Shown here: one piece after another, positions 1-34,044 of the stretch
Layout: each line of letters starts with the position of its first letter
Position numbering within the stretch: the stretch's first letter is position 1
From: Candidatus Rifleibacteriota bacterium
GTDB taxonomy: Bacteria > Muiribacteriota > Ozemobacteria > Ozemobacterales > Ozemobacteraceae
Assembly: GCA_051747585.1 (NCBI GenBank)
Contig: JBNJGH010000016.1
Span: 11,971-46,014 of the forward strand
Length of the DNA stretch: 34,044 nt
Direction of reading: 5' to 3'
Program-made: the position numbers and the translations under genes
The notes under the pieces: model-generated
What the model saw: only the letters and a program-made list of their open reading frames with translations
The model's database searches: none
Told to the model about the DNA's origin: nothing

Positions 1-575
1 TCATCATCTACCAAAGCAACATCGTCGGTATTATCACCTTCAGCGCCTTCTCCATCGTCGCCCTCTTCATCTTCGGTATCGGTTGCTCCGGCATCACCTT
101 CAGCTACCTGGCGAGCCCCATGGTTCCCGACCTGGTATTGTCCGGGAGCGAAAAAGGTTCCGCCATCAGCGGCCATATTTGAATTATTACTTTCGAGAAC
201 TTCTTCTGTTCCATCTTCATTTATTCTTCTGGTTTCCCAGGTGATATTGGGATCGCTTTCAAATTCTGCATCTTCTGCAAGGGCTGAAGCTTCGGGGTTA
301 TAAATAAGTGAATGTTCATGCTTTTCGTAATAAACATCTTCGAGACAATTAACCAATTCACTGTCAGGATCACCGCCCCTGAAGTCTTCAGGTAAAACAT
401 AAGGGTTTTCTTTCATACCCAATGTCATATCAGTGGAATCTGGCACCACACTTTCTTCTTCCTGTTCCTGGGTAGCAGCATCTTCGGTTTCTGCCTCGGC
501 ACCAATTACCGGCCAGACAGCGACACAGACATAGAATACCGCTACTAACAACAAGAACTTGTTCATAATTTTCAT
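1..575 (-). CDS. Secreted acidic hypothetical protein (partial, runs off the left edge)
   Basis: Not in the ORF track; translated by hand. SD GAGGAGGAG (580-588), ATG at 575, MKIMNKFLLLVAVFYVCVAVWPVIGAEAETEDAATQEQEE... Signal-peptide-like N-terminus, very D/E-rich, open to position 1. Confidence 0.85.
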   Translation of the reverse strand, partial: MKIMNKFLLLVAVFYVCVAVWPVIGAEAETEDAATQEQEEESVVPDSTDMTLGMKENPYVLPEDFRGGDPDSELVNCLEDVYYEKHEHSLIYNPEASALAEDAEFESDPNITWETRRINEDGTEEVLESNNSNMAADGGTFFAPGQYQVGNHGARQVAEGDAGATDTEDEEGDDGEGAEGDNTDDVALVDD

Positions 576-783
576 AAAACTCCTCCTCTATGATTTTGAA
601 CCTTCACCAAAAAATACGAAAAAGTAATACCTAATGTTTCATATTTCTCTAAATTAATTATACATATTTTTTGATTTTTATGTTTTATCGCAATATAAAT
701 AGAAGCAGTTCTTATGTACACTGTCTTTTTAAAACTTTTATCACAATTATAAAAAATAGGCGTAATAATAGTCAGGGAAATCA

Positions 784-3700
784 ATGCAGCAAGTTCTACC
801 TCTTTCGTTCATAAGTGCATTCAGCTTTGGTCATGGCTGCGTGCTTCCTACGGCTATGGGTGAATTTTTGAAAAACAAAAACATCAATCATCTGCCACTT
901 ACCGATCTTGCAACCACAGCAGGTTTACCAGAAGCTATAAATGTCTGTAACGCATCTGGCATGGATCTACTTTACGGGCAGACCATAATTCATTCGGGCG
1001 GCAAATTATTAATGTATCCGAATGACAAAGAAGGATTTTCATGGCTCAATAAATTCTGCTCGGAACTTTTAAAGAAAATAGCAGCAGATAAAAAGAACGT
1101 TAATTTTATTGATAAAATTTTTTCCGATTCTTTACTGCTGAGAATTCTAAATAAATTCCCCCCCGAAGGTAATGGAAGAATAATAATCTGCAACAGTCAG
1201 AATAATTCTATTTTTGAGTTATTTGAAAGCTGCTATTGGCAGATTTTTTATAAAGTTCCTGAAAATTTGTCTGTTACAGAGCATGAAGAAAGCAGGCAAA
1301 TATGCCGTCATTACGACTTTAAACCAATATTGGCCCCGACAATGAAACTTTTTGATTCACAGCAGAGCAAAACTATGCAGCTTTTAACTGCAATAAAAAG
1401 AGGTAAACTTTTAACAGAAATAAAGCCGGAAGCCTCTTTTGATAAATTTCTGATTCCAGACCCCGACACTGAATTCATACTACAAGCCTTAAAAAACAAC
1501 AAAAAATTTGTAAAGCAAAAAAGCTGGTTTCCTCACACTGATAAATACGAAATGCCGTGTTATACAGACTCAAAAACAAAATCAACCAAGCTTTTAAAAG
1601 AAGTTGCTTTGAGAGGTCTAAAAAAGCGTTACAAAACTATAAACAGAAAAATTAAGAATAGATTTGAATTTGAGTTAGAGATAATAAACGAACTTGATTT
1701 TACCGACTACTTTTTAATTGTCAACGATATAACCAGTAAAGCCAAAGAGCTTGGAGTAAGAGTTCTGGGCAGAGGCTCGGCAGCCAACAGTATTGTCAGT
1801 TATGCTCTTGATTTCACTCAAGTCGACCCTATTGAGCATAATCTTTATTTTGAACGGTTTTTAAATCAGGGCAGAAAGTCTCCGCCTGATATAGATCTGG
1901 ATTTTTCATGGAAAATACGCGACCAGATGTACAAATATCTGCAAAACAAATGGGGAGCCCAAAAGGTTGCATTAATTTCTACCCACATCACTTTTAATTC
2001 GAGAGCTGCAATCAGGGAATCGGGCAAAACAATGGGAACAACCCAGGCCGATCTCGACTATTTGACAAACCTTGTAGGCCGGCAAAATTTAAAGCGCTTT
2101 TGTCAAAACCCTGTTGAATACTCGAGGTTTAAACCAGATAAAGCCCGGCTTAAAGAATTATGGCCCATATTAAAGCTCGCGGCTCAAATAGAGGGTTTAC
2201 CTTCTCATTTTTCTCTTCACGCCGGAGGTCTGGTAATTGCACTGGACAGTCTTTATAACTACACAATTACACAGCCCTCTTCAAAGGTCCTGCCGTTAAC
2301 CCATATAGAGATGCGGGGATGCGAAAAATTCGGTCTGGTAAAACTGGATTTACTCTCGCAACGGGCACTGGGAGTTTATGCCGATGTTAGCCGCGAAATT
2401 GAAGCACAAAACAACCAGAAAATTCCTTCTTTTGAACAAATCTGCAGCGATAAACAACTTAAAGAAAAGCTTAAAAACGGGCGCACCATGGGCGTTTTTT
2501 ATATTGAATCTCCGGGCATGCGTGGTCTGCTGAGCAAATTGAAATGCGAGTCTTTTACCGGCCTGGTGGCAGCAAGTTCTATTATAAGACCGGGCGTAGC
2601 CGAAAGCGGCATGATGAAGGAATATATAAACCGTCACAGAGCTATTAAAAGCTGGAAACCTGACCATCCCCTGATGGGAAAAATTCTAAAAGAAACCTAC
2701 GGAATAATGGTTTACCAGGAAGATGTAATGAAAGTAGCTCATATAACAGCCGGCTTCAGTCTAACCGAAGCAGATATGTTGAGACGTGCGATGAGCGGAA
2801 AAGAACGAAGTTTTGAGCTTATGAAAAAATCGAAACATAAGTTTATTGCCGGCGCATTAAAAAATAAAATTCCTGAAAAAACTGCCAATGAAATATGGCG
2901 ACAAATCAGCAGTTTTTGCGGCTATGCTTTTTGTAAGGCACACAGCGCTTCTTATGCTGTCTTATCAATGCAATTACTATGGATGAAAATTTATTACCCG
3001 GCTGAGTTTTTTTCTGCGGTGTTAAATAATCGAGGTGGGTTCTATAGTCAACAAGCATACACATCCGAGGCAAAAAGAAACGGCTTGAAACTTTACCCGC
3101 CCGATATAAACTGTAGCCGGGCAGATTGTATTCCTTTTAAAGATGGAATTTTAATTGGCCTTTCTTTTATTGGTAAACTCAAGTCTAAAACGATCGAAAA
3201 AATAACAGAGATTCGAGAAAAAAAACTTTTTACCAATGTCGAACAATTTATTAAAAGTATAAAACCGGATAAATCGGAATGGGAAAATCTATTAAGAAGC
3301 GGTTGCCTGAATGAATTCGGCTCACCTGCAGCCAGCAGATGGCAAGAAAAGCTCTCGAGTAATGAAGCAAGCCTGTTTAATAATTTTGAGATCCTGCCTC
3401 TAAAATGTTTTAAAGCTCCTGATCGTAAAGAAAGAATTAAAAATGAAATTTTATCAATGGGATTTTCTGTAAGTGGGCATCCGACCGAACTTCTACCCGA
3501 AAAGAATAAGTTAAAGCCCAAAATTTTCAGAAATTTTGCCAACCAGAACGTTACAATTACCGGACTTCTAATTGCCGTAAAATCAGTTACCACATCTGAC
3601 GACAGGAAAATGAAGTTTATTACCCTCGAAGATGTTAACTCTTTATATGAGATTGTAGTATTTCCTCATTACTGGGAAAAAAGCAAAGTTAATTTAAACA

Positions 3701-3810
3701 ATGCCCTTTTTGTTAAGATTACCGGACGAATTAAAAACGATAATGGAACATGGGTAATACATGGACATAAAATTGAGATACCTTCAACCGCATGGTTAAA
3801 AGCTACATAA
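784..3810 (+). CDS. dnaE2: DNA polymerase III alpha subunit, DnaE2-like (probably error-prone)
   Basis: Motifs SAFSF, GRGSAANS, PPDIDLDF, KLDLL, ESPGMR, IRPG, YQEDVM and YAFCKAHSASYA; C-terminal OB fold; 1008 aa; degenerate PHP domain. RGSAANS and the short length fit DnaE2 better than DnaE1. Confidence 0.8.
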   Translation: MQQVLPLSFISAFSFGHGCVLPTAMGEFLKNKNINHLPLTDLATTAGLPEAINVCNASGMDLLYGQTIIHSGGKLLMYPNDKEGFSWLNKFCSELLKKIAADKKNVNFIDKIFSDSLLLRILNKFPPEGNGRIIICNSQNNSIFELFESCYWQIFYKVPENLSVTEHEESRQICRHYDFKPILAPTMKLFDSQQSKTMQLLTAIKRGKLLTEIKPEASFDKFLIPDPDTEFILQALKNNKKFVKQKSWFPHTDKYEMPCYTDSKTKSTKLLKEVALRGLKKRYKTINRKIKNRFEFELEIINELDFTDYFLIVNDITSKAKELGVRVLGRGSAANSIVSYALDFTQVDPIEHNLYFERFLNQGRKSPPDIDLDFSWKIRDQMYKYLQNKWGAQKVALISTHITFNSRAAIRESGKTMGTTQADLDYLTNLVGRQNLKRFCQNPVEYSRFKPDKARLKELWPILKLAAQIEGLPSHFSLHAGGLVIALDSLYNYTITQPSSKVLPLTHIEMRGCEKFGLVKLDLLSQRALGVYADVSREIEAQNNQKIPSFEQICSDKQLKEKLKNGRTMGVFYIESPGMRGLLSKLKCESFTGLVAASSIIRPGVAESGMMKEYINRHRAIKSWKPDHPLMGKILKETYGIMVYQEDVMKVAHITAGFSLTEADMLRRAMSGKERSFELMKKSKHKFIAGALKNKIPEKTANEIWRQISSFCGYAFCKAHSASYAVLSMQLLWMKIYYPAEFFSAVLNNRGGFYSQQAYTSEAKRNGLKLYPPDINCSRADCIPFKDGILIGLSFIGKLKSKTIEKITEIREKKLFTNVEQFIKSIKPDKSEWENLLRSGCLNEFGSPAASRWQEKLSSNEASLFNNFEILPLKCFKAPDRKERIKNEILSMGFSVSGHPTELLPEKNKLKPKIFRNFANQNVTITGLLIAVKSVTTSDDRKMKFITLEDVNSLYEIVVFPHYWEKSKVNLNNALFVKITGRIKNDNGTWVIHGHKIEIPSTAWLKAT

Positions 3811-3913
3811 CCACTTATAAAACCTGTTGGCTTCAATCCTTGCTGTTAATGTCTTGACTTGTGTATAATTCATGCTGTATTATTTGCCAGCTTTACAAGA
3901 TTGAAGGAGTCAC

Positions 3914-4930
3914 ATGAAAGCGCAAAGAAAAGCAGTTATTCTGGGCACTGGTTTTAATGTTCCAGATAACGTTGTAACCAATGATGACCTTACGAAAATC
4001 GTCGATACTTCAGATGAATGGATTACCACAAGATCCGGCATAAAAGAACGCAGGCATATTGTGGATGGAGACTCTTTACACGACCTGAGTCTTCCTGCGG
4101 CAAAGCAAGCCATGGCTAACGCCGGCGTTAAACCGGAAGAAATTGATCTGATTATTTTTTCGACCTTTACACCGGACTACCAGGTTCCCGCTTCTGCTTG
4201 TATCCTCCAGGACGCCCTTGGCTGCGTAAACGCCGGAGCCTTTGATCTTCAGGCGGCATGCACAGGTTTTGTCTATGGTTCTACCATTGCCTGTCAGTTC
4301 ATTGCTACCGGCACCTATAACAATATTCTTGTTATTGGCGGCGATGTAACAACCCGAATACTTGATTTCCAGGACAGAACCTCCTGCGTTCTTTTTGGCG
4401 ACGGCGTTGGAGCTGCTGTTTACGGGCCAGCAAACAATGACGAAGAAGGCGCTTTTGACAGCCTTCTTGGAGCAATAGGCAGCGGAGCCGATTACATTAA
4501 AATTAAAACCGGCGGCTCAAAATATAGACCGACAACAGAAGCACTTGAAAATCGCGAACATTATCTGACAATTAACGGCAAAGAAGTATTCAAATTTTCA
4601 ACAAGAATTGTCGGCGACATGATTGCAGAAATTCTCGAAAGAAATAACATCACTCTAGATGACGTTAAGTTGATTGTTCCACACCAGGCAAATATCAGAA
4701 TTATTCAGTCAGCTGCCAAAAGATTCAACTGCCCGATTGAAAAGTTCTATACCAATATAGACAAATACGGCAACACTGTTGCCGCATCTATTCCCATAGC
4801 ACTTCATGAAGCCTTGACCAAAGGTCGAATTGAAAAAGGTGATATAGTATTTCTGGTCGGTTTTGGCGGTGGTCTTACTTATGGTTTACTTCCCATAAGA
4901 TGGGGAAGCTATACCAAGCCTGAATATTAA
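3914..4930 (+). CDS. fabH: Beta-ketoacyl-ACP synthase III
   Basis: DTSDEWI..RSGI.ER; catalytic triad in AACTGF, PHQAN and YGNT; GFGGG; SD AAGGAG. Confidence 0.96.
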   Translation: MKAQRKAVILGTGFNVPDNVVTNDDLTKIVDTSDEWITTRSGIKERRHIVDGDSLHDLSLPAAKQAMANAGVKPEEIDLIIFSTFTPDYQVPASACILQDALGCVNAGAFDLQAACTGFVYGSTIACQFIATGTYNNILVIGGDVTTRILDFQDRTSCVLFGDGVGAAVYGPANNDEEGAFDSLLGAIGSGADYIKIKTGGSKYRPTTEALENREHYLTINGKEVFKFSTRIVGDMIAEILERNNITLDDVKLIVPHQANIRIIQSAAKRFNCPIEKFYTNIDKYGNTVAASIPIALHEALTKGRIEKGDIVFLVGFGGGLTYGLLPIRWGSYTKPEY

Positions 4931-4962
4931 AAAAATTGCCGGTTTTTACCGGCAATTTTTTT
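4929..4962. terminator. Bidirectional intrinsic terminator between fabH and hydF
   Basis: A7-TTGCCGGT-TTTT-ACCGGCAA-T7 between convergent genes. Confidence 0.9.
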
Positions 4963-6172
4963 ATTCTTCAAGCATTATCCCGAAGGGTTTTAAAGCATCT
5001 TCGAGTACTCCGTGCAGGTGGGCAATTATTATTCCATAATTGGTTATAGCCACCCCGGCCTTTCTACAGGCCTCTATTCTGCTTAAAATGGCTTTGCGGT
5101 TGGTCATACATCCACCGCATTGAACAACCAGATCAAATTCTTTTAAGTTTTCAGGAAAATTTACTCCCTGACAAAAATCAAATTCTATTTTTCCGCCATA
5201 ATTCTGTCTGACCCAGCGCGGTATTTTAACCCGTCCTATATCGTCTGCCATTTGATGATGAGTACATGATTCTGCAATTAAGATTTTACCTTTATTACCC
5301 ATTTTTTCGAGTTTTCTGACTCCGTCCACATATGCGTCTAGATCTCCCTTATATCGGGCAAATATAACCGAAAAGCTTGTAAACATAACACCTTCGGGCA
5401 CATCAGCTGCAACCTTTAAAAAAGCCTGGGAATCTGTTATTACTAACGCCGGCGGCTTTTTCAAACTATCAAGTGCTGCCTTCAGCTCTCTCTCCTTAGC
5501 TACAACTGCAATTGCATCTGTATCAAGCAAATCTCTTATTGTCTGAACCTGAGGCAAAATCAAGCGTCCCTTTGGAGCTGCCAGGTCTATTGGAACCACA
5601 AGAACTACTACCTGCCCCGGTTGAACTATATCGCCTATGATTGTTCCCGTATCATAATCTTTTAAAGACTTCTGAATTTTACTGCTTTTCAGTTCTTCAA
5701 TACCCTTATGCGTAAGCGCGCTAACTGCGGTAAAATCTGCTCCCAGTCCGACAAGTTCTTTTTTTAAGGACTCAGGAACATGACAATCTTCACACTTGTT
5801 AACTACAACAATAAAGCTAACTTTTTGCTTCTTTAATTTATTTATTAGTTCTTTTTCGCAGTCATAAAGTTTTTCACAAGGTTCAAGCACAAGTAACGCC
5901 AGATCTGTTTTTTTTAGAACCTTGAGACTGGCTTTAACTCTTTGCTCTCCAAGGCTGCCACTGTCGTCAAGGCCAGCGGTATCTATCATTACAACGGGCC
6001 CGAAGGGCAAAAGTTCCATATTTTTATAAACAGGATCGGTGGTTGTGCCGGCGGTATCGGATACCAAAGCTATATCCTGGTTAACCAGTGCATTAATCAG
6101 AGAAGATTTGCCTGCATTACGTCTGCCAAAAAGTGCAATATGAGGTCTAATGCCTCTTGGTGTATTTTGCAT
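4961..6172 (-). CDS. hydF: [FeFe]-hydrogenase H-cluster maturation GTPase
   Basis: GRRNAGKSS, GTTTDPV, DTAG, NKCE, APKGRLILPQVQ, ESCTHH, DIGRVKIP, QCGGC, TNYG. Confidence 0.95.
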   Translation of the reverse strand: MQNTPRGIRPHIALFGRRNAGKSSLINALVNQDIALVSDTAGTTTDPVYKNMELLPFGPVVMIDTAGLDDSGSLGEQRVKASLKVLKKTDLALLVLEPCEKLYDCEKELINKLKKQKVSFIVVVNKCEDCHVPESLKKELVGLGADFTAVSALTHKGIEELKSSKIQKSLKDYDTGTIIGDIVQPGQVVVLVVPIDLAAPKGRLILPQVQTIRDLLDTDAIAVVAKERELKAALDSLKKPPALVITDSQAFLKVAADVPEGVMFTSFSVIFARYKGDLDAYVDGVRKLEKMGNKGKILIAESCTHHQMADDIGRVKIPRWVRQNYGGKIEFDFCQGVNFPENLKEFDLVVQCGGCMTNRKAILSRIEACRKAGVAITNYGIIIAHLHGVLEDALKPFGIMLEE

Positions 6173-6270
6173 TTACATTTCCTTTCGTAAAAAAGGTTTT
6201 AATTATAGTATTATAAATATTGTCTTCAATTTAAATTTACTACTTTTAGCAGTTTTATCTATTAATTTTT

Positions 6271-6852
6271 ATGAGCAAGAAAGACAAAAAACTTAATCGA
6301 TTTGGCTTTTTTAAAGAAATTGCGTCGAATTTTGGCGGAATCATCGATGATCTTTTTGGCGAAAGTCTGGCTGATTTTTCAGAAAAGTTTCCTGATCTGG
6401 TTCGTCCACCGGGTTCGGGCAATGAAGAAGATTTTTTAAAACTTTGCATTAAATGTGGCAAGTGCATAAAAGCTTGTCCGTTTATTGCTTTGCAACCAGT
6501 AATTCATGCCAATGAATTTGACCGGGGGACACCCTGCTTGAGAGTTGCTGCTTCATATTGCCGTTTCTGCAAAGATTTTCCCTGCATAAGCGCCTGTCCC
6601 AGTGGCGCACTTAACTTGAAGAACAAAACAAAAAAAATTGCCACAGCCTTGATTGATGCTGAAAAATGTTTAAGAACCTCAAAAATATCCTGTGATGCCT
6701 GCCGGCAAAGATGCGATTATGGAGCAATAGGATTGACAGCAGAGAATGCAGAACCCGAAATTATTGTTAATAAATGCACAGGTTGTGGAGCCTGCGTCTG
6801 CGTTTGCCCGGTAACACCGACTACTGCTGTTAAACTTATTCCTGAACGTTGA
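6271..6852 (+). CDS. NapG/NapF/MauM-like multi-[4Fe-4S] ferredoxin
   Basis: RPPG followed by CIKCGKCIKACP, CRFC..FPCISACP, C...CDACRQRC and CTGCGACVCVCP. Confidence 0.88.
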   Translation: MSKKDKKLNRFGFFKEIASNFGGIIDDLFGESLADFSEKFPDLVRPPGSGNEEDFLKLCIKCGKCIKACPFIALQPVIHANEFDRGTPCLRVAASYCRFCKDFPCISACPSGALNLKNKTKKIATALIDAEKCLRTSKISCDACRQRCDYGAIGLTAENAEPEIIVNKCTGCGACVCVCPVTPTTAVKLIPER

Positions 6853-7369
6853 CTTTATGACGGTGAGCCATCTTTACATATTTTTTGGCCGATTGTTTTA
6901 CTTTTTCAAGAGTTTCTAAATTGACTTTTCCTTTGATTTTACCGGGCAAACCAACAACCAGAGACCCCGGAGGTATAATCTCATTTTCTTTAACCAGTGC
7001 ACCGGCAGCAATGATTGAGCCCCTGCCTATTTTTGCCCCCGAAAGAATTATTGCCCCCATACCGATCAAACAGTCGTCTTCGATGCTGCAGGCATGTATT
7101 AGAGCTCTATGGCCAACGGTTACATTTCTGCCTATAATTGTATAACCTGTTTCGCCGTCATCATGGGAGGAATCGACATGAATAACGGTTGAATCCTGAA
7201 TATTGGTATTATCTCCAATTTCAATCCAATTAATGTCACCTCTTATTACGCTTCCATACCACAAACCAACATTTTCGCCCAGTTTTACATTGCCGATCAC
7301 TTCTGTAGATGGTGCTACAAAACATGAATCAGGAATCTGAGGAAAAAAATCTTCAAATTTTCTAATCAT
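6836..7369 (-). CDS. Gamma carbonic anhydrase family protein (YrdA/PaaY-like, hexapeptide repeats)
   Basis: RGD, NIQD..VIH, TVGH...H motifs. Its 3' end overlaps the convergent ferredoxin gene by 17 bp. Confidence 0.92.
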   Translation of the reverse strand: MIRKFEDFFPQIPDSCFVAPSTEVIGNVKLGENVGLWYGSVIRGDINWIEIGDNTNIQDSTVIHVDSSHDDGETGYTIIGRNVTVGHRALIHACSIEDDCLIGMGAIILSGAKIGRGSIIAAGALVKENEIIPPGSLVVGLPGKIKGKVNLETLEKVKQSAKKYVKMAHRHKVNVQE

Positions 7370-7550
7370 TTCAAACTTCCCTACAATAAAATTTTAATTT
7401 ACAGTTCAGAAATTTTTTTACAAAAACCATGTGATACAAGACTTTAACGCAGGCACAAGCCTACACCAAAATTTTATTTTTTAATAATTTTATGCTATAA
7501 TAACATGGATATGAAGTTAATGCAGATTTTTGCCGATGGATTAATTGGAT

Positions 7551-7883
7551 ATGCAATCTGAAAACTTCTGGTCAAAACAAAACGGGCAGAAACATTTCGA
7601 CAAGGCTCTTTTACTCGAATCTGAGGGTAAAACCAAAGAGGCGGTAAAAGCTTATCAAAAGGCGGTTGATTGTTTTCCCAAACATGGCCAGGCACAATAT
7701 AACCTTGGGATAGCCCTTGCTACTTTGGGGCAGATAGACCAGGCTATTCGTGCCTGGGAGCGTGCTATATGGCTCGATCCATCTTTTCGTCAAGAGCTTG
7801 TAAAGGCTTTTAACATACAAGATGAACAGGGAGAAGAAACAATCTACCAACCTGATTTGACTTGCCTGGCCAAAGCTGCCTGA
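7551..7883 (+). CDS. Small TPR protein
   Basis: TPR-like repeats (AVKAYQKAVDCFP, AQYNLGIALATLGQIDQAIRAWERAIWLDP). The track starts at TTG 7545; ATG 7551 is the alternative. Extended -10 TGcTATAAT at 7493-7501. Confidence 0.82.
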   Translation: MQSENFWSKQNGQKHFDKALLLESEGKTKEAVKAYQKAVDCFPKHGQAQYNLGIALATLGQIDQAIRAWERAIWLDPSFRQELVKAFNIQDEQGEETIYQPDLTCLAKAA

Positions 7884-7908
7884 ATAAGAACTAAGGAGTT
7901 ATATCAAA

Positions 7909-8034
7909 ATGACTTACTGTTGGGAAATATACAACAATTCAAAGTGTGAAACCTGTAAACACTATTTAGCTTTTCAAAATGACGAGCTTGATATCGATAA
8001 AGTTAAAGATATCGTTGTTGTAGACGAAGACTAA
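7909..8034 (+). CDS. 41-aa Cys-containing small protein
   Basis: SD TAAGGAG (7892-7898), MTYCWEIYNNSKCETCKHYLAFQNDELDIDKVKDIVVVDED*, with a terminator directly after the stop. Confidence 0.7.
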   Translation: MTYCWEIYNNSKCETCKHYLAFQNDELDIDKVKDIVVVDED

Positions 8035-8062
8035 AAAAAAGGCCAATATTGGCCTTTTTTTT
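8033..8062. terminator. Bidirectional intrinsic terminator
   Basis: A8-GGCCAATATTGGCC-T8 between convergent genes. Confidence 0.85.
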
Positions 8063-8066
8063 AATT

Positions 8067-8453
8067 TTAATTATTAAATTCGTCTCTTCTCATAATCCAG
8101 GGCCTGAAAACTTTATCAATAATTGAAAATTTCCTGTAATAATCTTCATTTAAAGGCCGTTTTTCAGGTTCCCAGGGTTTAAATTCTTTTGCAGGCCCTT
8201 CGATCAGAAGGCAGGTATTTTGGTTTTTTTCTTCCAGGAGTCTTGATTGCTCAGCATAAGCCCGTTCAAGATTACCAAGCTTATTCTCGAGCTTTTCCAT
8301 TTTAAAAGCCATATTTTTCAATAAAGCCTGGTTTGCTGCAAGAACCTGACCAATATCAATTGCAACATCGCATGACGGCGCATGCATCTCAGGTTCATTA
8401 TGGTCGGATTGTAACTTTTCTTCTTTTTCGTTCATCTTGATTTCAACCTTCAT
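8067..8453 (-). CDS. Hypothetical coiled-coil protein
   Basis: Track ORF is 8067..8468. The likely start is ATG 8453, after SD AGGAG. Heptad-like centre (LLKNMAFKMEKLENKLGNLERAY). Confidence 0.7.
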   Translation of the reverse strand: MKVEIKMNEKEEKLQSDHNEPEMHAPSCDVAIDIGQVLAANQALLKNMAFKMEKLENKLGNLERAYAEQSRLLEEKNQNTCLLIEGPAKEFKPWEPEKRPLNEDYYRKFSIIDKVFRPWIMRRDEFNN

Positions 8454-8534
8454 TTGCACTCCTGCCATTCTAATTCTTATTGATCTATATCGACAAAACT
8501 GATTACAAAATTAACCGCCTTAAATCACCTGAAT

Positions 8535-8592
8535 TCAACCACCGAGACCCGTCATTATTTATTGGTGGTTGAGCGGGGTCGAAACCACCAAT
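8535..8592. repeat. REP-like palindromic element
   Basis: ATTGGTGGTT-GAGCGGGGTCGA-AACCACCAAT hairpin, plus an upstream TCAACCACC that is complementary to GGTGGTTGA. Confidence 0.55.
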
Positions 8593-8719
8593 TAAACGAG
8601 CTGCATTTGGGTCCGTTCTCTGAATCAGCTACGCTACGCTTACCCTAACTCCGTTCAGGGATCAAAAATAGTTTAATGTTCAGTTGTTTAATAATATTAT
8701 TTTATGATATAAAAAGGTT

Positions 8720-10510
8720 ATGGATAGCTTAAAAGTGCCGGTTATTTTATTAGTTTTAGTTCTTGCCGTTGGTTTTTTCCTCTTCAATCCTTTTTCTTCG
8801 AAACCTGGAGAATTTACAAAGAGAACGGATCCAGACCGAACTAAACAAGGTTCAGAAGCTCCTGAAGCAACCCCTGAGAAGGTGAAACAACTGTTTAAAA
8901 ACAAGCGATTTCAGGCTGTGATTAACAACCTTCAAAACCAGGAAAACAGTGATGATTATGAAGTTCAAAAAATGCTTGGATACTCATACGCCGCTATAAA
9001 GGACTTTGACCGGGCCATAGTCGCTTTTGAAAAAGCCATGGATAGACGTAGAGTTCCTGAAGATGGTTATTCACTTGCCTATCTTTATGAAATAACAGGA
9101 AGAACACGAGTCGCAAGATTACTCTACGAAGACCTTTCAAGCGCAAAGCTGCCCCCCAAAATGCTCAGGGGCGTTTATGAAGGGCTTTCGCGGACTTCTA
9201 TTTTTGAAAATGATACAAAAGCCGCAATCAAATATAACCTTACAATGGTTAAACGCTACCCCGATTCTGTTGAAGGCTTTATGGCCTTACTTAAGCTGAT
9301 GCGCATTACCGGACATGTTAAAGGGCTTGAAAAGCTGGTAAAACTTGGAGATAAACACCATAAAAACAATTTTCCCTATAATTTCTGGCTTGGTTTGCTA
9401 TATTTTGAGACCGGCAATTTCGATGCCGCTTTAAATCGTTTTCAGCGCTGCATTAAGCTTGATAAAGACAATAGCACCCCTTACTATTACACCTATCGAA
9501 TTTTAAAAAGAAAGAAAAATATCTCCCAAGCTTTGGAGCACATGGAAGAATACCATAAGCTCAACCCTCTTCTTCCCCACATCTTTTTTGAGGCGGCAAT
9601 AGATGCCAGGAACGAAGGCAAGCTAGATCTTGCCTACAAGTTTTTGAGATCGGCTTATACGAGAGATCGGACCTTACTTGGCCGCAATGACCAGGGAACT
9701 ATGAGAGCCATAGAAAAAATGATCAAAAGACAGGGTTCGCGCTTAGATAAAATGTTCCTAACCGCTTTTATGAATTATATAAATGGCGATTATACAGTTG
9801 CCCGCCGACAGATTAACCAAATTTTGCCTAAACTGAATTCAAAGAATTTAAAAGAAGACGCCAGAAGAATCCTGCGTGAATGCGATAAAATTGAAAATCA
9901 AGATCGCCAGTATAAAAGCTATCTTGCAAGAATGGCAGAGCAACAGCGCCTTGCCCAACAAGATGACTCAAAACCTGTAAAAATTATTAATGAATTTGAA
10001 GGCGAATCTGAAGCTGATCTAATAATGAGAAAAGCAATGGTCAATCCTAATGATCTACGTATGCAATATTCTGCCGGCATACAACTTGCCCGTCTCGGAA
10101 AACTTGAAGATGCCGAAAGATTTTTCAGAAATGCTTTGCGCATAAACCCCAATATACTCGAACCCAATTACTCGATGGCAAAGCTTTTAAAATTTAAAAA
10201 GCAGAATCGCCGGGCAAGGGAATTCATTAACAAAGCCCTGCATATTAATCCCAACAACAGTCAGGCATTATCCATGTCTGCCAGTCTTTATCTAGAAGAA
10301 AGAGATTTTTCCCAGGCTGCCTCAGATGCACAAGGGGCTTTAAAAGCAAATCCCAATAATGGCGAAGCAAGACTGGTACTGGCAAAATTAGCCACGTATA
10401 AAAACAATTACCAGGAAGCATTAAAAGAGATAAATGCCGGGCTTAAGATAGAAAAAGACCCAGAAAGAAAAGAAGAATTGATTAGGCTGAAAAACAATCT
10501 TCCGAGATAA
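8720..10510 (+). CDS. Membrane-anchored multi-TPR protein
   Basis: N-terminal hydrophobic anchor and many TPR-like repeats (e.g. LGLLYFETGNFDAALNRFQRCIKLD, ALRINPN, ALHINPNN, ALKANPNN). Confidence 0.88.
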   Translation: MDSLKVPVILLVLVLAVGFFLFNPFSSKPGEFTKRTDPDRTKQGSEAPEATPEKVKQLFKNKRFQAVINNLQNQENSDDYEVQKMLGYSYAAIKDFDRAIVAFEKAMDRRRVPEDGYSLAYLYEITGRTRVARLLYEDLSSAKLPPKMLRGVYEGLSRTSIFENDTKAAIKYNLTMVKRYPDSVEGFMALLKLMRITGHVKGLEKLVKLGDKHHKNNFPYNFWLGLLYFETGNFDAALNRFQRCIKLDKDNSTPYYYTYRILKRKKNISQALEHMEEYHKLNPLLPHIFFEAAIDARNEGKLDLAYKFLRSAYTRDRTLLGRNDQGTMRAIEKMIKRQGSRLDKMFLTAFMNYINGDYTVARRQINQILPKLNSKNLKEDARRILRECDKIENQDRQYKSYLARMAEQQRLAQQDDSKPVKIINEFEGESEADLIMRKAMVNPNDLRMQYSAGIQLARLGKLEDAERFFRNALRINPNILEPNYSMAKLLKFKKQNRRAREFINKALHINPNNSQALSMSASLYLEERDFSQAASDAQGALKANPNNGEARLVLAKLATYKNNYQEALKEINAGLKIEKDPERKEELIRLKNNLPR

Positions 10511-10513
10511 AAA

Positions 10514-11317
10514 TTATTCAAGTTTAATTTTATCCCAGTATTTATCAAGCTCCTGCAGCGTTTTTCCTTCAAAACCACCGTCATTTTCAGCAAGTTTTTC
10601 AACTTGAACAAACCTGGCAACAAATTTTTCTGATGCCCTTTTTAAGCAATTCTCAGCATCGATTCCATTCAACCTGGTAAAGTTAATAACTGAAAACAGC
10701 AAATCTCCAATTTCTTCTTCGATTTTTTCCTTTTTCGGCTCGGATTCCTCGAGATTTTCCTTAACTTCACCAATTTCTTCTTCGATCTTGTCAAATGCCT
10801 GTCTCGTGTCGGGGAAATCAAAACCTACGGTTGCCGCTTCAGACTGAATTTTTTCGGTCAATTTAATAGCAGAAGGAAATTTAAGTGCCTCTTTCATTCG
10901 GTTTGAAAGCCTGCTTCTTTCAACCTTTTCTACTGCCTTTATTTTGCCCCACATATCCATCACCTGTTCAGGTTTGATATTGTTATCTTCATCTGCAAAA
11001 ACATGGGGATGACGTAATACGAGTTTATTACAGATTCCTTCGGCAACTTCTGCAAGAGAAAAAGTTCCATTCTCGCTGCCGATCTGAGAATTGAAAACTA
11101 TCAGCATAAGAAGGTCACCCAACTCTTCGACAATATGAAGAGTATCTTCTGAATCAATAGCCTCAACGACCTCCTCAGCCTCTTCAATAATATTTGGAGC
11201 AAGAGTTTTGCAGGTTTGTTTTCGATCCCAGGAACAACCTTCAGGACTTCTTAATATCTCAAGTATTTCAACCAGACGAATTACCTGCTGAGTGATTCTT
11301 TTTTTGTCATTTGTCAT
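10514..11317 (-). CDS. mazG: Nucleoside triphosphate pyrophosphohydrolase
   Basis: LR...GCSWDRKQT, EEAEE, EELGDLL, RHPHVF, GFDF, EEIGDLLF (tandem MazG domains). Confidence 0.95.
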   Translation of the reverse strand: MTNDKKRITQQVIRLVEILEILRSPEGCSWDRKQTCKTLAPNIIEEAEEVVEAIDSEDTLHIVEELGDLLMLIVFNSQIGSENGTFSLAEVAEGICNKLVLRHPHVFADEDNNIKPEQVMDMWGKIKAVEKVERSRLSNRMKEALKFPSAIKLTEKIQSEAATVGFDFPDTRQAFDKIEEEIGEVKENLEESEPKKEKIEEEIGDLLFSVINFTRLNGIDAENCLKRASEKFVARFVQVEKLAENDGGFEGKTLQELDKYWDKIKLE

Positions 11318-11318
11318 T

Positions 11319-11822
11319 TTATTCTTCCATAATCTTCAAATTTTGCATTAATTCGATAAGTTCATTGCAATTTTTAACCGTATAATCAGCCAGATGATAG
11401 TATTTTTTTCGCCTCTCTTCAAATATTTTTTTAATTTCTTCTATAGTAAGACCTGCAATTTTAGGTCGTTTTAACTTACTGCTTTTCAATCTTTTGATAA
11501 TTACCTTAAAATCTTCATCCAGAAAAATGTTATTACACTTTTTAATTCCACGATAATTATCATTGTTTATTACCAGCCCTCCACCGGAAGCAATAATTAA
11601 ATCTACGGGATTTTTGTTTATTATTGAAAGAAAGGTTTCTGACTCTATTTTTCTGAAATAGATTTCTCCATGGTTTGAAAAAATTTCTGAAATTTTCATT
11701 TCTGTCTTGTTTTCAATCTCCTGGTCTATATCAACAAAGGTTTTGCAAATTTTTTCGGCCAGAATTCTGCCGCAAAAAGTTTTTCCTGCTGCCATAAACC
11801 CACTTAAAAGAATATTCTTCAT
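11319..11822 (-). CDS. aroK: Shikimate kinase
   Basis: GFMAAGKT, DID, GE.YFR..E, SGGG, RP. Confidence 0.92.
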   Translation of the reverse strand: MKNILLSGFMAAGKTFCGRILAEKICKTFVDIDQEIENKTEMKISEIFSNHGEIYFRKIESETFLSIINKNPVDLIIASGGGLVINNDNYRGIKKCNNIFLDEDFKVIIKRLKSSKLKRPKIAGLTIEEIKKIFEERRKKYYHLADYTVKNCNELIELMQNLKIMEE

Positions 11823-11839
11823 ATTTTACCATTCGGCTG

Positions 11840-11881
11840 AAAAAAAAAACGCGACAGGAAAAAGCTTCCCTGTCGCGTTTT
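11840..11881 (-). terminator. Intrinsic terminator downstream of the 11894..12529 gene
   Basis: AAAACGCGACAGG...CCTGTCGCGTTTT stem, with a 10-nt A run on + (U tail on -). Confidence 0.85.
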
Positions 11882-11893
11882 ATTTTATAACTT

Positions 11894-12529
11894 TTATCTA
11901 ACCGGAACAACTCCGCTTGGAAAGGTAGGAATGGAAATGCCATTATTTCCAGGGTTTCCTACAGGTGTTTCAGGGCTTCCCATGGGTATGAAACCCGAGT
12001 TGTTAGGGTTCCCGAAATTGCCGCCATTATTATTATTGTGGGGGTTATAATTGCTGGTATTGCCTGGTAACTGTCCGCTAGATGCGCCAAGCACATTTTT
12101 AATCACCTGCATTAACTGTTGAATTCTCTGCTGAACAGCCCGTTTTTCATTCATAACAAGATAAAATTTGATTTTGCTGATTCTTTTGTTAATTTCACGA
12201 ATTAACAGGTGGTAAGCAGGATCGATAGTAGCTTTTTTCAAAGCAGACTGTGAATTATTTAAATGCCCAATGGCAGAAACATTATCCATTAGAGTCTGTT
12301 TCATTGAAGATTGGCACATCTGTAGATCTGAATAAACAAGCCATAAAAGAGTCACAACAGCATGGTCATTAGGGTCAACCTGACCAAAGCCACCATTAGA
12401 GCCGTTGTTTTGGCCATAAGAACCGTTGTTCTGCCCATAGGAAGTGCTCTGATTATATGGATTGCCCGCGAAAGCAGAAGAAGAACAAAATAAAAGGACC
12501 GCTAGAAGCCCGATAGTTAACTTTTTCAT
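11894..12529 (-). CDS. Secreted hypothetical protein with N/G/Q-rich low-complexity termini
   Basis: SD GGAGG; signal peptide MKKLTIGLLAVLLFCSSSAFA; SYGQNNG repeats; helical-looking core. Confidence 0.85.
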   Translation of the reverse strand: MKKLTIGLLAVLLFCSSSAFAGNPYNQSTSYGQNNGSYGQNNGSNGGFGQVDPNDHAVVTLLWLVYSDLQMCQSSMKQTLMDNVSAIGHLNNSQSALKKATIDPAYHLLIREINKRISKIKFYLVMNEKRAVQQRIQQLMQVIKNVLGASSGQLPGNTSNYNPHNNNNGGNFGNPNNSGFIPMGSPETPVGNPGNNGISIPTFPSGVVPVR

Positions 12530-12672
12530 TGAAAATCCCTCCGGAATTTAAAACTTACTAAATAAATATAACAAATAATATTCATTGCCGGAAGGGTACA
12601 TCAAATTTTTCTTCTAATTTTTATCTTTTTCAGGTATTTTAACAAAAGAGATTATTTTCAGGAGCTTAAAAG

Positions 12673-13167
12673 ATTAACAGCCAGGGAAAAATTAAAACAA
12701 GAATATTTGCGCTTTTATTATTGATTTTAAGTATCGGTCTTATCATCTCTGCATTCAGGTCTTTGAGCCGGGAGTTCAATGGAATCCTGATAAAAAAATC
12801 AATGTCTACCGCTATTGTTTCTTCCGAATACTGGCTATACCTGCTTTCACCCGAACAGCTAACCATCATGGGAGGAGAAGACGAGCTTACCGAAGCCCTG
12901 GCAATAGATAACGGCAGCAACCTCGATTTAAATCGAGTCGGTGTTTCTGAAATTGTTTATACCCAGGCCCAGAAGCTATTTAACATTAAAAAGAAAGCCT
13001 TTTCTCCGTTCATCCTTGTTCAATCCCAGTCTTTTATCGATCTGGGAGTCAACTGGTTTCTTTTTGGTATTGCAGGAATACTGCTTTCAATGTGGATGTA
13101 TCGGCAAACATTAAAAAAGCCTACCCCATCAAATAAATATGAATCTGAAGAAATTGAATTACCCTGA
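12673..13167 (+). CDS. Hypothetical membrane protein (two TM segments)
   Basis: The track starts at TTG 12721, in the middle of a hydrophobic segment. The frame is open from 12670, and ATT 12673 lies 8 nt after SD AGGAG. Second TM segment: WFLFGIAGILLSMWMY. Confidence 0.7.
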   Translation: MNSQGKIKTRIFALLLLILSIGLIISAFRSLSREFNGILIKKSMSTAIVSSEYWLYLLSPEQLTIMGGEDELTEALAIDNGSNLDLNRVGVSEIVYTQAQKLFNIKKKAFSPFILVQSQSFIDLGVNWFLFGIAGILLSMWMYRQTLKKPTPSNKYESEEIELP

Positions 13168-13322
13168 ATTCAAGCTGTGCACATTTTGATCATTGTATAA
13201 TTTTCGCACAATTAAAGTTCTCGTAAATTATTAATATCAACTAAATTCAGGGCTAAAAATTGTTGAACAGGCTACACAAACATTTTTTTTATCACCCCTC
13301 AAATCCTTTCTGGCAAATGAAT

Positions 13323-13350
13323 TAAAAAAAATACCCCATTCTGCCGATAG
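13323..13350 (+). promoter_or_regulatory. Sigma28 (FliA/SigD)-like promoter
   Basis: TAAA-N16-GCCGATAG. Confidence 0.5.
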
Positions 13351-13364
13351 AAACGAAACAGTTT

Positions 13365-13380
13365 TGGTATAAGTTTTGCA
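13365..13380 (+). promoter_or_regulatory. Sigma54 -24/-12 promoter
   Basis: TGGTAT-AAGTT-TTGCA with correct GG-N10-GC spacing; candidate activator sites at 13176-13210. Confidence 0.65.
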
Positions 13381-13429
13381 TACCTTAAAGTTAAAGTATT
13401 ATTTAGTCTAAAGCAGGTGGTGAAAAATT

Positions 13430-13537
13430 ATGCAGCGTAAAAATGCAATTGAAACTTATAAAGACTATGTACTTATTCGTATTGATGAAAAAACCAAGCT
13501 TAGAGTATGGGTTAAACTTCCACCCAACGGAAGATAA
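13430..13537 (+). CDS. 35-aa small protein
   Basis: SD-like AGGTGGTG; MQRKNAIETYKDYVLIRIDEKTKLRVWVKLPPNGR*; promoters upstream and a terminator downstream. Confidence 0.62.
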   Translation: MQRKNAIETYKDYVLIRIDEKTKLRVWVKLPPNGR

Positions 13538-13561
13538 TTCTTTTCCTGCTATAGCTAATCG

Positions 13562-13611
13562 AAAATAAAAAAGCCCGATTTCAAAACTCTTATCTGGCTT
13601 TTTTATTTTTT
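13562..13611. terminator. Bidirectional intrinsic terminator
   Basis: AAAATAAAAAAGCC.GAT...ATC.GGCTTTTTTATTTT. Confidence 0.75.
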
Positions 13612-13644
13612 AGCCTTTAAGTGTTTAAAATTGAGGGGTCTGAT

Positions 13645-14364
13645 TTAGTTACGCATATATCTGAATGGATTTCTTACGTTTCCACTTCGCCGAACTTCAA
13701 AATGAAGATGGGAACCAGTTGTAATACCGGTGTTTCCAACTTTTGCTACCTTCTGGCCAGTGTTTACAACCTGCCCTTTTTTAACCATAAGTCTTGAACA
13801 ATGAGCATATACAGTTTCAAATTCTTCGCTGTGCTTGACAACCAGAACCAGCCCATACCCTCTTTTCCAGCCGGCAAATGTAACTTTTCCAGCCATTGCA
13901 ACCTTAACTGGTGTTCCCTTACGGGCAACAATATCGATTCCGGCGTGGAAATGCCAACTACGTCTTGTCGGATGACGCCTTCTACCGAACAAAGAGCTGA
14001 CTCTACCTAAAACGGGTCTGATCAGACATTTGTTGGTTTCACGAAAGTTCTGACCGTTATTTTCTTTTACTTCATTCCAGTCAGATTTATTCAGTTTTTT
14101 TACAACTTCAACGGAAAAGGTTTTTACCGAACCAATACCGGAGCTTTCCGGTGCGAGGGTAGTAAAAAAAAGCCCAGACTCTTCATTTCCAACTTCAACT
14201 TTTTGTGTCTCTTTGTTAAACTCCCGAGGTTGAACAACCAGCATACCCTCTGCTGCAATCCCACCAGGTACAACCTTTGCGAAAAGAGTGGCGGCGCATA
14301 AAAAGATAGCAAATAGCGCTATAAAAGTTTTTTGTAGCAAATGATTTTTTATCATAAATCTCAT
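13645..14364 (-). CDS. M23 family metallopeptidase (secreted)
   Basis: HAGID and HLHFEVR zinc motifs, YAH, N-terminal signal peptide. Confidence 0.92.
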   Translation of the reverse strand: MRFMIKNHLLQKTFIALFAIFLCAATLFAKVVPGGIAAEGMLVVQPREFNKETQKVEVGNEESGLFFTTLAPESSGIGSVKTFSVEVVKKLNKSDWNEVKENNGQNFRETNKCLIRPVLGRVSSLFGRRRHPTRRSWHFHAGIDIVARKGTPVKVAMAGKVTFAGWKRGYGLVLVVKHSEEFETVYAHCSRLMVKKGQVVNTGQKVAKVGNTGITTGSHLHFEVRRSGNVRNPFRYMRN

Positions 14365-14397
14365 TTCTTTTTTTATAAACGTGCAGTAGTTCAGATA

Positions 14398-14426
14398 TTT
14401 ATAAAAGATTTTCCTTTAAAAGTCAA
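14398..14426 (-). promoter_or_regulatory. Sigma70 promoter of the M23 gene
   Basis: TTGACT-N17-TATAAA on the minus strand. Confidence 0.6.
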
Positions 14427-14760
14427 GGTACACAGTGTTTTGCAAAATCTGCCCGGGATCGGAACTCAACTTAAGTCTTTAAAATTCAGCCTTTTGGGGT
14501 ACAAATCTCAAAACTTTTCCTTTCTAAAAAATTGGGATTGCTAAACTTAAAATTATTATCTGCCTAACTATTGATTTTTTGCTCTCAGAACCTTTCGGCA
14601 ACGGCAAAAAGAGCATTTTTTCTACATAGCAGGTAATTATTTAAAGGCAAAAGTTGAAACATGACACCATTTATATATATTATATGTAAGCCTTAACGGC
14701 CTTGAACTGAAGTTATATTTTCAGTTGAAATCTAATAATAGCAGTGGCAGGTGAATAATT

Positions 14761-15606
14761 ATGTGGGATTATACAAAATCAGTTATGGATCACTTCACCA
14801 ACCCGCGCAACGTGGGTAAAATAGAAGACGCTGACGGAATCGGTGAAGTTGGCTCACTAGCCTGTGGTGACGCTCTGAAGCTTTATATCAAAATTGATAA
14901 AGAAAGCGGCAAAATTACCGATGCCCGTTTTCAAACCTTTGGTTGCGCCAGCGCAATTGCAAGTGCTTCCGCTTTAACCGAAATTGTTAAAGGTAAGAGC
15001 ATAGATGAGGCAATGAAAATTACCAATGATGACATCGCAAAATTTCTAGGTGGCTTGCCAGAGCAAAAAATGCATTGCTCTGTTTTGGGCAAAGATGCGC
15101 TTGAAGCGGCAGTGGCAAATTACAAGGGCGAAAAGGCTGTAGAGCACGAAGAAACGCCGGTAGTCTGCAAATGTTTCTGGGTAGACGAAGAAAAGATAAG
15201 GAATGTCATCAAAGAAAATAACCTTAAAACCGTGGAAGAAGTTACTCATTATACCAAAGCCGGTGGCGGCTGTGGCGGCTGTATTCCTGACATACAAAAC
15301 ATTCTGGATGATATAAACAAAAAGCCAGCTCAGGCTGGAACTTCTGCTCAAAAATCTTCAGGCGGAATGACAAATCTGCAACGAATCAAGCTTATAAGTG
15401 AAACACTTGAAAATAAGATTGCTCCAATGCTTAAAATGGATGGAGGCAATATTGAATTGATAGATATCGAAGGCAAGAATGTTATTGTCAAACTCCAAGG
15501 TGCCTGTGCCGGTTGCCCCGGAGCTAAGGCCACTCTTCGGAATCTTGTTCAGGAAACTTTAAGAAAAGAAGTTTCATCCGAAATAAATGTAATTGAGGCT
15601 TCATAA
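14761..15606 (+). CDS. nifU: Fe-S cluster assembly scaffold, three-domain NifU
   Basis: IscU domain (ACGD, FGC, MHC), BFD-like CxC...CGGC, and Nfu domain CAGC. Confidence 0.95.
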   Translation: MWDYTKSVMDHFTNPRNVGKIEDADGIGEVGSLACGDALKLYIKIDKESGKITDARFQTFGCASAIASASALTEIVKGKSIDEAMKITNDDIAKFLGGLPEQKMHCSVLGKDALEAAVANYKGEKAVEHEETPVVCKCFWVDEEKIRNVIKENNLKTVEEVTHYTKAGGGCGGCIPDIQNILDDINKKPAQAGTSAQKSSGGMTNLQRIKLISETLENKIAPMLKMDGGNIELIDIEGKNVIVKLQGACAGCPGAKATLRNLVQETLRKEVSSEINVIEAS

Positions 15607-16790
15607 TGACTGAAATGAAAGACATTTATCTAGACAACAATGCAACCTGTAAAGTCTCACCCGGTGTTAGAGACGCTATACTACCATTTTTCAATGATTT
15701 TTACGGCAACCCCAGTTCTATGCATTCATTTGGCGGAAAAGTAGCTGAGCATGTCAGCAAAGCACGCGAACAGGTAGCAGCTCTTTTAAATGTATCACCA
15801 GACGAAATAGTTTTCACGTCCTGTGGCACAGAGGCTGACAACCATGCTCTTCGTGGAGTAATGGAAAAAAACCGGGAGCTCAAAACCGGCAAGAACCATA
15901 TAATTACTACTAAAGTTGAGCATCCAGCAGTATTAAATGTAGCACGTTACCTGGCAAAAAATGGTTATAAAGTAACAGAGCTTGAAGTAAACAAAAAAGG
16001 CGACCTGGATCTGGAAAAACTAAAAGCTGCAATCACCCCCAAAACAGCACTGATTTCAATAATGGCTGCCAACAATGAAAGCGGCACTCTTTTTCCCATT
16101 GAAGAAATTGGCGCGATTGCCCGCGAAAAAAATGTGATTTTTCATACAGATGCAGTTCAAGCTGTAGGTAAAATTCCCCTTGATTTAGAAAAAATACCCG
16201 TTGATCTGCTTTCTTTATCCGGACACAAAATACATACTCCCAAAGGTGTAGGTGTTTTGTACATCCGAAAAGGAACAAAAATATCTCCGTTTATGCTTGG
16301 CGGACATCAGGAAAATGGGCGCAGAGCAGGCACCGAAAATGTACCCTACATAATCGGATTAGGCAAAGCCTGTGAAGAAGCAATGAACGGTATTTTCGAA
16401 GAAAACAACCGCATTCGACAATTAAGAGATAAACTTGAAAAAGGTTTAACGGAACAGATCCCTTATACTCATATTAACGGAAACCCCCAATGGCGTCTTC
16501 CCAACACAACAAATATAGGCTTTGAATTTATCGAAGGCGAAGCAATTTTGCTACACCTCAGTGCTGCAGGCATTGCTGCCAGCTCTGGTTCGGCATGCAC
16601 CAGCGGTTCGCTCGAGCCATCTCATGTTTTGATGGCAATGGATACGCCTTTTTCTTATGCCCACGGTTCTGTTAGATTTTCTTTGTCAAAATACACAACA
16701 GAAGAAGAAATTGATTATGTAATAGAAACGGTGCCCCCAATAATTCAAAAGCTGCGAGAAATGTCTCCTTTTTACGACCCATCAAAGTAA
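15606..16790 (+). CDS. nifS: Cysteine desulfurase NifS
   Basis: YLDNNAT, HTDAVQ, SGHK (PLP Lys), SSGSACTS; 1-bp TAATG overlap with nifU. Confidence 0.95.
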   Translation: MTEMKDIYLDNNATCKVSPGVRDAILPFFNDFYGNPSSMHSFGGKVAEHVSKAREQVAALLNVSPDEIVFTSCGTEADNHALRGVMEKNRELKTGKNHIITTKVEHPAVLNVARYLAKNGYKVTELEVNKKGDLDLEKLKAAITPKTALISIMAANNESGTLFPIEEIGAIAREKNVIFHTDAVQAVGKIPLDLEKIPVDLLSLSGHKIHTPKGVGVLYIRKGTKISPFMLGGHQENGRRAGTENVPYIIGLGKACEEAMNGIFEENNRIRQLRDKLEKGLTEQIPYTHINGNPQWRLPNTTNIGFEFIEGEAILLHLSAAGIAASSGSACTSGSLEPSHVLMAMDTPFSYAHGSVRFSLSKYTTEEEIDYVIETVPPIIQKLREMSPFYDPSK

Positions 16791-16795
16791 ATAAC

Positions 16796-16837
16796 AAAAA
16801 AGATGCTGCCATTTTTATTTGGCAGCATCTTTTTTTT
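16796..16837. terminator. Bidirectional intrinsic terminator between nifS and coaD
   Basis: AAAAAAGATGCTGCCA...TGGCAGCATCTTTTTT. Confidence 0.9.
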
Positions 16838-17327
16838 AGTCTCCCGCCTGGGGAAATTTTTCTATAAGCATTTCTTTAACGTTTTCTGGAACCAAGCTAT
16901 TTATATTTCCGCCATATTGAGCAATTTCTCTGGCGATACTCGAGCTTAAAAAGGAATATCGGGGCGATGACATAAGAAACACAGTTTCCACATCTTTTGA
17001 CAGCTGTGAATTGACCGAAAACATCTGCATTTCATATTCGTAATCAGACACAGCTCGCAAACCTCTAATTATCGCACAAGCCCCCACCTTTTTACAGAAA
17101 TCGACCAGCAATCCGTTAAAGTGAATTACCCTGATATTTTCTTCCCAATCTTTTATAACTTCCCCGATCATTTCTACCCTCTCACCGGGTGAAAACAAGC
17201 AGGATTTGGAAGGGTTTTCGAGAACTCCGATTATAATATGGTCAAAAAGACAGGTTGCACGTTTGAGAATATCAAGATGTCCATAAGTAAATGGATCAAA
17301 GCTACCGGGATAAACTGCTACCTTCAT
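16836..17327 (-). CDS. coaD: Phosphopantetheine adenylyltransferase
   Basis: YPGSFDPFTYGHLD, RGLRAVSDYEYE, SSS. Confidence 0.96.
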   Translation of the reverse strand: MKVAVYPGSFDPFTYGHLDILKRATCLFDHIIIGVLENPSKSCLFSPGERVEMIGEVIKDWEENIRVIHFNGLLVDFCKKVGACAIIRGLRAVSDYEYEMQMFSVNSQLSKDVETVFLMSSPRYSFLSSSIAREIAQYGGNINSLVPENVKEMLIEKFPQAGD

Positions 17328-17938
17328 TTATCAATCCTTATAAAGTCATTTAAATCGTAACCGAGCTTCAAGATCAAATTTCTAAAAGCAACGACAGGAA
17401 ACCCAACTACATTAAAATAGCATCCTTCTATTCTGTCAACAAAAAGTCCGGCGTGCCCCTGTATGCCATAGGCTCCAGCTTTATCAAAAGGTTCTTTAGT
17501 ATCAAGATAAAACTCAACGTCCCTTGAACTTAAATCTCTGAAGCTGACTTTGGTGATTTCGGCATGGGATAAGGTTTTTAACCCCGCCACATCGACCACA
17601 GCTATACCGGTAATAACCTTATGATCATTGCCGGAAAGAGAATGAAGCATTTCTCTTGCCTGTTGGTCGTTTTCCGGTTTTCCCAGAATTGTATCACCCT
17701 TCACGACTATTGTATCGGCACCAGTTACGATGCCCTCTCTTAGATTGGACGAGGCATGAAACGCCTTGAAGCCGGCAAGTTTAGCGGCCTGCTCTTCAGG
17801 TTTCAGACCTACCACATCAGAAAATTTTTCTTCGTAATCAGAGTCTATTACTTCAAAATCTATATCCAGATTGGTCAAAATTTCCCGACGTCTAGGTGAC
17901 TTTGAAGCAAGATACAATTTCGGTATTTTATTCCCCAT
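17324..17938 (-). CDS. maf: Maf family NTP pyrophosphatase (YhdE-like)
   Basis: LASKSPRRR, ADTIV, GKP, DKAGAYGIQ, NVVG.P. Confidence 0.94.
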   Translation of the reverse strand: MGNKIPKLYLASKSPRRREILTNLDIDFEVIDSDYEEKFSDVVGLKPEEQAAKLAGFKAFHASSNLREGIVTGADTIVVKGDTILGKPENDQQAREMLHSLSGNDHKVITGIAVVDVAGLKTLSHAEITKVSFRDLSSRDVEFYLDTKEPFDKAGAYGIQGHAGLFVDRIEGCYFNVVGFPVVAFRNLILKLGYDLNDFIRIDK

Positions 17939-17939
17939 A

Positions 17940-18479
17940 TTATGTTCTCCTTAATAACTCTCCTGTGATTCCTGCAACGATCAATCCTGAGGGAATCGCT
18001 ACCCAGATCATAACTGCCAGATGCAGCCATAAAGACATGTTTCCTGAAAATAAAAATTCTACCGCGGTCAACTGAGCCCAGTTACTGGCCAGGGCTCCGA
18101 TTATACTGACGGGTCCAAGGCCGCTAAGCGGAAACACCTTTTTTAATATCGACATCGCCAGAGTTGAACTTAATGCTCCGGAAAGCGATATAAGATAAAC
18201 CGGCGAAAGAAAGGTTCCGAGAAAAATTCCTGCAATAAAAGTTCTTACAATTGCCACAGCAAACCCCGAAAAAGGCGACAACCTGATTATGGCATATAAA
18301 GTCATAACATTTGCCAGACCAGGCTTCAACCAGGGAACAAGTCGTGGCAGCGGCGATTCTATAATCTGCAAAGCAGCGGCAGCTGAAGCTAATACAGCAA
18401 TTAAAGTGTATTTTCTTACCGATGAAATATCGTTAGAAGAATTGCCATTTGGTGTTTCGTTATTACTGTGAAATCGCAT
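17940..18479 (-). CDS. Gx transporter family membrane protein (heptaprenyl diphosphate synthase component I-like, EetB-like)
   Basis: IES..P..VP.LKPGLAN signature and several TM segments. The likely start is ATG 18479 after SD GAGG (track start 18512). Confidence 0.85.
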   Translation of the reverse strand: MRFHSNNETPNGNSSNDISSVRKYTLIAVLASAAAALQIIESPLPRLVPWLKPGLANVMTLYAIIRLSPFSGFAVAIVRTFIAGIFLGTFLSPVYLISLSGALSSTLAMSILKKVFPLSGLGPVSIIGALASNWAQLTAVEFLFSGNMSLWLHLAVMIWVAIPSGLIVAGITGELLRRT

Positions 18480-18882
18480 CAAATTCCTCTTTATCGGTAA
18501 TAGCTTTAACAACCACCCCGTTAGGAACGCAAATTACGCTACCATATCTTATCCAGCCACTGTTAACACAAATCTGGCCCGGGCATCCGGAAGAAACCAC
18601 ACGAAAAGCGCCTTTTTCATTCCACTCTACAACCACTCGACCTATTTTTCCCTGAACTTCAACTGGCTTAAGCGGCGGCTTTTGGAAGGAAAGCTCTTTA
18701 ACATCGTTGTCGTTTTTAAAAATAATAATTTTATATTTTTTTATTTCTCTAGTTAAATTTCTATTATGGATTTTGTAAGCAAAAACAGAAATCAATAAAA
18801 GAATAATAACAAACAGATAATCTGATTTTTGGGCAAAAACCTTGTTGACGCCAGCTTTTAGTTTTTTAAAATTTTGAACCAT
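18463..18882 (-). CDS. NusG domain II-containing exported protein (EetA-like)
   Basis: One N-terminal TM segment; SGCPGQICVNSGWI..GSVICVPN signature. Confidence 0.85.
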   Translation of the reverse strand: MVQNFKKLKAGVNKVFAQKSDYLFVIILLLISVFAYKIHNRNLTREIKKYKIIIFKNDNDVKELSFQKPPLKPVEVQGKIGRVVVEWNEKGAFRVVSSGCPGQICVNSGWIRYGSVICVPNGVVVKAITDKEEFDAISQ

Positions 18883-19904
18883 TTTTTTCCTGGTTTAGTC
18901 ATTTTTATTTCATCATCGCTGGTCAGACACAAAACAGCGAGATTCTTTGCTTCAGCCCAGGTAAAGGCTTTTTGCGGCGGCATAGCGTAAAAAGCGGTAC
19001 TGAAAACGTCTGCCTTAACCGGGCTGCTTGCCACAACAGTTACCGACTTATAAAAATCTGCTGGTTTGCCGGTAACCGGGTTCATAATGTGACCGTATTT
19101 CTGACCGTCGACAATTACGAAACGCTCATAATTACCAGAGGTAGATACGGCAATGTTTTCAAGACTTTCGACCAGTGCCAGTGGCTTATTATCTCGAGGA
19201 TCTCTTACTGCGATTGTCCAGGCAGAGTTATCTGGTTTATCTCCTTCTACCCAGATATCGCCACCGTCGTCTATAAGAAAATCTTTGCATCCGGTTTTTT
19301 TTATGGCAGTCGCAGCTCTTTCGATTGCATACCCTCCGGCAATGCCGCCAAGATCAATTAAAGCACCTGAGGCTAAAGAATACTCATTAGAAGTTTCGTT
19401 ATAGAAAACCTTTTTAGTCCAGCCGGTTGCGTCAAGAAGATTTTCAATTTCCATTTCATCAGGCAACCTGCCAGATTTATCATAAAAACCATAAGCCTTT
19501 TGCAACCTGGCAAAAGTAGGGTCAAAATATCGATCAGTAATTTTAAAATATTTTGTGGTAGTGTCCAGTAGCTGTTTTATTATACCTTCTGCTTCAATTT
19601 TTCTTTGTTCGTTCAATTTGGAAAGAGCCGAATCTGCCTTATGAAAGGAAACATTTTTTTCAACCAGAGCAAATTGCTCGAATCCCTTTGCAACAGCTTC
19701 TTCTGCTTTTTTTTTATCGGCGTAAACCTTGATGGTTACCATGGTATCCATCATAAGTCGTATTTCGGAAACAGGCTCAATTCTGCGGGCATTGAACATA
19801 ATGCCTGCAGTAATAATTAAAAGCAGAATGAACACAAAAAAATTTTTATTTGCAATGTATCTGGCCATTTTTACAGAGTTAACAAAATACGCTATCAGAG
19901 GCAT
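18858..19904 (-). CDS. apbE: FAD:protein FMN transferase (ApbE/FmnB)
   Basis: MDT, FDPT, DLGGIAGGY, GGDI, STSGNYERF, HIMNPVTG, AD.FSTA. The true start may be ATG 19868. Confidence 0.93.
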   Translation of the reverse strand: MPLIAYFVNSVKMARYIANKNFFVFILLLIITAGIMFNARRIEPVSEIRLMMDTMVTIKVYADKKKAEEAVAKGFEQFALVEKNVSFHKADSALSKLNEQRKIEAEGIIKQLLDTTTKYFKITDRYFDPTFARLQKAYGFYDKSGRLPDEMEIENLLDATGWTKKVFYNETSNEYSLASGALIDLGGIAGGYAIERAATAIKKTGCKDFLIDDGGDIWVEGDKPDNSAWTIAVRDPRDNKPLALVESLENIAVSTSGNYERFVIVDGQKYGHIMNPVTGKPADFYKSVTVVASSPVKADVFSTAFYAMPPQKAFTWAEAKNLAVLCLTSDDEIKMTKPGKKWFKILKN

Positions 19905-19923
19905 TATTACAACATAAAATTTA

Positions 19924-19952
19924 TTGACTTTATAAATTTTGAATGATATTAT
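19924..19952 (+). promoter_or_regulatory. Sigma70 promoter of the tRNA
   Basis: TTGACT-N17-TATTAT with an extended -10 TG. Confidence 0.7.
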
Positions 19953-19965
19953 CTTTTTTACACAA

Positions 19966-20041
<76 letters not shown>

Positions 20042-20082
20042 TTTTTATTTCTATTTTATCCCCCCCCTATGCGAGGAATATT

Positions 20083-20871
20083 TTGTCTGATACCAAAACC
20101 TTTTTAGATAAAATTCAAGTTGTTCTAGTTGAACCCCAGGGTCCTCTGAATATCGGAGCCGCCTGCCGGGCCATGAAAAACTTTGGTTTAAGTCGTCTGA
20201 CCCTGGTTCGACCTGGTTGTGATCTAGACCTGGATGCAATTAAAATGGCGATGCACGCCCAGGACATCCTGAAATCGACAAAAATAGTTGAAACAATTCC
20301 GGAGGCCATAAAAGACAATGTTCTGGTATTAGGCACCGCTAATCGCCGGGGAGAATATCATGAGCCAAATATGACGGTTAGACAGGGAATAGAGCGCATT
20401 TCAGAAGTTATAGAAGATGGCAGTATATCTATTCTTTTTGGCAGAGAAGAATGGGGTCTAACCAAAGATGATCTAAAACATTGCATGGGAACCATGAGAA
20501 TAGTAACCGCACCGGAAAACACCTCGTTAAATCTGGCTCAAGCGGTTATGCTTATTTCTTATGAGTTATATCAAAAATATGGCGACACGACTCCGCTACC
20601 CAAGGCACAAGCAAAAAACCATTGCGAGCAGCCTCCTACATCTGAAGAACTTGATCGCTTATATAAGCATATGTGGTCGGTATTAGACAATTGCGAGTTC
20701 TTGCCAATGATTAAGCCCGACCCGCTATTTCAGGTAATCAGAGCATTTTTTCACCGGGCAAAACCCATCAGGCGGGAAATTAATATACTAATGGGCGTAT
20801 TTTCCAATATTAACGGTTTCATGAAAAAATACGTCCGTAGATATGAAAAAACACAATCCAATAAAAAGTAA
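20083..20871 (+). CDS. trmJ: SPOUT tRNA 2'-O-methyltransferase, TrmJ/LasT family
   Basis: VLVEP...NIGAACRAMKNFG, FGRE..GL, SLNLAQAV. The likely start is TTG 20083 after GAGG; the track start at 19999 lies inside the tRNA. Confidence 0.9.
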   Translation: MSDTKTFLDKIQVVLVEPQGPLNIGAACRAMKNFGLSRLTLVRPGCDLDLDAIKMAMHAQDILKSTKIVETIPEAIKDNVLVLGTANRRGEYHEPNMTVRQGIERISEVIEDGSISILFGREEWGLTKDDLKHCMGTMRIVTAPENTSLNLAQAVMLISYELYQKYGDTTPLPKAQAKNHCEQPPTSEELDRLYKHMWSVLDNCEFLPMIKPDPLFQVIRAFFHRAKPIRREINILMGVFSNINGFMKKYVRRYEKTQSNKK

Positions 20872-20897
20872 AAAAGAGGGCAAATCATGCCCCCTTC
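20872..20897. terminator. Probable terminator between convergent genes
   Basis: GGGCA-AATCA-TGCCC stem with an A run upstream. Confidence 0.5.
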
Positions 20898-20944
20898 TGT
20901 ATTGATAAAGCTTTTACTTCATTGCTTTTCTTTCATTTTCAAGT

Positions 20945-21553
20945 TTAATTTTTTTTGCATTCTCCAGTCTGACATTGCATTTTTTTCTTTTTCTTTTTTT
21001 GCATTTTTTCCATCATCTTCTTCATTTTTTTCTTTTTTTTCTTTTTCATTTTTTTCATCTTCATTGTTTTCATCTTTATGAGCTTTTGCAATGAATCTTT
21101 AATCGTATTGGTCATTGCCAGACTCATGTGCTTAGCCAACTGCCCGAAAAAACCCGGATTAAGTTTTACGATCTCAAAATTGCCGCCCTGCTTAATAATA
21201 ATTAAGGCAACAGGTTTAAGCATGAATCCGGAACCAAGACCAAATCTCTGTTCTTCTTTTTCGTCTTTTTTGTTAGTTTTCGAAGTTCCCTTTTCATTTT
21301 CCTTATCTTCAGACTTTGCCCCAAAACCGAACCCCGCTACTTTACAAACAACCGGAATTATTACATATTCCCCTGCACTGACAGGCCGGCCCAGGCTCTC
21401 TGATGAAGAAAAATTATCGCTGAAAAGCTTCGACAAACCGACAAGAGTCGATGCGGCCATCATTTTATCAGCATCTTCCTCGGCATAACAAGACGGAAAA
21501 GCCGTGAAGACCATTCCAAGTATCATCAACAAAAGAATCCTTCTCTTAAACAT
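20945..21553 (-). CDS. YtfJ/GerW-like protein with a signal peptide and a Lys/Met-rich tail
   Basis: G.PV..GE..IIPV.KV..FGFG...G.G.G..LKPVALIII resembles Spore_YtfJ; SD GAGGAGGT. Confidence 0.72.
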   Translation of the reverse strand: MFKRRILLLMILGMVFTAFPSCYAEEDADKMMAASTLVGLSKLFSDNFSSSESLGRPVSAGEYVIIPVVCKVAGFGFGAKSEDKENEKGTSKTNKKDEKEEQRFGLGSGFMLKPVALIIIKQGGNFEIVKLNPGFFGQLAKHMSLAMTNTIKDSLQKLIKMKTMKMKKMKKKKKKKMKKMMEKMQKKKKKKMQCQTGECKKN

Positions 21554-21683
21554 AATTACCTCCTCTAAATTTTTATTTCTATTTCTATTTATAACATTTT
21601 GCCCAGCAAAACCAAAAAAATTGTTTTATTGTCACAAAATGACCCAATAAGTTGTAGTGTTTTTCAATTTGTTTGTAGAAACC

Positions 21684-21837
21684 GTTTCAAGACATTTAGA
21701 TTGCTTCGTCGCTAAGCTCCTCGCAATGACAAATTTGGAGCTGTCATTGCGAGGAGTTCTGCAAAGCAGAGCGACGAAGCAATCTTTGATATGCTAAAAT
21801 TTAGGACATAACAAAAAATACAAAAATGTCTTGAAAC
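21684..21837. repeat. MITE-like element: 14-bp terminal inverted repeats around a long palindrome
   Basis: GTTTCAAGACATTT (21684-21697) and AAATGTCTTGAAAC (21824-21837). Inner stems AGATTGCTTCGTCGCT/AGCGACGAAGCAATCT and CTCCTCGCAATGACA/TGTCATTGCGAGGAG. Confidence 0.75.
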
Positions 21838-21937
21838 TCGCTAATATTACTAAATGGATAATTACTGAAAAAAATGAATAGTAATTATATGGTAAATTTA
21901 TAAAAGTTAAATTCTTGGCATTAGTTGGATATAACAA

Positions 21938-24900
21938 TTGCAGGTTTTAAAAAATAGAAATTCTTTTTTATACGGTTTTTCTCTAGCTTTTTTTGGCATA
22001 CTGCTGCTGCTTCCTCTTATTTTCTTCAGACAGGTATTAGAAAAGCTGGTAAATATCGAAGAAAGACAGCTGAAGGCAATGGTTCAAGAAAAGCTTTTGC
22101 TTGAAACAGAAAGCTTTCAAAACGATATAAACCCAAGAACCTTTGTCGAAAACAGTCTTAGAAAATTAAATTCAGAATTTGGCCTAAGCTTTCCCCAGAG
22201 AAGCCACAGGGTATTTCGCTACCCGAGTGGTTATGATCCTGCTCTGGTTGATTCGAACTTTATTCCGGCCGCCAGAAATTATTTAAGAAAAAATTATGGC
22301 ATCGACCCGAATATTGTAATAGCTGCAGACTGCGATTTACAAAACTCTTACTCTTTTTTCAAACCTAATGCTTTAAGACACTCAAACGATGACGCTGTCA
22401 AAAAAAATGAATTAGTTAAAAGGGCTGTCTTTTCTGTAGCCTCCAACGATACTTATGTAAAAAATATTCTTCCCTTTACGGAATCATTAGAAAAACGCAA
22501 AAAAGAATTTATTAAGATAAGGGGAACAGACAACACTCATATTCTTTTCAGTTTTAATTTCAGATCTCTAGTTTCTTATTTTGCAAATCCCCCGCTCTAC
22601 ACGGATGACTGCATAAAATATTTCAACAAAACTTCGGGCAATCAAAGGTGTTATGCCTATGGTTTCAAAGCAGTTAAGTATTTTCCTGAAAACAAAGAAG
22701 GAATTTACGGGCTCTATTTTATGGTAATTCCCGGCTCTAGCTTTGAACCACAAATAGTTTTAAAAAAAGCTCTAAATCAATCATCAAATGACTGCCAACG
22801 AAAAATAGTCAAGCTCAATATTCAGCAACCTCATTTTCATGAAACAGATGAGGGAATTTATTATCTTGCTAATTTCACCTCGGGCTTTTTTCAAATTATT
22901 CAAGACTGTGGCTTGAAAGATCCCGAGAAAGAAAAATTCTTCAGGAAATATTTTAGAACCCACGCCCTTGCCAGCTTTGCCAGCAAGAAAGAACTGGTTT
23001 CGCCCAATCGAAAATTTTTACCTGTAATTGATTTTTTAATCAAGCTTCTTATTTTATTTGTTTTTGCTACTTTCGTTTACACTTTCATTCATAATAGATT
23101 TACAAATTTCAATTTGAATTGGAAACTAAAAACCACGATTGCTCTTATAGTTTTTATACCCATACTGGGGATTTTGTTTGCAGTCAGACTAGTCAATACA
23201 GCAAACAAGCGCTACCAGATAATAAAAATTCGTAACCACATGCATCGTAAAATAAGCAAATTTGAGCTGTTGGATTTTGAGAACGATATTAGAACCGTAA
23301 CCAGGTTTTTGCACAAGAAGTCTATCGATGCCAGATTTTTTAATCAGCCGAAGGTAAACCGGGAAAAACTGACAAAAGCGCATGAAGCTTTTAAAAATAA
23401 AGATCTTGGAGTTTCAGGCCTTTTTTTTCATAAAAACGGCAAAGGCATTTCATTTAACAATGAATTAGAAATTACTGGCAATGAAAGGAAAAATGAAAAT
23501 TTTGCTTTACTCAGGATACTAAGTGATCTGGGCATAGCCGATTTCAGCAGCCCCAGGATTCGCAGACTCGATAAAGAACAATATTTTTTGGGCTCCTATG
23601 CAGACCCGCTATTTGAAGTTCTTGCAACCCCAGAAAATCTGGCTGCGGAAAGCTCAATTATTAAAGATGTCTATGCTATTTCAACACTAAAAAAATGCCT
23701 TTTACAATTGATAGCTTCTCCAGCCGATCCCGAGAACCCCTACGGCATAGTTTACAATGAGGTCAACGGCGCAAAATTCGGAAACTGGTATTTAGACCTT
23801 TTAAACAAAAATCCCCGGATAAAATCGGTAGAAACTATTTCTAACGGCATTATTGAATACGCAGCTTTTCTAAGAACTAATGATAGTCTTAGAAAAGAAA
23901 AATGGCCGGCGCGCGGTTCAGTGCAACATCTTCGCAAAATAGCCAAGAACGCGGTTAAACAAAGGAATTCAGGAAGCATCACCTCCCCAAATGATAACAG
24001 TATGATTTTAACCAGCTGGTCTTTTAAAGAAACCAGTCCGATAGTTATTGTTGCCAGAGCAGTTTTAACCGGAAAAACCGGCAAAAGCTTAATTGTAGAT
24101 ATCATACCCTGGCTGCTTTTATTATATGGCTTGCTAGCAATTGTTATCATTTCCAACTGGCTTTCAAATTATTTTCTCAATCCGGTGGCATTACTGTTAA
24201 AGGGAGTAAATAAGATCTCTAACGGCCAGTATGGCTTTAATCTTTCTCTCAAAAGTGGCGATGAATTTTCTCATCTGGCTGATTCTTTTAATAAAATGAC
24301 CGGCGGCCTTTTGCAAAGAGAAAAAATGAAACGCTTTGTTTCCGACAAGCTTTTCGAAAGTATTCAGGATTCCCCAGAGAAAATTGAATCCAGAGTTGTT
24401 GATATAACAGTTTTGAGTTCTGATATCAGAGACTTCACCATAATTACCGAGCAGTATAATGCCGAACAAGTCGTAGCAATGCTTAACGACTATCTGACCC
24501 TGATGGAAAGATCTATAAAGGCAAGTGGCGGCGCTATTGAAAAAATTATCGGCGATGCAATAATTGCATCATTTTCAGTCGCTGATTCTGAACAAAGGGC
24601 ATTGATTAGCTGCAAAGCAGCGCTTGAAATGCGAAAAAAGCTTACTGAATTCAATCAGAGACGATTAGAAAACAATCTTTTTACAATTGAAAATGGCATA
24701 GGTATTTCAGATGGAAAAGTTATATTTGGTTTTGCCGGCCAAAAATCCGGGAGACAAGAATTTATTATTTCTGGCGATCCTTTAAAACGTGCAGAAAATC
24801 TTGAAAGTCTCAGCAAAGAAGGAAAACACAGCAAAATAATTATTGATGAAACAATTCATCGAAAAGTAAACCACAAATTTAATTTAATCCCAATCGAAAC

Positions 24901-24943
24901 CGGCGATAAATTTAAAGCATGGGAAATAACAACTGATGCCTGA
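21938..24943 (+). CDS. Membrane sensor-HAMP-class III cyclase domain protein, C1-like (metal-binding half)
   Basis: About four TM segments; HAMP (P...L..GV..IS.G...DEFSHLADSFNKM); SDIRDFT; EKIIGDA; GIGI; GDPLKRAENLE lacks the catalytic Asn and Arg. Confidence 0.9.
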   Translation: MQVLKNRNSFLYGFSLAFFGILLLLPLIFFRQVLEKLVNIEERQLKAMVQEKLLLETESFQNDINPRTFVENSLRKLNSEFGLSFPQRSHRVFRYPSGYDPALVDSNFIPAARNYLRKNYGIDPNIVIAADCDLQNSYSFFKPNALRHSNDDAVKKNELVKRAVFSVASNDTYVKNILPFTESLEKRKKEFIKIRGTDNTHILFSFNFRSLVSYFANPPLYTDDCIKYFNKTSGNQRCYAYGFKAVKYFPENKEGIYGLYFMVIPGSSFEPQIVLKKALNQSSNDCQRKIVKLNIQQPHFHETDEGIYYLANFTSGFFQIIQDCGLKDPEKEKFFRKYFRTHALASFASKKELVSPNRKFLPVIDFLIKLLILFVFATFVYTFIHNRFTNFNLNWKLKTTIALIVFIPILGILFAVRLVNTANKRYQIIKIRNHMHRKISKFELLDFENDIRTVTRFLHKKSIDARFFNQPKVNREKLTKAHEAFKNKDLGVSGLFFHKNGKGISFNNELEITGNERKNENFALLRILSDLGIADFSSPRIRRLDKEQYFLGSYADPLFEVLATPENLAAESSIIKDVYAISTLKKCLLQLIASPADPENPYGIVYNEVNGAKFGNWYLDLLNKNPRIKSVETISNGIIEYAAFLRTNDSLRKEKWPARGSVQHLRKIAKNAVKQRNSGSITSPNDNSMILTSWSFKETSPIVIVARAVLTGKTGKSLIVDIIPWLLLLYGLLAIVIISNWLSNYFLNPVALLLKGVNKISNGQYGFNLSLKSGDEFSHLADSFNKMTGGLLQREKMKRFVSDKLFESIQDSPEKIESRVVDITVLSSDIRDFTIITEQYNAEQVVAMLNDYLTLMERSIKASGGAIEKIIGDAIIASFSVADSEQRALISCKAALEMRKKLTEFNQRRLENNLFTIENGIGISDGKVIFGFAGQKSGRQEFIISGDPLKRAENLESLSKEGKHSKIIIDETIHRKVNHKFNLIPIETGDKFKAWEITTDA

Positions 24944-27875
24944 ATCAAAATTTATTTTAAAAGTTACCAGTAGACCGAACACTGCGAAGCTTGTGTTGGC
25001 ATGGCTTCTGCTGGTAATATTGCCTGCTTTTTTATTCATTAATCTTTTTAATTTTGTATTGCAAGAAGGCGAGCAAGATCTCTTTAACAGCGCCAGAACC
25101 TCTCTATATGAGGAAATGGAAGACTTTAAAAGCAAACTGCTTATACGCAGGTATCTTGAAATTAACCTTGCACAGCTTTCCAGGAAACTTGGCTTTAATA
25201 AAAGCAATAACAAAAAAATTCAATACTATAAAAGCCTTGATGCTACAAAGTTGCGAAAAATTATAAAAAAAGAACTTGGAATTAATGTTTTTGCAGCATT
25301 TTACCACGGCCCCGACACTGCCAAAACAAGCCATTCATTAACAGCCAGGCAGGCAAAAAAGTTTATGATCTCAAGAACCATGCTGGAACATTTATTTAAA
25401 TTTCTCAATAAACAAAACAAAAAAACCAATTGCCTGCCCCAGTCGAATAAAAAGCCGATTAACCCTGATCTAGAAAAGAAACTAAGAACAAAAAGCCTTA
25501 CCTATCTCAAGAATTTATTAAAAACTACCGGCAAGTTAGAACTTGAGAAAAATGAAGTAAAAACCTTTCTTTCGGGCAATCCTGATTTAAAAAGAATTTT
25601 TATTTACTATGCCTCTGCCGAAAAGACAACAAAAGTGGCTAAAGCCAACCTCGGCGGTTTCATCATCATTTTCAGACAAAAAGATATTCCGGTAAAAATA
25701 CTTACCAATTTTGCGACAAACGATCAAAACCAAATAGCTTTTAATAGAAGAATTATTACCAGAAATCTAAAAAGTATTAAAAATCTCAACAAATTCTCAA
25801 ATAGTCTAAGTCAACTAAATGAAACTAATTCAGAATTGACATTGAACAGTGTTTTTCCTTCAGAATTACTTGTCAGAATAATATGCGGAGATACTTATTA
25901 TCCTTTCAATCTTGATAAAACTATTAAAAATTTCCCGTTACTGCAGATTAAAGTCAATAAATCCGAATTGGTTCATCCACTGAGAAAATATTACCAACCG
26001 GTAAAGTTTACTCTGCTCATTTTAGTAATGCTGGTTACACTTTTGTTTCTGCGCCTTTTCTTTTTTGGTTTCTTTCTTCCCTTTAAAATCAGAACCAAAA
26101 TTCTTTCTGCCGTTTTTGCCGCTTCGATTCTTCCCTTTCTGGCTTTATGGACAATGGCTGCCTACCATGAAGCTTTTAGTGAAAAATTCAGACAATTCGA
26201 AATGTCAGGCTATCTTAATCAACAACTGGCACAATTCAATATTTCTACCAATTCATACAGGGCAGCTCTTGAAAACAAGTTCATTAAATTAAACGAAACG
26301 CTTGGTAACCTTAAAACCTATGAACTTATACCTGCAATTAAGCACTGGATGAAAGACAAACCAATAACCCATATTGCTACCAGAATAAAAAGAAATGATG
26401 GGGTTCTGGCCAGGGAACCGGGAACCAGAATGGAATCCTTTGAGCTTGATTTAAAAGACCTGCTATTCACAACATTAGAAAATGCTTTTAGAAAATATGA
26501 TGATGAAGGAAAACTTAATGATGGCTCTATTGGATTGTTTAAAATCAAGGTAAAAGGTATCGGGAATTTCCTTTCAGACATAAGCTTACTTCATAATTCG
26601 GGCTTTTATAACATCGACACTCTTTATTCTTTAATTCCTGTGTTTAAAGGCAACAGGGATGACTCAACAGTCGAATCCGCTTTTCTATTAAAACTTTCAA
26701 ACAAGCTGATACTTAAAGACTTTTTCAGAAAAAACAAAAAATTCATAACTCAGGGTTTCTATAATGGTTTTAAAATTCAAAAATGCTATATACCCATTTC
26801 TCGACCCGGCAGGCTCCCGCCGCAAACAGATTATATCTGCAGTAAAAATTTTCCTTTTCAACTAAGCAAAGATAAAATCGAAAAAACTTTACAGAACAAA
26901 TCGACAAATTTTACTATTATCAACCATAATGGGCATTTAAAGCTGATTAAAACAGCATTTATGCCCAGCCTGAAAACTATTGTCGTTTTAGTAGCAACTC
27001 AGATAACAGGACAAAATTTTGCATTGATGCCTTCATTTAAAGCTTTGTCTTTATACCTTCTGGCCATTATTATTGCCGCCATACTTCTTATGGGTAGAAT
27101 TTTTGTAGATCCGGTTAATCTATTTGAGAGGTCAACAGAGAAACTTGCTTGCGCAGATTTCAATCATAGATTAAGCCTGTCGAGTAAGGATGAGTTTGCC
27201 AGTCTTGCTCAATCCTTCAATGTGATGATCAGAGGGCTGAATGAAAAAGAAAAATTATCTCAATTTCTATCAGAAGATGTAATCGAAGAAATTTCGGATA
27301 ATAAGGAAACAATTCTCGAGCCCGGAGGTGAACGTGGTCAGGCAAGTATTGTTTACTGCTCATTACCTCACTTGAACTTGATTTCAGATGAACGAAATTA
27401 TGAAAAAGTCATTGCTGAAATGAGTAATTTAATAAATACTGCAGACCAGATTTCGCGCCGCCATAACGGGGTAATAGACAAAACAATAGAAAACTCGTTG
27501 ATGCTTGTTTTCAGGCAATCTGACGCCGGTGATTCTCATGTTTTAGCTGCCTGCAAGGCAACCATGGAAATAAAAAATGAATTTGCAAGCCAGAATATCA
27601 GGTTCAATGCTGCAATAGCTTCGGGTTCCGTTATTTCAGGTAAGATTGGCTCTAAGGATGGCCGCCTTGATTTTACGGTTATCGGAAATCCGGTAAATCT
27701 TGCTGCACGTCTTAAATCTCAGGCAGAAATATTTTTATCGAGCGGGATATTGATTTGTCCGCAAACTATTAGAAAGCTTAAAGGTAAAGCAAAGTTAAAA
27801 TTTATCGATCGTGTAACTATCAAGGGGCGCGGCCGAACTTTCCCGCTTTATGAACTTATAAAGCTCAGAGATTAA
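24936..27875 (+). CDS. Membrane sensor-HAMP-class III cyclase domain protein, C2-like (substrate/transition-state half)
   Basis: Same architecture; HAMP DEFASLAQSFNVM; YCSLPHL and DKTIENS lack both Asp; DFTVIGNPVNLAARL is intact; 8-bp overlap with the upstream gene. Confidence 0.9.
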   Translation: MPESKFILKVTSRPNTAKLVLAWLLLVILPAFLFINLFNFVLQEGEQDLFNSARTSLYEEMEDFKSKLLIRRYLEINLAQLSRKLGFNKSNNKKIQYYKSLDATKLRKIIKKELGINVFAAFYHGPDTAKTSHSLTARQAKKFMISRTMLEHLFKFLNKQNKKTNCLPQSNKKPINPDLEKKLRTKSLTYLKNLLKTTGKLELEKNEVKTFLSGNPDLKRIFIYYASAEKTTKVAKANLGGFIIIFRQKDIPVKILTNFATNDQNQIAFNRRIITRNLKSIKNLNKFSNSLSQLNETNSELTLNSVFPSELLVRIICGDTYYPFNLDKTIKNFPLLQIKVNKSELVHPLRKYYQPVKFTLLILVMLVTLLFLRLFFFGFFLPFKIRTKILSAVFAASILPFLALWTMAAYHEAFSEKFRQFEMSGYLNQQLAQFNISTNSYRAALENKFIKLNETLGNLKTYELIPAIKHWMKDKPITHIATRIKRNDGVLAREPGTRMESFELDLKDLLFTTLENAFRKYDDEGKLNDGSIGLFKIKVKGIGNFLSDISLLHNSGFYNIDTLYSLIPVFKGNRDDSTVESAFLLKLSNKLILKDFFRKNKKFITQGFYNGFKIQKCYIPISRPGRLPPQTDYICSKNFPFQLSKDKIEKTLQNKSTNFTIINHNGHLKLIKTAFMPSLKTIVVLVATQITGQNFALMPSFKALSLYLLAIIIAAILLMGRIFVDPVNLFERSTEKLACADFNHRLSLSSKDEFASLAQSFNVMIRGLNEKEKLSQFLSEDVIEEISDNKETILEPGGERGQASIVYCSLPHLNLISDERNYEKVIAEMSNLINTADQISRRHNGVIDKTIENSLMLVFRQSDAGDSHVLAACKATMEIKNEFASQNIRFNAAIASGSVISGKIGSKDGRLDFTVIGNPVNLAARLKSQAEIFLSSGILICPQTIRKLKGKAKLKFIDRVTIKGRGRTFPLYELIKLRD

Positions 27876-27927
27876 ATCTGATTTAACCCTGTTTGGTTTA
27901 ATCTATGGCAAAATCAATATAAGACCC

Positions 27928-28075
27928 GTCATGCCTGCGCAAGCAGGCATCCAGAGTTAGAGCAGAAATACAGATTGTTTAAATTCTCTTTTCAAGCACT
28001 CAGCTTATATTTTTAAATAAAATAAACGATGATTATTCTGGATTCCTGATCCGGTTAGAACCGGTCAGGAATGAC
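27928..28075. repeat. Pair of inverted palindromic repeats (GTCAT...ATCCAG type, dRS3/RPE-like)
   Basis: GTCATGCCTGC-GCAA-GCAGGCATCCAGA and TCTGGATTCCTGA...TCAGGAATGAC, in opposite orientation, about 80 bp apart. Confidence 0.7.
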
Positions 28076-28205
28076 ATCTAAAAATTATCTTCGTTAATCT
28101 GCATTTTTTCTTTGAAGCTCTGAGGCTTGTTGTGAGGCATACTTTCCCGGCTGATAATAATTCCAGAACGTTGGCCAAAAATTGCTGGTCAAATCTGAGG
28201 GGGTC

Positions 28206-28234
28206 TTGCTTATTGAGCAATAAACCCTTATTAT
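28206..28234 (+). promoter_or_regulatory. Sigma70 promoter of the ABC operon
   Basis: TTGCTT-N17-TATTAT, ending 9 nt before the ATG. Confidence 0.5.
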
Positions 28235-28243
28235 TCTTGGACT

Positions 28244-29278
28244 ATGGAGCAAAAAACTGCAACAGACAAAGTTATAGTTACAGATAAATTATGCAGAACC
28301 TTCAATGTTCGCCTTAAAGCCGAAGGCCTTGCAGCAAGCGTAAAAAATTTCTTCACCCCTGTTTATAAAAAGGTTGAAGCGGTTAAAAACCTTGATTTTC
28401 AAATAAACAGAGGAGAAGTTATAGGTTTTCTGGGACCTAACGGAGCCGGCAAAACAACAACTCTGAAAATGCTTTCCGGGCTTCTTATTCCCACATCAGG
28501 TCATGTAAGAGTTCTTGGTATGGAACCCTTCGCACGGGACTACAATTTTTTAAGCCGTATCTCGTTGGTTATGGGGCAAAAGCAAAATTTATGGTGGGAT
28601 CTACCTCCGCTCGAAACCTTTGCCATACACAAAAGCATTTACCGAATCGAAGAAAAAGACTTCAAAGAAAGAGTTGAAGAGCTTGTTTCAATGTTGGAAA
28701 TAGAAGAATGCCTCCAGACCCAGACCCGACGACTTTCACTCGGGCAACGAATGCGCTGCGAACTGGCAGTTTCATTATTGCACCGGCCGGAAATTCTTTT
28801 CCTCGATGAACCCACAATCGGGCTTGATATTCTAATGCAGAAAAAAATCCGCAGCTTTCTAGTGGATTATCACAAAAGATTTCAGCCTACAATTTTGTTA
28901 ACCTCACATTATATGGATGACGTAGCCGCCCTCGCACAAAGAGTTGTGGTAATAGACCAGGGACAGGAAATTTATGACGGCGGCCTGCGAGATCTAACCG
29001 GGCATTTTCATCCCGAAAAACAAATTTCGGTTGTATTCAATAAAATACCAGACGATAAATTAATTTCCGAACTTGGAAAGCTGTTAATTAAAGATGGTTT
29101 GTTCTATAAGTTCAGGGTTGAGCGCAAAGATATCGCAGAAGTTGCAGCAAAACTTTACGCAAACGAGCTTATAGCTGACCTTTCCATTGAAGATCCCCCA
29201 CTTGAAGACCTTATAGGCGAGCTTTTTGTCAGGGGGGCTGCAAAGCACCGTAAAGAGAAAAATGAAATCACCGACTAG
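28244..29278 (+). CDS. ABC transporter ATP-binding protein
   Basis: GPNGAGKTT, LSLGQRMR, LFLDEPTIGLD, TSH. Confidence 0.95.
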   Translation: MEQKTATDKVIVTDKLCRTFNVRLKAEGLAASVKNFFTPVYKKVEAVKNLDFQINRGEVIGFLGPNGAGKTTTLKMLSGLLIPTSGHVRVLGMEPFARDYNFLSRISLVMGQKQNLWWDLPPLETFAIHKSIYRIEEKDFKERVEELVSMLEIEECLQTQTRRLSLGQRMRCELAVSLLHRPEILFLDEPTIGLDILMQKKIRSFLVDYHKRFQPTILLTSHYMDDVAALAQRVVVIDQGQEIYDGGLRDLTGHFHPEKQISVVFNKIPDDKLISELGKLLIKDGLFYKFRVERKDIAEVAAKLYANELIADLSIEDPPLEDLIGELFVRGAAKHRKEKNEITD

Positions 29279-30059
29279 TGTTTTATTCAGCGCTTTCTGG
29301 CAGATTGTGCTGACCTACAGGGGCATGATGCTTATCCAGGCGATAAGACTGCTTTTACTGCCAATTGTTTTGTTGTCTGCCTGGCTTTCTATTGAAAAAA
29401 CTCCGGGCAACCCTTACTCAAACGCTGACTATATGCTTTATTACTTATTGGTGCCCATTATTCTCAATCTTACCGATGGCCGAACAATATTTAAATTCAC
29501 TCGTGCCATTAGAGACGGTTCGTTAAGCCGCGACCTTTTAAAACCCTACCCTCCTTTATTGATTTTTATAATTGAAACAATAGCTCGAAATACGGTTCAA
29601 CTTTTGTATCTGATTCCTATCACCTTTTTTGGTCTGCTCTTTTTTAAAGAACGGCTGCCAGCTATTAACCTCACCCCTCAAATAGCTCTTCTCTTTATTC
29701 TGGCAATAGTTACCGGTTTTCTGATACGTATGCTCATAGCCGGAACCATTGCCCTGCTTGGCTTCTGGATAGAAAATGTCACCACCTTGAACCTTGTTCT
29801 TAACGGCGGTGTATGGGCCTTACTCGGCGGCATGATTGTACCTGTCGCGACTTTTCCTGAAAAAATCAGAATTCTTGCCGGTTACCTGCCCTATCGTTAT
29901 ATGCTTAGTTTTCCAATAGAGGTTTTAAGCGGGAAATTAAACCTTGATCAAATCGGCAAAGGTTTTGCCGTTACAGGTGTATGGGCATTGGTTTTTCTGC
30001 TGCTGATAAAATTTATCTGGAAGCGCGGTTTAAAAGTATACACCGCTTACGGAGGGTAA
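29262..30059 (+). CDS. ABC-2 family permease (DUF990-like)
   Basis: About six TM segments; YR, IRDG.L...LLKP, LGG..VP...FP, C-terminal YGG. The likely start is ATG 29262. Confidence 0.9.
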   Translation: MKSPTSVLFSAFWQIVLTYRGMMLIQAIRLLLLPIVLLSAWLSIEKTPGNPYSNADYMLYYLLVPIILNLTDGRTIFKFTRAIRDGSLSRDLLKPYPPLLIFIIETIARNTVQLLYLIPITFFGLLFFKERLPAINLTPQIALLFILAIVTGFLIRMLIAGTIALLGFWIENVTTLNLVLNGGVWALLGGMIVPVATFPEKIRILAGYLPYRYMLSFPIEVLSGKLNLDQIGKGFAVTGVWALVFLLLIKFIWKRGLKVYTAYGG

Positions 30060-30060
30060 A

Positions 30061-30846
30061 ATGCAGCAGTTAAGAACCATATTTATTCTCTGGAAAGCCA
30101 CCATAATTCAGTCAATGGAATACAGAGCCAGCTTTATCTTTTCGATTATCGCCAATTTTGTCGATTTTACCTTTGGCTTTCTTCAATATATAGTTTTTTT
30201 CACTGCCGCTAAGAGTATTGCCGGCTGGAGCGGAGATCAGATATTAACTCTTTATGGAGTTTTCATGTGCATATTTTCGATGCACTTCATTTTTCTTTAT
30301 CCCAATCTAATCGAAATGGGAGAAATGGTTAACCGGGGTACCCTCGATCTGTTGTTAACAAAACCTGTCAATTCTCAATTAATTTTGTCTTTCAAAAGAA
30401 TATCTCTTGAAGAGCTTGGCAGCTTTTTTGCATCACTTATATTGTTAGCATATCTTGCTTTAAAGGGCTCTTTAACTCTTTCGCCGCTTACCATTTTTCA
30501 ATTCATACTTGCCATACCGGCTTCGATGGCATTTGTATACAGTCTGTTCATTATTCTAATGAGCCTTGCGGTAAGGCTTGAGAAGCTGGAAAATATGGCA
30601 CAGCTTATGTGGTCGCTTTTTTCTTTCTGCCGCTACCCGGTTGAAATTTATCCGGGATGGGTAAGGCACATCTTTTTCAGTCTAATTCCTATTGCTTATA
30701 TATCAACTGTTCCCGCTTCAACTATTCTGGGAAAAGCAAGCTGGAGCACCGTTTTAGCCGGGGGGCTACTAGCTCTGGCCGCTCTGTTTATCAGCACTTT
30801 TTTCTGGCGACAGACAATAAAAAAATATACTTCTGCCGGAGGCTGA
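30061..30846 (+). CDS. ABC-2 family permease (DUF990-like)
   Basis: MEYRASF, AGW, G.LD.LLTKP, RYP.EIYP, YTSAGG. Confidence 0.9.
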   Translation: MQQLRTIFILWKATIIQSMEYRASFIFSIIANFVDFTFGFLQYIVFFTAAKSIAGWSGDQILTLYGVFMCIFSMHFIFLYPNLIEMGEMVNRGTLDLLLTKPVNSQLILSFKRISLEELGSFFASLILLAYLALKGSLTLSPLTIFQFILAIPASMAFVYSLFIILMSLAVRLEKLENMAQLMWSLFSFCRYPVEIYPGWVRHIFFSLIPIAYISTVPASTILGKASWSTVLAGGLLALAALFISTFFWRQTIKKYTSAGG

Positions 30847-30862
30847 CTATATTAAGCCGGCG

Positions 30863-31291
30863 TTAATTTTTCTTTTTTTTATCAATTTTCTTTTGAAGTT
30901 CTTTGTTCAGTTTTGGCTGCCATTTAAGATAAAGTTTTCCATCTTTAAATTCGCCATTGATTACATAATCTTTATGAACTTTAATTTTTATTTTGTCGTT
31001 ATCAGTTGAATAAATATAGCCATAACGATCGCACATATCTTTATAAAAGCCACTGGCCTGATCGACCGAGGTACCGATGTCAAGCACGCATTCGCCGGTA
31101 AGTTCGCCGCTGGCCGGTGTTTCTCTTTCACAAAAAGGCGGGATATCAATATAGCGAACCATATTTCCATCATAAAGAGTGACATAATAGCGTTCGTTAT
31201 ACCAGCCATAACCAAAATACAAGCCAAGTGCGCCAACAATCAGTAAAATTATGAAAACGACACCTATAAACCCTCTGGCTTTATGTTTCAT
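30863..31291 (-). CDS. Hypothetical membrane-anchored protein
   Basis: One N-terminal TM segment after KARGF; SD GGGAG. Confidence 0.75.
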   Translation of the reverse strand: MKHKARGFIGVVFIILLIVGALGLYFGYGWYNERYYVTLYDGNMVRYIDIPPFCERETPASGELTGECVLDIGTSVDQASGFYKDMCDRYGYIYSTDNDKIKIKVHKDYVINGEFKDGKLYLKWQPKLNKELQKKIDKKKKN

Positions 31292-31354
31292 TTAAGCTCT
31301 CTCCCAACGACAGTATCTAGTTTTAATTTAACTCTCCGATGTAATTTTAGCAAT

Positions 31355-31381
31355 AAAAAAGGGGGCTTTTCGCCCCCTTTT
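31355..31381 (-). terminator. Intrinsic terminator after the GH13 gene
   Basis: AAAAAA-GGGGGC-TTTTC-GCCCCC-TTTT. Confidence 0.85.
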
Positions 31382-31383
31382 GT

Positions 31384-33630
31384 TTACTGACGCAAAATAA
31401 TGCCGGTTACCGGCGGAACATTGTAGTCTCCTTCAGCTGTATAAAGCCCGGCTTCTTTAACCTTTTCGCCGTTGCAGATAACTTTCCAGGTGCCTGCAGG
31501 CAACTTGAAGTTGACCCAGTTACTCTGGTCACTGTTAAGTAAAACTATAAAGGTTGGCTTCCCTTTGAGGACCATGCCAACGCCATTCTGATTGCCTGGA
31601 AGAATCCAGTCGAGACTCTGACTATTCAATGCTGTAGCATGTTTGAAATTGTCATATTTTTTCCGAAGTGCTATAAGCCCTTTGTAAAGTTCGAAAGTAG
31701 TAAGGTTATCCTTTTTATCGTTCCAGTTGATCCAGTTGGTTTCGTTGTCCTGGTCATAAGAATTATGATTGCCATCTTTGCTGCGGTTGAATTCCTGGCC
31801 TTCATGGATCATTGGAATACCTTGAGAAGTCAGCAGAGCAATAGCGGCAAGTCTGGTTTTCTTTTTGTCACCATTATAAAGGTCAAAAAGAGTATAGCCA
31901 TCATGTGCTTCAATATAATTGAGGCTTTCAGTTGGTTTGGCAGTCCACCAGAAGCAAGTGCCGGCCAGAACGGTCATAACATCATTTCTATTGCCATTAC
32001 CTGAAACAAAAGACCTTATATTTTCGCGATAATCATCGTTCCATTTTCCAAGGCGAGTATTACGAAAATCACTCTTACCCCACTGGTTTCTTTTCCAGTC
32101 TGCAGCCCAGGGCTCTGCAACCACGATTATATCTTCGGGTAATTCATCGAGAATTCTGCCGAAGGTGTGTTTGTCGATTATAGTCCCCAGATCGAACCTG
32201 AAACCATCGACATGGTATTCATCTATCCAGTATTTCAAACTGTCGATAATCATTTTACGCCCGACGGGACTGTCTGAACGGAATTCGTTTCCACAGCCGC
32301 TACCGTTCCAGTAATATTTCTTGTCATCCATGAGACGATAATATCCGGGATTGTCAAAACCTTTGAAATTGAGAGGCTTGCCGCGATGGTCGCCTTCGGC
32401 GGTATGATTGTAAACCACATCCATGATAACCGCAAATCCCTCATTGTGAAGACCGTTAACCAAAGTCTTGAATTCATTTACTGCTTCACCTTTGTTTCCG
32501 CTGGCATAGGAACTTTCGGGAGCAAAAAAATGAGTTGTCATATAACCCCAATGATTGGTAACCCCGGCGTAATTATTGTCAAATTCATGCACGGGTAACA
32601 GTTCGAGGCAGTTAACTCCCAGATCTTTGAGATGACCAAGAATTTTATCTGAATTTTTTCCTTCAAGCATTCCGAGGTATTTGCCTCTTTTATCAGCAGA
32701 CACTCCGGCAGTTTTATGAGCTGTATAGTCTTTGATGTGCATTTCATAAATGATTGCATCTTTAGCGGCTGGCGGAGAAAAATTACCATCCGTCCATTTG
32801 AAATTTCTGTTTACCACGACACTCTTTCCATTATGTCCCACATTGGCAAAAGCATAAGGATCTGAAAGCAGTCGATCCGGATCGAACAAATGACCGTCAG
32901 TGGTAGGTCCATCAGCGGTGAAACCATAAAATGTTCCGTAAAGTTCTTCTTTAATTGTAGCGCGCCAGGTGCCGTTACTGTCTTTTTTCATGGCATAAGA
33001 GCGCCCTTTTTTATCATCTGCTTCTTTAAAAAGTACGAGATTAACCTGAGTAGCAGCCGGAGAATAAACAGAGAATTCGGTTTTGCCGTTTTGAACATGA
33101 GCTCCAAGCAATTCGGAGGGAACTTTATCTTTACTTCCGGTGCTGCGGGTTATTTCTTTTAAGCGTCTTGAGAAATCGGGTTCTTTAAAAGTCTGGCTGG
33201 TTTCAAATTCTGTTTTCAGGGCATGTATATTTTCAATAGAACCTGATAATTGCGGATTTTCGGTTTGAACCAGGTATTTTACTCTTTTTTCGATTATCCT
33301 CAAGGCTTCTTTGAATGCTGCTTTTTCGGCGTTATTACTTATTCTGTATGCAAAAAACCTCAACTGATTCAAAGAGTCATTAATTTGCTGTTCGCTTTCG
33401 ACTTTATGAAAGAATCTTTCAAGCTTTTCTACGCTCTGCCCTTCCTTGGCAAAAGCAGCCGCAGCAGCTTCATCGGAGCTGTCGACCATTCGGCTTGAAT
33501 AATGTATATCACGTGCAACCTGATTGAGAGAATCTGTTAATTGATCGGCGGGTTCTCTGGCCATAAGCGTCAAAGAACAGAAAACCGCCAGTAAGATACA
33601 AATTAAACTTTTTAAAGCTTTCTTATCCAT
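31384..33630 (-). CDS. Secreted GH13 debranching enzyme (pullulanase/isoamylase-like) with CBM48
   Basis: LGA...FSVYSP, DPYA, IYEMHI, ELLPV, WGY, DVVYNH, catalytic DGFRFD / AEPW / AHD; signal peptide. The likely start is ATG 33630 after GGAGG. Confidence 0.93.
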   Translation of the reverse strand: MDKKALKSLICILLAVFCSLTLMAREPADQLTDSLNQVARDIHYSSRMVDSSDEAAAAAFAKEGQSVEKLERFFHKVESEQQINDSLNQLRFFAYRISNNAEKAAFKEALRIIEKRVKYLVQTENPQLSGSIENIHALKTEFETSQTFKEPDFSRRLKEITRSTGSKDKVPSELLGAHVQNGKTEFSVYSPAATQVNLVLFKEADDKKGRSYAMKKDSNGTWRATIKEELYGTFYGFTADGPTTDGHLFDPDRLLSDPYAFANVGHNGKSVVVNRNFKWTDGNFSPPAAKDAIIYEMHIKDYTAHKTAGVSADKRGKYLGMLEGKNSDKILGHLKDLGVNCLELLPVHEFDNNYAGVTNHWGYMTTHFFAPESSYASGNKGEAVNEFKTLVNGLHNEGFAVIMDVVYNHTAEGDHRGKPLNFKGFDNPGYYRLMDDKKYYWNGSGCGNEFRSDSPVGRKMIIDSLKYWIDEYHVDGFRFDLGTIIDKHTFGRILDELPEDIIVVAEPWAADWKRNQWGKSDFRNTRLGKWNDDYRENIRSFVSGNGNRNDVMTVLAGTCFWWTAKPTESLNYIEAHDGYTLFDLYNGDKKKTRLAAIALLTSQGIPMIHEGQEFNRSKDGNHNSYDQDNETNWINWNDKKDNLTTFELYKGLIALRKKYDNFKHATALNSQSLDWILPGNQNGVGMVLKGKPTFIVLLNSDQSNWVNFKLPAGTWKVICNGEKVKEAGLYTAEGDYNVPPVTGIILRQ

Positions 33631-33704
33631 ACTTTCCTCCGAAATACTCTGCTTATTAATCAAGTATAACGGATTTTATTAAATAATGGCAGTACAAATT
33701 TTAA

Positions 33705-33731
33705 TTTTGCAATTAACCTTTTGCAATTAAC
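33705..33731. promoter_or_regulatory. 13-bp direct repeat upstream of the GH13 gene (candidate operator)
   Basis: TTTTGCAATTAAC at 33705-33717 and again at 33719-33731. Confidence 0.45.
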
Positions 33732-33821
33732 ACACTAATTCTTCAGCAATTCTCGGTCAATTATTATTAGCTGGTTACAAAAAGTTCTGGTTTTATTTCT
33801 TTCTGTCAAATATCGAATTTA

Positions 33822-34032
33822 AACCACTGAGGCCACCGAGGGCTCAGAGTTGATTTTTTAATCTTTTTCAGCCGTGGATTTGTCCTCTGGACAAATAGCC
33901 GGCGGTTTCACCGCCCGGCTTTTCCTTCGTCAGCAAGCCTTCAGAAAAACACGAGTGCTTTTCTGAAGGCTTGCTGACGAAGGAAACAATGGCTGAAAAA
34001 GATTCTCTGTGTTCTCTGTGCGCTCTGTGGTT
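33822..34032. repeat. Nested multi-hairpin palindromic element
   Basis: Outer imperfect inverted repeat, a 16-bp closing stem, two short hairpins, and a perfect 28-bp stem (33921-33948 / 33959-33986). Confidence 0.8.
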
Positions 34033-34044
34033 ATTTTCTTTGTG

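Follow-up and report, generated by a model that had tools for sequence, protein, structure and literature searches.

Can two neighbouring bacterial genes, neither of which encodes a complete catalytic site, together specify a single adenylate cyclase? The question is raised by two overlapping genes, here called A and B, in a stretch of 34,044 nucleotides from Candidatus Rifleibacteriota contig JBNJGH010000016.1 (the window, to whose numbering coordinates without a locus name refer). In class III cyclases it is established which subunit supplies which catalytic residues and what the KG loop does, and class IIIb is defined by Lys plus Thr/Ser as the base-specifying residues. The known bacterial HAMP cyclases and receptors include those of mycobacteria. 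A and B are most likely the subunits of a class IIIb adenylate cyclase receptor with one active site, predicted to lie in the membrane and to work only as a heterodimer; the pair is real and conserved and, to judge from its sequence, probably functional. Bacterial class III adenylate cyclases are described as homodimers, a fused dimeric form being unknown in bacteria according to an excerpt of PMC9552081, and homodimerization is presented as a fundamental difference from the eukaryotic enzymes (PMC4821796, excerpt). The roles of the base and transition-state residues are laid out in PMC4215837 (excerpt). The features of the pair are as follows.

21938..24943, plus strand: gene A, 1001 aa, TTG start; TM1, outer domain 1, TM2-TM3, outer domain 2, TM4, HAMP and a class III cyclase of C1 type (metal half)
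22043..23008, plus strand: A outer domain 1 (aa 36-357), candidate divergent Cache/PDC-like fold, from a structure model and structural matches
23207..24079, plus strand: A outer domain 2 (aa 424-714), probably Cache-like, from secondary structure and Atlas leads
24158..24310, plus strand: A HAMP domain (aa 741-791), PF00672 27.4 bits, cut-off 25
24398..24871, plus strand: A cyclase domain, PF00211 55 bits
24422, 24542 and 24554, plus strand: residues retained in the A cyclase, D829, K869 and D873
24764, 24785 and 24797, plus strand: residues lost from the A cyclase, Thr to I943, Asn to K950 and Arg to N954; KG loop absent
24936..24943, plus strand: 8-bp overlap of A and B, ATGCCTGA, holding the B start and the A stop
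24936..27875, plus strand: gene B, 979 aa, architecture as in A; cyclase of C2 type (base and transition-state half)
27087..27242, plus strand: B HAMP domain (aa 718-769), PF00672 33.4 bits
27336..27836, plus strand: B cyclase domain, PF00211 37.2 bits
27360 and 27492, plus strand: residues lost from the B cyclase, Asp to S809 and Asp to N853
27480, 27675, 27696, 27708 and 27822, plus strand: residues retained in the B cyclase, K849, T914, N921, R925 and K963

The two products are built alike. In both, four hydrophobic segments in a 1+2+1 arrangement frame two outer domains, each about 300 aa long, and a HAMP domain and a PF00211 match above the curated cut-off of 21.9 bits follow. Profiles of A and B align over 927 columns with probability 100, and this end-to-end alignment of the two families identifies them as full-length paralogues; identity over their HAMP-cyclase parts is 26%. 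One codon separates the TTG start of A from an in-frame stop upstream, and this start is required, since TM1 (residues 8-35) would otherwise be lost. The 8-bp overlap points to translational coupling of the genes.

At full length, the closest relatives with named records belong to Candidatus Riflebacteria, Ozemobacteraceae and Rifleibacterium. Orthologous pairs in many relatives have a SpoU gene upstream and ABC transporter genes downstream, a neighbourhood that suggests an old locus and is silent on function. An opposite-strand ORF of about 330-350 aa lies right after B in many of these loci (L093:6884-7888, L181:9333-10334 and others); in the window it is missing, and a dispersed repeat occupies the place instead (27921-28080), REP-like by eye and with nine matches of at least 120 nt in its own genome, self included. 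This repeat is unlike the 154-bp MITE-like element upstream of A (21684-21837), which has perfect 14-nt terminal inverted repeats, inner palindromes and 44 BLAST matches of at least 120 nt in the same genome, self included. A YtfJ-like gene on the minus strand (20945-21553) is divergent from A and encodes a C-terminal tail very rich in Lys and Met. Promoter-like sites (23 against 20.1 expected) and terminator-like sites (5 against 5.1) occur at chance level.

The division of the catalytic site is clear from the residues themselves. Neither chain carries all six catalytic residues: A is without Thr, Asn and Arg, and B is without both Asp. Retention is reciprocal, A keeping both metal Asp together with the phosphate-binding loop (D-I-R-x-F-T) and B keeping the base and transition-state residues, among them the class IIIb base pair K849 and T914; the aligned CyaB and PAC chains also show Thr. 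Alignment to CyaB (3R5G), Cya2 (2W01), OaPAC and bPAC confirms the canonical register of these positions. The A cyclase model superimposes on CyaB 3R5G with Z 24.4 and rmsd 1.9 over 182 aligned residues, and the B cyclase matches CyaB with E 5e-10 in a comparison of sequence only. The original prediction had described the two genes, the 8-bp overlap and the residues D829, D873, I943, K950 and N954 of A and S809, N853, K849, T914, N921 and R925 of B, all of which are present as it placed them. Its description of the residues as 'exactly complementary' goes too far for single residues, because A also retains the substrate Lys, K869. It had missed the C-terminal xKG[K/R] loop, which is present in B (IKGR, with K963) and absent from A.

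A mechanism can be proposed on this basis. (i) The coupled genes would yield A and B in similar amounts. (ii) The subunits would pair through HAMP, the coiled coil that follows it and the cyclase cores. (iii) Outside ligands would bind the Cache-like domains, potentially four different ones per dimer. (iv) The ligand signal would pass through the mixed HAMP. (v) The single working site, composed of D829 and D873 from A with K849, T914, N921, R925 and K963 from B, would convert ATP to cAMP. (vi) The other pocket of the A:B dimer would be decayed, and A:A and B:B homodimers would be inactive. Ten cNMP-binding matches are found in the same genome, and these proteins are possible readers of the cAMP.

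Whether such a dimer would make cAMP at all is the point on which one alternative turns. The heterodimer could form and yield no cAMP, acting as an ATP-binding or nucleotide-sensing receptor, or could make another product, as a cGMP or cyclic pyrimidine synthase. A bacterial cyclase-like protein in the PDB is titled 'ATP-binding protein' (6YII) and presumably lacks cyclase activity. Against this, the composite site has the residues D, D, K, T, N, R and K, a set also found in full-site cyclases from these genomes, and CyaB and CyaC are the closest solved matches. PMC4215837 (excerpt) bears on both sides: some guanylate cyclases have Thr at the second base position, but Lys at the first is a mark of adenylate cyclases. 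The alternative is improbable, and the adenylate cyclase assignment is preferred.

Residue conservation across the family separates the two subunits by face. Domains were classed solely by the two Asp and by Asn/Arg, so that the remaining positions were not used for sorting. Among 102 B domains, Lys is present in all 102, Thr/Ser in 101 and the loop Lys/Arg in all 102; the first Asp is retained in one. Among 112 A domains, Thr occurs in 40 and the loop Lys/Arg in three. In 98 pairs, mean conservation of the metal and phosphate face is 0.84 in A versus 0.37 in B, and that of the base and transition-state face 0.86 in B versus 0.48 in A, with the faces chosen by us from motifs and the modelled interface. 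Each subunit thus conserves one face, which indicates that one composite site has been held and the other let go. Some residues of the nominally lost halves do persist and count against an obligate heterodimer: the A domains have Lys (70) or Arg (33) at the substrate position in 103 of 112 cases, and the second Asp is kept in 68 of 102 B domains. Four deltaproteobacterial cyclases with Arg replaced by His (L112, L128, L131 and L146) have no typed partner in the DNA examined, and they too count against it.

In a second alternative, a homodimer of one subunit would be the active enzyme and would rely on non-canonical residues, as A might with K950 replacing Arg; the other subunit would be a regulatory pseudo-enzyme. 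A does retain D, D and K, and K950 is basic and lies within the modelled interface; yet position 950 is Lys in only 22 of 112 A domains and position 954 Arg in eight. The absence of a 'conserved' residue need not abolish activity in class III enzymes: Ma1120 functions without Asn (PMC4215837, excerpt), a precedent that by analogy may count against the heterodimer. The near-invariance of the catalytic half of B is something a mere regulator would not need, and the conservation of only one face per subunit is likewise at odds with an active homodimer, which we regard as improbable.

The second pocket of the heterodimer had been proposed in the original prediction to be allosteric, on the model of the degenerate mammalian site, which binds the activator forskolin. 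Among 20 orthologous A and 20 orthologous B domains, K869 of A is present in 20 of 20, Glu852 of B in 18 of 20 and Asp853 of B in 17 of 20, and the Thr position of A is a varying hydrophobic residue; B of the window has Asn853. For such residues, salt bridges that stabilize the structure of a dead pocket would be a better explanation than binding of a specific ligand. This side is poorly conserved, and B of the window departs there from its own orthologues, so that an allosteric role appears doubtful.

A census placed the pair of the window among its relatives. The unbiased count comes from G014, a near-complete relative in two contigs, of which all 58 PF00211 matches were taken: 21 domains are full-site, 18 of A type, 18 of B type and one neither. 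The half-site domains thus make up 36 of the 58, and every one of them adjoins the opposite type, in 15 two-gene pairs and three fusions. Half-site domains adjoin one another 24 times in G014, and each time one is A and the other B; some of the pairs stand in arrays such as BABABA. Were 18 A and 18 B domains shuffled at random, 24 of 24 would arise with a probability of 4.5e-7, a value that exaggerates the significance, since pairs are copied as units. The full set of loci counted yields 118 adjacencies, comprising 71 A-B, 37 B-A, eight fused, one full-A, one A-A and no B-B. The expectation that homologous tandem pairs would share the complementary pattern is thus borne out in 116 of 118 neighbouring cyclase pairs. 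This total omits L001-L030 (short flanks), L099 and one ORF of L188 (duplicates), and 67 of the 71 loci L100-L170, which are outgroup cyclases and nearly all full-site (L124, L127, L139 and L150 were retained); loci outside G014 and the genome of the window (G000) were chosen as matches to A or B, and related loci are not independent. Half-site domains with no typed neighbour number 19 of 226. Two of these lie outside the family; the remaining 17 show truncation at an edge, of the gene itself or of its neighbour, or a stop that interrupts the partner, as in the B gene of L043. The 108 two-gene A/B junctions overlap in 86 cases and lie within 20 nt in 97, distances that use the start codon nearest the stop and so favour small values.

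The genome of the window contains 33 PF00211 matches. They include several A/B pairs, some with A first and some with B first, and contigs C113 and C212 carry fused A-B ORFs. The split is a family trait and is not confined to the pair in the window. A scan of genome contigs with A alone gave no confirmed relative. Two copies of a B-A junction, 93% identical, lie at contig ends of this genome (C7:1-1564 and C69:1-1564) and represent either a recent duplication of a pair or strain variants. An orthologous sCache-HAMP-cyclase-HEAT repeat protein (G000 C75:6171-8432 and L057:3488-5773) is without both catalytic halves and is likely to be a pseudo-cyclase. That tandem paralogues decayed independently and became complementary by chance is scarcely credible: the family is large and fast-evolving and includes broken copies such as the stop-split L043 gene, but the census contradicts random loss, the retained residues are near-invariant, the orthologous pair keeps its SpoU/ABC surroundings in many genomes, and fusions always join A to B.

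Physical association of the subunits was examined by modelling. The complex of the HAMP-cyclase parts of A and B scores 0.74, against 0.00 for the best of three controls. Among solved complexes 116 of 157 attain that mark, and among mismatched pairs 2 of 215; this calibration is rough, our own alignments having been used. At least 96% of contacts agree between runs, partner pLDDT is at least 81, and the modelled interface spans HAMP, the coiled coil and both cyclase faces. The score may derive from likeness to solved cyclase dimers, and it would speak to contact between A and B, not to a preference over homodimers. Over 98 pairs, covariation of A columns with B columns did not clearly pick out the interface: of the top 20 column pairs 1 lay in the modelled interface (1.8 expected), of the top 50 there were 5 (4.6 expected), and of the top 100 there were 14 (9.1 expected). 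The charges of the coiled coil show no pattern clearly separating A from B.

The outer domains are putative sensors. Cyclase-type domains dominate fold searches with whole models and make them uninformative on the outer domains, so outer domain 1 of A was folded alone (aa 32-358; pLDDT 91.5). Its best structural matches are mostly Cache/PDC sensors, the top one with Z 7.7, below the Z 8 caution line of the fold-search tool, and rmsd 3.1 over 98 aligned residues; 'divergent Cache-like' is accordingly a lead from modelling. For outer domain 2 of A there are Atlas leads only, to CSS-motif (0.91) and to dCache and CHASE4 clusters (0.86-0.88). Sensors of the Cache/PDC class have a long N-terminal helix and PAS-like modules; a Pfam scan of the outer domains of A and B gave no Cache match.

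The evolutionary history of the family was approached with a tree of 94 domains (of 331 in a FastTree run) from which the diagnostic columns had been removed; support values are SH-aLRT from a quick search with no bootstrap. The 4-TM family groups together (93), with 30 A domains in one clade (94) and 28 B domains in another (84, moderate); six full-site members are unresolved beside them. One subgroup is mixed in the FastTree run. The A and B clades have mirrored subgroups. For the 18 G014 pairs, distances among the A members track those among the B members (Mantel r 0.69, reached in none of 10000 permutations), which is what duplication of whole pairs would produce. The A domains of fusions fall within the two-gene A domains and their B domains within the two-gene B domains, and this nesting inside two-gene clades indicates that the split preceded fusion. 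Eight fused ORFs from five sources are all A then B, as are the ten two-domain entries among 38 long database matches, one of which is apparently the C113 fusion of the window's genome itself; these numbers argue against assembly slips. L070:1169-19262 in G014 carries three tandem fused A-B genes, and both these and G000 C113:4009-9990 encode about 2000 aa with eight main TM segments. The C113 fusion groups in the tree with one of the L070 fusions.

Pairs are also found beyond this group. A second family, f2 (G019, G025), has them. G021 contains two soluble GAF-cyclase pairs in the order B then A (L175:2913-7291 and L176:1396-5829) with the same complementary loss, and G024 has a 2-TM dCache_1 cyclase pair, also with complementary loss (L179:4794-9144). 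The GAF and dCache_1 pairs fall apart from the 4-TM family in the tree. A single clade for all A-type domains in the phylum is rejected (AU p 0.00018, the test having been chosen after the trees were seen). The placement of these pairs and the rejection of one A clade indicate that the half-site design arose more than once in the phylum.

The trees suggest the following course of events. (i) One old duplication of a full-site gene would have been followed by reciprocal loss. (ii) The A/B pair would then have been duplicated repeatedly as a unit. (iii) Fusion in some lines would later have given TM-C1-TM-C2 chains. It is likely that Riflebacteria hold full-site gene, two-gene half-site pair and fused C1-C2 chain within one family, and so every stage between a homodimer and an animal-style cyclase, with the split before fusion. 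Fused forms nested among already split pairs are the reverse of the order in PMC9552081 (excerpt), which proposes for mammalian adenylate cyclases that fusion precedes divergence.

A family with full-site, split and fused receptor versions side by side offers a direct test of the homodimer-to-heterodimer question. Gene-by-gene annotation would mark more than half of the cyclase domains of such a genome as dead, although its half-site domains are, on their sequences, probably its main cAMP receptors. If the reading holds, A subunits could also combine with B subunits of other pairs (18 by 18 in G014) to give a combinatorial receptor set, and each dimer could integrate up to four different outside signals at one active site. 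The full reading, in which the evolutionary series, four-signal integration, 18-by-18 subunit mixing and a regulator-binding second pocket all hold, is unlikely.

The heterodimer principle itself is already known from animals and mutants; what is added here is a genome-wide census, a mirror tree with the split before fusion, and separate origins. No paper on naturally occurring bacterial half-site cyclases encoded by two genes, or on Riflebacteria cyclases, came up in a literature search, and the supplements of cyclase surveys could list such pairs. Among known proteins, 6YII, a sAC-like Pseudomonas protein, is a 473-residue bacterial cyclase-like chain with a fold match like sAC (ADCY10, 4CLF), and we take it to be a C1-C2 tandem. 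Unlike A and B it is soluble and a single chain without a membrane sensor, titled as noted above, yet it limits any claim that bacteria have no fused form. A term search of the excerpt of PMC2447327 gave no match for such cyclases.

The bacterial class IIIb HAMP cyclases CyaB (3R5G) and CyaC (1WC1) have the same catalytic fold, Lys plus Thr, and HAMP before the cyclase. Cyclases of this type are described as homodimers with two sites (PMC9552081, PMC4821796, excerpts), whereas A and B each lack a full site. Soluble guanylate cyclase alpha/beta and chytrid NeoR/RGC are also two-gene heterodimeric class III cyclases, and the RGC genes are clustered; both are eukaryotic guanylate cyclases, and the RGC subunits, unlike A and B, retain all catalytic residues (PMC8815786, excerpt). 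The same logic underlies engineered Rv1625c, in which the D300A and R376A mutants, each inactive, complement each other to give an active dimer, also in membrane-anchored chimeras (PMC4821796, excerpt). Those are laboratory mutants of a class IIIa homodimer, whereas A and B are a natural gene pair. The closest parallel in labour division is the mammalian membrane enzymes AC1-9, class IIIa pseudo-heterodimers with the order TM1-C1-TM2-C2 (1CS4, 1AB8, 6R3Q), in which A corresponds to C1 and B to C2. They too have one active and one degenerate site, an arrangement predicted here from sequence, and the fused A-B relatives share their order, anchor-C1-anchor-C2. The mammalian enzymes differ in being single chains with 6-TM anchors and the class IIIa residues Lys plus Asp; the Riflebacteria pair consists of two genes, and its products have a core of class IIIb type (Thr) and 4-TM anchors with HAMP and putative Cache-like domains. 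In sequence and fold A and B are nearer to bacterial CyaB, CyaC and Cya2, and the likeness to the mammalian cyclases is therefore one of convergence and not of ancestry.
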